From the NCBI RefSeq assembly GCF_044704955.1, contig NC_091981.1:103664001-103728000 (forward strand): a DNA stretch of 64,000 bases, written 5' to 3'. The position numbers and the translations under genes are program-made. Within the stretch, counting starts at the first letter, position 1, and the number at the start of each line of letters is the position of its first letter. The stretch comes from Pristiophorus japonicus (lineage: Eukaryota). The notes below the pieces were generated by a model. It saw only the letters and a program-made list of their open reading frames with translations, was not told the origin of the DNA and did no database searches. Positions 1 through 64,000 of the stretch are shown piece by piece.

Positions 1-3000
1 AGTGGCCCAATAAGAACACTATTATGTTGCAGGGTATAGTTATGCATACACATTTTAAAAAGCCCCACATATGGAAATGTGACTGTGCATTATGTATCCA
101 ACAATAGCTGGATCAACAGTGATTAGAAGATAGATGATAGAAAATGGACGATAATAAGAAATAAATCAACAAATCATTAGTTCAGTAGATGTGCGTTATA
201 GGTAGATGCACAGGGTAGCTTAGACAGGTAAGTAACAGTTGCAAGAATAGATTAATTCTATTAATTCTGCTCTCTATTTGGATCATGCAGACACATGATT
301 CCTTTTGTTAGCTTGCGTGGACTAGTTTGAGAAACATCAGACATCAGTCTCTCCATAATATGTTTCTCTGTCCATTTTAAACTCGGTAAAGAACAATAGC
401 GTCTATAAACACTGAAACCCACAAGACCAAATATCCCTGCATTCAGCATTCAGTAAGTTAATACTGGTAAAATAAATAGAAAGAACGTGGTGATAAGAGT
501 ATATATTCAGGAAGATGATTTATAGATTTAATTTTGATATTTTTATAAAGAAAATCCCAACACAAGAGCGCAACGCGATATCTTAGCTTTAAAAGATTTC
601 ACAGTAATTGTGTGTGGTAGTAATTGTTATTGCACCAGCGCTCTTCATTAAAGCATGCATGCATATACATGTGCATTTAGTATACAAATGTCACAGTACT
701 TCTAGAGAAAAGTATTTAACCAACGTTCACGAGGTTTCTTCAAACGCCCAAGCGACCTGCAAACATACAGAAGCTCAATGTTATACTTGATAAGCCAGTA
801 TATGGGCTCCCTTCCATCAGAATGTTGTTTTTAATTGCATGCGATTGAAATTCGCTAATATTCCCCAAATCCCAACTTCGATTTTCCATAATTGCACCCT
901 GTTAAGATTTTATCGACCATAAAATAGTGGAGTGTTTCTTTTGGAATAATTAGGCATTTTTGAACATCTCGATGGAGACATTTGTGTTTTGGAATAACAG
1001 AGCATTTACTGCGCCCTGAGCGCGGCATCAGATCGCAGTGAAAGAACGGAAGCTCAGGGCTCCTTGCTAAAGGTCTCATTATCTCGTTAGGTTTCCTTTC
1101 CTGTCAACAATTGTTACATCACATAATGAAATATCTAGAGTACTGTAAACAATATATATATATGACGAGTATTTTTATACATTTTAAATAGGGCAAATAT
1201 TTAAGCACTGTAGTAAATATTCTTATAGCACCTATAACTGAACTAGAAACATACCAATTATAGGACAATGCTTGCAAGTTAAGGCTAAATGATAAACGCG
1301 GTTGTTTAGTAGTCGGATAATTTAACATTTTTGAATGCTAAAAATGTCTATTTGGGATGGATGCTCTTTCATTGATTACAAGTTGTTAAAATACCACGAG
1401 TAGGTTAATTTTCAGTCTTAAAAGCTTATACCTGTCTTTCTTTCCTAATTATAGACTGACTAAAAAAATACCAACCCGAAAGCCGGCCGAAATCAAAAGC
1501 TATGTCTTTTCGAGGTGTGAGTATAAATGCAGCACAACTATGGAGGAAAATGTGCAAGAACACGTCAGTTCGAACCCTCTTAATGAAAGGCCGACGCTTG
1601 CCGCTTTCCTCAGTTACTGTCCTACAGCCTTTTACTATGTTGTGTAATTTGTGCTTGTTCTTCCTATTGTACATAACATTTTAATAAATGCGAAGTTTTC
1701 TCATCAACGTTGATCTGTTCTGTTTATGAGTTGCTTTACGTCTTATTTTAAGTTTTCGTTTATTCGTGACATTCATTACACAACCCTGAGGGTTTGATTT
1801 TGAAGCCCCCACAATGGCTGTACGCTTATAACGGGGACTCTTCACAAGTTGGTGTGGTGCAAATGAGCGAAATACAGATGATATTAAAAGATGAACAAAA
1901 GGGCACTGTGTAACGCACAGCTATTATTTTCCAATTAGGTGAAACGGCTAATAACCACTTCACAACTGCTGCTGCACATGTCTTAGGAAAACTGGATAAA
2001 ACAAAGCAATATAATTAGAGTATGAACACACAGAGTGGGGTAAATGGCACTTTGAGAGCACAAATAATGCATTAAACGATAACTTGATCTGTAGTTATCT
2101 TTCGAACGGAAAAGAACGCAGAACAAGTTGAACTTTTAAATTTCTAATGTACACTTTGATACTATATTTTTCAATTCATCTTTTAAATTAACATGACGCT
2201 TTCAGAAAGTACAGTATCAATTCATTTCCCTTCCACCATAGCTAACAATTAATTAGGAAATCGACTGCGAAAGGTTAAAGTATTGTCATTGCGATTTATT
2301 CCTTCCGATGGTCTATTTTCATTTCCTTGCAGATAGCAAAAACTTCCGAATGATAATATAAAAGAATATATTGTAAACACGTGAATCTAGAATTTAATGT
2401 AATGAATTTTCGCACTGTTGAAGTAAGAATGTCAGCCAAATCGTTTTTTTTAAACAAAGAAAGTTGGAATACTGTGAAATCCACAAGTATGTAAATGAGA
2501 TTTTATCATGTTGTTTATAAGAGGGGATTTTCTGGCCAGGTCGTATTTGTTCCTAGGGTGATCAGGACTGATGCAGCCTAATCAGTTGCAGCAGATGTAA
2601 TTCCAGTCATAAATAACTTTAGTTCTCCTGGCCTATTAGGTATAACTGGGTCTTAGTTTGAAGCTATTAGTGAACTTAAAACGACATTATCGCTTTCCTG
2701 ACCAATACCGATTTTACAAAATAGTAACATTTAAACACGTATTTAAACTACTCACCTCATTTTTCCGAAATCAACGTAACCTCTTTGAAATTGTGAAATG
2801 CGAGGCCGTGATTCAAGATGGCAACCCACCTGGCGCTTAATATAATTATTGGTATGTTCATCTCTCGTTAACAAGTTGTCGCTTTTTCAACTACACATAG
2901 TGCAAGGAAGCAGTATAAATCTTCCAATTACTTTGTAGTAACTTTCACACCTTCCAAAGCGTAATGTATCCTTGAAGTGTTTAAATGATCGGATGTTTTA

Positions 3001-4727
3001 TTTGCAGGCTCTGTTTATTCATAGTTGTATTATTAAGAGATTAAAATAAGCCTGCATTATTTAACCACCACAAAACGGGCCTGTCTAGTAAACTCTCGGT
3101 TAATTGACAACACAGCTTCTTGTTACACGTTTGAACCTTCAGAGTGAATTCAAACTCTTCGTTAAATTCCAATTCACGTTTCTTTCGCTCTACCACCAGT
3201 AAGAAAAAATCTAGAAAAGCTCTGACATCTTCACTATGGATTATTATTACAGTTTAAGAATATAATTAACGAGACTTCGTAGATTTACAGCGAACGGATT
3301 TAATATCTTTCAGTTTTTATCAGCAATCACAAACTGGCTTTTAAATCTAATTTTCTATTTCTAACCATAGATACGCTCGTATTTTACCTTCTACGTTTTG
3401 CATAAATATTAACTATTTACTAACGATCGAAGAGAAAAAAATAACTAATTGTGGGCATGTATTGCAGACGTACAAATATTCCACTCAAAAACTTGACATA
3501 TTCTTAGTACTATAGGGAGCGTACAGTGCACAATGGTGGGGGTTATCATTCTTCTCTGAGCGCAGTTCAAAGCTCATGCTTACAGCCGTTTTAAATATAA
3601 ACAATTAATTTAATGTAAATGCGCTCTAAATGTCACTTTAGTCGAGTTCAGTACATTCAGGTATTAAGCAAGCAAAACGTTGATTACTGGCCTAATCCAC
3701 AAAGCAACTCATAGAACGGTTAATTGGAGAACGCAACTCAACCATTTAATCAACAACACATGACCAGAAGAGACGTTATGCATCACGAACGCAAGTTTGT
3801 CCACACTCCAAACACACGGTGGCAGCAACGAGTCCAAAAAGGATAGCAAACATCAATATCCACGCATACACACACACACATTTTCAGTCAGACAAGACTG
3901 ACTGACTGTCAGAAAGACAACCTCCGCGTTAAGTAAAAACAATAACAGACAAATCTGCATGCTCACAACGGAATACGATGTCTTTGAACATTTCTCATTC
4001 TTGAACACCATCAGCACAGGAATAAACCACAAATAATTAGGGATGACACCTCCGAGGTAAATGCTAGCAGTCTTTAATGTGCAACACGCATTAGATTGCT
4101 ATCAGACAGTTTTCCAAGGGAATAATAAAAATATTTTTAAAATACATAGCATCTTAAACGAAAATTATCTGTTGTCAAAACGATTCAAAAGAAATAAATC
4201 ACTTGTTCAGTGAAAGACATCGTCGCCATCGCTGCAGCCGGCAGATTTTTTACTTGCAACTGAAATAAGTATTTTTTCCCACCCTCCATAAAAATCTTCA
4301 AACGCGTGTATTAAAATAAGACTCATCCTCAGGATTCCCACTGTATGACATTTAAAAACTCGATCAAGGAATGCTTCTTTATATTTGTTCCTTATGCAAA
4401 ACACTTTGAACCAACAAGCTGGCTGTTGATCACATCAACCAGTACGTACGACTTTAAAACATTATTCACACTCTTTAAAAACAAATATTTCAACTATTCA
4501 AATGCATAAAAGCTGCCAGTGAAAACGGTCAAATTATTTTAAATAAATGCATAACAAATGTAACATTTGGAGTTAATACATTCGGAAGGTGGTCGGCACT
4601 TTCTGAATCATTTGCTTCAACTTTCACAAATTAAACATTTTAAAGTACGGATTTACAATAATTTGTATAAAAGGCAATGTTTTATTTTTGCAGAATTGCA
4701 TAGCTGAAAATGACGAGTAGGCCTTAC

Positions 4728-5060
4728 CTTCTTGCTGAGTGTATGTCCCGGCTGTCTGTCCCGGGCTCTGCACAGGCCGTGTGTAGTGTTTGCTGAGCCC
4801 CAGTATCAGTGTTTGTAGAGCCCGTGCTAGTTTGACAGCTGTCCGTTCGGCTCTATCCCAGGCCAATGGCTCTCGCATTCCGCCAGCGGCGTTTGGTGAC
4901 GACTTGCAGGAAACTGCCCTGCGGATCAGAGCCGGCGCTTTTTAATCCAATGCTCCACCTTCCGTGGAGGAATTTGTAGCTGCCAGCCATAAGATCTGTG
5001 CTGAAAGCTTGGATGCATTGACGCTCCATGGCCAATAATCACTGCGCTGGGAGGGGGGAA
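4728..5060 (-). ncRNA. Candidate non-coding 5' exon downstream of HoxA7 (possible distal first exon of a long HoxA3/HoxA6 transcript); 5' end approximate
   Basis: GC-richer island ending in a consensus minus-strand donor AAG|GTAAGG at 4728/4727. It is preceded by a promoter-like block at 5150-5330. No Hox-like ORF. Long HOXA3 isoforms start between HOXA6 and HOXA7 in mammals (recalled). Confidence 0.45.
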
Positions 5061-5149
5061 AAAAGAACAAAATATGCGTTGAAAAAAGCCTGCAAGCTCT
5101 CACATCCGAACCAAGACGCGCTTAGCACAAGAATGCAGCTCTATAGTCG

Positions 5150-5330
5150 CAAGGGAAATTATAAAAAGTTCATGTTCACGGTTACACTCCACATGACTTT
5201 CAGCGGCCAATGGAAAAACCGAACAACTCGTAAAGTTCTATTGCAAAGTTGTAAATTTTCATAAAACAACAACGGATTTATGACATTTCCCCATGACTAT
5301 TAGGAGGCAGGTCCTAGACGCCATTTTTAA
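5150..5330. promoter_or_regulatory. Promoter/enhancer-like block with E-box-like CACATG, CCAAT, Hox/Cdx-type TTTAT/TTTAC motifs and a YY1-like GCCATTTT
   Basis: cacatg 5190-5195, ccaat 5207-5211, then ctcgtaaa, ttcataaaa, ggatttatgac and cgccatttt clustered within 180 bp. Confidence 0.5.
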
Positions 5331-6736
5331 CAAAGAGACAAGTTAAAATTGTGAAATTATTAAAGATATTTTCCACGGTTTTAAACATATATTTCTAGTT
5401 TCCGAGTCACAATATCCCGATAACAATATATGCTTGCAATTTGCAGTTTTTTTAAACAGAAATCAGCATTGTTTCTGCACCCAGGTTGTTATTGTAACGG
5501 ATCAAGTCGGCTTTACGTTTAATCGCATCTGTTCTATCGATATTTTCATTTTATTTTCTCTTTTTTTAATATGCTATAGTTAAAAATGGATATAGGCTCA
5601 TTCATATTGTGTAATCCAACAGCAAGCTACAGTGCCCCACTGCATATATAAAATATAAAAGTTGCGCTTGTCCCAAAATTTCGTTCAAAGCTCGGCGATG
5701 ACAGAACGACTCGACTCTTTTTATCCATTTCATATTTTTTTTTACTGAATTTCAACATCACACTGAATACCACTCTGCTCTCATCTTTCCACTTTTCTTA
5801 GACTGCTTTCAAATGGAATCATGGGCATTATTAGGAATCGGATCCAGATTGTTTAGTGGGAACTTTTGTCCATCTTCGTCCCAATTCGAAAGCATTACCT
5901 TTGAATATTACTTTGCTTAAAAAGATGCAATAATCTGGTCAACTATATTCAAAATTGCGCAATTTTAACAATCGCTCTTTCTTATATTCGGTTGTAAGTA
6001 GTATAAAGGTTGTCTATTTAGTATAGACAAACTATGTATCAATTTGTATATTAAAAATCAGATTAGAAGACATTGAAGGGGCTGCGTTGCATAACGAATT
6101 GTGTATTAATTTTGAAATTTTTTATATTTAATTGTTTATAGTTAATATTGATGTAACGTGTGCCTTTATACGAGGCTTGTACCCACTCATTTGGTGGTAA
6201 ATATTTGGTTCAGACAAGAAGGCGAGACCATGTTTATTCAAGCACCGTTTAATGATTCTGATTTTTGTTTTCCTACAGAGATTCCATTCAAAGTATACAT
6301 GTTTGGAACGAATATATATATTTTAAATAGATTGCACCTTAAACCTTTAACATCGGTTATTATTTAACAACACATACACAGATTACAAAGCAAACTTGCG
6401 ATTGACCGATATCACACCGAATATGGACCCACAATGTATTCAGTCGACGATGCAGTTCGGTTTTCTTTTATTACATTTGGTTATGAGATATTTTTATTTT
6501 ATAATTTAAACAGCACACATGTATAAGACAACTGATACAACACACTTAAAGAAACACGTTACATCATTCAGTAATACATGGTTTCTTTGAAATCTTTAGC
6601 AAGTATGTATTTAATGCCACTAATCAAAAAGTAATAATGCAATTTCCCCTTTCTAATACGACTTTTTTGTTTTTACAGCATAGTCTTTAAGCACAGTGTG
6701 AAAGAATTCCATTCGCCTCAAACGTAAACCGTCATT

Positions 6737-7800
6737 TAGGTAGTTTTCACTATTTTCGTATTATAAAGTCGCACCTCCTTAAAAAACATACATCAGAATA
6801 TATTTTACATTTTTACTCCCATATTATGGTATTGTTATAAGAAGTGCGAAAAGTCAAAACTCCCAGAACACTCTCTGTCTAGAAACGAATTTTAAATTAA
6901 AACATTTAGGTAGTTTCCATAGACGTGCAAGATGTCCACTATTGTGGATTAGGTAGTTGCAGATCATTGCTATGTGAAAACAGAGAACTTCTTTATTCTG
7001 TTAATCGAACGCTACATCTCTGAACTAAGAGATACACTCAGAGAACAATTAAGAACGCATATAGAAAATAATAAAAACAAAGAATTGAACAGAAATAAAT
7101 TATTTTACTCGTCGAGTTAGCTTTCTGTCAGTGTTTGCATTACATTGTAGACTGGCTCAAATATTTGATTTCTGATTGGGCTGGAAATGAGCATTTATTA
7201 TCATCACATTTTTATTCTGTGAATAGTAAGCAGAAATACTTTAAAATGTATGAAGAAGACACGTTAGCAGAGGTAAAATAAGTTTGAGAAATAGCTCAGT
7301 GCATGAGATCTATCTTATATCATATAGTGGTATAGTGAGGTTTACATTACGTCAATTACAACAATAGTTACATTTTGTTTCCTCGGCTAAGATTGTCTCT
7401 TTCGTTCTACTATTGGGAGACCCAGAATCCGAGTCCAATTCCCTTCAATTTACTAATGCTCAACAACGGTTCCGAATTTCATTCCCTTTCATTTTATGAC
7501 TGCAAAAGAGAATCTCAATCCAACTAGGGAAAACAAGCATTCCAAATTTTGTGACGACTGCAGAAAAAGGTTCTAAATCCATCGCTTTCACTTTATTAAC
7601 AAAAGCATGGATTCTGAACCCAAGTCCTACTTTATTTTTAATACTGCCGATAAAGATTCTGTTTGTTTGACTGAAACCAAATCAGGGAATTTTGAATTCT
7701 AAAGGCATGATTTCGGAAGAGGATATTAATACATATAGGTAGTATTATGAGTGCTAATGCACAGCATCTCTGTAACAGTCCACTATTGTGGTTAGGTAGT
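6737..7800 (-). promoter_or_regulatory. Five miR-196 8-mer seed sites (ACTACCTA on the mRNA) in the HoxA7 3' UTR
   Basis: Plus-strand taggtagt at 6737, 6907, 6950, 7736 and 7793. AATAAA candidates lie further downstream (~6470-6500, ~6235). HoxA7 is an established miR-196 target. Confidence 0.8.
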
Positions 7801-7869
7801 CAAATGTCATCGTTAGCGGTTAAAGAACAACTTTGTATATTAGCACAGTTCAAGATTCAGCTGAGAATC

Positions 7870-8196
<327 letters not shown>

Positions 8197-8854
8197 CTAA
8201 ATTTCCTCCACTCTTCCATAACATGAAATTGTCTGTGGTTGAGCAGAATATTCAGAGGCTAAGGTGCAAATGAACATTTGGGATCGCAGCGGGATTTTTT
8301 TCTGGCAACATATTTAAAGGTTATGGATATTTCCCAAGGTTCAGTGGAAGTCACTGTGTGTCTTTAACTATTTACGTATAAACAAGTGGGGACATCCAAC
8401 GCTAATTCACCCAAGATAAAGGCCACCAGTGCTAACATTTCAGACACAGAGATGGCAGATAACTAAAATCTTAGCCTGCATGTATGTTTTTAAAAATGTG
8501 TTAGATTCTAAAGCCAGCAATAGAAACCCCTATATCCACTCTGATGGTAGAGCTCCTGTATTATGTTACTAAATTGGTGCGTCTTAAATACGAACCTACA
8601 TCTGTAAGGAGCGGAAGCTTTGCAAGGGCCCAAGGATCTTTCTTGAGGTGAAAACAATAAAACAATGTATTCGATTCCACCACCGTACATTATCTGTAAA
8701 CATACGTTAAACCTGGAATATATCATTCTACATTTACTCAATAATATACGGCTTTCCCGCGTATTTGTAAAAAAATTCTTATTTGATGTTGAAAAGTGTG
8801 TAAACAAGCAATATGTGAGTTGCTGTTAACTTTAAAGGAGCGGAAGTCGAGTGC

Positions 8855-8910
8855 TTTTACGAGGATTGTACTGATTAATTGTGCAATAAAAGTTTTATGA
8901 TTGCTATCTG
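8855..8910. promoter_or_regulatory. HoxA7 intronic cluster of homeodomain/Cdx-type sites (HB1-like)
   Basis: tttacgag, tgattaat, caataaaa and ttttatga clustered ~150 bp inside the intron. Confidence 0.5.
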
Positions 8911-9048
8911 CATACAATGCCACATGCGTTTGAGGAACTGTTCCTTAGCTATCATTAAAACTCTTAACTACTTTCAGGATGTACTGGCGCTCATCCTAAC
9001 TGGCCATTTGCACGTCTCTCATAGCTATGTTACATTTATGTCCCATAC

Positions 9049-9442
9049 CTGCATTCCTCATCCAGGGGTAAATCCGGAAATTGCTCTCTGCTTGAGGGTG
9101 CACGTTTGTCTGATCCAATTTTTCGCAACCCTGTTTGCTCAGATCGCTGCAAAGCACTGGAATGTTCTGGTCTAAGGCAGAGCAGCGCAGGTTGTAGGTT
9201 TCGGAATTTAGGTTATAACCTGTGTTGTACATGGAAGGGCCGTGATAGATTGCGCTGTTAACATTGTACAGCCCGGCCATCGGGGCTGGGAACGCGCTGG
9301 CGCCCGCTCCATAGCTCGATCTCTGTGAGTTGGTAGCAAAGGCGCAAGAAGTTGCTTCTGTAAAGCCACTCGCGTTCTGGAAAACGGATGTCCCCGCCGT
9401 ATATTTGGGAAAAAGAGCATTCACATAATACGACGAACTCAT
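9049..9442 (-). CDS. HOXA7: HoxA7 exon 1 (MSSSYYVNALFPKY...FRIYPWMRNA)
   Basis: PG7 N-terminus and hexapeptide IYPWMR; ATG at 9442; donor G|GTATGG at 9049/9048; position just 3' of HoxA9. Confidence 0.95.
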
Positions 9443-9519
9443 AATTTTGTCTGGTGATTTGTTGGCCAAGACTCTTCAGTGTCGGTTTTACGAGATAGCG
9501 TGATATATGGCAGCATTAC

Positions 9520-9610
9520 AACCCCGATTTACACCAAACACCCATTTTCCTTCGGCCCGACTTATTTCAATTCACGTGACCCGACCATGTGATCCAGTCA
9601 CCCAATAGCA
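9520..9610 (-). promoter_or_regulatory. HoxA7 proximal promoter (E-box CACGTG 9573-9578, CATGTG 9586-9591, CCAAT 9602-9606)
   Basis: Motifs read directly, 130-165 bp upstream of the ATG. Confidence 0.6.
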
Positions 9611-10505
9611 TTCCGCATCACAGGTGGTAAATATCATGTTATCCGACTATTTCCAAAATAAAATTGTGCAAGAGTCATTAAAAATGTTTGCAACATTATT
9701 AATATAGATAGATTGTGGAACTTAAAAAGGAGGTAGCATAACTACTACTTAACAAGCCAATACCCACATGTATGTGAAGGTTTTAGGAGTGCAGGTATGT
9801 TTCCAACATTTTTGAAAATAAAATGTGTGATTAATTTGCAAGTGTTGTAATGAAACGTTTACTTGGACATAAAGGGGAGACACTTTGGTTTTACATAATA
9901 GAAATACGCTTGTCTCATGTATGGAACTCGATGGTCACATTGGATTAATATTAAGGATCATTCTACACTTTGCGTTACAAGGGAAACGTTTAAATGGTTT
10001 CAATCAAAAGAAAGGAGCACTTTCATTGTTTCTTCCCTTCCCTGTGCAATTGTTTGCTGTCTTGCAGTAACGTGAAAACACTGTACAACACTGGAAACTG
10101 TAGCCTAATTGAATTAATGGTCAATATATATCTAATCATTCGATTATAAAATAATCTGTGTGGTTTTACTGAGGACTATAGACACAAGATATAAACTGCG
10201 TCACGCTGCAGAGGGGGCGTGTGGGGTGGGGGTGACATCACTGTGAAGCCAGCTCCTGCTATAAACTCTCGGGTATTTTTAACATTCAAGCGTGTTTGTC
10301 TATTGATTTGCTGAAATGCACAATTTCACTTTGGAGACAACCACGGTTCCTCTCACGGGTTTCAGTGAAACAGCTATTTTGTGGACACCTCTTGGAGTTG
10401 CTAAGTAATCTGACTAGAACCCCACAGGGGATTTACCCCGGCATCATTTCCTCCTTCTGTTTTACAACTTTTTTTTCTCACTCCCAATCCTCTCGTTAGA
10501 TCACA

Positions 10506-11530
10506 GAACTTGTCTCCGAAGCCGTTGTCCGCAATTTCCTTGCAAATTTTCCAGTTGCTCTACTTAGGCTTTTGATTCCTTTCCAGCGGAACAGTTGCTT
10601 TTATGTACAACATTAATAGGAGTATATTTGTCGGCGTTGTACGTAGACAAGAAATCCAAGCTCACTGTATATATAACAGATATACAGTCTTACAACGATG
10701 CACCTGAAAGTACAGGATAATTATAAAATCTATGTTTCTACATTTCCGTCTGAGATCCTTTAGGAAACATCTTCTCTAATATTCGAAAATGTTATTTTCT
10801 TTTGATCTCTGCAGTCTACTCTGGCAAGTCACAATCCTTGTGCTAAGCAGACAGGCTTTGCACCAGCGGGGATGTTGTATCAGGAGGTTATTGCACGTCA
10901 TTGGTCCCTCGCTCGTTAAAGAACAATCTTTGTTTGATATCCTTCTGGCTTATAAAACTGTCTGTAATCTCTATGTTTCCTGTACATTCCTAAAACGAAA
11001 CGGCGCGCTAAGTAAATGTTCAGGGAAGCGCTTGAGAGCGCGCTCAGTATTCTAAACTTTTCCTACATACAAATATATCCGAGGTCGAGCTGTCAAAGAT
11101 TTTACCAGAGCGACTGGGTAACAGAACAAGGTTAAGAGTTGAAATAAAATTTAAATCATGAAAATCCATAGCGCGGCTGGGCCGAGCAGAAATGACCAAT
11201 ATATAATACGAACTTTTTTAAAAGGTCGAAAGGTTCCTCCCGGAAAATAGGTTTACCGCTACAGATTGCTCTTTGACTGAAATGAATAGAAATCCGACGA
11301 AAACTTGAGAAATAAAAATCAAAGGAAGGGGAGAGTGGAGTATAATGCATGCAATGTAATTTAACGGATTAGCAGCAAAGTCAGCATTTCATTCATGTAT
11401 TCCTAGCCCAATAATATCAAAAGAACGCTGTTAACTTAAGTCAAATGCTCGCCAAGAACACCGACGCTCCGCCAAACATTCTAAATTCCATTTCATAATA
11501 ATATGAAACAGATGAGTTGAAAAACGTTAT
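10506..11530 (-). pseudogene. Putative highly eroded HoxA8 relic (two-exon layout)
   Basis: Collinear fragments resemble Hox8. Exon-1 side: TCAACTCATCTGTTT (cf. VNSLF), YYE..F..GG, YGF, LV.YP, SQ..FP. Exon-2 side after cag| at 10665: CGA CAA ATA TAC TCC = RQIYS (cf. RQTYS), K.LF, GI...S.A.G, GAC AAG TTC = DKF. Many stops and indels. Confidence 0.4.
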
Positions 11531-12108
11531 CTTCTCTTCTATTTTGCTCTTTATTTCGCCATTTCCCAGGGCTGTAAGCTTCCTCGCACAGCTGTCCTGC
11601 GATCAATGCAACTGCACGGTCCCAGTTACACATGTTTCTAAATACAATACAGATTATAACATTTTATGCAACATTTTAATTACGCATGCATTCCATTATC
11701 ACATTAAATAATATTTTACGAATAAATCACTGACACTAGAGCACACGGGTTAGTTAACTACAATCCCAAATGCTTACGTTCTTTTATTACCAGGAATCTA
11801 AGAAAGTATTGATCACAGCATCGTATTAACAGGTCGAACTGAAGAAAGTACAGAAGCAAAGAAAACGAAACACATATATAACACGAATGAATACGTTGTT
11901 GTGATTGTGACTTCAAATGTTACCGTATATTTTTGAAACCGAATACAATTTAATAATTATTTGTACATATGGCTGCTCTGTAAATCATGCTGTTGTTACA
12001 AACCGAAGAGTTTAGATATTTCTGCTCATCGCGAGCGGAGACCAAGGATTATTGATATCACTGAAAAAAATCTGATAAATATTCAGTTACACAAATTTCA
12101 CAATTGTT

Positions 12109-12157
<49 letters not shown>
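12109..12157. repeat. (TAGA)n microsatellite, ~12 units
   Basis: Read directly. Confidence 0.95.
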
Positions 12158-13438
12158 CGATAGAAATACAGATTTACTATATTGCAACGTTATGATTTGC
12201 AGAAATTTTAAATTATAATGTAGATTTGGTAAGGTCCGAAGCCTGAGTTTCTTCTATATTTCCAGATACGGCTATAAGTCCAATTATGTTTTATTTTATA
12301 TGCTATTCTAACAGATTGTTAAAATGTTATTGTAAACTGCTTACAAGCATATGAAAAGAATTTGAGCAACATTAAGATTAGGTTGCGCAGTAACAGATCA
12401 TACTGAAAGTGCAGCTGGGAGCTTATACTTCAATAGACAAAGTAGCAAAGAGCACAGTGATCACAGCATATATTTGAAATGCGATTGAAGAATAATGTAG
12501 ATCATTCCTGTCAGCATATCTTGAAATACATATATATGAATTTCGTTACACGCCAATTGCTGTGGTTTGGAATCTATTGTATGGCTGTAAAAGTTCCCCA
12601 TTCCTTCTGTGCAGTTTATGAAAGGAAATATAAGCTCGATTTATGTATTTCTAAATGTTGGTTTTGTATTGTGTTGTGACAAGAAGTGCACAGATTTTTA
12701 TATAATATATATATTGTATACATCGCGCTGGAGTTTGTAAAGAACATTAATGAAACCGAGCATTGTTGTTTTGTGATATATATCGTGAAATCATTAACAT
12801 TGCCGTGATGTCAAGTGTTTGAATGATCTCAGAGGTTTTGAATCCAATACACTGTGTGTTAGTACGGTGAAGAACCCACCTGTTCTAGTTCCAAAAGGTA
12901 AAAGCTATTACTATTACTAAAAAGGAATTGCACGATTTTGACTTTCTGAAGTATGAGGAAACTTAGGTGACGTTATTTAAATATACCAGTCACACTGTTA
13001 CAAAAAGAACATCCTTTGGGTTGGACTGTCGCTTTAATTCAGTCCAATACCAATATGGGGGAGGTTTTGCAGACTCATTCCAGTGACAAAAATAATACAT
13101 ATATGCTGCAGTTTGACCCAACAAGAACATATTTTATGTGGGTCCCTTTATATAAAAAAAGACATGTATTCTCCCAACTGATTTCCTTTGTTACCATTAT
13201 AACATTTGACCTAGTTATTAATGTTACGAAATTTCTAAAAGTTACCATAGAGTGAAGTACATTCAACATGTATTTCACGATATACCATTATTAACGCTAT
13301 CCACTTACCTATCCATTATCTATCTATCTTTAAAAGTATTTAATTTTTGTCGTACTGTAACATGCATGTCGTTCTCTCTGTTGACGTGTCTACATAAACT
13401 AAAAATAATCACCTATTTACAGATCCATCGTTTCTGTG

Positions 13439-13442
<4 letters not shown>

Positions 13443-13469
<27 letters not shown>
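13443..13469. repeat. (TA)n microsatellite
   Basis: Read directly. Confidence 0.9.
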
Positions 13470-13473
<4 letters not shown>

Positions 13474-14194
13474 TTATATATAATTCCATGAATGTTACTT
13501 TCTAACTAATCTAAGTATCCTATTTACTGTGTACATAGACGTGTTTTTAAAATAATTTTAAAATAACAACATTATGAAGCCTATTCATAAAGTATACAGA
13601 ATAACTAATTACATTAAGTTACTTTTCCTACCTCAAGGTAACGTCATTTTTAACATTTGATTCTTACTGAAATCCCTGGAGAATTTCAAGATAAACAAAT
13701 GTACGTGCACATTATTTAGGTATGTGAGTGCACGCATATGTGTGTGTGGATGTGCATACGTATTCATGCACGTAGGTTTATATATACATGGTTGTTTTTA
13801 TGTACGGATGGATATATAACAGGTCACGTCATTCCGCTTTCAGATACTCACAACTTCTAATCGCTTTCCCCTGTTCCACGCAGCACAGTACACTGAGGAA
13901 CAAAGTGGAAGATAATCAATTTAAATCGTGTTATTGTACATTAAAAATAAAACACTAAAATACAAATGGATTTCGAAACCCTGGGTCAAGTGGAATTAAT
14001 CTGTCCACAAATGAGTTGATGGATTCAAAATGAATATACTCCATCGACCTCAGTCCTTTTTTACAAGTGTCATTTGTGGTAGATGTTTTCATCCTATTTA
14101 CAACCTACTGTATAAATAAATCCCAGTTTATAGCAGTTATTGCGCTTTTTGGCAGCTTGGCGGCACTCTTTTTAAATTCTTCTGTGGATTAATA

Positions 14195-14208
14195 CTGCCA
14201 TCTCCTGG
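14195..14208 (-). promoter_or_regulatory. CTCF-like motif CCAGGAGATGGCAG between HoxA7 and HoxA9
   Basis: Close match to the CCASYAGRKGGCRS consensus; a CTCF boundary between Hoxa7 and Hoxa9 is known in mammals. Confidence 0.6.
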
Positions 14209-16010
14209 CTATAAAGGAAAACTGCAACGAGGAAATTGCTGTCAGAGAATTCACAGAAAACATTTTGTAAGTGCACAGAAACTAATATCTATATATTTTT
14301 GACCGTGTATTTTCTTATACATACCAAATTTATTTGCAAATAGTGTTAACCACGCTTCAAAATAACTAAAGATCTGTTATTTTTCCACTAGACGCAATAA
14401 ATTAGTAAAGAGATATTTGAGGGGCCCACGTTAGAGACGAGACTACTAAAGGTCGTTATTTCCGCAGACCCTTTTGTCTAGGCATCCAGACAAAACAAAT
14501 GGATGGCCTTCTCTGGAAAAATACTGATTGTAGCTGGACAGTTGTAAACTCATTAAAACCCGAATTCCAGACGGCTTGCCAGTGCCAGACCCTTCATTTT
14601 ATTGCAAGTCTCCCCGATTAGTCTTTGAAGTTCCATCTGCAACAACAGAGGGCGTCACAACATTATAACCCTCCAGACTGAACACGAAAAAATGATAGTT
14701 CAATTTAGCAATTGGTTTAATATTATAATAAAAACTATTTTAATAATTGTACTCCAATTCCAGTGTTTGCTGCCAGATACAGACGAATACTCCAAATGTA
14801 AGATTGTCAGTGTCGTGTTTATGTACTTCGCCCCTTAACCTCTAGCGTTTTACACCCCATAAACGCTTACAGCAGTCATTTTCTTTTATTGCGGTACACC
14901 ACTCTGAATTTTACTAACGACAGCCACTGCCAAGACTTGCAACTACTCCGGCCTCTCTGTCTAGTTTCCAAATCACTTGAATCCCACTAAATCTATCCAA
15001 ACTGTCTTCGGGGTCTTAAAAAGTTACTAGGGATCTTACAGTTGGAAAGGAAGTTGCATAAATGGCCAAGCCGTGCACAATTTTTTGTTAGCGGTAAGAC
15101 GCCTTAGACTAATTTAAGTTTCTTTGCTTCCTAAGGATCTGACTCTTTTGTGTTGCCTAGTTAAAGAAATGGCGGCAGGGTTTGGTGCCAGTGCGATTTT
15201 AAAAAAAATTACCTCTTTATATGATGAAATCCGAACAATTTTGAAGCTCTTTACACGGACAAGCAACTCAAGCTCAGTCATTTCCACTTTCAGCAGAAGT
15301 ACTGCATTATTGAATAAGAAACCCACAACAAATCATATCAATAACCAACGGCCTTGGCGCATGGCCAGGCGACAGATAGAAGTTGTTCGTGTACAGTTTT
15401 GCACGTTCTCGAGTTAATTGGTGATAACTGGGCGTTAAGCTCAAATGTATTCATAATCTTTCAGATCCGCTTCCAAGACATAGTTGTTACATCGCAGTTT
15501 ATATTTTCTTCTCTTTTTCAGAAACCCCAACCTCAGTCTAATTTTAGTTGCTCACTAAATATGGTGTCATATCAGCTAAGGTGATAACAGGCGTGCAATC
15601 CAATCTATGAGTTACGTTTTGACTATCAAAATTTGGGGGGAAATCCATTAGCTGTCGCTACATTTTGCAAAACTGTAAGTATTGATATTAACGACGAAAT
15701 GTTAAAATATTAGTAAAGATATTGGATTATTTTCAGGAAAGTGACGAACTTTATTCCGTTTATTTCATTAACTCGCTGCTGTTCGTCTGAAAATTTACGT
15801 TTTGATTCGCCTCTTTCAAATATTATATATCTCTAAAGGAATTGTAGTTTATATTTTGAAAATATTGCAGTTGATATGACGAATTTTGAAAATTCTGAAA
15901 TGATAGTGGAATAAATAAAATCTAATCATGGACAGAGTTCCATGCGAGATGTTTGCATATATTGAGATCCAGAAAGAGAAAGCATATTTTATATGTAGTG
16001 AAACATATAT

Positions 16011-16016
16011 TTTATT
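16011..16016 (-). terminator. Candidate HoxA9 polyadenylation signal AATAAA
   Basis: tttatt on the plus strand ~1.15 kb after the stop, beyond the miR-196 sites. Confidence 0.45.
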
Positions 16017-16297
16017 AGACAACAAATAAAATTACACTTCATTACAAACAGTATAGTTTGGTCAATATGACACGAGGTATTCATTTCAAACGTGTACACA
16101 AGTATAAATGTGTTAGCTCTACAGGTCTAAAGACAACCCCCATTTAAAACACATTAATGGTATACGTTATTTCTATTGCACCCAGATATTTTCCTTATAT
16201 TGTACACATTACATTTATTGACAATATTGTTTGCTTATTTATTCCATCGCATAAATGCGTCAAAACAATATTACGGGTGACATTTACACACAAAACA

Positions 16298-16913
16298 TAG
16301 GTAGTTACTAGTTATACATGTAGGTAGTTTTAAACCATATCTTATACTTTTCTTTGCACCACAACACCGATAAATACAAACTGTCTGAGAACTTCATTCG
16401 TGCTTTTATCACAACAGACAAGAGTATCGTGTAGCATTATGCTTAGCGCTGCTCTTTGAAATAAAACTTATATTAGCATTCTATGCAATTCAGTTTCATA
16501 TAATTTCTGAAGAACAACACAATCGTCATGCACCCTGGGCAAGGCCGTTGCTCAGTCTCACAAAGGCAGCATAAAGCCCGGAGTTCCTACAAGTTAATTC
16601 ACAGTGAAAATAATACAATATATGTTCCAAGTTCACCACGAAAATAACATTTCATATGCACTACGCAGCCTGTTATCTTTATATTAAACATCCTGAGTTA
16701 AATTGAGATTTTTCTTTTGTTTGTTTACACGATCTTTACTCAGACACCGCCCAAGCACAGAGGCCCAGTCACAGAGATAATCACCACAACAGACACAGAT
16801 TCAAGTATATAGGCAGCCTCGTTTGCTGCATGTAAAACAAGTAAATATTAAACTAATACAGTATTACTGAATTACTGTCCACACAGAATAGTGGTGGATT
16901 AAGAGAAGGTAGT
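16298..16913 (-). promoter_or_regulatory. Three miR-196 seed sites in the HoxA9 3' UTR
   Basis: taggtagt at 16298 and 16321 (8-mers) and aggtagt at 16907 (7-mer). Confidence 0.7.
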
Positions 16914-17164
16914 TTTCATGTAAAGTAAGGTAGATTCCGTAGCCACAGACTTAACCTTGCCGTAAATGTCTCCCTCTTTGGTTCCCGACTAATAAGAGTA
17001 TCAGTCTTTTTTTTTTCCCACGATATGTAGTCCAGAACTGGCATAGGAATATTTTGTGCTAATGGCATGACAAAATGTTCTCATAGTCTTTCTGAAGCAG
17101 GGCCTATTTCGATTGTAATTGTGAATTTAGTCCTTTCCTTTCCTCAATAATATTCTCATTCGTG

Positions 17165-17406
17165 TCACCGGTCGTCTTTAGGTCGTTCCTTGTTGATTTT
17201 TTTCATCTTCATCCTTCTATTCTGAAACCAGATTTTAACTTGCCGTTCGGTAAGGTTAAGGACCCTCGCGACCTCATATCTGCGGTCTCTTGTGAGGTAC
17301 ATATTAAACAAGAATTCCTTTTCCAGCTCCAACGTCTGATGTTTGGTGTAAGGGCAGCGTTTTTTTCTGGTAGACCTTGCATGCAGCCAGTTGGCGGAAG
17401 GGTTAT
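17165..17406 (-). CDS. HOXA9: HoxA9 exon 2 ([79 protein letters not shown])
   Basis: Translated by hand (absent from the ORF track); PG9 homeodomain; acceptor ttcag| at 17407/17406; 541+242=783 nt, 260 aa. Confidence 0.96.
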
Positions 17407-18066
17407 CTGAAAATATAAAGGAAACACATTTAATAATTTTGCCTTCTCATGTTAGTCTAATATTGTAACATTCTCGGAATGAAAACACCTTAACAGATAA
17501 ACGAGGGCGAAGGAGCACTGGATGAATTAGGCCGGTTGCTACACTTTTATGTGTGTTTGCACAGAGTATTAAACTATTATACGATTCGTCTTGTCCAATG
17601 AACAAACTCAATGAAGACTTCAAAAACGAGTTAGAAAACTGTAATATTGTGGCGCTCTGTTAATCAGATACAATAATCTAAAGCAAAATGTTGCCTGTTT
17701 GTGGTGTATATTACGTGCATTTTATTTGTTATCCATTAGTCTTATCTCCACCACATATGCTTGTATCAGATGCACTTGAATTACAGAGTCAGTAATTACT
17801 GAATATCTCCCCTTTCCCTTCTATAATGAGTTCGATATATGCACAATTTCTGTCCATATCTGTGCCTAAAATATATAGCATAAACCTAGAACAAATGTCT
17901 CAAATCCATTTTTAGCTATATAATATAAAACAATTACACAGAATTAAACAGATCTGTGGATTTTTATTTCGCTATGTAATGAAGAGAAAGGCAGGAATAT
18001 AAAATAGTTCGAATTTCTAATCCTTAGCTAGAAAAGTAATACAAAAAATGGGGTTTCCACACTTAC

Positions 18067-18607
18067 TTGGATCCATATGTAGCTTATCTGCGTTTGTCTC
18101 AAGCTCTCCATTATTTTCAGAAAAGGAAACCTCGCTCATACGTTTGTCGCCAGGAGAAGTTCCACAAGTATATTCTGAGAGAGCTAACGTGTGTGTTTCA
18201 AACGTGGTGCAGTCACTCCTACGGGCAGCTACAGGCTCAGGTTTGATGCCGTAGTGTCTACTGGAAGGTAACCCGGGGAAGGACAGGGTCCCCGGCATGG
18301 GATCGAGCCACGAACGCATGTACCTACCATCAGACGCGGCGGCAATGGGAGCCTGGTGCATGTATGGGTGATAAACAGTGGGCATATTGGCAGAGCTTTG
18401 AGCATGAACCGGGCTCCAGGAGGTACTGAACACTGTGGCTTTAGACTGGAAGTTGCACGGGGAGAAGTCGGGGTGCTCAGCTAGGGCTGCCTGCCTGGAA
18501 GACTGAGCCAATGGACCCGACGCGTATCTGGACGACAGCAGATCCTCGTTCTCGTGCATTATAAGGGAATCGACATAATAATTGCTGATAGTCCCTGATG
18601 TCGACAT
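18067..18607 (-). CDS. HOXA9: HoxA9 exon 1 (MSTSGTISNYYVDSL...HYGIKPEP...MDP)
   Basis: PG9 N-terminal motifs; ATG at 18607; donor A|GTAAGT at 18067/18066. Confidence 0.96.
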
Positions 18608-18714
18608 TCTCGGCAATGACACAGCAAGCACCTCTGAAAATATGAAAGAGCAGATTTCAATGTAACAACTTATCGCCGGGACAAGTACAGTCTGCTAATA
18701 TGGTGCAGACGCAC

Positions 18715-18830
18715 TTCCACGCCATTGGATAATTTACTCACGTGATTCAAAAACAACAATAAAATATAAATCAATCCGCAGCTTGTAACAGGGTCAATCT
18801 TTTATAGTCATAATTTTATATAGCAACTCC
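18715..18830 (-). promoter_or_regulatory. HoxA9 proximal promoter (CCAAT 18724-18728, CACGTG 18739-18744, Pbx-Hox-like TGATTTAT ~18766-18773, Cdx-like TTTAT sites)
   Basis: Motifs read directly upstream of the ATG. Confidence 0.6.
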
Positions 18831-21800
18831 ATATGTTTTTTTATGCAAAAGGATATAATCACCTCTATATATGGAAGCTGATTTCTTTGTTGCCAGCTGA
18901 GATGTGAAAAGGTATTCCGTTGCAGTTCTTTTTTTAGGGGACTATTTTATATCATAATCAATCTTCCCATCAGATGCTCGTTTTTTTTAACGAACACCTT
19001 ATAATCGTTAACCTTCACATAAAAGATTATGGAAAGAGTGAAACTATAAACTGCAGAAAAAACAACGAAGAAAGAGTTTGGACAGCTATTTATTATTCAT
19101 ACTTAGTAAAACTAAAATTAAAAGCGCATTCTTTAACAAATAAAAATCGTTAACGAAGTTTTAAAGGGTACATCTGAGAAGTGGCGTGTGTACCTGCAGT
19201 TGCTAAAGATCTTTCATTTTTAAAATGAGGCGCACATAAAACACACTGTGACAATCTCCGTTTTACAACAGTTTGAGCAATAAAACTGCATGTTAGCAAA
19301 CTATAGCCATTCCAAAAATGCTCTTTACCTACAATAAACCAGAATTAATTACAAATTCCACATTCAACGTGTTATTTTGGTTTACAGATTCAGATATACG
19401 GATAAAATGAATTTCTTCGGGAATCGAGAAGTTCCAACATCTCTCTCTTCAATTCGTGGACTTTTTGCTTCATTCACTCAGTGCCGGATTCTGTGGAAAT
19501 CGGAAAGCTTCCCCGCACATACGGCATTCGGAAACCCAATCTGTTATATGGTTAAGATACGGTCCTTTCAATAGCAAATAAAAGCAAACGATTAGATATT
19601 ATAAACAGACCTAAAACATAAGAGTCGTGTTTCAATGGAGTTAAAGAGTATAATCGGCATATTAAACATTGTATGTGCAACTAAGTGCTATGCCTCAAAA
19701 ACCTAGTAGGCCTCTATCTGCCCCTCACACAAGCTGTCGATATAAATATATGAGTGTAGCGATGAACAATTTTACTTAGTTATATTAAAATCAACAAATA
19801 GGATGTAAGTCAGAAGGCTAGTATCACTGTTTGATCCAGTTTTAAAGTAAATTAACTTGTAGTACCTTTTTTGTAAAATGAATAAAACCCCAGAAACAAT
19901 CCATAACGTCCATCAGTGATTTTTCTTGTTGCCATTTTTCTCTTAGAATAATTTATCATGCTATTTTAACATGTAATGTTTTATTATACGTGTAAGGTTC
20001 AGACGTCAGTGCGTTTGTTTATATAGATCCAGTGCAAAGGTTTCACAGACACACCGATAATGTTACAGTGTGTTATGTTTCATTGGGCTACTCTTTTAAA
20101 ACATATTTTGATGTATGCAGTATCTGAAAATCTGAAAGAGAATTGACAGTAGTCATTCTAATCAAATTAATTTTACCCCAGTTTAGAAAATGCTTGGAAC
20201 TTTAAAGATAAATTATTTGGTAGCTGGTTCACATGTAAGTTTGCAACTGTGTTATTTTAATGCCAATTTATATTTCTTTGTTGTTTTTTAATAATCTATA
20301 TATGGAGGTATTTTGTTTATTTCTGCTACAGAAAAACAAATCTTCGGTGTATCTCGACGCTAGCAACAGCGTAAAATTGCAACGCCTATCTTCAAAATTA
20401 TCATAGAATACTTGAGCTTTTGCGTGGATCAAATAACAGAAAAATACCCATTAAACAAAGACAATTATCAGATCCCACATTAGACCAACGTGCTGTCGCC
20501 GTCGTGTTGAATCGTTTGCTCCCCTCATCATCTGCTGCCTTTTCTAAGCCCGCAGTTTAAAACCTTACATTTAACTGAAATGTAACTTTCATTTTTCGGT
20601 GTTTGGGTTCTCTTTACCCGAATCTTTCTTTATAGGTCTCTGCATTCCCCATTGTTTTTTTTTTTGGGGGGGGGGGGGTTGATTCACCCTGTCGCCTGTA
20701 CGCCAGCATTGAGTATCTGGTCAGCGGAGTGTTACAGCGACACTGGCGGAGTGCTGAGGCCTAGCGCAGAATCGCGAACCATTCAAGTCCAGTGTTGAGT
20801 CTCAGCAAAAAAACGTTTTGTGTTTCCTGTGCAGATGGCTTGGAATTAGGATTCAAATGTTACTCTGAAACTACACTTCGCTTAAAAGAGCTGTTCCTTT
20901 AATTGAAATTACGGGGTTTTTTTGCCAAGAAAATATGTATAAACAAACAACCATTAAAAAGCCTGGAAGAATTTAACTACAATCTTGAAATGTGTCGCGT
21001 CTTGCTGTGATACCTAAAGATTTATAGTTTTGCACGAAATGCTTGATTTTAATTGATATAGTTGAATTAGTTAGAAATAGCATAGTGAATTCTCAATGTC
21101 AAATTAATCACTTTCCCCCCCTAAAATGATAGTTACGAATTTTGGTGACTTGCCCGGTTTACATTTTCAGTTTAGAATTTTGTTTGAATGTTCCACAGGA
21201 AGTTGGTGTGTTATTTGCAAGTTGCAGCTTTCTGGCTAGGAAATGAAACATTAAACAGAAAATAATCTTTTACGTGCGTGGATGCAATTCACCAAAGGTC
21301 TCAAAAGAAATTATTTTCATTCAAAATCGGCACAGATGATTCAGCAACATTCAGAAGTACAATAATATATCCATGCCAAATTTAAGACACATATATGGGG
21401 AGCGGCATGTATCCTGTTTTCATTGTATAGCAAGGCGAGTGCAACAAGGATAAAACGAAACTGCTTTTTGGTTGCTGTTTTGAGTTGGTCGTATTTTTTA
21501 ACTTGGGAATTATGTTTGTTACAAATAAATAACAAAATATTTTATTAATTCGTGCAACTTTTACAGCAGTTGAGCGTACCGTAAAAAGTACAGTACTCAT
21601 TCATTCACAAACCGTGTTTAATACTTTCCGGGATTCACCCAGCCAGCAGCTATTCATTGAATACACCTTGTAGCCAGAAACACTTTGCAAAAAATGTCAC
21701 AATTAAAAGTTTAGAAATATTACAATACTGGGTTAAAACTGGGTGATAAAAGTTTCAAGGCAGAAAATACCTCAGGACTGTGAAATGTTTGTCTTTCTAA

Positions 21801-24195
21801 TTCCATTATTTGGAATAAAGTATAATGCTGACGCCTTTATTTCCGTTCAGATAACATCTATGTGAAGTTGCAAAGCCAATTCGTGGGCATGCAGAATGCA
21901 GAGACGACAGCGTGTTGAAAGAGTTTTCACCGTTTGCGAGTCTAATTACCGTATATTGTATAATTTGGCAAAGATTTTAAAGATATATATATAACGTAAA
22001 ATAAGACTAACCAAATCCTCGAGACGTCTGCACAAGAGGCTTCAAGACTGACCGCGTCGATCTCGTGGCCGCACTCAAGGGCTTAGTTTCAGAAAAGTCA
22101 TGAATATAATCTCTAACAACAAGCGTTATATTGGAGTGTTGCTTGTTTACGAAAGATTGAAGCATCTTTTAGTTTATCCACACCAGTCCAAAATGTAATA
22201 CTCAATTTAAAACTGTGCAGATAGACCGCATGCTCGGCATTTTAAAAACCACCCTAAAATTTAACATTAAAAAGAGAACTACAAAACTACTGTGGCTTCA
22301 GTTTTTTTTAAGTATAAATCATATAAGGGTTGGGAGAAGATTGCGAGCAACGCGCAAATAATAACATTCGAGGTGTAAACAAAATGATTTTCAAGCTTTT
22401 TTTTACCATTACATTTATCAAAACAAGATAAGGAGGAAATGCATGCACCTCGCATAGTCGAAGCACATTTGAATTGAGACCGATTATTCTTTTAATGATT
22501 TTGCCGAAATAAAATCATTTGCGCAATTTACTCAGAAACGTAATATTTGAAGAAATATCCCCAATATTTTGCCAAAGTATTTTATGTAAAAACTCAGCAA
22601 ATTAAAGGAAAGGCCGTTAACTAAGAGGCTGTGCTGGAGTGCATTTTAAACAGGGCCTGTCTGTTAACAGAAGTGATGTTTTGAACAGCACAAACTTGAC
22701 TGCCCCTTTTTTTTGTGGATATTTAAACCACGCCGTGGATAGTTTCAGGTCGTACAATCGGTTTGAGGTAGAATCACCCTTCGATTGTGTAACAACGCAC
22801 ATTTTACGGAAGATATTCTTTTGTATTTCACTAAAGAAAAAAATCAAGATAAATGTTTCTAACTAGCGCAAAATGTCCTTCTACAACACGGTGTACATTT
22901 ATATACCTAATAAAGTTGGATGATAGAATTTAAATTGTAAATGAGGTTACCTAAATTCTATTTGAGTCAACTATTTGTAGGTTACTTACACAGGTAATTT
23001 TAAACTGATTCTATGGACATATGGAAAACTTTGAAAATGCAATCGCTATTACAAGTACATTCTCTTAATTAATCTGCTGTGATCGTTTTACCATGGGAAG
23101 GTTACCATTTATATATATATTACATGAAATTAATTTAGTTCTTGTTTCATAAGATAGCATAAAAACTATCCCGTTGCAATGCCAATGTTGTATTAATTGA
23201 TTCCTGAATTTAAATGGTTTAATTCCAATCGGACGCTCAATTTGAATAACTAGACCAACAGCATAAAGTGCTGTTTGTTTACTTGCTATGCTTAGATTAA
23301 AGCTTCTGTTTGTCTCGTCTAAACAGCCAATGTAATGGGACAAGTCTGCTTTCTGTGTTTAGTCTAGTTTCCTGCAGAGGCAGGAGCCACCGACCGAGCA
23401 GCGCTTCCACTATACTCCGCCGAGGTCGCTGTTTCCAAGACAAAACAAATTTACGTGCCCAGGCGCCATGTAATGATCATAACCGAGGCCTTGTGCCTTT
23501 CAAGTAATTTCTTTGTCTTGCACATGGTAGAATACATATGCTTAAAACGCGTATCCTAAATCACTTGGTGCAGTCCTTTTTTATTTCCGATTTTCACTCG
23601 GAATTATAAGATCAGCTGTGTGCAGAATGCATTAAAGAAATATCCTGTAAAGGCGATGTTAACATGACGATGAAATATTTATCACTAACAAAGACGAAAT
23701 CTGCAATGCATCGATTACACCGCTGTGCAGATGAAATTGCAGTCATCTGTAGTAGGATAGTGACGACCAACATCAATGTTTTCAAGTAATAATTCAACAT
23801 CACATATATACTGAGAGGAAATCTAAAATTGCTCATATTTAATTTAAACGTGAACTTGATCCTTCTTAGGAAAAATAAACAAATCTAATGTAAAACATCA
23901 CACTGATGAACTCCCAATTGACAACAACGTTAGAAAAGCATGGCTCAGTGCTAGCTTACAAAGTATAGAAGGCACTCTGTTCTTTAAAAATGATTTCACA
24001 AAGTTGTATTAATTTTGAAAAAAAATTGTCTAAGAAACATTTGCCATTTCTTTTTATAAAACATTGTTATTCCTTTCATAAAACGTGCCATTTTACTGTT
24101 GGCCATATCAAAGCAAAACCTTTTACTTTTTCGTGGTTATTGAGTAACTGCGGTTTCTTTCAAAACCAGCGACAGAACTCACTGGCGAAGACGAT

Positions 24196-24279
24196 AACTG
24201 CAGTAATTCAGACAGTTTCGTGTTGTAGAGATAGACTTGAGCCCCAACAACATGAAACTACCTAAATCACACATCAGTT
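24196..24279 (-). ncRNA. MIR196: pre-miR-196 hairpin; mature UAGGUAGUUUCAUGUUGUUGGG at 24264-24243, star arm ~24228-24208
   Basis: Exact mature miR-196 sequence, a complementary arm (ctacaacacgaaactgtctga) and a basal stem; canonical location between Hox9 and Hox10. Confidence 0.96.
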
Positions 24280-25369
24280 CTATCTCAGTTCTTTAGATTC
24301 CTATCACCGTACACACGTAGGGATAATCTAAATGCACATTCAAACAAACTTACTGAAATAGAAAAGGGCACAATCATCACGCTTCTCGTCACAACCTCAC
24401 ATGCAGTTTACCAACACCGAAAGGCGCTCCTTTAAGGTATAATATTGTGCGTCCCTGAAATCATTTCCCAAATAATTCAGCTTTTGCGTTCCAGGCCGAA
24501 TTTGTATTCAAATGAATAGATTGAATTGCAAACTCAGCGCGAGGATAATTGTTAGTTCCCCACTAAATATGGCGGGTTCTTCATTATCTCTGTGCAGGAT
24601 TTCACGCGATCTGAATGCATGTCAGTCATTCCAGTAATGATAAGCCATAGCAACTTGTCTGCACTGCAATAATCACGAGTTCAAGGTTTGTCCGAAGAAA
24701 AGAACTAGTCAGATGACATAGTCTATAGAGATGTATTTTCTTTTTCTCCTCTCCCCACAAAAAGTAGACGATACAGTAACTTTAACTTTTATTTGCTAAC
24801 AGCACTGTTTGCATTTTAAAATATACTAAAATACAAGGCTGTTAGAAATAGCCTCTTACCTATTAATTTAAAATATAGGCCAATAGGCCTTAGCATTCGT
24901 TTTTCTTACAGACCTCACCTTCATTGTAAATGCCTCCAGAGGTCTTATCTGCTGGCTTTTTTCAATTCCTCACAATCTTCTGATTTTTGCCGATTAAAAG
25001 ATCTGTAGTGTATCGTGCTCACAGAAAATCAATTTCCTACATCCGAGCGGTGCTCTGCTTCCTCTGTCTTCGTGGCTGTTCGCTCAACTGAAACCACTCG
25101 TCCAAGACAGCAACAACCCAGATATACTAGCAAGTCATAAAACTCAACAAAAGCCGACAAACGTTACAGCACCATTGCTATATAGCCCAGACAAATTACG
25201 ACCGTCTAGGTAATATTTAAATAGATTGCAACGGTAATTGCCAGTCTTTAAACCCACCATTCCTGCTGTAAACTTCCTCAACAGATAAGGTAAGAAAAAA
25301 AACCCGAACACAAATTGAAGTAAAAACAATATACATGTACCTATCTCAAAGGACTCCGACGAAATACGT

Positions 25370-25375
25370 TTTATT
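25370..25375 (-). terminator. Candidate HoxA10 polyadenylation signal AATAAA
   Basis: tttatt ~0.7 kb after the stop codon. Confidence 0.45.
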
Positions 25376-26082
25376 CATCTTTCATGAAAACACAAGTTTT
25401 TGTTAACGTACACAGTGCAGCAGCAATAGGACTGAGCATAATCTGAGTCCTGCAGTAAGAGTATTTCATCTTTTCAAACTCAAATGAATCAAGTCTATTT
25501 GTTTTCTTCTAAAAGTGAATCGACGGCAGTGAATAAAAGGTCCGACATTCTACTTTTTTTATGTTTGCAACAATGTTTCACATTTAAATGTGCTCTGGGG
25601 CTTCCGTTCATGGTATGTGATATCTTTATGTAACAACACACTTTACAGCATATTCACATTTAACTTCTATCAACATGTCAGCATACGGTAGTTGCTTATT
25701 TTGGAACTATTGTAACAGCATGGGTCATCTGTATTTAAACATTACAAAGTTTGATTTACTTAGCTGATAATTGGTAATTAGCACAATTAAAAGATTGTTG
25801 ACATGTCGTCGTCCCCCCCCCCCCTCCACAGTTGTTTTGAAAAATCATCAAACATGGCGATAATGTCTGTGCATGCCTTGCTTATCAATGGCAACACTTA
25901 TTATTATAGTTACAGAAACAGACTATCGCCATGAATAAAAACAAAACACGTAAATCGTAAATATCTACAACCAGCACGGGGCTGAGAAGTCAGAGGTAAG
26001 TGGAAAAGTTTTTAGTCTTTTAGTAACACTAGCACAACTTCCCGATGTCCCGTTAAAATCGGTAAACCAGTGTTTGTGTTTA

Positions 26083-26357
26083 TCATGTAAAGCTGAAGTT
26101 AGCTGTGAGCTCCCGAATCCTGTTCTCACGATTCATTTTCTTCAGTTTCATCCTGCGATTTTGAAACCAGATTTTGACCTGTCTGTCAGTCAGGTGGACA
26201 CTGCGGCTAATCTCTAGGCGACGCTCTCGAGTCAGGTACATGTTGAAGAGAAACTCTTTCTCCAACTCCAGGGTCTGATGTTTGGTGTAAGGGCATCGTT
26301 TTTTTCTGCCACTCTTTGCAGTCAGCCAGTTGGCCCCGTTTTCAGCTTTAACTTCCC
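26083..26357 (-). CDS. HOXA10: HoxA10 exon 2 ([90 protein letters not shown])
   Basis: HoxA10-type homeodomain (ISRSVHL); acceptor ctag| at 26358/26357 after a long pyrimidine tract; 760+275=1035 nt, 344 aa. Confidence 0.96.
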
Positions 26358-27923
26358 CTAGTAAGTAAAGGGGAGAGAAAGAGCGAGAGGACAAGAAAAC
26401 AGAGAGATAAATAGGGAAAGAGGGGATAAGAAATGCACAGAGAGAAAGAGAAGCAAGAAAGTTTATCATGGTTCGTCATATAATTTTCAATAGTTACCTA
26501 CGTGTGGCAGGCTGCTGCTTTTTGTCTACCCTTCACAGTGCAGTGTCACTACATATAAAACATCTATAGGTACGCTATTGAATACTTAAAGTGTTAAATC
26601 TTCCAATTTTCAAGTTTCTGTTTTGATCCTATTCACTACGCTTTAGTCAATATTGCACCATTGATCTTCTTGTCAGCACGTTATGTTCACATTCATATGG
26701 AACGCAAAAATAACATTTTCAATTACTTCATGACTTAAACGGATTTCTGAAATGCAGATCTCCGTGTTGTAAACGGGAGTTGTAGGTGCATTTAAGCGGA
26801 AGACAAAATTATTTTGAAATCCCTATTTTGATAATGTTGGATATATTTTTTAAACGATTGTTAAGCTTGTTATGCACTTGGAGTGGCACTGTCTGTTTGG
26901 TTTCATTTTATTCTACAAGAATCCCGTTCGTTCTCCTTTTTAGTGTGTTTAAATAATGTCTCCGCTGAAAGATCTTTTTTTGCAATTACCAGTAACCTTC
27001 AATATTGTGCTTAGCACCAGTAGGCGTGTCTTCTCCTCTGGTATGATTTTCAACTTTTAAGTTTTCAGCCTTGATTCTCGCCAAGTTTCATGGCAAACAA
27101 AATCTGTGTTCAGCTATTTCATTAGTCAGAGGAAATTAGGCAAAGCTTTTCGTTTACGTAAACAAATCCAAATGAAACAGATTGAAATATTCTCCTCTTC
27201 GTTGAAATGTTTTAAGATTATTGTCTTTTCAATACCTCATTGTTTCACTTTGGTTGAAATAACTTTATCAAATGTTTTCTTTGGAAGTTCGTTAGAGTTA
27301 ATATTTCCCAAAGCATGTCAATCTTTCTGTTGTGATTCCTCCATGCAGTTAGACACCTGGATTTTAAACGCAGCAAAAACTAACGACTAAAACTGATTTA
27401 TAACTTCAAATTTGAACTGTTTTTTTAAAGTTCAGATGAGTAATAATTCTGCACTGGCCATATAGTACCAAACAACCTAAAGTAAAATATGTACAATGTA
27501 ATCCCTCAGTATTTTTTTAACTTTTCGTTTTTTTTCAAAATATTTTTTCTCGAAAGGCGCGCTAGATCATAAAACATCACTGGGTTCCTTTGAGTATTAT
27601 TTATTGGCTGTTCTCTGTTTACTTTGGACTCTGTGTGCAAATATGTCCTTCTATGCGGTACACTTAAATAATAGCAGAAAGGATTCGTGGTTTGTAACTT
27701 ATCTGACAAGTTTAGAATGTGGCTACAATTGACTCCGGAGCGTGGGCTCGTGCTATAAACTAAAGTAGGCATTAATTTTTACAGCATAGCTCACGCCCAA
27801 AAATAAAAAGTTCACAAGGTCAGAATTAACCCCCCTTTGTTACGCTTGTCGGCTATACCTGCCACGTCTACCCGTTTCTGAGTGCTGGTTGTATCAATCC
27901 CCCTCTGCCTCTTATTTACCTAC

Positions 27924-28683
27924 CTTTTTTTTCTTTCTCAGGAGAGTTTTTGCTGCTTTCTGAAGGGACTGGAGATGACTCTTCGTTGGCTGAAGAAGCC
28001 GGAGCTTCTGCTTCTTCTCTTTCCGAACCGCAGGTTAAATGACCCGGGGATGTCCCTTCACTTCCTTTTCTCCCCAACTCAGTCGGGGTCGAAGCTGAAG
28101 AAGGGGGTGTTCCGAAACGGATCTGAGATTGGGGCACGAATGGAGAGGCCCCAACCTGGCCCGTGTTGTTGTAATGTGTCTGTTTGGATGTCGGATAGGC
28201 TTGGGACAGACGGAAATAGCCGGGGACAGGAACCCCGCCGCTAGTAGTAGTGTCACTATTGGAGCACGATTCTGATGTCAGTCTTGGGAACGTGGAAAGA
28301 TCTGTTGCTGCTGCGCTTTTGGGACATTTCTCAGAATCATATAAGCAATATGCATTCTCTTCTTTGATATTTTGGGGGAAGGAACATGCTGCTACTTGCT
28401 GGGTTGCAGGTTGCTCCATGCGACAGGACCTGGGAGGATCTGTCCAAACCTCCATCCCGCTCATGTAGGGATGAGAAGTCAGGACCATACTCTGAGAGTT
28501 GTTCCCGCTGCGTTTGCTCAGAGATGGGAAAAGTCCACAGTTCTGGATGCCGTAAGACAGATCAGAGGCAGGCGGCAGGTACACGCTGTTGTTGGGGTAA
28601 TAAGTTCCTTCGCCGCCACGGCCCACGCTGATCAGAGAATCTACTAAAAAGGAATTTGCAGCCGGGCTGTCTGAGCATGACAT
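27924..28683 (-). CDS. HOXA10: HoxA10 exon 1 (MSCSDSPAANSFLVDSLIS...VPVPGYFRLSQAY...)
   Basis: PG10 motifs NSFLVDSLI, IKEE and VPGYFRLSQAY; donor G|GTAGGT at 27924/27923. Confidence 0.95.
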
Positions 28684-31339
28684 TGTTGTGGGGTAATTTG
28701 GCGAAAGCAGAAGATATCCAGTTCAGGCTGACATTTCTTGTGCAAACACGCTGAATATGATTAGAGATACCTCCGCAGCACGACAGGCGGGACGAGCCAA
28801 TCAAATGTCACAGCTGGACATAAGCCCCTCCTCCACGGTGGGCGACGTCACGAGAACTGCAATAAGGTCACCATATGTATTCGGTAAACTGCAAAAGCGT
28901 CTAAATGCATCTTTATTTACTTGGTTCTACTTTGTTAGAATCACGTTCTTCAAAGAAAATAAAAGCGCTGCTCCAATATGTAATGCTGCATCACCACAAC
29001 TTTCAGCAATAATTAAAGTTGCATACTGCTTCATAGTAACAATCATTTTAATATTTTTAATTATTCACATATGAAGTTGAGAAAAAGGAAAAGTTTTAGT
29101 CCTGTTATAATACACTTTTAATCACACGCTAAGATCCACTGGCAGGTACACGCGAGAAAACATAAGTAATCTTGACTTTCACGGGTCTGATTGTGATTAC
29201 CCAGCTGGCTGCTGCTACAGTTTCACAGTGATCACTTGTAATTTTGATCCACACTGGTGCTTTTCTGATTGTTATTTCTATTACTATTTTGTGACGCGAG
29301 GGGTTCAAGAATCACTCCTGAACATACAGCCGCTACATTGCATTTCTGATTTGATGTTTGTAGTCTAGAGTTTAGTAGGTTAATGCAATGTGCTGCAGCT
29401 CTATAGGTTAAGTGTAAAAGGTCAGCGACAACAAACTAATAATACAACACAACCTATTTATTTTCTTTCTCCTTCTACTTCTCCAGCATTGGATATTAGA
29501 AGTTGATTGAGTCATGACCATTTCTGATATTTCATACTTACAATTTCAAGAAATCGAAAGCATTTGTTTCAAAATGTTTTAACCATGTGCTTTTCGGCTG
29601 CCAGGTCTAAAGTAGACAACATTAACCACATCTATAAAATCGATCTAATCATTTCGGGTTAAAAATAGAAAACAAGACTGTTAAACAGAATGTACAATCA
29701 TCTCAACTACAAACCGGTCAAGTTTAAAACAAGGCGCGAAACAGAAGCTTCGACCTGAGTTTCTCTCTCCAACTCATCCAAAGGTAACTTTTAGAAATTA
29801 AATCAGACAGAAACTGCAACTGCCTGTCTGGATTCCAGGAGGGGAGCGGGAGCTTCGGCTTCTGAAGTTTTCTTTCGGAATGAGGTGGCGTTCAAGGGAC
29901 AGTTGTAGACGAAATTAAGCTATTATCCTTAATATTACTGTCGGTAGAAATTAAGTGATATAACAATTAAGAATGCCCCCTCCCCCCAAAAAAAAAGAAA
30001 CACCTTTTTGGTCTAAGGAAATGTGCGCGTTTAGTCGCGTGTGCGCGGTGTTTACCTACCAATTGTTGATTTTGTGGCATATCTGTACAATATGACATGT
30101 ATCAATGCGGCTTCGAATTGGAGACGGTTTTGTGCTTAAGTCATGTTATGTGTATTTTGTTCGGCCACCTTTGCAATCAAGTACAGCCAGCAATGACGGT
30201 CGCAAATGTAGCCTTTAAGTTGGGATCGGGAGTAAACAGTGTGACAAAGGATTTAATCTTTAGTCTCTGGCATTGCTGCGTTTTACTACGAGTCAATTTT
30301 AAGCCGTACTCGAATTGTCACTGCCCCCCCCCCCCCCCACCCCACCTATCCTCTACGTTATAATTCCAATTGTTGTTATTTTAACTTCTGGTGCTGGATT
30401 AAAGCTCAGAAAATGTTGATAATCCAAAGCAGGTTATGTAAAATATCGTTTTTGTTGAAGTCAGCGGGATATGAAGGCCGGCTGTACACGCATAGGGTTT
30501 GCTAAGGGGCCGTCTCAGAGGATTCCTTATTTTTGGTCGTTTTTTTTTAACACAAACGACTGCTTAGAATTATCACGGTCGACCAGAAATCCATAAAAAC
30601 TTAAATGTGCTTTATCAAAAAAATTGAAAATGTTCCCTTTTGCAGTCCCACTGTGCCCATGAAACGTATGATCATGGGAGCAGACAGAGATTTAATGGGG
30701 GAGTGGGGGAGCGGGGGGGTGGGGGTGGGGGGGATAACAATTGCCTTCTATACTAGAGTCTCAGATAAAAAGGCTCAAGCTACTGTACACCAATGCTAAC
30801 TAGCAGCGCGTTTATGTGTTGAAGGCGGATATTTGTCTGGTTCTCTTGGTAAATATTTCATTGCTTAATAAATTGATACCATATTTGGATAATTTTATTG
30901 ATGTAGTTTTGGAAAGGTAATGGGCTTAAACATTTATAACCCAGTCTCACAGTAAAACTGTAATGTGGATTGTGTATTGGTTTCTGCAGTTTCTAAGGAC
31001 ACTGCAGTCCTTTCTCAACTTTATGGGTAAGAATGGGGCGAGGACAGTGTGGCTCCTGTGTATATTAAAAACACACACACTGGGAAGTAATTGAAGCACC
31101 AAGGATTTTTTTTTGGGGGGGGGGTTCTCTCCTAGTTTCTAAGGTGGTCGTAACTGTTAATTACAACATTGTTAACAGTTAAGAAATATGGTTAACTCTG
31201 CCGAGAAGGAGGTTGAGACAAAAGAAATGGTTTCAGCATGTACATCAGTAACTTTGACTAGAAAAAACTAAGCACAAGAAACAGTTATAGAAATCGCCGA
31301 AATCCATATAAGTTATACAACACTTTTTGTCACGTTTAA

Positions 31340-31660
31340 CGCGTTCCCCTTGACATAAGAAAACAAGGAAGACAATTTTATTTTCGCCGAGCTGTATCGA
31401 TCGTGGGTTTTGCAAGATTTCTCCATCAAGGCGCCAGCAATAAACAAATGTCTGCAAACATTGCACCAAATGAGGTAAACGATACGCTGCCCAGTCAGTG
31501 GTAAGAGAGCGAACATAGAAAGCAGTGGAGCGAGTGGCGGTTCTCCAGTAAATAAGTGATTTCAAAGCCTGGGCAGAGCAGGCTGACCGCACTCATAGCT
31601 CGACTCGTTCTTAGCCTAGATCGTGAACTTAAGACTGAAAGCCAGACAGAATGAGTCTTC
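31340..31660 (-). promoter_or_regulatory. Conserved-looking upstream element at the position of the alternative HoxA10 first exon
   Basis: GC-richer block ~2.7 kb upstream of the HoxA10 ATG. It ends in TTATGTCAAG, resembling the MCQ-coding end of the mammalian short HOXA10 first exon (recalled). Confidence 0.35.
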
Positions 31661-34600
31661 CACTCCGTTTCCTAAATAAAGATCCGAGGGGAAGATTCAT
31701 ATATCCACCACTTGCCGCACTGAGTAAGATTACTTGCAATTATTTACCTCTGATTTGCATTAACAAAATCTATGCAACACTTTGTGAAGTCTTAAAAAGA
31801 CGCCTCAACCTTCAAGTGTACCGGCCATTGTATGTGCGCAGTGAATTCTTTTCAGTCTACCAACTAGAGCAAATATTTACCATTCGCGAACTCTGATTTA
31901 ACATATATCGTCTTTTTAAAAAAAAATATATATATAATTATCTGTGATTCGCTTAGATAACTGGAGAGGTCGAAGAGAGATAATTGCTTTGTGTCTTAGA
32001 GATAAATCTGAAAACAATGGCGCCCTTTAACTGCCAATGTATTAAAGGGTTTTATAGGCCGGATCCTGAGACCCCTGAACAGTTTGCCCATCAGAATGTG
32101 TTTACAAATATATTTTTATACACTTTATGTAAACGTATAAGTTATATGGATAGGTAAACACCGAAGGCTGGCAACCCCGCGGTACTAAATTGCTTCACTT
32201 CTTTACATTTGATGTTTAAAACATAGAATACATTAAAACAGAAACACTATTCTGGAATTTTAAAAAGTCACTCAACGAGAACTTTATACAGCCGTTGCAC
32301 ATAAAACACAAACTAAAGGACACAGACCGCAGTCAAGACATTAAAAACAAAGACATCTAGAACATGCCCTTGTTGAATTCATTAAAGCTTACTATTCATT
32401 AAAGCTTACTTTTCACTAAATCTACAATTCTAACTAACTTGGTTAATTGTTGCCACTGCATTCTACTGCAGTAAAAGCGACGTGTTTGGGGGTAACTTAC
32501 TGTTCAGCGTAAAAAGTTGTGTTAAAACAGAGAGAATCAAAGAATGCAGATTAAACAACATTTTATACATGCATTTCAATGCAAAGGAAACGGGCAATAG
32601 AGTTTGAAAAAAAGAAGACTACTATTGTTATACAAAAGTTTGAATAAAATCTAGCATAACAACAGAAATGGGCACACGACTGTTTAACTTGTTAATATGA
32701 TTACAATATCAATACCAGTAAATTAAAAAAAACGTGTGCGCTTAAATTGAGTTCAGTGAATATTTCTGGAGTAATATATAACTATGATTCATTTGTTTTA
32801 TTTTTAACCTTATTTCAGTTCAGCTATTTTACTTTTTTCAGAATTTTGTGCCGGGAATTCCGTTAACAAATGAAAATTAAGAAATAGCGATTGGATTATA
32901 TGATTTGAAATTATCCGACTTTGAAAACGAACATTGAGTAACATTTCACAAGGTAAAGGATCTAACTTTGAAATTTGTGCTCGCAGTGAAAATTATAGTC
33001 TTTTACGCATCATTTTATGTCTCAGCAGCAGTTTTTGTCAGTCAAAGTTGTTCAATTAAAAAATGATCTAACAATTAAACAAATGTGCCGATGAAAATAA
33101 GTGGGACTAATGTCCAAGTTTTAAATCTATTATCTAGATTGAATAGAGTGAATTGTTTCCGGTGCAGTATTGTGGATGATACGGTGGTACCGTTTTTTTC
33201 AAATGAGAAATCTTAAAATAATTCTGATGTTAATTTGCCTCAGAGAATACAGGTGAAAATGATCAAATTATGCAGAAATCACGCATACAAAACACAAGCA
33301 CATAAACATAGCAATGCGCCAGCACACTCATATACTCGTCCATGTTGCTTTATAATGAAAGAGATTTTGATTCGATTTAGTTGAAATACAGGTTTCGTTT
33401 ATTTGAAAACGCAAGTTTATGTTAATCTCTATAATTTACAATAAGACGCACGAATTCTGATTTTATTTAGCATGGTTTTAAGTAAATGCGTACACAGCTT
33501 TCTTTTGCCGCTGACAGAATTGCTCACTGCCCTTATTCCCCCAAAAAAGCGGCAATTCAGTCGCTCAGGCCACGGTGAAGGTGACGCAGCGGGGGTCAGG
33601 TCACAAACCAAAAAGCATGTCCATGTTACGTATCACGTTAAAATAAAGTCTCTATGTAAAATATATAATTAAAGCTAATTTCTCACATCTGTCTCCTGTA
33701 TAGAACTACACTGACTGGAACGCTTTCATTCAATAGTTTGATACGTCCAAACAAAGAAGAATGTGTGGTATTAATGTTCAATTTAAAGTCATTCCAAAAC
33801 ATAACGGAATGGTAAATGTCTTAGAGCAAATTGCAGTGTAACTTCTCCAGATGTGAAGAGTGCATATGCCATTTCTATTTAATGTACAGCTTCAATGTTC
33901 CAGAATAAAGTAAACGTTAACTTTCACTAATACATCCCCCTTCCTAACAAAGAACCTACTGTAACCATCAGTATCATGTTTTGCAATTTGCTGCTATAGA
34001 AACAAAACAGTATTATATTAAAATATTTTTAGCGTAAATTGTTATCTTGCTTGCGCGATCGGAGTTCAGTAGCTACGCAGCGGAAGTTTCTATTTAAAGT
34101 AATGTGTGTTGGGAGATAACTGTAAAATGCATTTGAATGCTTAAAAAGACCCAGCTAGCTGCACAGAATGCACAATTGTTACAATGTGTTTTGTCTGAAA
34201 TAGCGAAAGAAGAAAATAGCTAATCTTTAAAAAAAATCGAAGAACGTGCAATTAAACTTCGGAATGTCTAGACGGTTCTATTTTCCGAACACTTAAATTA
34301 AAGCTCACAGCGGCAGGTCGGGGGCTAATGTTGGTTCTTTAGTTCCTCTTACTGTTTCTTACTCGTCTCTCACTGTTCCAAAGTGTTGGCAATCCCACGT
34401 GGAAAATCTTCAGTTTCCACAGTTTATTTGGGGATTTATCCAGTTATATATTAAACAAACCCTCAACTATTTAATCGAAGGTTTAATACATGTATACACT
34501 TTAAAGGCTACCGTTTCAGTAATTGCAAAATATGATAAGCTTTTGTGGAATAACAAATCTCATGTGCCCACCAAGAGCAAAGAGCGATTGCTGAAAATGT

Positions 34601-36955
34601 CTCTCTTTAATTATAAATCATTTGAAAATAGGCTGCCACTGACTTTTTGTGTATATTGTGGCAGTAAGCACGAAGATAATAATTGTCCGTAGAAATGCAG
34701 CCCTAACTTTAGCTGTTTTTATTAGTTTCTGATCATTAAAATAATTTAGTTCTGCAATACCCGAATACACTTTCTACGGCAAGGAAACCCCCCAGAATCA
34801 ATCACTGGTTTTCTGTTATGCAAGTGCTAATCCTAGACCCAGAGGGCGCTGTGCCCTAAAATTTCCTCAGCTTCTAACTCATATGCATAAAATATTGAAG
34901 TTGCACTGATTCTTGATAGGTATGTACTTCACGACATGCATCGAACACTAGGTAACACTTCATTAAAATAATAAGCACGTAATAATCGGAACTTGTCATT
35001 TTTGTCCGATCGTGTAAAATAAAGGAATAAACTGAGAGGGAGAAATAATATTGCAAATATAGGCTCACAGCATTATTCGGGTATGGAAACTAAGTAATTT
35101 GCAATTTAACCAAACCAAACCATTGGACTAAAACAAGATCGTAATTCACATATAACTATTTTTACCAAACCGTTTACTAGATAAGCAGTCACGTAAATAT
35201 ATACACGCACACATACATTGAACACAGCACATTATACACGCATTCCCTTCCGAATCCATATCCCACAAGAATTTAACGCAGTAATAGTTGTCGCAAACAG
35301 TATGTTTATGCAATGTTTAGCCAAGCCGATTATTATAGGGAATGGTTACCGAAAGAAATGTTGTACAAGACAAGTGAGATCTCAATTCCTCTGTTGGCAC
35401 AACTTAAGATCAGCAAGTATAGTGTTCACATGAAATTTAGTTCAAAATGTCACAAAAATCGTGCGATTAATTTTAGTTAAGTTCATAAATTCTGAATTGT
35501 AATTAAGTTTTATGAAATGTTACACTGCTTTGTATCCAGTTGCTTTACTGCTCCCTGTTTTTATTTTAATGCCTTTGTTAATTAGCTGTCTATATTAAAA
35601 ATCACAAAATGTTTAGTGGATGACAAAATATGTACACCAATATGTAGACATATCTGGAAAAATGGAATGCATTAATTTCTGCTTTAACCGTTTAAAATTA
35701 TATAGTGCGGGAAATGGAAATAAACTGATATCCCTTGAAATAAAAAGAACAACATTACAACAAAGTACAATGTTTCTTTGAAATATAAAAGTTAACTATT
35801 AACTGTAGAGAAATAAAACTGCCCGGCTAAGGCATATAAATGACAATATTATCAAATTAGTAAATCAAGGCAAGTTACACGATTCGGTTGAAGGTTTAAC
35901 TTTCAATCAACATGTAAGAAACAGATAAAACAGTGAGAATGAATTATTTCAAGAAAATGAACAGTTATATATTTTTAAAGGAGAAAAAATATTATTTCCT
36001 TTGTATAAATTGGAAACACACAGGACCAGGCAGTACACAAGTTACAGAAATATGCTGTATCTTGAACGCAAAACCTAAGAACAGCGGTTGAGCATATTTG
36101 AACGTTGTCTGTGGTTTTGAATAATACATATGGTTATTTAGCGGTTAGAATTTAAAAATACAAAATGTCCCGGTTGTTGAGAAGCAAATCAAATTTAACA
36201 TTGCAGATCAAATTATAAGAAAATATCTGTTAGTGTTTTGTGACAGTATTATGTTGATACTTTATAAAAGAGCAATCATGCAACATCCTGCAACAACAGA
36301 AATAAAAAATAATTAATAGAAAGATAACGGAAAAGCTTAATTCCAGAATTAAAATGACCTTCCTAACCAGCAAATCTGAACATGTACATTTTATATTGTT
36401 ACTATTGTAAAATGTTTTATTGCAAGTGTTTTATGTAATCATCAAGTTTACAGAATTGTCTACCCTTTTTCAAAATTCAATTAAAGTCTGCTATGTTTGA
36501 AATGAAAACCGTGCACTTCCCCTTTCTCAGAGTTTTTTCGGACGAAATAAAATACATTTCACAAGGAAATTTCAGCCTTCCCGTCTTAAATGCTTACCTT
36601 AACTGTAACATAAAATCTGTGATTTTTCATTTATAATTGTGTAATAGCATTTGTTAAGCGGGTTGAAGAGTCTGTAAACTATTATATGGACTTTGGTCGA
36701 ATAAAACGTCCATATCGTATCTACATGTAGTCTGATCACCTACCTTTTGTTAGCAAAACAGATATTTTGAAGCTGTTTTGAAGCATTCCGAACGCATTGG
36801 ATTTAATTTATCTCTCGAGGATCTGCAACATTCAATTTGGCTTTAAGTGACGAACAAAATTCTTTTGGAACTCTTGCTTTGGAATAGCGATGGACAAAGT
36901 ATTTTTTCTTATAGGTTTTTGCTGCCCTACAGCGGCTTTGACATTGATCTAAATT

Positions 36956-36969
36956 GCGCCACCCTGTGG
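36956..36969 (-). promoter_or_regulatory. CTCF-like motif CCACAGGGTGGCGC between HoxA10 and HoxA11
   Basis: Close match to the CTCF core consensus; same orientation as the 14195 motif. Confidence 0.6.
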
Positions 36970-39720
36970 ACTGAACGTCCTATTGAAAGGATTCATTGTC
37001 ACAGCTGCGGTAGCACAAAAACCTAAAACGAACGCAAAAAGGTATCTAGAATGTGAGAACAGCTAAAATCGAATTATTTGATTACGTTCCCCACATTTGC
37101 AATTCTAAATCTATTGCGGTAATCTTGCAAATATGCAGATAGCCACATTAAATAGGCTTTATGACTTGTCCTGCTGTTAGTAACCACAGCAACAGAGACG
37201 ATCCCCTGTCATTTGCCTCGAATGTCACAGCCCCTTAATCTGGTACAATGCTGGTCTCAACTCCCTCTTCTGTGGAGCTAAAAGCTACATTCATATCTTT
37301 AATCACAGCTCGTATCATTCCTTATTAAAACAACCTCACACGCAATATTAAACTTCCGTGATATTAGATCATAACTCGCTAGGATCTCTGCGATCCTCTT
37401 GATCAATCTCTTACAATTTGTATCGGGCTCCCTTCACCTCCGGCGGGAGTCTAACCAGTATATGGAAGCTTCAGGGCTGGTTATCCCTTCACCCCCAAGG
37501 TTAGAGGTGACGTCCATGGCGCAACAGAAGTTCAAAGCCAGGAAATAAGCAGGAAAACAGAATGCAAACCGGCATTAAAAATATTGGAATATAAATGAAA
37601 GGTATTACAATCACTTCTAAAGTAAATCCCTAAAAATCCAATCAATCGCAGTGGAATGTTTGCCAATCGGAAAGCTTAGATTCGCAATACTATCCAAATT
37701 ACAGAGTCAATTTTTGTTTATACAAAATAAACTAAGTTTAAACTAATTCGAATTCTGGCATTTCAACCGATTTTGTCTATGTGAGCAACACGACAAATTG
37801 TGTGGCATAACTTTGACTTGTGCCATGAGAAAACTACTGAAGTTGCATTGTCCAAAATTTTATTTCAATTTATAGGTTTTCGGAAAATAAACCAAAGAAA
37901 AACATACTAATGTATGTAGGATGATGTGGAATGTTATCCAGCTTTAATGATTGTTTTTACGTACATGAAACGCACAGTAATACAGTACTTTGCAGGTGTT
38001 TTAGTTTTCGTCTTGAATACCCGACAAAGTTCAAGAAACCTACATTGATCGCCATCAAGAAAACGCACCTTTAGTTACTTTTTTCCACCTTGAATCTCAT
38101 TGTGCGCTCTCTGAACGTGTACATGCAAATCTTATACCCTTTAGTCAACTCGATAAATATAAATTATATACAAATGTTAAGCAAATGATGATATCACATT
38201 TATTTGAACTGCATTTGATTAAGACTTGCTCTTAAAATAATTTGTATTTCTTTTCAAAATCTAAATGATTAATGTAAAAAAAACACCACGTTCTGTGGTG
38301 CATATTCCAGCCTTTTAATACATTTCAGTGTTTTTCAAATTAAACTAGAATAACCAAAGAAAGTAATGGCGAATACTCGACCACTGTCATCCGTCGTTTT
38401 ATGAGAAAGTTCAATAAAATCATCTCCTTTAATGATGGCAATGGTACAAACCACAACGAAACTTTAAATTAAATTGGTATAATAAACAAAACTATTTTTA
38501 AAGGCTGGTATATGTTATCAGGTAACGTGTGGACGATATTTGTACAATACGGCCTATATGTATATCGGCCTATAAAAAGCTTATACGGTGAATGTACAGG
38601 AAATGTTACCATTGTGCAATAAAACACGTATGTGTTTAATGAAAATCATTTCTGTCTTTGGTTCACACGGATAAAGATGGCTTCAGTATTGTCAGTACTG
38701 CAGACTTGTCATCTTTTGGAGGAATCCGTGAAAATAATAGATGCATGAGCAGCAGTTTTTTTTAACACTATTCCTATTTAAAACTGTCAATACACATTCA
38801 TATTGTACCAAAAGAGCGATATATTTACAATACTTTGTGCTCAAGTATGCCATCACGGGTAGCATCTCTTCCCTTTGAAACGTTAAAAACTGCATTTGCA
38901 AATTACGACGCACAATGTGTCAAGTACAAATAAACACCAACGGATTGCTTCAGCAAGCATAGAATAGCCTGTTTTCGAAAACCTTATTACTCCAAGCTAT
39001 GTAAAGTGTTTATATATAGCGCTCCACAGCTAAAAAGTTACAGATCTTTACATTTTAAACATAATTTAATTACACTTGCTTATTTTGGTGGCGAATATGA
39101 ATTAAACGCCTTCGATTCCCATTAGCAACCGCTTTTTTACTATGAATTTCAGACTGGATATTTACATGCATGCTCTCCGTTTGGGGTAGTGGGGAGGGGG
39201 GGCGGCACTACTCATTGTTATTTATAGAAACAAAAGTGGATTTATTGTCGAGATGTAGGTTTTAATCCGCCTTTCATATACACACGTTTCAGTATTCTAA
39301 GCAGCGATGAGCAGACATTGTTTAGAGAACTGTCGAGCTAATTTCCCACCTTACGGAAGGTTCAGTTACAAAAGAACGAGGCTGGTTGCTACTCCGTGTA
39401 ACTGAAGATAAAAAATATATATCCAATAGTTGTGATTGGCAGTGAGAGCCACTGAAAGCTTCCTAATCTAAAGCATGCGCACATTTTATTAGTTTATTTT
39501 TAAAAATATTTTTATATTGCAGCTGGTCCACAACAGTCAACTCTTTCTCCTTGGGCTCCAATACACAGGTCCGTACTCGTATAGAAGCTGCATTCTTCTT
39601 CGAATTAAAAAAAAATCTGTTTCGCTGAACTAAATCCAAGCATTCACCTTGGCATCTCAATGTTAATCTCTGGAGACACCCTTTGTACAAAGCATATAGA
39701 CAACACAAGTGAGAATATAG

Positions 39721-39722
<2 letters not shown>

Positions 39723-39751
<29 letters not shown>
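39723..39751. repeat. (GT)n microsatellite in the HoxA11 3' UTR
   Basis: Read directly. Confidence 0.95.
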
Positions 39752-39754
<3 letters not shown>

Positions 39755-39970
39755 TCAACGATGAGCATTAATTCCAGTTACTTTTTAAAGTTGAAACTAG
39801 ACGTCCCAATTACTTTTGCAAGGTTGTCCGGCCCGTTAGAGCTGTACTAAAGTGACTGCTCCCAAACTCGAACTTGAGTTTTTTTTACCTCTGCATTCTG
39901 CCCTGGCCGCATTCTTCGTAGAAGGAGAAATTGAGAAGGAGAAATGCCTCTTTGTAATCTCAGTCTAATC

Positions 39971-40203
39971 TCAGAGCAATGGATTCGTAGTGTAATATTG
40001 AAGGCGGTCCCTGTTTAACTTCTTTTCCTTCATCCTCCTGTTCTGAAACCAGATTTTAACTTGCCGGTCGGTTAAGTTGAGCATCCGAGAAAGTTGCAGC
40101 CGCTTCTCTTTGTTGATATAGACACTGAAAAAAAATTCTCTCTCCAGCTCCCTGATCTGGTACTTGGTGTAGGGACACCTCTTTTTGCGTGTACGCTGGC
40201 CAC
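39971..40203 (-). CDS. HOXA11: HoxA11 exon 2 ([76 protein letters not shown])
   Basis: Translated by hand; [11 protein letters not shown] is the A11-type homeodomain; acceptor acag| at 40204/40203; 610+233=843 nt, 280 aa. Confidence 0.96.
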
Positions 40204-41249
40204 CTGTAACAGGTAAACAGTGCGTTAAAACTCAGAGTTGGAAATGAGAGGAACTATCATTTTTCCGTGCGTCAATATATGCTTTGCTGTGAACACATTC
40301 ACAGGAAAAACTCTCCATGGCTCCGGATTTTCACACGCCGATCTTTGTCAGCAGTACCCGAACTACAGAATTGTTCGCTACAGCATTAACGCGTTTTTTC
40401 TTTCATATTGTGAATGGTCCTTGGAACAAAAGATGGCTGCCTCGATCTGCACTGATTGTAATGGTTGTGGAATTCTCAAGTCGATGCTGTAGTACTCCCA
40501 TTCCAACCATATACATGAAAGTTACAAATGAGATTCCCGTAACCAGGGACTAGCTACAACTTTTAGAAGAGAAATATTTTTGAAAAGTGAATAATTCCAG
40601 TATGAGTGCAGTAAAGGCAGAAAATATTTGAAATGCAAGATATACAAAGTTTTATTGTATCTGAAGTGTTAAAACTAAAAGGGGTTGGGGAATGTGACTT
40701 GAGCTATCATTTTAAAAGAAACTGGGATGCACGAATTAGTTTCCTTAGGGGAAGCGACTTTATTATATAATCATTCCGTGTTGTAAAACTGGACATGGAG
40801 CAGCCTTCAGAAGTAATATTGCCGTGTTAAGACTGCGTCGATCGGATGTCGAGCTATAAAATGTGATTATTAAATATAATACGGCCACCCGGTCCTGAAG
40901 TAAGTTTTTATGATGGAAAGCTCCATGCTAAAGGAATTCTAGTATTTATGCAGCTGTTAACAATGACATTTTACCATGTTATGTTTTAAAGCGGTTACTT
41001 ATGGAACTCAATACAACCTATAAATAGAGTTTCTGTGTCAACACGTGTGTTTTATAGAATTGCTGAGCTGTGTTAATACACGCAAAGATCACAATAGCCA
41101 AAAGCAATTTTTTCATGAATTTACACCTAATAATTTAAATGATCAGATTTTTAACCCCAATCTTACTTTTTGAGGTGCTAGTGGAAGTATTTTAATGCAG
41201 CGATTGGCTGGAGTTATTTCACGGCCAATTTCAGAGCTGAACACGTGAT

Positions 41250-41350
41250 CTTGTCATTTATATAAAAAAAAGTTTTGTTGGGAAATCTACAGGCCATCCA
41301 TAAACCCCCTTATATGCTTATAAAACAGCACATAAAAATTTTAACAGCAG
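41250..41350. promoter_or_regulatory. HoxA11 intronic cluster of TTTAT/CATAAA homeodomain sites
   Basis: catttatataa, ccataaa, cttataaaa and cataaaa within 100 bp near the exon-1 donor. Confidence 0.5.
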
Positions 41351-41401
41351 CGCGCGAGATCGCAAAACTTTCTCTCATAAGTGGGCACTGATTCTACCTA
41401 C

Positions 41402-42011
41402 TGGAGTTGCTGCCTTTTTCCTCATTGTTGCCGGAAGAAGACTCCGGGCTGCTGCTCCCGGGGCTGGTCTCTTTCTCCACGGACACCCTCGAAGTCTCCG
41501 AACTTGAAGTTGCCGCAGACTGCACTTTATCTGGGCTCTTCTCCCCGCAATACTCCGACTGCTGATTCTCACTGGAACCGTAGGCAGTCTCGAAGAACTG
41601 ATCAAATCCTTGCGGCAGGACACCGTTCCTACCCACCGGGTTGTAGAAGCTGGAAGGCGCGTTGGAGCTGGGGTGGTAAACGCTGGCGCTATTTTTCATT
41701 AACATCTCGCCCATGGTGCTGGCAGGCAGACATTCTCTGTGCATCAGCTCCTCTGCGGAATAGCAATGGGGCAGATTGCCCCTGTGATGCCACTTATTGG
41801 AAGGATCGATGGCATAGTCTCTGAAGGTAACTTCTCGCACAGGTTGAACCTGGGGGATATTAGACGAGTAAGAGTATGTCATGGGGCGAGAAGCCGGTGT
41901 TTGGGGTAAAAAGGAAGGCAGGCTGGAGAAATCCGGACCCGAGACATAATAGGTGCAGCTAGGCAAATAAAGATTAGAGCCACAAGAAACCCGCTCATCA
42001 AAATCCATCAT
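41402..42011 (-). CDS. HOXA11: HoxA11 exon 1 ([37 protein letters not shown]...)
   Basis: PG11 N-terminal motifs ([23 protein letters not shown]); ATG at 42011; donor A|GTAGGT at 41402/41401. Confidence 0.96.
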
Positions 42012-45000
42012 CGCTTTCTTGGGGTCCCCTAGCGCAAGAAAAGCTTGCATTCGCACAGCTAAACATGGTCCTTAGATGCTGCTGCCTCTTTGAAGCTGAT
42101 CCGCGGAGTAAAAATTTGGAAACGTAAGCTGACGTGGAAATGTATCTCCATACATCGCAGGGACAAGCCAGTCATGTGACCTGATGCCTGGAGAAATTGA
42201 CATGCATCACTTTGGATTCCCCCCTCGCACCAGGAGCGTAAAGCTCCTTACATCTGAGCTCTGTACATTTCTAAAGGGGAAAAGGAAAGCTCGAATAATA
42301 CTGTAAAGGTGTTCAACCTTCACACCAGACACGCATTTGGCACATTTTCTTCACGTCGCTCCAATAAACTGACATGAAGCGAGGGTGCACGTAGAAACAA
42401 CTGCTAACGATTTCCGCAATGGAAATATATCAAAAACGGTTTATTTTCTAAAAAGAGCGATTTTCGACCGATCTCATATATGTTTGTTCTGCTGGAATAT
42501 TGTGGGAATATTCGGCATTTTTATTGGCAAATAATTCCCTTTACTTTCTTGGCATTTTAATGAGAGAAAACTGTGCAACATGCCTATTTCGCCTGCACAT
42601 AATTTGTGAAATCAGGGATAAATAATGACCAATACCCTGTAAGAAACCTTACCGAAATATAGAATGGTGCGAGAGCAATCTTTAAATGGCCAAATCCTGC
42701 TATATGAAAAATAATATCCTTTATCTTCCCTAAAAAAAACTATGAGAGCACACAATCATCTTTAGAACCCACAAAGACCAAGGGAAGATAAGTTAACCCC
42801 TCCACAAGTTCGACATGGGCGTGGGCTTGTCTGTGTTTTTGTGAGTGCATCCAAATCGATATAAGATTAATTCTCCCATAAAAAATGAACCTCTACAAAT
42901 CTGCCAAATGTGTGCGGTGAACAGGATTTTTTTTCTTTAAATTGTTATGCTGCTTCTGGCTTGCGGGCAAGCGGGCATGGTCACGTTCAACTCCAACACA
43001 TACAAAATCCTCGCCCAATCAGCAAAATTATATAAATCAGGTATCCATTTATTCGAGGAATATTAGCGTTAAAAAAATCCAATGTGCAGTCCAATGTCAC
43101 ATTTAGACAGATGTTTGTTAATGTGTTATTCAAGACAGAACACTTGCCGTCACTGAAAATAAGTTTAGGATGAAACAAACAGAGGTGAACAAAAGCGCGT
43201 AAAAGGAAAGATGTTCTACGTGACATTGGCCGTGGGCACATTATTTTCATACCTGAATACGTAAACGACACAGATTTAGTGCAGATTGAGATTTGCTTTA
43301 AATAGTTGAGTTTAGCGAGGGATTTATTCATTGAAGAACGTCCAATAAAATGCAGTTTATTTAGGGAAACTCACCGTGTAACAATCGCTATGATTTAAAT
43401 AGACGCTAAGGGTTTGAAAGCCATGCAATGAATCCTGTTGTTGTTGAAAAGAATGGGACTATAGAAAAGAGTTGATGTTAAACTTTGCCTTAGAATTTGT
43501 CACAAATTAGCTTATTGCGGTTCCAAAAACAACTGCGCAGTGCCAAAACAAACAGTTTCCTGGGAAAAAGAACCTTAGCCATAAACATTTGCCAGAAAGA
43601 CGTATAGTTAAATTAAATGCCATGCACTAAAATCTCTTTACTGGAAACCATTCTAGTTACAAGTTGACAATTTAATATTGCTTTTCTAATTGTTTCGTTA
43701 TAATAAACGAACAATAACGATATGAAAAGTCTGCAAATGCTTGCATCACAGATTTTATTCATTTTCTGACCTGCCCTAACTGGATAATTCAATCGCTAAA
43801 AAAATAAGGCCAGCATATAATACAGTAATCTGGATACTGAAAACACCGAGAATATTAATATGATTATATATAAACGCCATATTTTGTAATAAAGCTTGAT
43901 AATATTCAATATAAAGACTATGTGTGCAGTTCAGCCGTTGCTCATTACACTTACCCAACACTTCTACATTTTTATTTAAAATCTTGTTGGAAAATAAAAT
44001 GATTTGTATGAAATGGAATGATACAGGGAAGCCATAATATGCGAGTGGCTGCACATTTGACAGTTTAAAAATAAGATATGAACCAAATAGTAAACTGAAT
44101 AGGTCTCGCAATCGGGTACATTTAGTAACCTCCGTATTCAAAATTACTTAGGTATGATGTAGAATTTGAAGGTTTACGATTTAAAAAAGGAAAGGAAATC
44201 CGAGGAAGGTGGTGCGATCTGTCGCTGTATGAATGGGCAAATTCCTACACAAGTACAGTGTTTTTCATAATATAATTAAATGCAGGGCGCCTATGAGAAC
44301 CGAAAGCGGTTTAGTTTGGCCTGCGGTTTTAATAGCAGCTTTGACAACCAGCTTCACCAGATGCCCAAATAAGCATTATAGCTGACCAGGGGTGAGCTAA
44401 AGACGCCACCTACATGGAATCCCTGACATTCCCCGCTAACGTGAGCAATCAGGCGTCCCCAAAAAGAGACAAGGACGTGGCCTTTGTCTGATAAAAGTCG
44501 AGCTGAGTTTTAAAGAGTACTGTACATTGCGCGTCTTTGCTACGTGTTGATCAAAATCTAGTTCTTGTCCCTTTCTTTCTCTGCGAGAAGGATGGATTCT
44601 ACGTAAATGTGTTGCTGTGTGTTTTAACGCAGTTTGCCTATAATGCTTCAAAGAGAATAACAGAAGCAAAGTTGCAGCTATTTAATAATCTTCCAAACGA
44701 AAAAGGGAAGCTGACGATTGCGTTTCCGATTAAATAAAAGCCGAAAAATGAGCAAAGATCCATCTTATTCGCTGCGCCATTTTCTATCCATTTCTCAGTT
44801 ATCACACTTCTATTGTAGTAAGTATCGCCCTTTTACAGTTGACTTGCAATTACAGATTCTACATCAAATTAACTCCTTTCGTCATTTTTAGTCTTTAGTC
44901 GTAGTCATTTCCAAGAACATAGTCACGGAAAGCTAAAGGGATGGTTCCAAAAATTAAATATGCCTACCTTGTTGATGTTATATCGAGCACACACTGCGGG

Positions 45001-47750
45001 CATTCAGTTGATATTTGATGTGAATGAAATGTAATGTAAATGCCGAAGTTTAAGGGGATCACTGAATTATTGCGGCGCAGGCTATTTTCCTGCAGGAGTC
45101 CAACTCAACGGGAGAGATGGGACCCGGATGAAGCTGAATTTCTTCACACTGATGTATACTTCGAAGCTTCGTCGCAGTTATTGTCAGAAACGAAATCGGA
45201 TTTAAAATTCTAACGTTGAAGTTTGAACATAAAAGCAAGCACAAAAATAAGATTGTGGTAAGACAAAGTCTTCACGTGAATTGTTGGACGCCTTTACCAT
45301 TTAAGGATGCACAGCCTGCTTAACATTGAACTTCAACTTTGGAAAATACTGCACAACTAAAATAAATTCACTTTTTAAAGAGGGAAGTTATACTATGCGA
45401 AATTAAAATTAAGTCATGATGAAAATTGCTTAAATCCAATGTTCCTCTTCAAAAAAAGATAATTATTTGGACGAGCCCTGCCGACATTTGTAAAGTCGAT
45501 CTTGTCATTAATTGTAATGTAATGGAAAAGGAAATGAAAATTTAATTCGTCATTCATGGATTCATTAACTTTAAAGTCTCACTATCCGCGGGGTAAAAAT
45601 TAATAACTATATTTGCGGCGAGTACACTTTTACTGTTACCCTCAAGCATTCAAACCGCCAGCCATATTGTCCTTCACAGGTTTTACAGACATTTGTACTC
45701 ACATTAGTTCTTTACTTGCTCCCATGAATTACATTGCACGTTACTTATCACTGTGCAAATAAAGTAACATATGTCTTATTTGTGTGCAACCGCAAAAGCA
45801 CTTCGCTATACTACACCCCAAGCTAATTTTCTAATGTGGAATGGTTTAACTCATTACTGCATTATCTGTCTCTTTTTTAGACGGGAAAAACGTTGTAAAT
45901 GAGAAGAGTGTCTTCTTGAATAAGTGGAAAGTGGATAATTCCTGATTTAGCCTCCTACATGTAATATGAAATATTCAGCTGAAGCTATTGTCAGACAGTA
46001 AGTGTCGCCTTGTAACGGAATTCCTTCACATTATTATAATACTTCATTATAGTTATTAGTTCAAAAATAAACTGACTTCGAAATTGGCAGGGCAAGCTGC
46101 GCGCAATAAAACGGTCATATATTTTCCTGGCAATATCATTCTACATTTTAAGTCAATGGTGTGAAATCAAATAAAATGAAAAATAAAATTCTTTTTTGGT
46201 GGCGGGGGTCTACAATGACTTTATTTTTCTCTGATTACCAAAAAAATGTCACGAATCTCAAAATCTAAACTGCAAATAATTGGCCTCAGAAGGGTGCGTC
46301 TCTTTTATCGAAAATCCATGTTGTTTTTGCGTGTGAGGTTGTTTTGCCCCCTTGTTCAGTGACACTGGCAATGACAAGACAACGGTGACGGGCGGCCATT
46401 TTTATGCGTAGCGTCTCGGAAATTCTGCAGAAAGTTCATTTAAATACTTCAAGAAACGAACACTTTATTAGAAAGATGCGTTGAATTGATTAAAAAAAAG
46501 TTTTTGAAGATTAAAACACAGCCCGAGTAGAGCAATAATCGGACACAGCCTCCAAGCCAATTGAACTTGACGATGAAAACTAAGCCAAAGTTGTATCGTT
46601 TTGTTTCATTGTAATTTTTGTTGAACTACAGTAGATTTATTAAAATGACTGTGAACTAAGACATTCCACATAGAATAACGTGACCCTCAACTAAGCAACA
46701 GAAATATTTTAAACTTGATTTTTTTCTAATATTCTTTTGGTGCCCTATCAAAACCAGGACAGCACAGTCATACCCTCAAAGAATCAGTAAGGATTGGCAG
46801 TGAAACCTGAAATAACACGGCTTGTAAATTATAAGTGAGCATTTTACATGTTTTACTTATTTGCGCGGAAATTTATATTTCTCTCTGAAATCCTACAGTA
46901 TACTATGAAAAGGAATGCGTATATCTATAGTATTGGCACTTTTGTTATGGTAAATATGTACTACTTTGATTCCGAATTCTTTTTAACTTCTGTATATTTC
47001 CCCGATAAAATTTTTGAAACACTTTTGCGTGTTTTATTATGGTACTTTAAGCAATTATTTCAATATATTCCAAAATTAGGAACCCAAATATGTCAAGCTG
47101 CCCAATAAGTCACGCAGAAAAACTGTGCCGGTGCTTTTTTTTAACACTGCATGGCAAAATAAATGAGACGTTAATTAATACTGAAACTTTCCTTTTGAAT
47201 AATTTAGGCCTAATCGTCGTAATATTGGTATTTACAAATAAACGTGAACAATGTTTCAATTCTGAGCAGTTTTGCGTCTAATACCTGCGATTTTATTTTG
47301 AACAACACATTCATTATCACTGTTATACGAAATGACAATTTGAAGAGGGTGGGTAGTTCATGTAATGGTTTTGAACTTGGCATGCACGACAAAAAAATAA
47401 TGCGGAGATATACCCGTTGCTGACAGAGCAACATTTCAGCTATAAGTTTAGTATTTCAACGCGGATTCATGAAATATAAAAAATAAATATGTTGAATAAA
47501 CCCAATAATAGTTAGGTTGTAATTTTCGGCATTGTTATCCTTCACGAGAACATACCATCGATATATTTGTGTTAACTGACGCCTCTCCTCTATTGCAATA
47601 TAAATGCCGGGCCAAGCAGTCATGAACATTGAAATATCAAGAAGAGATGCAGAGTTCCACCTGAAATGACCGGGTTTGAACTTGGCAGCTCCTTACTTTG
47701 AACTTGGCTAGAGGAACACAGTTCTCTTCATTAAAAGGCACTCTACTTAC

Positions 47751-48070
47751 CTCACCGAGTATCAAAAACGGTAACATGAGAAGATAAACTATTTTCCTAC
47801 ATATTTCGGATGGATTCTTCCAGCTTTCTAATCCTCAATCTTTCAATAAATAGCCGGTACTTCAGGATGCGCAGGTGCGGTAGTTTCGGAACATTTCCTG
47901 AAGCTTTCTATCTATCCAGTGCCCAGTTGGCGTACCCATATGAGCACAGCGGCGGCCGTCTTCAAATTGCACCTAATCTTTGGCAGGTTAGCATATTCCA
48001 AGCCGTGGAGTGATGCAGTTGTCGCCTAGATGAACATTCAGGACCCACAAACGACGCATGTGTGCTCACT
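47751..48070 (-). pseudogene. Putative HoxA12 exon-1 relic
   Basis: Minus strand reads SEH..FVGP / NVHLGDNCITP...IC*PAKD*V / CNL...CSYGY. This is collinear with Hox12 N-termini (HoxC12 [26 protein letters not shown]...SYPRRDNVCSL...CNGY, from memory). It ends at a perfect donor GAG|GTAAGT (47751/47750) and sits between HoxA11 and HoxA13. Confidence 0.6.
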
Positions 48071-49512
48071 AAACTTAGAATGTGAAAAATGACTGAATCC
48101 CTTTCAACTGAAAGAGAATATGGAATTACATTGACATACTGAAATTGTGTTAAATGTCAACAGGACTGACCAGGACTGTATGCACCAGAGAAGAGACGGA
48201 CTGAACTGTATATTAATGAAAGCTACAATTAACGAATTGCACGCGCACTCGTTCTGATGCTTTATTAATGAGTTATGTAAATTACTTTGGATGACAGTGG
48301 CTCTGAATGTCGTTATATATTTTTCTGAATGTAGGACTTAATAAATGCTTTGAGCTCAATGGGCAAAGTCCATATCACAATATGATGCTTCAGTTTTTTA
48401 AGAGTATGCTTTCACACAACTGTGAATGAATTTACCATTGGAACTTTTATTTTATCTGTTTACATCCGTCGATGTAGAGATACAAAGCTAAAGTTTTACT
48501 GCTAATTCATTAACTATTTGAAAACAAATCACATTAACAAATAAATGAGAACCATATCACATTCCGAATACGATGCATAAATAACATCTCAGAATAATAG
48601 ATGGAGTTGGACAAATCGTCGACGTTAATTATACTGAAGAACATTTCGGCCTGTATGATTTCGGGAAACCATTAAAGAGCATCACTACACTACTGGAGGA
48701 CTGCGCTGTAAGATCATGCGAAAAATGTATTTCAAAGGGATTCAATATTTCATAAACCGGCACAGAAATTAAAGAATGAAAATTAGGATTAAAAAATCAA
48801 GTGTTTTTTGCTTTGAATGACAGTCAGTCATTACTTTAATCTCAGACTTGCATCTGGAGATGCAAAAATAATAATACAATTAAGACGTAATGAACCATTT
48901 TATGTCCAACATAACATATCCCACAAATGGGACAGTTGGAGTTGTAATTTTAAGGAAGTCTCGAGTTATACATCATGCAAAATATATTACGGTATATTAA
49001 AGCAATTTTTTGATCTGTAACTTTATAATGTTAAGTGGAAATAAATTGACATAATCACATATATGTTAACTAAGAAATACTTGAGCGTTTGCAAATAGTC
49101 ACATTTAATTTGTTATCAATAGAAATATTTAAAAGAAGATTTCCACGAACTGAAATATATTTCGCAGCAAAAGACACTAACATATATCAGACGTATAATA
49201 CTATAATCATTCCTCATGTTAGTTTGTAAACTTAAAACCTGTTAGTCAGGTAAAAGTGAAACGTTACACACCCGAAATGTCATGCAGCATAACCTGCCCC
49301 AAGTATGTGTATGTGTATAGATTTTTTATGTGTATTGAAAAACAGAGTCTGCACTATGTTTTCATGTGACTTCATTCAATAAGATCTGTTCAGATTCCTG
49401 AAAGGGCTTTGAGTTTCAAGTAAATTGTGTAGGTTTTTTTTAACACACCTTTTTAGACTTAACGTATTAAACTAATGTTTTATTTAAGTGACTAATCACA
49501 TTTAAAAGTTTG

Positions 49513-49628
49513 TGTATATCAACAGGAAATATACCCATTTATTTTACGTATATATTTATCAACATGAAATATACCCGTTTAGTATATAGTTATATCAAAT
49601 AAACAGATATATTTCATGTTGATATACA
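49513..49628. repeat. Small foldback/direct-repeat element with 21-bp terminal inverted repeats
   Basis: tgtatatcaacaggaaatata (49513) matches the reverse complement of tatatttcatgttgatataca (49608-49628) with 1 mismatch; an internal direct copy lies at 49557-49581. Confidence 0.75.
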
Positions 49629-52340
49629 TCCATTAATATGCACACACAAAATTAATATTCGCAAATATTATACTGTGGCAGGTAATCTGTAAATTCAATG
49701 TTTGAAGTCGCATAAATGGCCTTGTTTGTGTACTATATATTTTAATCTTATAAAATGCAGTTTATTATTTGTGAAATATATTGGACACATGAACGACTAA
49801 AGTAGGAAACCACGATTGTTTCCGAAATATCCCATTTTTAAAGGATTACACTTTTCCGATCCATGTTGTCAGCAATGTCTTTTGAAGTAATCACCATTTT
49901 TGCACTGTGGGTATATTCTGTTCTAAATGAAAGTAAAACAACGAGTCAACGTGTACATCCAAGCACCTTTGACGTAACTAGAAGCAGGCATATTTCAACC
50001 CCAAGGCTCCAGTTGATTATTCATTTAAAGAAACAAGTTAATTTTTGGATCAAAGTGGCTCAATAATATTTGGTTATAAATGTTAAAGTAAATTCAACAA
50101 TTTTAAAGTCAGTCTGGTGTAATTTTGTTTAAAAATATAGATAGCCCGTTCAAGAAAATATGCATACTGTTCATTGGGGGCATAGTACATTTAATTAAAA
50201 TCCATTTTAAACAGCTCGAGGTTTTTCATTGAATTAAGGTCAGGCATTTTACATTAAACATTATTTTGTAATGATTCACACTAAACGTTACATATTAATT
50301 TATATTGTTTGTTATTAAGAATATTAAGATTTGGATGCATTTAACTGCATGATATGAAGTTCTATTTGGAAATAAACACAAAAAATTAAAACGCGTTTTG
50401 CAGTGTGTGTATATATAGTACCTCATACAACTAATTATGCATAACCTTAGAATTGCTAGTGTGGCTGCAGCCGAGTGAAAGGAAAGAAACAAAATAAATC
50501 AAATATACCGTTTTATCAAGATAAATAAACACACAGGCTGCAAATAAAACAATCACTCCAAGTTAATTTAATTTGGATATAGACACAATGATGTGAAGGT
50601 TTGCACATTTTTAAAAGGTGGCGATAAGAGAAACGAAATGAAATCCAAAACTGTATTGAAGACCTTTCCAGGCCTTAATACGCATTCGATTCTCGTCAAT
50701 GGCTGCTACGTTTTTTTTCTAATGAACGCTAATGTATCATAGAATGATAGGCACTCTTATAATTATAGCCGATACAGAGCATAAATTCCGTTAAATTCGA
50801 TTAATAATGTTTGTTTCGTGTATTTCCATCGAAATTTCAAATCTTTTATGGCATTCTAATGTAACGTGCGAGCTTCTTCGTGAGGACTACAGAGGAGACC
50901 CTTCCTAAAGTTATTTCACAACACAAATTCAATTATGTACAATGCATTATCGTTTTTACAATAAACTAGGTTAATCGCTCATGATCGCCACTGTACTCAT
51001 AAAAGGTACATTTATTTACTGTAAATTGAGATTCACAGTTCAAGATGAATCCATTGGCGCAGAACCTTTGCAAGAACCGAAGGCTAAATGAGTATATTCT
51101 AGAATGTCAATTTCAACGGATTGCATTTTCTGTTTTGCTAGGCTTGTATCACGAGGTAACATTGAATATATGGTTAACTTTACTTGAATCTTTATCTTGC
51201 AATAAATGAATAACAAGAAATGACCCGAGTAATCCGAAATGTCCAATTCACTGCTGTATGGCAATGGAGACCTTTTTCCATTAGCCCAAGAAGCCCGAAA
51301 GAAATGTTTGCACTGGACTGATTTCTTTGGAAAGCTCGGATAAATCTGATCTGTTTTGATCGCACCAATCAACAATGGTTACTCATAACGAATAAAACAC
51401 TAATTAACTATGTATTTCTCTTCCTTGTAAATAGAAATATTGCGATATTTCTAAACTCGGCGCATCTAGTAAACAACTATAAGCTGATCATTAGATCAGC
51501 CTTGATCAGAGAGAATGTGGGTGGTTCTTTTCAAGTGTTTTCCAACAAATATTTAGTCGGATTTTACAAGGGGATGCCGCGATTGGTTCGACTACGTCAT
51601 GTGATGAGTGTAGAATATAATAATCCCACAACATTTTGACAAATCAGCTTTCACTTTGCACCAGGCGACTCCTGGATTGCCGTTTCGGTTGTATTAAGAA
51701 AGGACACAAGCTGGGCTGGACATTACCCATTTAATATTGATTGGAAATAAATGTAGCAAAAATGCATCGGTTACATAAGCGAACCTGCTTAGCTTGGTCA
51801 CAATTAATAATTGGAAAGAGCGCCTTTCTATAACGCCCGCGATAAAAACGGAATACAGTTTGCATGTCTATGGAATTTATCTATCATTCTATATCATTTT
51901 AACTGAAACGTTGAGGTACATAGATGCAATTTTTGGTTGATGTAAAGGTAAAAGGCAGATTAAATTATAGCTTTACACTTCTATTCCCCCCACCCCCCCC
52001 CCCCCAAATGGAATTTCACATACAATTTCCCACATTTTCTATTTGAAATTAATGTAGACTGCATGCTTTATAAATTTATGGGCACAATTCTTAACATCTC
52101 GGGTTGTTTCTAACGAAATTGCATAATGCCACTTACACGGAAAAAACAGCTAAGTGATTGCTTTAGTTTTGTGAAACTAGATGCTAAAATGTGCAACTAT
52201 ATGATCAGATACGGTGTACAGGAATTGAATTGATAAATCTGACTAACAGATTAGCAGAAGTAGATAGAGAGATGCAGTTAAAGGCAGATTGATAGAGTGA
52301 TGGAAGATATATAGACTGATACGCTATAGACTGACTGATC

Positions 52341-52361
52341 ATATATATATATATATATATA
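52341..52361. repeat. (AT)n microsatellite next to a degenerate GATA/GACT-rich tract
   Basis: Read directly. Confidence 0.85.
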
Positions 52362-54439
52362 CATATTAAACATCATTATAATAAAACTATGCATTTTACA
52401 AATGTGCTAATGATCATCTTTACCTGGTCAGTTTGGTTTCCTTTTCTTTAATAATTTTACACAGGCTGAAATATAAACTATCTTGGAAATTAATTTACAA
52501 ACTATGTCACCATAGGTCTTTCTTTATATGGAATCTACACCTTCCCGCTCGTGATTTTAGTTCAACCTCAAAAGCTTGGTGATTGTTTTTGGAGGTTTTA
52601 TTGTTTACATATATATAGTAATTCATTCCTGACAAGTCGTTGAAACTTGAACTTTAAAAATAATTTATCTGAGCTTTTCCACAATTTGGACAATGCATAC
52701 GTCGTTGTTTGTATTAATGATCTACATTTGACGGCCCCAGATCAACCTCTGCTTGTTTATTGTTGAAACATATATGTTAGGGTGCTCGCTTGCTCAAAGC
52801 CCATATAAATGAATATCCGCAGATGTAACGGTAGATGGCGCACTTGCTCTACCAATACACTTCATGACTATTCATGGGCTTTTAATAGTCAAGGTCAAAG
52901 ACTATCTGTTTTCGTCAAGGTCAAGGTTTAAGCCCCCCTCCTAATGCCCTGCCCCCATTTACAAACCAAAGGCAAAACGTATATTTCCAATCAGAATATG
53001 GAGACTCTGATGTTTATTGCTTTTAAACTTTCGGTATATTTTAATACAAACTTTGGGATTCCAGTTCCAGAAAGTGTTTCGATCAAAATAATCTTGATAC
53101 TTTCCCTGCCAGTAATGTTTTCGATTAAAAACAGCAGGGAATATTCACGGATACCTTATATTCTTATCAAATTTCTTGATTATTTCTAAGAACTTTAGTA
53201 CGAAAGCATGATTTCAAGGTATTTTAAACAAATGGCCTGGCTGACATCAAGAATAAATCTACTTGACCCATATTCTCTACATTTTTGTTTTAAAAGCTCT
53301 TAGTTTGGCGTCATGTTTCTTAACAAAAAATGCGACGCTGTTGTTTATAAAGACCTTTTTATTCGTGAAATAATTTGTTTTAATGCAAGTAATTCACTAG
53401 ATGAATAAAGACAACAGGGTATACAGATTAAATAGCTGCATAATAGTAATGCAAGACATATCTTAATTTCATGATTATCATTGGTGATTTAATTTTGTAA
53501 CTATAATTGGTATATATTAACTAAGCAGGAGAGGTGCAAGCAGATATACAATGCAGTATTTAAAAAAATACAATTGCACACATCTTTAGAAGGAAGCTGT
53601 GCGCCTTAACTCTGCGTGGAGACTAATGCTATGTGAGGTGGGTAATATAACTAGCAGACAAAAAAGTCTTGATGTTTAGTTAATGTACACGGGAGGGGGG
53701 TTCCATGTTCGCAGACAGATCTTTATTCCGCTTTTCAGAAACTGACAATCTACGTTGCTGTTTAATTGCGAAAGGCGTGGATGCTCCTAAATATATACAC
53801 TAGACAAAATGTAGAGCCCTAGAATAGTGCGTATTTACTTTCCGATATACATTGCTGTTTAGAATATATTCTTCCTTCTACCTGTACATTAATATCTTCA
53901 GAGATAGCGCATCCCTTCCAAAGAAAATGTAGTGCGTAAACATACATTTTATTATACATTTCACGATATATCCCATGGTTTACCTGAGGAAAAAATAGCA
54001 TGCACTCTAGTTTTTTTTTAATTAACCAGAACCTTTTTCGGCAATACACATTTTCTTCAGGTGCTTTGATGAACTTTATGCGAAGGTAGTGGATAAATCA
54101 AATTGGTACATTTAGTCTTTTAAAGTGATATATTTTATATGCATTAAACAATTAACTCCGCATGTTTACTACATTTAAAAATAGCAACTCTCTAGATTCT
54201 TGATTAATGGATTTGATTTACTTTTGATGAATATTTAGTTTGCTTTAACAAAATCGTTATACAATTTCTCTCCTAGATATTAACTTGTGTGTGTTTCTGT
54301 TTTTTTAAAGCAATGTGCAGGCAGAAAGAAAAAAAAATCTAGCATCAAGAAAATGAGCTGAGGTGGGTTTTTTCTCCAGGTTGAGATCAGTTTTTTTTAC
54401 ATTTTCAAAAGAAGTCCGAACGTTTCTGGAATTGTCGCA

Positions 54440-54684
54440 CTAGCTGTTACTTTTCAGTTTCGTAAGAACTTTCTTTTCTTTGACTCGTCTGTTTTGAAAC
54501 CAAATAGTGACTTGTCTCTCAGAGAGGTTCGTTGATGCCGATATCCTCCTTCGTTTGTCTTTGGTAATGAATTTATTGGTAGCATATTCCCGCTCAAGTT
54601 CTTTCAACTGCACTTTGGTATAAGGCACTCGTTTCTTTCTCCCACGCCGAAAAGAGCTCGCATCCGAAGGGTGCGAAACGACGT
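54440..54684 (-). CDS. HOXA13: HoxA13 exon 2 ([81 protein letters not shown])
   Basis: A13-type homeodomain; acceptor cacag| at 54685/54684; 649+245=894 nt, 297 aa. Confidence 0.96.
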
Positions 54685-55094
54685 CTGTGAAGAGAAAAAC
54701 ATACCTTACCATCCATGGAATTTAGCACTTGTCACCAATTAAAAGTTTAAAAACGGGCACTGTCGCCGGAGTCAAGTTCAAGATCACACCAGGGAGATGT
54801 TATATCGAGTGTACTTTTTGAAATAAATTATATGGCAGAAAATATAATTTTGTACAATACGTTGGAATTGTAAAGTCATTATGAAAAATCATGCAAAATA
54901 ATATTTAGGCAGTACACTAAACATTAAAGTAAATGATAATATATTCCTTATATTAGGGAATTACGAATATCATCTCTTAATTATAATCTATTTTATATAT
55001 TATCCACTGACCCGTGCATCAGAATGCTTTGTTCCCTTCATTGAACTCGCTTCTGGAGATAATTGAAAGCGCGCTGTCTTTTATCTATACTTAC

Positions 55095-55743
55095 CTGGCA
55101 GACTCGATTTCCAGAGGTGGGCAGCTTGGGGCTGCTCTTTTGAACAGCAGACTTGACCGTTCCATCCATTGGTAATTGCCCAGGGCTGGTAGCTCTCCAT
55201 GGGTAATAATGTTTCGTGTCTCGGTTCTCCCGGAGCGCTGATGGTGGGAACCACAGGTACATCCAAATAGCTGGGCATCGGCTGGTATGGCCCCGCGTAA
55301 CCTTGGTAGAAAGCGAACTCCTTGGCTCTGGAGGTGAATTCCTCGCCAGCGGACGTGTCCATATATTTGTCGGCAGGATAGCCAGACAAGGTGGAGGGCT
55401 GAGCACAGGACTTAATGCTGCTATGATGACTCATTCGGCAGGGATAGTAACTGCTCCCAAAGTATCCATAAGGAAGGGAAGCACTGGACGAAGTTTGAGC
55501 AGCAGGACAAGGACTGCACTGTTTGACAGGTTCAGCAATGCCAGAGGCTGGCATTTCACTCGACGAGTAGGCAGAGCTGGGGGCTAGGGATGCTGGATGG
55601 GCCATCAAATTCCTGCATTGATTTGCTGTGAAGTTCCCTCCTGAAAATCCATCCATGTTTTTATTAATTTCATCCAAACTATTGTCGTAGACGAACATCA
55701 CCGTGTCGATCCAGCGGGGATGAAGTATCACTGACGCTGTCAT
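55095..55743 (-). CDS. HOXA13: HoxA13 exon 1 ([21 protein letters not shown]...WKSSLP)
   Basis: A13 N-terminus and motifs [13 protein letters not shown] and [11 protein letters not shown]; ATG at 55743; donor G|GTAAGT at 55095/55094; no poly-Ala tracts. Confidence 0.96.
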
Positions 55744-55819
55744 ATCACGTCCAACATTGAGACTAGTGGCCGTTTTAAAAGTCCCCAAGACTGAAAAGAG
55801 ATACTGAATCTCTCAGACT

Positions 55820-55890
55820 TAGCAGCATTGACGCGCCACTGTCGCTGAAAGTTGCCTCCTCATTGGCTGCGAGCTGACCACGTGATATGC
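55820..55890 (-). promoter_or_regulatory. HoxA13 proximal promoter (CCAAT 55862-55866, CACGTG 55879-55884)
   Basis: Motifs read directly. Confidence 0.55.
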
Positions 55891-58800
55891 AAAGTAGATG
55901 ATAAATATCTGAAGAATAAAAAGGTAGATACTCCATTAGTCTAATAAAGCAACGTTAGGATATTTACGTGCAGGAGTGATAGGAATAAAATACAGTTATC
56001 AAAATCACAGAATACCAGCGGTGCACAAAATAAACCAGTTATGTATGGGCATCACATAGGTGCGTGTAAATGAAAACGCATGGCCCGACTGGAAAAAGCG
56101 ATATTTTGCATTTACACAAAACAAGGCGAAGCTAAAAGTGTTGTCTTTTGCATTTAACGAAATAAATAATTCACATAATTATAGGCTGTACGACATAAAA
56201 TATTTTAAATGTCAATGGCTGTGTATTTGATTATTATGCCTGCGGTTGAAGTTGCCTATGCAAGATGTTTTTAACAATTCATCTTTTTATATGTATATCT
56301 CTTATCAACGAAAGGCGTTTTCTGTCAAAACCGTGGCCGTTGGAGCAAAATCTGACATTAGGATGGGCTACAGCTGCACCTTTTTTGAATTGCACCACAT
56401 ATATAAAATCTCAAGGTGTTTTCAACCAATAATAAAATAACATTTAAAGGAATAGGTAGCCGCAGCATTTTTATAGTTAAAGGGAAACATCTGTATGACC
56501 TTTGTATTGCTTCATGACATAACTCGTTAAACCAAATAGTAATAATGTCGAAGGACAAACCGAAATTATTCCGGAGCCGAGATTTGATAAGATGTGATAA
56601 ATATTTGAGCAAATGCATCTTTTCACTCTGGATATAATATTTGTAACTAAAATAAACACCAGAGCAGAACTTAGTAAAATCAATAATTTTACATTTTCGA
56701 ACTCGTCCTATAGTGTAATGAAGTCAGTTTGAACTTACATTCGCATTGACCAATTAAAATGTTTACCTTTTATAATAATAGCGAAATTTCTAGCCAGCCA
56801 CAAGTAAAGATCTGTTGAGATCAAAGGACATTTATAAGACAGATATAGATATTCACTAATTCTTTCTTTGCCGTTTGCCAGCCGTGATACAAAAGTATTT
56901 AAATAAATGTCAGCCTTCTTACTTCCCCCGCTAATTCGTATTAACTCGCATGCTACAAAATGTGTATTCATTGAGCAGGAACAGCAGTTACATAACTGGA
57001 TTTCATATTGAAATATCAGTACACGTGTTTTATGAGTATCTGGCACACTTAAATACAGGGAAAGGGATACAACATGAATTATTTAATAATATATGCCACA
57101 TCTTTAAATGTGCTAAAATCCATAAATATGATTTATTTTATAATATCTAGCACATTGTTAAAAGTGTTATTTGATAGATAAACATCAACCATATTACGTG
57201 TATTTAGAATTAACCTGCTACAATTTGGCGGAAAGCATGGGGCAAACTTCAGTCATATATCACATGATGAGGAAGGGTGGCTGGTAAAAAAAATCATAAA
57301 GTGAGCAAAAATGTAACCAATACTATTCGGCTGACATGGGTCATCACAAAGTGTGGATTTTAATTCAATTTCAGACACTTAATTGTATATCAGATATTGT
57401 GATACATGGAATCAAAACCATATCATATCAGGCGTCAAGCTTGCTTCAGTAAGTTTTTTGTCCTGCTTTTTTGGCACAGGACCTAATACCTGCAGTGATG
57501 CAGCTGCTAAGAGCAATCATTTTACTATTAAAATACTTCTTTTAATTCTTTATAATTCCTCTCTCTCTCTCTCTCTATTTATCTATCTCTTTCTTGCTTT
57601 CTTTTACTATCTCTTGCTTTATTTTCTTGCTCTCTTTGTTTTCTATATTTCTCATACCATTCTAATACTGGGGTCATACAATCGCTCGAGAAACAGCTAC
57701 ACGCTGTTCCTTTAAACTTATTTTAGAAATTGGAAGTGATACGAACCTCGATGATTTGGGAGCACTGTTCCCGCACTGCTGTTGACATCGTCATTTAAAC
57801 CGAGACGCTGCAATTCAAATTATGTTGAATACAAGCATTCTCCGTCGACTAACATAGCATGAAATAGCGAGATTAGTAATAACCTCTCCACCGCATCTAG
57901 ACATTTTTTACGTTATCCTCCCTTTCGGAAACCTAATGAAAGTGTTCACCGTTTTCTGGATTATAATTGTGGAAATATATTGAGATCATTTCAAAACATA
58001 CAAAGCTGCAGCGAAATTATGACAAGCCAAATCGGGATTTTGTTAAACTTTCTCAATAGATCTTAAATGATTATTCTTTCAATTCCATGACCAACCTATT
58101 CGATGGGAACTCGTGCAGTTTATACTTCAGTGATGATTATTTGTTAAGATGAATGGTACTTGAGCATATTTGTCACTGGCTGTAATGCTTCGTCTTCATC
58201 CCATGATTATTAGTTGGTCGAACTCCTTAGTTTCAATTTAATATAGTTGGTGTATCTTGATTTCCACGTGCATTATAAACAAAGGGTCTTCTTAGAATTT
58301 GTTTTGGTTGTTCAATATTTCGAAGGAAAGCATTTTGTCACGTAGTTCTCTCATGTTAATCGCTAATACAACCGTATCCGCAAGGTTAATCTCAGAATAT
58401 ACACGGAATATGCGCTACATTTCATTGTGTGCGTTTTTTCCATTTAAATATCAAGTTGTCAGATTATACACGAAAAAGTGGGCAACGGCTTCGTCGTTTT
58501 GGATTACATTTTAACCTGAAATGCATTTGAGCAACAGCTTTACACGGCGTCGTATTTAATTCTCCATTCTTGAGTTAAGAGAATGCTGCCCCTCCCCCAA
58601 CAAAGTACATATTAAACTGAAACAAACATTCGGCTGCATACTTAAGTGACAGGTAGAACCTCTAATGCCTTCCACTTTGAAAAAACTCTTGTGCTATGGG
58701 ATGTGTGCATTATAAATATAAACTGTTTCATATTCAAACGGCCACATTGTAGATTATGCTACAAAATGGCAGCAACCAAATGGGCAACTCTTTTACATAC

Positions 58801-61800
58801 GGGTTAGACACGGCTAAAGGCCAAGGTCAAGTTGAAAGTTGCTGTCTAGCCAATGTGAGTGCTGTCATTCACGCGTTGACGACCCTGTCTGAATTCTTAT
58901 AAAGGCAAGCCGTGAGAATTGACTTTTTCATTGGCGTTTTGTTTGTTTTCTTTTGTTTTCCACTCACAACCCTCCAAATGAAAAAAAGATTCCACTGACC
59001 ATACCGTCTTCACTTCCAGGCTGTTTCTGCATGGTTGGCAAAAGGATGTGAAATGGATGCAGTCGCTTTAAGATACATTGCAAATTGTATAGCATTGCAT
59101 CCGGTTTAAATGCAGTGTTTACAAAACCTCTAGTTTTGAACTGACTGTTTGCACTAGAGGCACGTCAATATTATTTGAAAAGGTAGGGACATTCTGTAGA
59201 AGATAAGGAACTGTCTTAATGAATAATACGTCAAAGTATTAAGGGTTGTACTGTGATGTCAGGTGTGATCTCCAAGACATGGTTTCAAACTATGTACAGA
59301 TCAGTACATCACCAATGGGAAGCTTAGATTGTGGCAACGTGCAAAAAACTGCATGGCTAAGAAGTAACTATACGCCGCTATTCCGGATATGCTCACGAAT
59401 AGTTATAAAGCCACATTTAGAACTATAATACAAAATATATAATTTTATAATTATTGTCCGCTATTTCGTTCAATAAGATCAGTATATGTGCTTTCAAACG
59501 TGTTACAGAACATCCATGCTAAACAGCCTGACGTCCTCATGTGCTTATGTTATCAGCCTGGATGTTTTTGTTCTATCGGGCTGAAATAGCGAATAAATAC
59601 TATATAGGTGCGCATTATGTGTGCCTGAAATCAAAACGATCGCTGGGGTAAAACTGCAAACAAGTTGAGCGAGAACATACCCGGTAGTACATATTGGTGC
59701 ATAGTTTGATATGGCCTAAAACATGTCCAAGTGTTGTTCTCCAATAAAATAAAATGTGTATTTTAATTCGTTTTATTGTACCAACATAGGGTTAAAGTGT
59801 ACAAGCTTTCGAAGATCACAGTGATCTTGATTTGCCATTTTCATCTAATTAAATATTTACGTGATCCAGGAAGCTTGTGTATTTTAATCCCCAAATTCTT
59901 CATTCTGAATAAAGATCTCCATGTTGGTCCAGTCAAATGTTTCCGAATATTTTATCAGTCGTGATTCCTCGGCGCAATACGGCTTTAAAACACGTATTTT
60001 TCAAACATAAATATGCCATCAAATAATATGGAAAGGATATTTTAACCGCATAGCTGGTAAAATTGGATTTCCCCCCCATTTTAAGCCATTGTCCAAGAGT
60101 ACCACAGAATTAAACTATGTTTGTGTTCATTTTATTTGCGGATGTTATAAAATAGATTGTGCAGCGTGTACAATCCAATCTCCATGTCAAAGAACTAAGC
60201 TAGCATGAGTGCATTTGTTATTTTCACATTTGGAACATTTCTGGAACCCCTTTGTGGCAATTTTAATGTCTTCAAAGTTGCGATTTAGTCTCTTTTTATG
60301 ACTGCTAGCTTAATATGCTTTAAAGGGAAATGGTCTTAACATTCTCCAGGAACTGCGTGTAAACCCATACATTTTACATTTTTATTATTTGTTCCTTTCA
60401 TTTGTCGATGAATATTTACTAATAATATATAACGATTTAATAATTAAGTTAAATAGATAATTTAATAGGTGTCGTTTTGATTTCAGGTCATATAAGTCAC
60501 ATCACTCATATTTCATTCACTGTGGCTACCAGCAACTCAAATTTCGAGCACTACAGGTTAAATCACGCAAAGCAATGTCTTGGACAAAACAAACAAAGAA
60601 ACTTCAAATAATCTATTACTTATGGTAGAATTATTTCTAGACGTTAGCCAAATTAATCACAATAAGGTATTATTGCAAGATTAATTTTCCTAAAACAGTT
60701 CTATTACAGTCTGTTCACCATATGCGTCTTACGAATCGTATTTGGAATATTTGTGCAGTTGTTAGATTAACACCAGCACCTCTACAAACCAACATTTCCT
60801 CTCAATCATTCCATGCTGCTTTCCTGAAACATTTCGAAATACTTTCCTGGAGCCCGACTGAGATCGATCAAAATGATTAATCAATATCGCTGTCCATGAA
60901 TTGCTTAATTTACAATATCATAACATACATATCAATAAATATATCTACACTGCAGATAGTATGTGGTTCTTCTCCTTTTATCTCTTAATTATAACAGATC
61001 TCGAGTACATTCAATCATCATTGTGAATGCTGACTCATGACCCGTACCATTGACCAACTGCCTAAGACAGACTCTGTAGATATATTATATGTCCTTGGAG
61101 AACAAGTTGTTACTTATGAAAACTGGGTTTGGCATAGTTTGCCATATCTAGATATCATGCATGTTTGTATAACTTTAATTATGAAGCCGTTTCAGAATAC
61201 AATAATATACAAATATTTTGCATATGTATTTGTGTTGCTGCCATTGATCAATGCCATACATCCACAGACAATGGGTTAAAAGAGTAACAGACTTCCTTTT
61301 TCATATTTACTAATGTCAGTCCATCATTCGATATAAAATGTTTTTTACTTTTTATTATCAAATACAGTTTAAGTAAGTGATATCATTGAATTATGAGTGC
61401 ATATCTGACTAGGCTCCTCACACTGGTGAGGGCACATTACGCGTAATTTCTTTTTTAGCTATGCTAAATACAATTGCATGAATATTTACATAAAAAGTTA
61501 TTCAAGTGTGTCCCAACAATTGTTCATGAAACTGTTGCAATATACAAAGCGCTTTGAGACGAACGGTGGTCGTGAAAGGCGCTATATAAATCCAAGTCTT
61601 TCTTTCTTCTTATTATCAAAAGATAATGAGACCATTAGTGAGAAGATACATTTTGTACAAGGTTAAAAAAAATCACAATAACTTTTTAACAAATGTATTC
61701 TAACATATTCTAACAAAATAAAATAAAACAGAAATATGCTATAATAACTTAAAGCCGTGCATATTTTCGATTCTATTTAAAATTTGCCTCTAATTTGAAT

Positions 61801-61963
61801 TGTTTAGAATCAGTCCATAGCATTACAGATAACGGTGTTTTGCTTCAAAAGAATAATTATATAATGCTTGCTTTAAACCAAACTACCGCGTTTTTGATGC
61901 CATTTGTAAATATTTATCAATAATATTTACATAAAAAGATAATTTAATTGTAAAGATCCGGTT

Positions 61964-62053
61964 TCAGCACTGCACCCCACAACTAAATTGTTTGTTCCTG
62001 TTTGCTGATGACCAATGCGCTTTCTGATGCTGATCTTCAAACCAGATTTTTAC
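61964..62053 (-). pseudogene. HOXA14: Degenerate HoxA14, exon 3 (VKIWFEDQHQKAHWSSANRNKQFSCGVQC*)
   Basis: Acceptor ttttctcttaatag| then GTA AAA ATC TGG TTT; cf. Hox14 VKIWFQNQRQK; phase-0 intron inside the homeodomain. Confidence 0.85.
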
Positions 62054-62158
62054 CTATTAAGAGAAAATGTTATCGCAGTGGACTCCCATGAAAGAAAAAC
62101 TCATTGCATATAGGAGCCAGCCTAGACTATTTCTCTTTTGGAATCGCCTCGTCTTTAC

Positions 62159-62346
62159 CTGCTGTTCTGACATCCCCAGTTTTGCAACAGTTATTTTCGT
62201 TGTTGTCATTTCAGGCGTCAGAAAGCAGGTTTCCTGGAAAGCGATGTGGCGTTGTGCAGTCTGGGGTTTGCTATGATGGATTCTTTTCTTCCTCTGTCTG
62301 TACTGAGCTCGTGGGTGGGCAGACCAGAGTGAATGAACATTCGGAG
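62159..62346 (-). pseudogene. HOXA14: Degenerate HoxA14, exon 2 (PNVHSLWSAHPRAQYRQRKKRIHHSKPQTAQRHIAFQETCFLTPEMTTTKITVAKLGMSEQQ)
   Basis: RQRKKRI, AF...FLTPE and KLG match the Hox14 homeodomain. Phase-1 acceptor tttacag| at 62347/62346, donor CAG|GTAAAG at 62159/62158, 105-bp intron before VKIWF. Confidence 0.85.
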
Positions 62347-64000
62347 CTGTAAACGAGTAAATACTCCATTATTCGAATCAATTATTTCAATTGTATTTAT
62401 TACTATGTACGACTATATTAATATCTGAATAAAACGCGCATCGCTTTAACTAAATGCATATAAAGTCCCATAGTGATAGTTTATGAATGATAAAACTCCA
62501 AAGGCGTTATATATGTACAATGAATAACATTTTCGAGTAGCCATATAAATGTGAAGATGACAGCTTTGAGGTAATTTGAACCTATGATCTAAAATCATGA
62601 AAATTCGGTAAACTGCGAACTAAAAATCTATATGAAGTGTTACATTTATATAAGACAAGTATCTCTTCAAGTCTACACTTTTAATAAACGCACGCAAGAA
62701 GATGCAAAGATTATACGAAGTTATGTATGCATTCCTTTATAAACGTCAAAATGCCAAACGCCCATAGTTTGTAGGTATAAAATATTACTAGATTTAAAGA
62801 CGTATGAATCAACGCAGACTAGAAAACAAGAAAAACGAGATTGTTGCAAATTTGTGATATAATTCGTGCCCACACTATATGAAATCAACCTTTCATGCAT
62901 TTAACAAGTACAATGTCAAAGCTAAACACTAAAGTTATTTTAATAGTTTGCAATTATGAGACGTGAATAGACACATATCATTTATTGTACTCCTTTAAGG
63001 ACACATCGTTTACATTGACAATATTTTATATTACACTCTAACTCCATTCATGTACTAGCTACGTGCCAACTAATAAGTGATATATTTTATGTTGTCGATG
63101 ACTATGTTTTACAAAGATTGTTTTCTATCGGTGTTTCTCACAGGCTATAATGATAAGCTAGACGTAAGTGTTACAAATCAACGTACCTTGGTGCTACTTA
63201 CTGTTTATTGCTTTGAATTCTCATCCTTATTTTTAATTCCTGGTTATTGTCATACATATAAGTGAAAACAAATAATTTGCTAAAAGGTATAGGAAATACA
63301 GGTGTATATATTTCCTGAACATTTTTATATTTTATTACTATGAATATATTTTAATTAAAGTGTACTCTCCACCATAATACATCATTAATCCTTGGAGAAA
63401 CGTCATATTGTATATATAGAATGAATGGTCGTTTTTAATATTTAAGATGCATTTCTGCACGCAACAGCAAAATGAATTTATAAACGAATATTAATCCTTT
63501 AAAATCGATTCACCGGTGCTTGTAGGATTTACATTATAACACTGAATATTTAAACAAGCTATCCCCTCTGTGACTGGCTTCGGCTGTCTGTATAAACATA
63601 TCGAAACAAACATCTGCACATCTTCGTTCACAACTGCCTCTGAAAGTCTTCAATGACGTTTATAAGTTTCGGCGATAAAGGATCAGCGATTTATTTTCTC
63701 TTTCTCCAATGTGTAAGAAAAATGTTTCTTGAACAGTAACAAACATTTCGCCACCTTCCCAGTGAACTATTTAAAAATTATGTCATCGTAAAATGATAAT
63801 CTGTTAATGTTGTTTTGGGCACTTGAGTGGAGGATTGTATCAACATAAAGTTTTACTATCGCTTTTAGATTGAAACGTTTCTTTTTGTCAATTTATGAAG
63901 CCCAACTGCAACACATTATGAACATTCTACCACACACGATCTTAATCGTGAATTAGGGTTTCCGTTGCTTCACGCAGGCAGAGTGAGACTGCAATATTCA

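Follow-up and report, generated by a model that had tools for sequence, protein, structure and literature searches.

Hox12-like motifs in a GC-rich non-coding patch between HoxA11 and HoxA13 of the shark Pristiophorus japonicus

Background

Does the DNA between HoxA11 and HoxA13 of a shark still record a HoxA12 gene? We know of no working HoxA12 in any jawed vertebrate. Full-text literature searches, which did not reach the primary papers on horn shark and elephant shark, found no described HoxA12 remnant. The available part of the description of the skate and horn shark HoxA clusters contains no HoxA12 relic (PMC2746220), and Hoxa12 is mentioned in passing for zebrafish in the accessible text of another paper (PMC8713815). 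According to the portion of a preprint at hand, the mammalian HoxB cluster is devoid of Hoxb10-12 (bioRxiv 10.1101/2024.07.20.604409). In the excerpt of a lamprey study, group 12 was not found in these animals (PMC5054437), so that the ancestral N-terminus is not polarisable from them.

The window analysed here is a stretch of 64,000 nt from Pristiophorus japonicus (NC_091981.1, 103,664,001-103,728,000 of the forward strand), and coordinates below are window positions. A first-pass annotation had read a HoxA12 exon 1 relic in it, made of motifs in the order of Hox12 N-termini and followed by a splice donor.

Genomic setting of the candidate

A six-frame scan of the window placed HoxA13, A11, A10, A9 and A7 all on the minus strand; a mir-196 precursor (24200-24273, minus) lies in the HoxA10-HoxA9 intergenic region. 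The candidate (47751-48070, minus) is located, as the annotation had it, between HoxA13 (54452-55743, minus), its upstream neighbour, and HoxA11, on the coding strand of the cluster. Exon 1 of HoxA11 (41400-42011, minus) serves as downstream anchor, and the HoxA11 promoter region at 42098-42213 can be aligned to the HoxD11 promoter. The upstream anchor is a non-coding element with two TGACCTTGAC words (52830-52931, minus), which has paralogues between HoxD13 and HoxD12 (27.4 bits, against a control maximum of 11.2) and behind HoxB13 (26.4 bits in HoxB). The element behind the group-13 gene is thus common to HoxA, HoxB and HoxD, HoxC giving weaker matches. We take the TGACCTTGAC words to resemble nuclear-receptor sites; a CTCF-like match at 52828-52841 abuts the element.

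Bounded in this way, the slot in which a HoxA12 is expected (42213-52830) measures 10.6 kb, and its HoxD equivalent 10.85 kb. HoxD12 exon 1 (P0002, G000:C3) occupies that equivalent slot behind the common TGACCTTGAC element, 2.8 kb from the anchor, as against 4.8 kb for the start of the candidate. This distance is compatible with a Hox12 gene but not diagnostic. A second apparent A-D anchor (49473-49573, E 0.036), which would place HoxA12 exactly at the candidate, proved to be AT-rich noise. The genome contains four Hox clusters, including a HoxC cluster (G000:C37, ~40.08-40.43 Mb) in which C11, C12 and C13 are intact and the surrounding DNA is rich in simple repeats.

Composition and motifs

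The candidate is a GC-rich non-coding patch with no open frame. Its GC content is 0.46 overall and 0.51 at 47851-48070, where 12 CpG are found, compared to 0.35 for the slot, and it holds the highest-GC 200-base window of 42213-52830. All the strings quoted by the annotation were found on the minus strand: AGT GAG CAC (48070-48062), TTT GTG GGT CC (48051-48041), AAT GTT CAT CTA GGC GAC (48038-48021), TGC TAA CCT GCC ... GAT TAG GTG (47993-47970) and TGC TCA TAT GGG TAC (47946-47932). The motifs to which they were likened agree with real HoxC12 proteins. The part concerning HoxD12 does not stand: HoxD12 is devoid of FVGP, NIHTGD and CNGY, and in the protein alignment reads YVGSLLNF.SP where HoxC12 has the FVGP-region motifs.

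The motifs are spread over three frames with two stops, the expected ATG codon reads TTT, and no ATG is in register. The core of the likeness (SFVGP, a frameshift, then NVHLGD; 48021-48054, minus) accounts for nearly the whole profile score. The other motif-like pieces, C*PAKD*V and CSYGY (47917-48020, minus), can be aligned only with cheap gaps and contribute nothing at realistic gap costs. The last motif ends at 47932 and the final 181 bases before the donor align to nothing, which counts against an exon relic, as does the absence from the alignment of the blocks common to C12 and D12 (LLN, FYFPN.R, LPW), only C12-specific residues being matched.

The perfect donor reported at 47751 is present: a consensus GAG|GTAAGT occupies 47745-47753 (minus), 47751 being the exon-side base, and the slot has no other AG|GTAAGT on this strand. 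With intact HoxC12 exon 1 (P0001, G000:C37) the candidate shares a short likeness to the N-terminal EH ... stretch and a GAG|GTAAG donor further on, the donor of C12 itself being GAG|GTAAGC. That exon measures 547 bases, whereas the candidate, in three frames with stops and lacking an ATG, measures 320; it also lacks the LLN, FYFPNFR and LPW blocks and a nearby exon 2, and its score is at chance level for the slot. From start to donor, C12 and D12 span 547-580 bases, and nothing of them could be aligned near the candidate's donor.

Significance of the exon 1 likeness

We aligned 14 HoxC12 (of 48 listed) and 10 HoxD12 (of 120 listed) proteins, hand-picked for slow-evolving and diverse lineages; HoxD12 and HoxC12 queries were also taken from the same genome. 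Compared with database proteins labelled Pristiophorus japonicus, its HoxD12 exon 1 shows 99% identity and residues 5-80 of its HoxC12 query 100%, which points to a sawshark or a close relative. The alignment of Hox12 proteins to 47300-48200, proposed with the annotation, brought little: with 8 Hox12 proteins the best in-register tblastn match had an E-value of only 0.45, unrelated places gave better ones, and hmmsearch found no match in this interval. In frameshift Smith-Waterman alignments the genome's own proteins scored 28 (C12) and 33 (D12, elsewhere), compared to a window noise of 38-58. Among 30 combinations of profile and penalties, two reached p<0.05 against both types of shuffle and four against at least one; the former two were both the C12 profile with cheap gaps, and the D12 profile was significant at the candidate in none of its 10 settings, HoxD12 exon 1 showing no detectable similarity. 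The best-looking score (38.6 with cheap gaps, 0/150 shuffles) was rejected: in 628 kb of genuine cluster DNA used as control, it is equalled at 16 unrelated sites, GC-rich for the most part.

With local base composition taken into account, the C12 profile HMM gave 8.6 bits, with a forward score peaking at 48020, which means that FVGP and NVHLGD alone contribute. The likeness therefore rests on about 50 bases and concerns HoxC12 only: the joint C12+D12 profile reached 3.6 bits and the D12 profile 2.2 bits, the features common to HoxC12 and HoxD12 not being matched, and comparison with the genome's own C12 and D12 exon 1 DNA gave -1.4 to 0.5 bits. The 8.6 bits were exceeded at 11-12 places in the 628 kb; at least 8.6 bits were found in 11 of 76 real cluster tiles (10.6 kb each) and with 24 of 150 column-permuted profiles, and when the best of three profiles was allowed 19 of 81 tiles reached the candidate's score. 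Across the slot none of these methods, amino-acid and nucleotide profiles included, gives a significant match, an outcome that the annotation had named as evidence against its reading. Within the patch alone (340 bases) such a score is rare, which favours a relic: 4/600 shuffles and 0/300 permuted profiles reached it, for the best of 12 settings, although more diverged models raised the shuffle counts to 12/600 and 60/600.

The shape of the alignment was also considered. It contains 9-11 gaps and on balance lacks 57 of the model's 210 bases, a length ratio of 0.73 that is more deletion-biased than 51/51 chance matches, and unlike the exon 2 relics of HoxA14 and HoxB11 described below (1.04 and 1.08). 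With a more diverged model the score drops by 5.3 bits; a drop of at least 4.5 bits was seen in 5/49 chance matches and 11/339 simulated relics of similar score. In the HoxB cluster, 27 bases reading SYPCQNNVC (G000:C21 ~33005153-33005179, L048) score 9.0 bits against HoxC12 in an AT-rich context with unsupportive flanks; this is a chance match as strong as the candidate. A direct match between the candidate and the interval downstream of HoxB13 (7.3 bits, 4/60 shuffles) was not counted, as the 60 bases involved are not in register with the motifs. On these counts we lean towards chance likeness within a GC-rich intergenic patch as the origin of the Hox12-like motifs.

The relic reading draws on what coincides at this place. 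Slot, strand and motif order are those expected of HoxA12, and the alignment begins at the N-terminus of the profile. In 4 of 5 settings no other place in the slot is more C12-like than the candidate, and this best site coincides with the GC maximum and with the slot's one AG|GTAAGT. In control tiles, at least 8.6 bits in the top 5% of GC occurred in 2 of 77, a top-GC window followed by GGTAAG in 11 of 77 and by AGGTAAG in 5 of 77; of four relic exons, three have a GC content in the top 5%. The coincidence of position, GC content and donor is more than chance usually gives, for features that were picked after the fact and of which the GC patch and the donor are possibly non-independent.

Search for the homeobox exon

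A relic of a group-12 homeobox was sought 0.5-2.5 kb downstream of the candidate and none was found, the best exon 2 profile score there being 2.8 bits. A weak Hox12-exon-2-like stretch (MPACP-QARS ... KKKNP ... LADL*; 8.4-8.7 bits) lies further on at 42865-42978 (minus), in the correct order for a HoxA12 relic. It would imply an intron of 4.8 kb, as it lies at that distance from the donor, whereas C12 and D12 introns measure about 0.7 kb, and non-coding cluster DNA (387.6 kb) contains 5-6 peaks that equal or surpass it. Exon 1 and exon 2 scores as high in combination were reached in 9 of 81 tiles and with 56 of 250 permuted sets. This stretch, which sits 650 bases upstream of the HoxA11 promoter element, is probably due to chance and was rejected as the candidate's exon 2 on account of its chance-level score and the intron it would need.

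Relics of other Hox genes as controls

Hox14 pseudogenes are known from the elephant shark, according to the part of the source at hand (PMC3707753). With the same tools we recovered a HoxA14 pseudogene in the present genome: exon 2 at 62332-62159 (minus) scored 107 against HoxD14, with noise up to 50, and exon 3 lies near 62053-61985 (minus). Exon 1 is faint (7.7 bits, at noise level) and is situated just beyond the window (G000:C5 ~103728400-103728843, L045). Relics of all three exons, with a split homeobox, are thus present. HoxD14 is intact at G000:C3:119378697. The candidate, if a HoxA12 relic, would be of the same kind as the chondrichthyan HoxA14/HoxB14 pseudogenes, as far as the excerpt of their description goes: a dead posterior Hox gene in its place (PMC3707753), with a faint exon 1 and a surviving donor. 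The faintness of the true HoxA14 exon 1 speaks for such a relic. HoxA14 nevertheless shows two clear homeobox exons, of which the candidate has none, and the significance given to the intact donor by the annotation is diminished, since the dead exon 2 of HoxA14 keeps an intact, readable donor as well.

A second relic is a Hox11-specific homeobox trace of 19-20 bits in the HoxB13-HoxB10 gap (G000:C21:33050097-33050290, L053, plus strand), hereafter HoxB11-like. About 400 bases upstream of it is a faint exon-1-like stretch; no Hox11 exon 1 peak above 4 bits was found next to this homeobox. An unexplained match of 17-20 bits to the Hox11 exon 2 profile was also seen at G000:C21 ~33026330 (L050) on the minus strand, opposite to the cluster. 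On the plus strand of the same contig, a GC-rich patch 2.6 kb behind the TGACCTTGAC element (~33002433-33003246, L048) contains pieces that weakly resemble Hox12, together with a GTAAGT word and a stretch resembling helix 3, with forward scores of 2-5.5 bits.

Like the candidate, the HoxB11-like relic lies in a slot that is empty in living jawed vertebrates and shows gap-rich decay; its homeobox reaches 19-20 bits and is Hox11-specific, whereas the candidate reaches 8.6. Under the same settings the gap densities are alike (11 gaps and 34 negative columns of 147 for the candidate, 12 and 31 of 156 for the HoxB11-like homeobox), a point in favour of a relic, and the argument that the candidate has too many gaps for one was dropped. 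The genome does retain relics of anciently lost Hox genes (HoxA14, HoxB11-like), and the HoxB11-like one raises the prior for old Hox relics.

In simulations, a C12-like exon 1 at B11-like decay fell in the candidate's band of 6.6-10.6 bits in 4-25% of runs, which is favourable to a relic, and Hox12 homeoboxes at approximately HoxB11-like decay scored no more than 3 bits in 0-15% of runs. In a true relic one would therefore expect exon 1 to be faint, but not the homeobox to have vanished, barring its deletion. The relic would be an eroded HoxA12 exon 1, killed before the radiation of living jawed vertebrates, whose homeobox exon was probably deleted and which neutral decay shortened from about 560 bases to 320; its donor would be the old exon 1 donor, unused or weakly used. 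We regard this history as possible but doubtful: the homeobox is absent at the normal intron distance while both comparison relics kept theirs, and more than 40% of the exon length would be lost while the A14 and B11 exon 2 relics kept theirs.

Conservation and RNA-like cover

Constraint was measured in one species pair, with a relative (organism B) covered by two DNA studies. The orthologue of 47730-48170 in organism B is gapless and differs at 31 of 441 letters (7.0%). Ten other intergenic or intronic pieces, two of which overlap the candidate, diverge by 5.2-8.5%, and HoxA11 exon 1 by 0.6%. Divergence lower than in flanking DNA was thus not found for the candidate in this species pair. The motif region carries 10 differences in 153 bases, a regional count that excludes the 5 of the 31 differences that were not placed. 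The Phe codon of FVGP reads Cys (48050) in organism B, and none of the listed differences falls in the donor. When differences are placed at random, a run as long as the longest one free of them (67 bases) turns up in 30% of cases.

Although none is recorded as RNA, runs X5, X11 and X12 contain RNA, since the spliced HoxA11 joint 40201-41400 is present in each of them; contigs of run X13 matched repeats only. The annotation saw in the intact donor a hint of continued non-coding transcription. This is not borne out by splicing: two RNA-like contigs, from X5 (47623-47935) and X12 (47565-47935), cross the donor unspliced, bearing in mind that contigs lose rare forms and give no strand, start or level. 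An X11 joint 46811-47987 was judged spurious, one of its sides having just 21 letters. Both contigs, from two studies and two species, stop at the same place (47932-47935) where DNA contigs continue, and 47936-48035 is uncovered in X5 and X12. The shared stop at 47935 hints weakly at a transcript boundary, be it an end or a start. It is preceded by a run of G, and we assume that a stop in this position could be a library artefact. Divergent transcription from 47936-48035 is a further idea; an AATAAA is present at 48340 on the plus strand.

Scattered RNA-like contigs cover 43849-48272, upstream of HoxA11, in two species, and other intergenic pieces at 43.8-46.8 kb are covered as well. This cover could represent a putative shark HoxA11-antisense or upstream transcript. 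It recalls HOXA11-AS and other Hox intergenic ncRNAs; in the part of the source at hand, antisense RNAs are described in tetrapods and a shark HoxA11 antisense RNA is proposed, untested (PMC5831813). Such tetrapod RNAs, the donor unchanged in organism B and, as a weak hint, the common stop at 47935 would suit a constrained cis-regulatory element, or the spliced first exon of a conserved lncRNA with its donor under selection, whether of Hox12 origin or not. We consider this explanation quite unlikely: divergence equals the background, the 67-base run is unremarkable and the contigs pass the donor unspliced. Rfam gave no family at the candidate (its sole match being mir-196), no stable fold was found (z +1.16), the patch has no match to a CTCF-like consensus, and no paralogous element occupies the corresponding place in the HoxD11-D13 interval.

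Copy number

The annotation had named a match to a dispersed repeat elsewhere in the genome as evidence against its reading. By search the region is single-copy: 47600-48250, 47560-47760 and 43000-47600 each have one genome match, in a search that skips very common words, and at 80% likeness 47730-48170 is matched by single orthologous contigs only. An old transposon or other repeat fragment is for these reasons very unlikely, even considering the words skipped by the search and two features that could be cited for it: CCAAGTTCAAA occurs three times on the minus strand (47707, 47685, 47380), and organism B has high-depth contigs that match a short segment next to the candidate, with loose ends at 47617. 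At some distance (49334-49441 and 49513-49629), a short repeat matched by high-depth contigs in all four runs adjoins an AT-rich inverted repeat with arms of 46 bases.

Conclusion

The candidate has no frame, no in-register ATG, no homeobox at intron distance and no excess conservation with respect to one relative, and its donor is crossed unspliced. A patch that is GC-rich yet unconstrained is as compatible with decaying coding DNA as with a promoter. Under the chance reading, which we favour, the locus would be single-copy, GC- and CpG-rich non-coding DNA between HoxA11 and HoxA13 that diverges as its neighbours do, and its Hox12 motifs would be a likely chance assembly from three reading frames. 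The patch would likely take part in a weak non-coding transcription of the HoxA11-HoxA13 interval, arising perhaps from a weak upstream promoter or from an RNA of the HoxA11-antisense type. Such transcription could explain a GC-rich patch beside a donor-like word without a coding past. The HoxA12 reading of the first-pass annotation stands between proof and refutation, and we hold it, in the form of a relic with a deleted homeobox exon, as the main rival and a tentative possibility, a grade that reflects a weighing of counts and not a computed posterior.

As it stands, the finding marks a detection limit: HoxA14 stands out clearly, a HoxB11-like homeobox can be detected, and a trace of exon 1 only is indistinguishable from chance in one genome. 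Should the less probable reading be true, the patch would be the first physical record of HoxA12: an eroded exon 1 that, with its donor, has kept its place from a time preceding the last common ancestor of living jawed vertebrates. An inferred gene loss would then become a datable sequence, the HoxC12-like N-terminus would be the ancestral form, and Hox12 would have been lost separately from the A and B clusters. Taken with the HoxB11-like trace and a possible HoxB12-like one in the same genome, it would imply that a near-complete posterior Hox set after the genome duplications is still on record in slow-evolving shark genomes, and it would bear on the relations of the four vertebrate Hox clusters and on the timing of the loss of group 12 from A and B.

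What the first reader, a model, noticed from the sequence alone, without database searches (positions are those of the whole stretch)
61964..62346. Degenerate HoxA14 keeps open frames and all splice sites despite a wrecked homeodomain
Seen: exon 2 (188 nt) and exon 3 (90 nt to stop) have no premature stop or frameshift through helix 3. The phase-1 acceptor, donor and second acceptor are canonical, and the one indel in exon 2 is an in-frame 2-codon insertion in helix 2. Yet key residues are altered (Y8H, L16R, E17H, Q50E, N51D, R53H). Established: Hox14 genes have an intron splitting the homeodomain before VKIWF, and shark HoxA14 is regarded as a pseudogene. Inference: either chance survival or a still-spliced transcript, possibly encoding a non-DNA-binding peptide. 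I could not identify exon 1 in 62347-64000.
Basis: partly seen in the sequence, partly recalled or inferred. Interest (0 to 1): 0.75.

Follow-up and report, generated by a model that had tools for sequence, protein, structure and literature searches.

The report
Dead HoxA14 gene in a shark
This is the broken three-exon remnant of the body-patterning gene HoxA14 at the end of a shark's HoxA cluster; its first exon, just beyond the window, carries two stop codons and a likely frameshift, so it is most likely an ordinary gene fossil of a kind already known from cartilaginous fishes.

Summary
The remnant is real. Exon 2, the 105-nt intron, exon 3 and all six named substitutions are at the stated places. 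The title's claim fails for the gene as a whole. Exon 1 lies 400-786 bases beyond the window end and matches coelacanth HoxA14 (E=1.5e-9). It keeps its ATG but has two in-frame TGA stops, a likely frameshift and a weak donor; the ATG gives only 26 residues. Exon 3 probably lost 8 nt at the end of helix 3, so its '90 nt to stop' is a shifted frame. A tree groups the remnant with HoxA14 (99/96), on a very long branch. HoxD14 in the same genome is intact. Under neutral decay a stop-free exon 2/3 has probability 0.05-0.27; jointly with three intact splice dinucleotides 0.01-0.06, picked after the fact. That leaves room for a spliced non-coding RNA as in bowfin hoxd14, untested here. Such pseudogenes are published for cartilaginous fishes, and this scan noted them before in several other genomes.

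The parts
62347..64000 (-). In-window part of intron 1 (2053 nt in all; AG acceptor kept at 62348-62347). It runs on past the window end to exon 1, which lies OUTSIDE the window at L002:400-786 (minus strand; G000:C5:103728400-103728786; extended coordinates 64400-64786, 387 nt). Exon 1 keeps its ATG at 64786, has a likely frameshift near 64713, in-frame TGA at 64622-64620 and 64583-64581 (the latter at a Cys invariant in the 11 Hox14 proteins aligned) and a weak GT donor (4 of 9 consensus positions; HoxD14 has 6 of 9). A 34-bp element shared with the HoxD14 upstream region lies further out at L002:1383-1416.
   Evidence: tblastn with coelacanth HoxA14 E=1.5e-9, lungfish E=3e-6 and 5e-6, HoxD14 P0001 E=0.35; frameshift-aware alignment; coordinates and donors; whole-genome search finds exon 1 with 2 TGA, E=1.1e-4; invariant C67; upstream element E=5e-6, 0 of 200 shuffles
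62159..62346 (-). Exon 2, 188 nt, linker plus homeodomain residues 1-44; no stop; net +2 codons in helix 2
62054..62158 (-). Intron 2, 105 nt, GT..AG, splitting the homeodomain between residues 44 and 45 as in HoxD14 of this genome (165 nt there); donor 7 of 9
62018..62053 (-). Exon 3, in-register part (residues 45-56), WFQNQR decayed to WFEDQH
61927..62017 (-).
54446..55812 (-). Intact neighbouring Hox13 gene (HoxA13), about 6 kb downstream, same strand; context only
   Evidence: paralogue name from recalled homeodomain motifs

Best explanation
This is the three-exon remnant of HoxA14 in its ancestral place between Evx1 and HoxA13; stops in exon 1 leave no ATG-initiated frame from that exon into the homeodomain, and it is most likely a dead unitary pseudogene decaying without selection for a protein. 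Shown: structure, orthology, lesions, and an intact HoxD14 in the same genome. Inferred: HoxD14 made the A copy dispensable, and slow sequence change in sharks keeps the fossil readable. The open exon 2 and the surviving GT/AG pairs would be what is left after about a quarter of a substitution per site.
For: Two TGA stops and a likely frameshift in exon 1; 26-residue product from the kept ATG. Probable 8-nt deletion in exon 3. 16 of 41 confidently ancestral homeodomain residues changed, including N51 and R53; best-fitting neutral distance 0.225-0.25. Terminal branch 1.34 against 0.04-0.27 for intact shark and lobe-finned Hox14 rows. Two stops in exon 1 match the neutral expectation of 1.7-2.7 at d 0.15-0.3; the chance that none of 4 lesions falls in the 224-nt open stretch of 683 nt is 0.20. 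Exons 2-3 are not significantly better kept than exon 1 (24 of 55 against 16 of 26 shared positions changed, p=0.16). No cartilaginous-fish protein scores like HoxA14 among the best 120 listed of 7963 candidates scored (3 lobe-finned proteins at 475-510 bits, next 182). A separate contig of run X1, possibly the same sample, carries the same exon letters.
Against: Survival is somewhat on the lucky side. No stop in exon 2 plus the start of exon 3 has probability 0.05-0.15 (HoxD14 codons as template) or 0.07-0.27 (template from the remnant's own codons) at d 0.15-0.3. Jointly with three intact splice dinucleotides it is 0.009-0.065, before counting indels. The amino-acid changes are slightly milder than neutral (p about 0.07 at d 0.25). 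The ATG, all four GT/AG pairs and a 34-bp upstream element shared with HoxD14 persist. The trend, though not significant, favours exons 2-3.
Confidence: 0.85

Rival explanations
1. Protein-dead but still transcribed and spliced as a non-coding RNA from the old promoter, as reported for bowfin hoxd14, with some selection on promoter or splice sites. Compatible with the lesions found.
For: Bowfin precedent (PMC8423624, passages). All four GT/AG pairs present and donor 2 at 7 of 9. Upstream element shared with HoxD14. CpG observed/expected 0.56-1.04 over the gene against 0.32 in the repeat-rich DNA further 5'. An unchecked earlier scan note (e1-9271825) reports a spliced RNA of the remnant in another shark; a lead only, not support.
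Against: Donor 1 is decayed (4 of 9), although a 7-of-9 cryptic donor lies 31 nt further on. Four intact dinucleotides have probability 0.11-0.32 under neutrality. High CpG ratios cover the whole 5' end of the cluster. Gar hoxd14 is a pseudogene without evidence of transcription.
Confidence: 0.2
2. Two-phase decay: HoxA14 stayed a translated but weakly constrained gene for a long time, fixing mild amino-acid changes while stops were still purged, and died later, possibly independently in this lineage.
For: Only 2 stops in about 200 codons, against about 4.5-5 expected at d 0.25 (derived; not significant). Changes mildly conservative. Several in-frame indels relative to coelacanth. PMC3509897 (passage) suggests independent Hox14 losses in cartilaginous fishes.
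Against: None of these departures is significant alone. In-frame indels in exon 1 may be ordinary divergence from lobe-finned fishes. A holocephalan also has a HoxA14 pseudogene (PMC3707753), which fits one old loss.
Confidence: 0.25
3. Exons 2-3 are used by a new coding transcript (a new first exon, or the ATG inside exon 2) that makes a non-DNA-binding peptide.
For: A 46-codon ORF starts at the Met in exon 2; 2 of 10 donor-like sites between 62347 and extended position 68000 have an open in-phase ATG.
Against: Such short ORFs and sites are expected by chance. Neither candidate exon lies in the region that matches Hox14 exon 1. Helix 1 core and helix 3 contact residues are altered, and exon 3 is probably frameshifted. 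No protein in 1.84 billion representatives resembles exon 2 except lungfish HoxA14 (1 hit).
Confidence: 0.03

Closest known systems
[quoted passage not shown]
   Same: Dead Hox14 paralogue at the 5' end of the HoxA cluster beside an intact HoxD14 in the same genome.
   Different: Different species; sequences of the published pseudogenes were not available here, so shared lesions could not be tested.
Intact HoxA14 of coelacanth and lungfishes (P0015, P0016, P0017; P0017 is named HoxA14 by its source, the other two carry automatic names) and caecilians (PMC11600591 passages)
   Same: Orthologue: exon 1, homeodomain and C-terminal tail all align; tree support 99/96.
   Different: Those are intact with WFQNQR; this one has stops, probable frameshifts and WFEDQH.
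Bowfin hoxd14 pseudogene (PMC8423624 passages)
   Same: Hox14 pseudogene with stops and a preserved split-homeodomain junction.
   Different: Bowfin's is the D paralogue, keeps WFQNQR, and is shown to be transcribed and spliced in fin bud, vent and tail bud; here transcription is untested and the motif is decayed.
Hoxa14 pseudogene exons in turtles and crocodilians (PMC11600591 passages)
   Same: Readable HoxA14 fossil in the ancestral position.
   Different: Separate loss in another lineage.

Membership tests
Vertebrate Hox paralogue group 14 | Three exons, second intron splitting the homeobox | tested here: met
   Exons 387, 188 and about 90-125 nt; intron 2 at the same position as in HoxD14; feature as stated in PMC3509897 and PMC3707753
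Vertebrate Hox paralogue group 14 | Position between Evx (opposite strand) and Hox13 | tested here: met
   Hox13 about 6 kb 3'; Evx homeobox on the opposite strand at G000:C5:104161404, about 433 kb 5'
Vertebrate Hox paralogue group 14 | WFQNQR motif in helix 3 | tested here: not met
   Reads WFEDQH; the diagnostic Q52 is kept and each change needs one base. It is a decayed descendant, not a working member.
HoxA14 orthologues | Groups with HoxA14 rather than HoxD14 | tested here: met
   99/96 with the three lobe-finned HoxA14; AU test rejects grouping with HoxD14, p=0.014; long branch, so treat with some caution
Functional homeodomain gene | Unbroken reading frame from ATG through the homeodomain | tested here: not met
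Functional homeodomain gene | Core and DNA-contact residues (Y8, L16, N51, R53; roles recalled) | tested here: not met
Unitary (unprocessed) pseudogene | Disabling mutations, introns kept, ancestral locus | tested here: met
Unitary (unprocessed) pseudogene | No intact orthologue elsewhere in the genome | tested here: met
   Only two places match Hox14 exon 1 on its own: this one and HoxD14 (150 of 210 candidates scored); the DNA has a single match
Unitary (unprocessed) pseudogene | Neutral evolution across related species (dN/dS near 1) | not testable with these tools
   No DNA of other sharks' remnants was available; single-sequence simulations are compatible with neutrality but lean mildly conservative
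Transcribed Hox14 pseudogene (bowfin hoxd14 type) | Spliced transcripts in posterior embryonic tissue | not testable with these tools
   See Tried and rejected

The most novel reading that the evidence does not exclude
The protein-dead HoxA14 locus is still transcribed from a promoter element shared with HoxD14 and spliced into a non-coding RNA that selection has kept across sharks for hundreds of millions of years, helping to regulate the 5' end of the HoxA cluster.
Probability: 0.08. Interest if true: 0.6.

Novelty: new member of a known kind. Interest (0 to 1): 0.17.

Why it matters
As it stands it is a well-preserved example of a known fossil. Its use is historical: all three exons and four datable lesions can be compared across sharks, rays and chimaeras to ask whether HoxA14 died once or several times. 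It would matter more only if a conserved spliced RNA were shown.

Tried and rejected
Expression: no RNA holder listed (4 DNA holders, all possibly the source sample, and 3 runs of unknown kind with the same species label). Contigs of those 3 runs did not cover the remnant, but they did not cover HoxD14 or HoxD13 either; one had a 235-nt piece of HoxA13 exon 1. Uninformative in both directions.

Pfam scan of exons 2 and 3 separately: 0 families for 2 of 2. Word-based homologue search with exon 2: no candidate. Rfam over 6 kb around the gene: 0 matches. HoxD14 exon 1 as a probe for exon 1: best E=0.2, too weak; HoxA14 orthologues were needed. Two weak genome hits of exon 2 (L010, L011; E near 10) are not homeoboxes.

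Dating: d of about 0.25 divided by the epaulette shark pedigree rate of 7e-10 per generation (PMC10587355) gives about 3.6e8 generations, an impossible age for any multi-year generation time, so no date is given. dN/dS could not be computed: no orthologous DNA. Assembly error as the cause of the lesions: unlikely, the X1 contig over the gene differs only by one base in an intron-1 homopolymer, but it may be the same sample.

Ravi 2009 (PMC2752591) and Kuraku 2008 (PMC2373320) are not held. Look-ups of earlier scan findings by sequence, by place and by lesion words returned nothing.

Full report
Setting. The window is the 5' half of a Hox cluster on the minus strand, with homeoboxes at about 54.5, 40.1, 26.2, 17.3 and 8.0 kb. 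I name them Hox13, 11, 10, 9 and 7 from recalled motifs; the lack of groups 12 and 8 marks a HoxA cluster (recalled). The genome is 5.9 Gb. Its HoxD14 exon 2 is 98% identical to a protein named from Pristiophorus japonicus, so the animal is probably a sawshark. An Evx homeobox lies on the opposite strand about 433 kb further 5'. 'Extended' coordinates below continue the window numbering past 64000 (L002 position = extended minus 64000).

Observation. Exon 2 (62346-62159, 188 nt), the 105-nt GT..AG intron and exon 3 from 62053 are as described, and exon 2 has no stop. The six named substitutions are present. At 41 homeodomain positions where all 3 HoxA14 proteins and at least 12 of 14 HoxD14-type proteins agree, 16 are changed; residues 30-36 around the insertion and 57-60 were left out.

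Orthology. The only hit for exon 2 among 1.84 billion representatives is lungfish HoxA14, E=1.9e-6. In a tree of 17 rows (9 of the 14 cartilaginous-fish HoxD14-type proteins, sturgeon HoxD14, 3 HoxA14, 3 cyclostome proteins and the remnant with X at breaks) it joins HoxA14 at 99/96 on a branch of 1.34. An AU test rejects placing it with HoxD14, p=0.014. The branch is long, so position and exon-1 similarity carry part of the argument.

Exon 1. I fetched 60 kb beyond the window. Coelacanth and lungfish HoxA14 find exon 1 within extended coordinates 64727-64395 (E=1.5e-9, 3e-6, 5e-6), and a whole-genome search finds it with two TGA inside. The ATG at 64786 is kept and its first codons align to the lungfish start. 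The alignment then needs a frameshift near 64713, which rests on a short match, and meets TGA at 64622-64620 and 64583-64581. From the ATG the product is 26 residues. No ATG in exon 1 is in frame with exon 2 after the second stop, so the conclusion does not depend on the frameshift. The donor keeps GT but matches 4 of 9 positions of the recalled consensus, against 6, 7 and 8 for the other three Hox14 donors examined.

Exon 3. An 11-residue tail from each of the 3 HoxA14 proteins fits best at offset -8 of 34 offsets tried; the 3 HoxD14 tails do not pick that offset. For the coelacanth tail, flanking DNA matched as well in 126 and 22 of 5000 draws and shuffles in 80 and 13 of 5000, by two scores. 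An 8-nt deletion removing about residues 57-59 is therefore probable, not certain.

Is the survival more than chance? The number of changed residues fits a neutral distance near 0.25, plausibly 0.15-0.4. At 0.15-0.3 exon 1 should hold 1.7-2.7 stops, and it holds 2. A stop-free exon 2 plus start of exon 3 has probability 0.05-0.15 or 0.07-0.27 by template; three intact splice dinucleotides 0.19-0.41; both together 0.009-0.065. The joint figure is low, but the features were chosen after being seen, the fourth splice site is decayed around its GT, and four lesions miss the 224-nt open stretch with probability 0.20. The substitutions are a little milder than neutral (p about 0.07). Exons 2-3 are not significantly better kept than exon 1 (p=0.16). 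I read this as neutral decay with a mild, unproven hint of a relaxed-selection phase or of constraint on an RNA.

Mechanism. Shown: the locus cannot give a homeodomain protein from its own first exon, and HoxD14 is intact in three exons between Evx2 and HoxD13. Inferred: the A copy became dispensable and has decayed slowly; sharks are reported to have low mutation rates (PMC10587355). A 34-bp element about 600 bp upstream of the ATG, 85% identical to one upstream of HoxD14, and high CpG ratios suggest the promoter region may still be open, but expression could not be tested.

Literature. Passages only were seen for PMC3707753 (elephant shark has HoxD14 plus HoxA14 and HoxB14 pseudogenes), PMC3509897, PMC8423624 (bowfin hoxd14 pseudogene transcribed and spliced), PMC11600591, PMC7875771, PMC1845163 and PMC10587355. 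Powers and Amemiya 2004, Ravi 2009 and Kuraku 2008 were seen only as references. Six searches on Hox14 or this animal listed no paper on this species' remnant. Most subscription papers and all supplements were outside what I read, and shark genome supplements may well show it. Earlier notes of this scan describe the same kind of remnant in other genomes; they are unchecked and were read after I had found exon 1 and its lesions.

Verdict. A real, unusually readable HoxA14 pseudogene; a new member of a known kind; interest 0.17.

Noticed in passing
L009:208-736, 1487-1668, 1834-1923 (G000:C3): Intact three-exon HoxD14 between Evx2 and HoxD13. Public Hox14 proteins mostly carry misleading automatic names such as 'Hox-D12-like' or 'php-3-like'.
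   Followed up: yes
L002:1383-1416 (extended 65383-65416): 34-bp element shared between the upstream regions of the HoxA14 remnant and HoxD14 at a similar distance from the ATG; a candidate ancient promoter element.
   Followed up: partly
G000:C5:103732000-104161404: Evx1 lies about 433 kb from HoxA14, whereas Evx2 is about 6 kb from HoxD14. The first 56 kb of that gap that I read is rich in retrotransposon-like ORFs, and the CpG ratio falls sharply near extended 68000-69000.
   Followed up: partly
G000:C21:33.00-33.17 Mb and G000:C37:40.08-40.43 Mb: Two further runs of homeoboxes, so four Hox-like clusters in this genome, the C37 one widely spaced; which is B and which is C was not tested.
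   Followed up: no
window 61545-61610: A roughly 60-bp high-copy repeat sits about 350 bases 3' of exon 3; thousands of contigs match it.
   Followed up: no
window 55957, 56309, 58963 and L002:163: Run X1's contigs differ from the assembly at three single bases and one homopolymer base, none in the remnant's exons; probably alleles.
   Followed up: no
L002:369 (extended 64369): A 7-of-9 donor-like site 31 nt downstream of the decayed exon-1 donor could serve as a replacement if the locus is transcribed.
   Followed up: no
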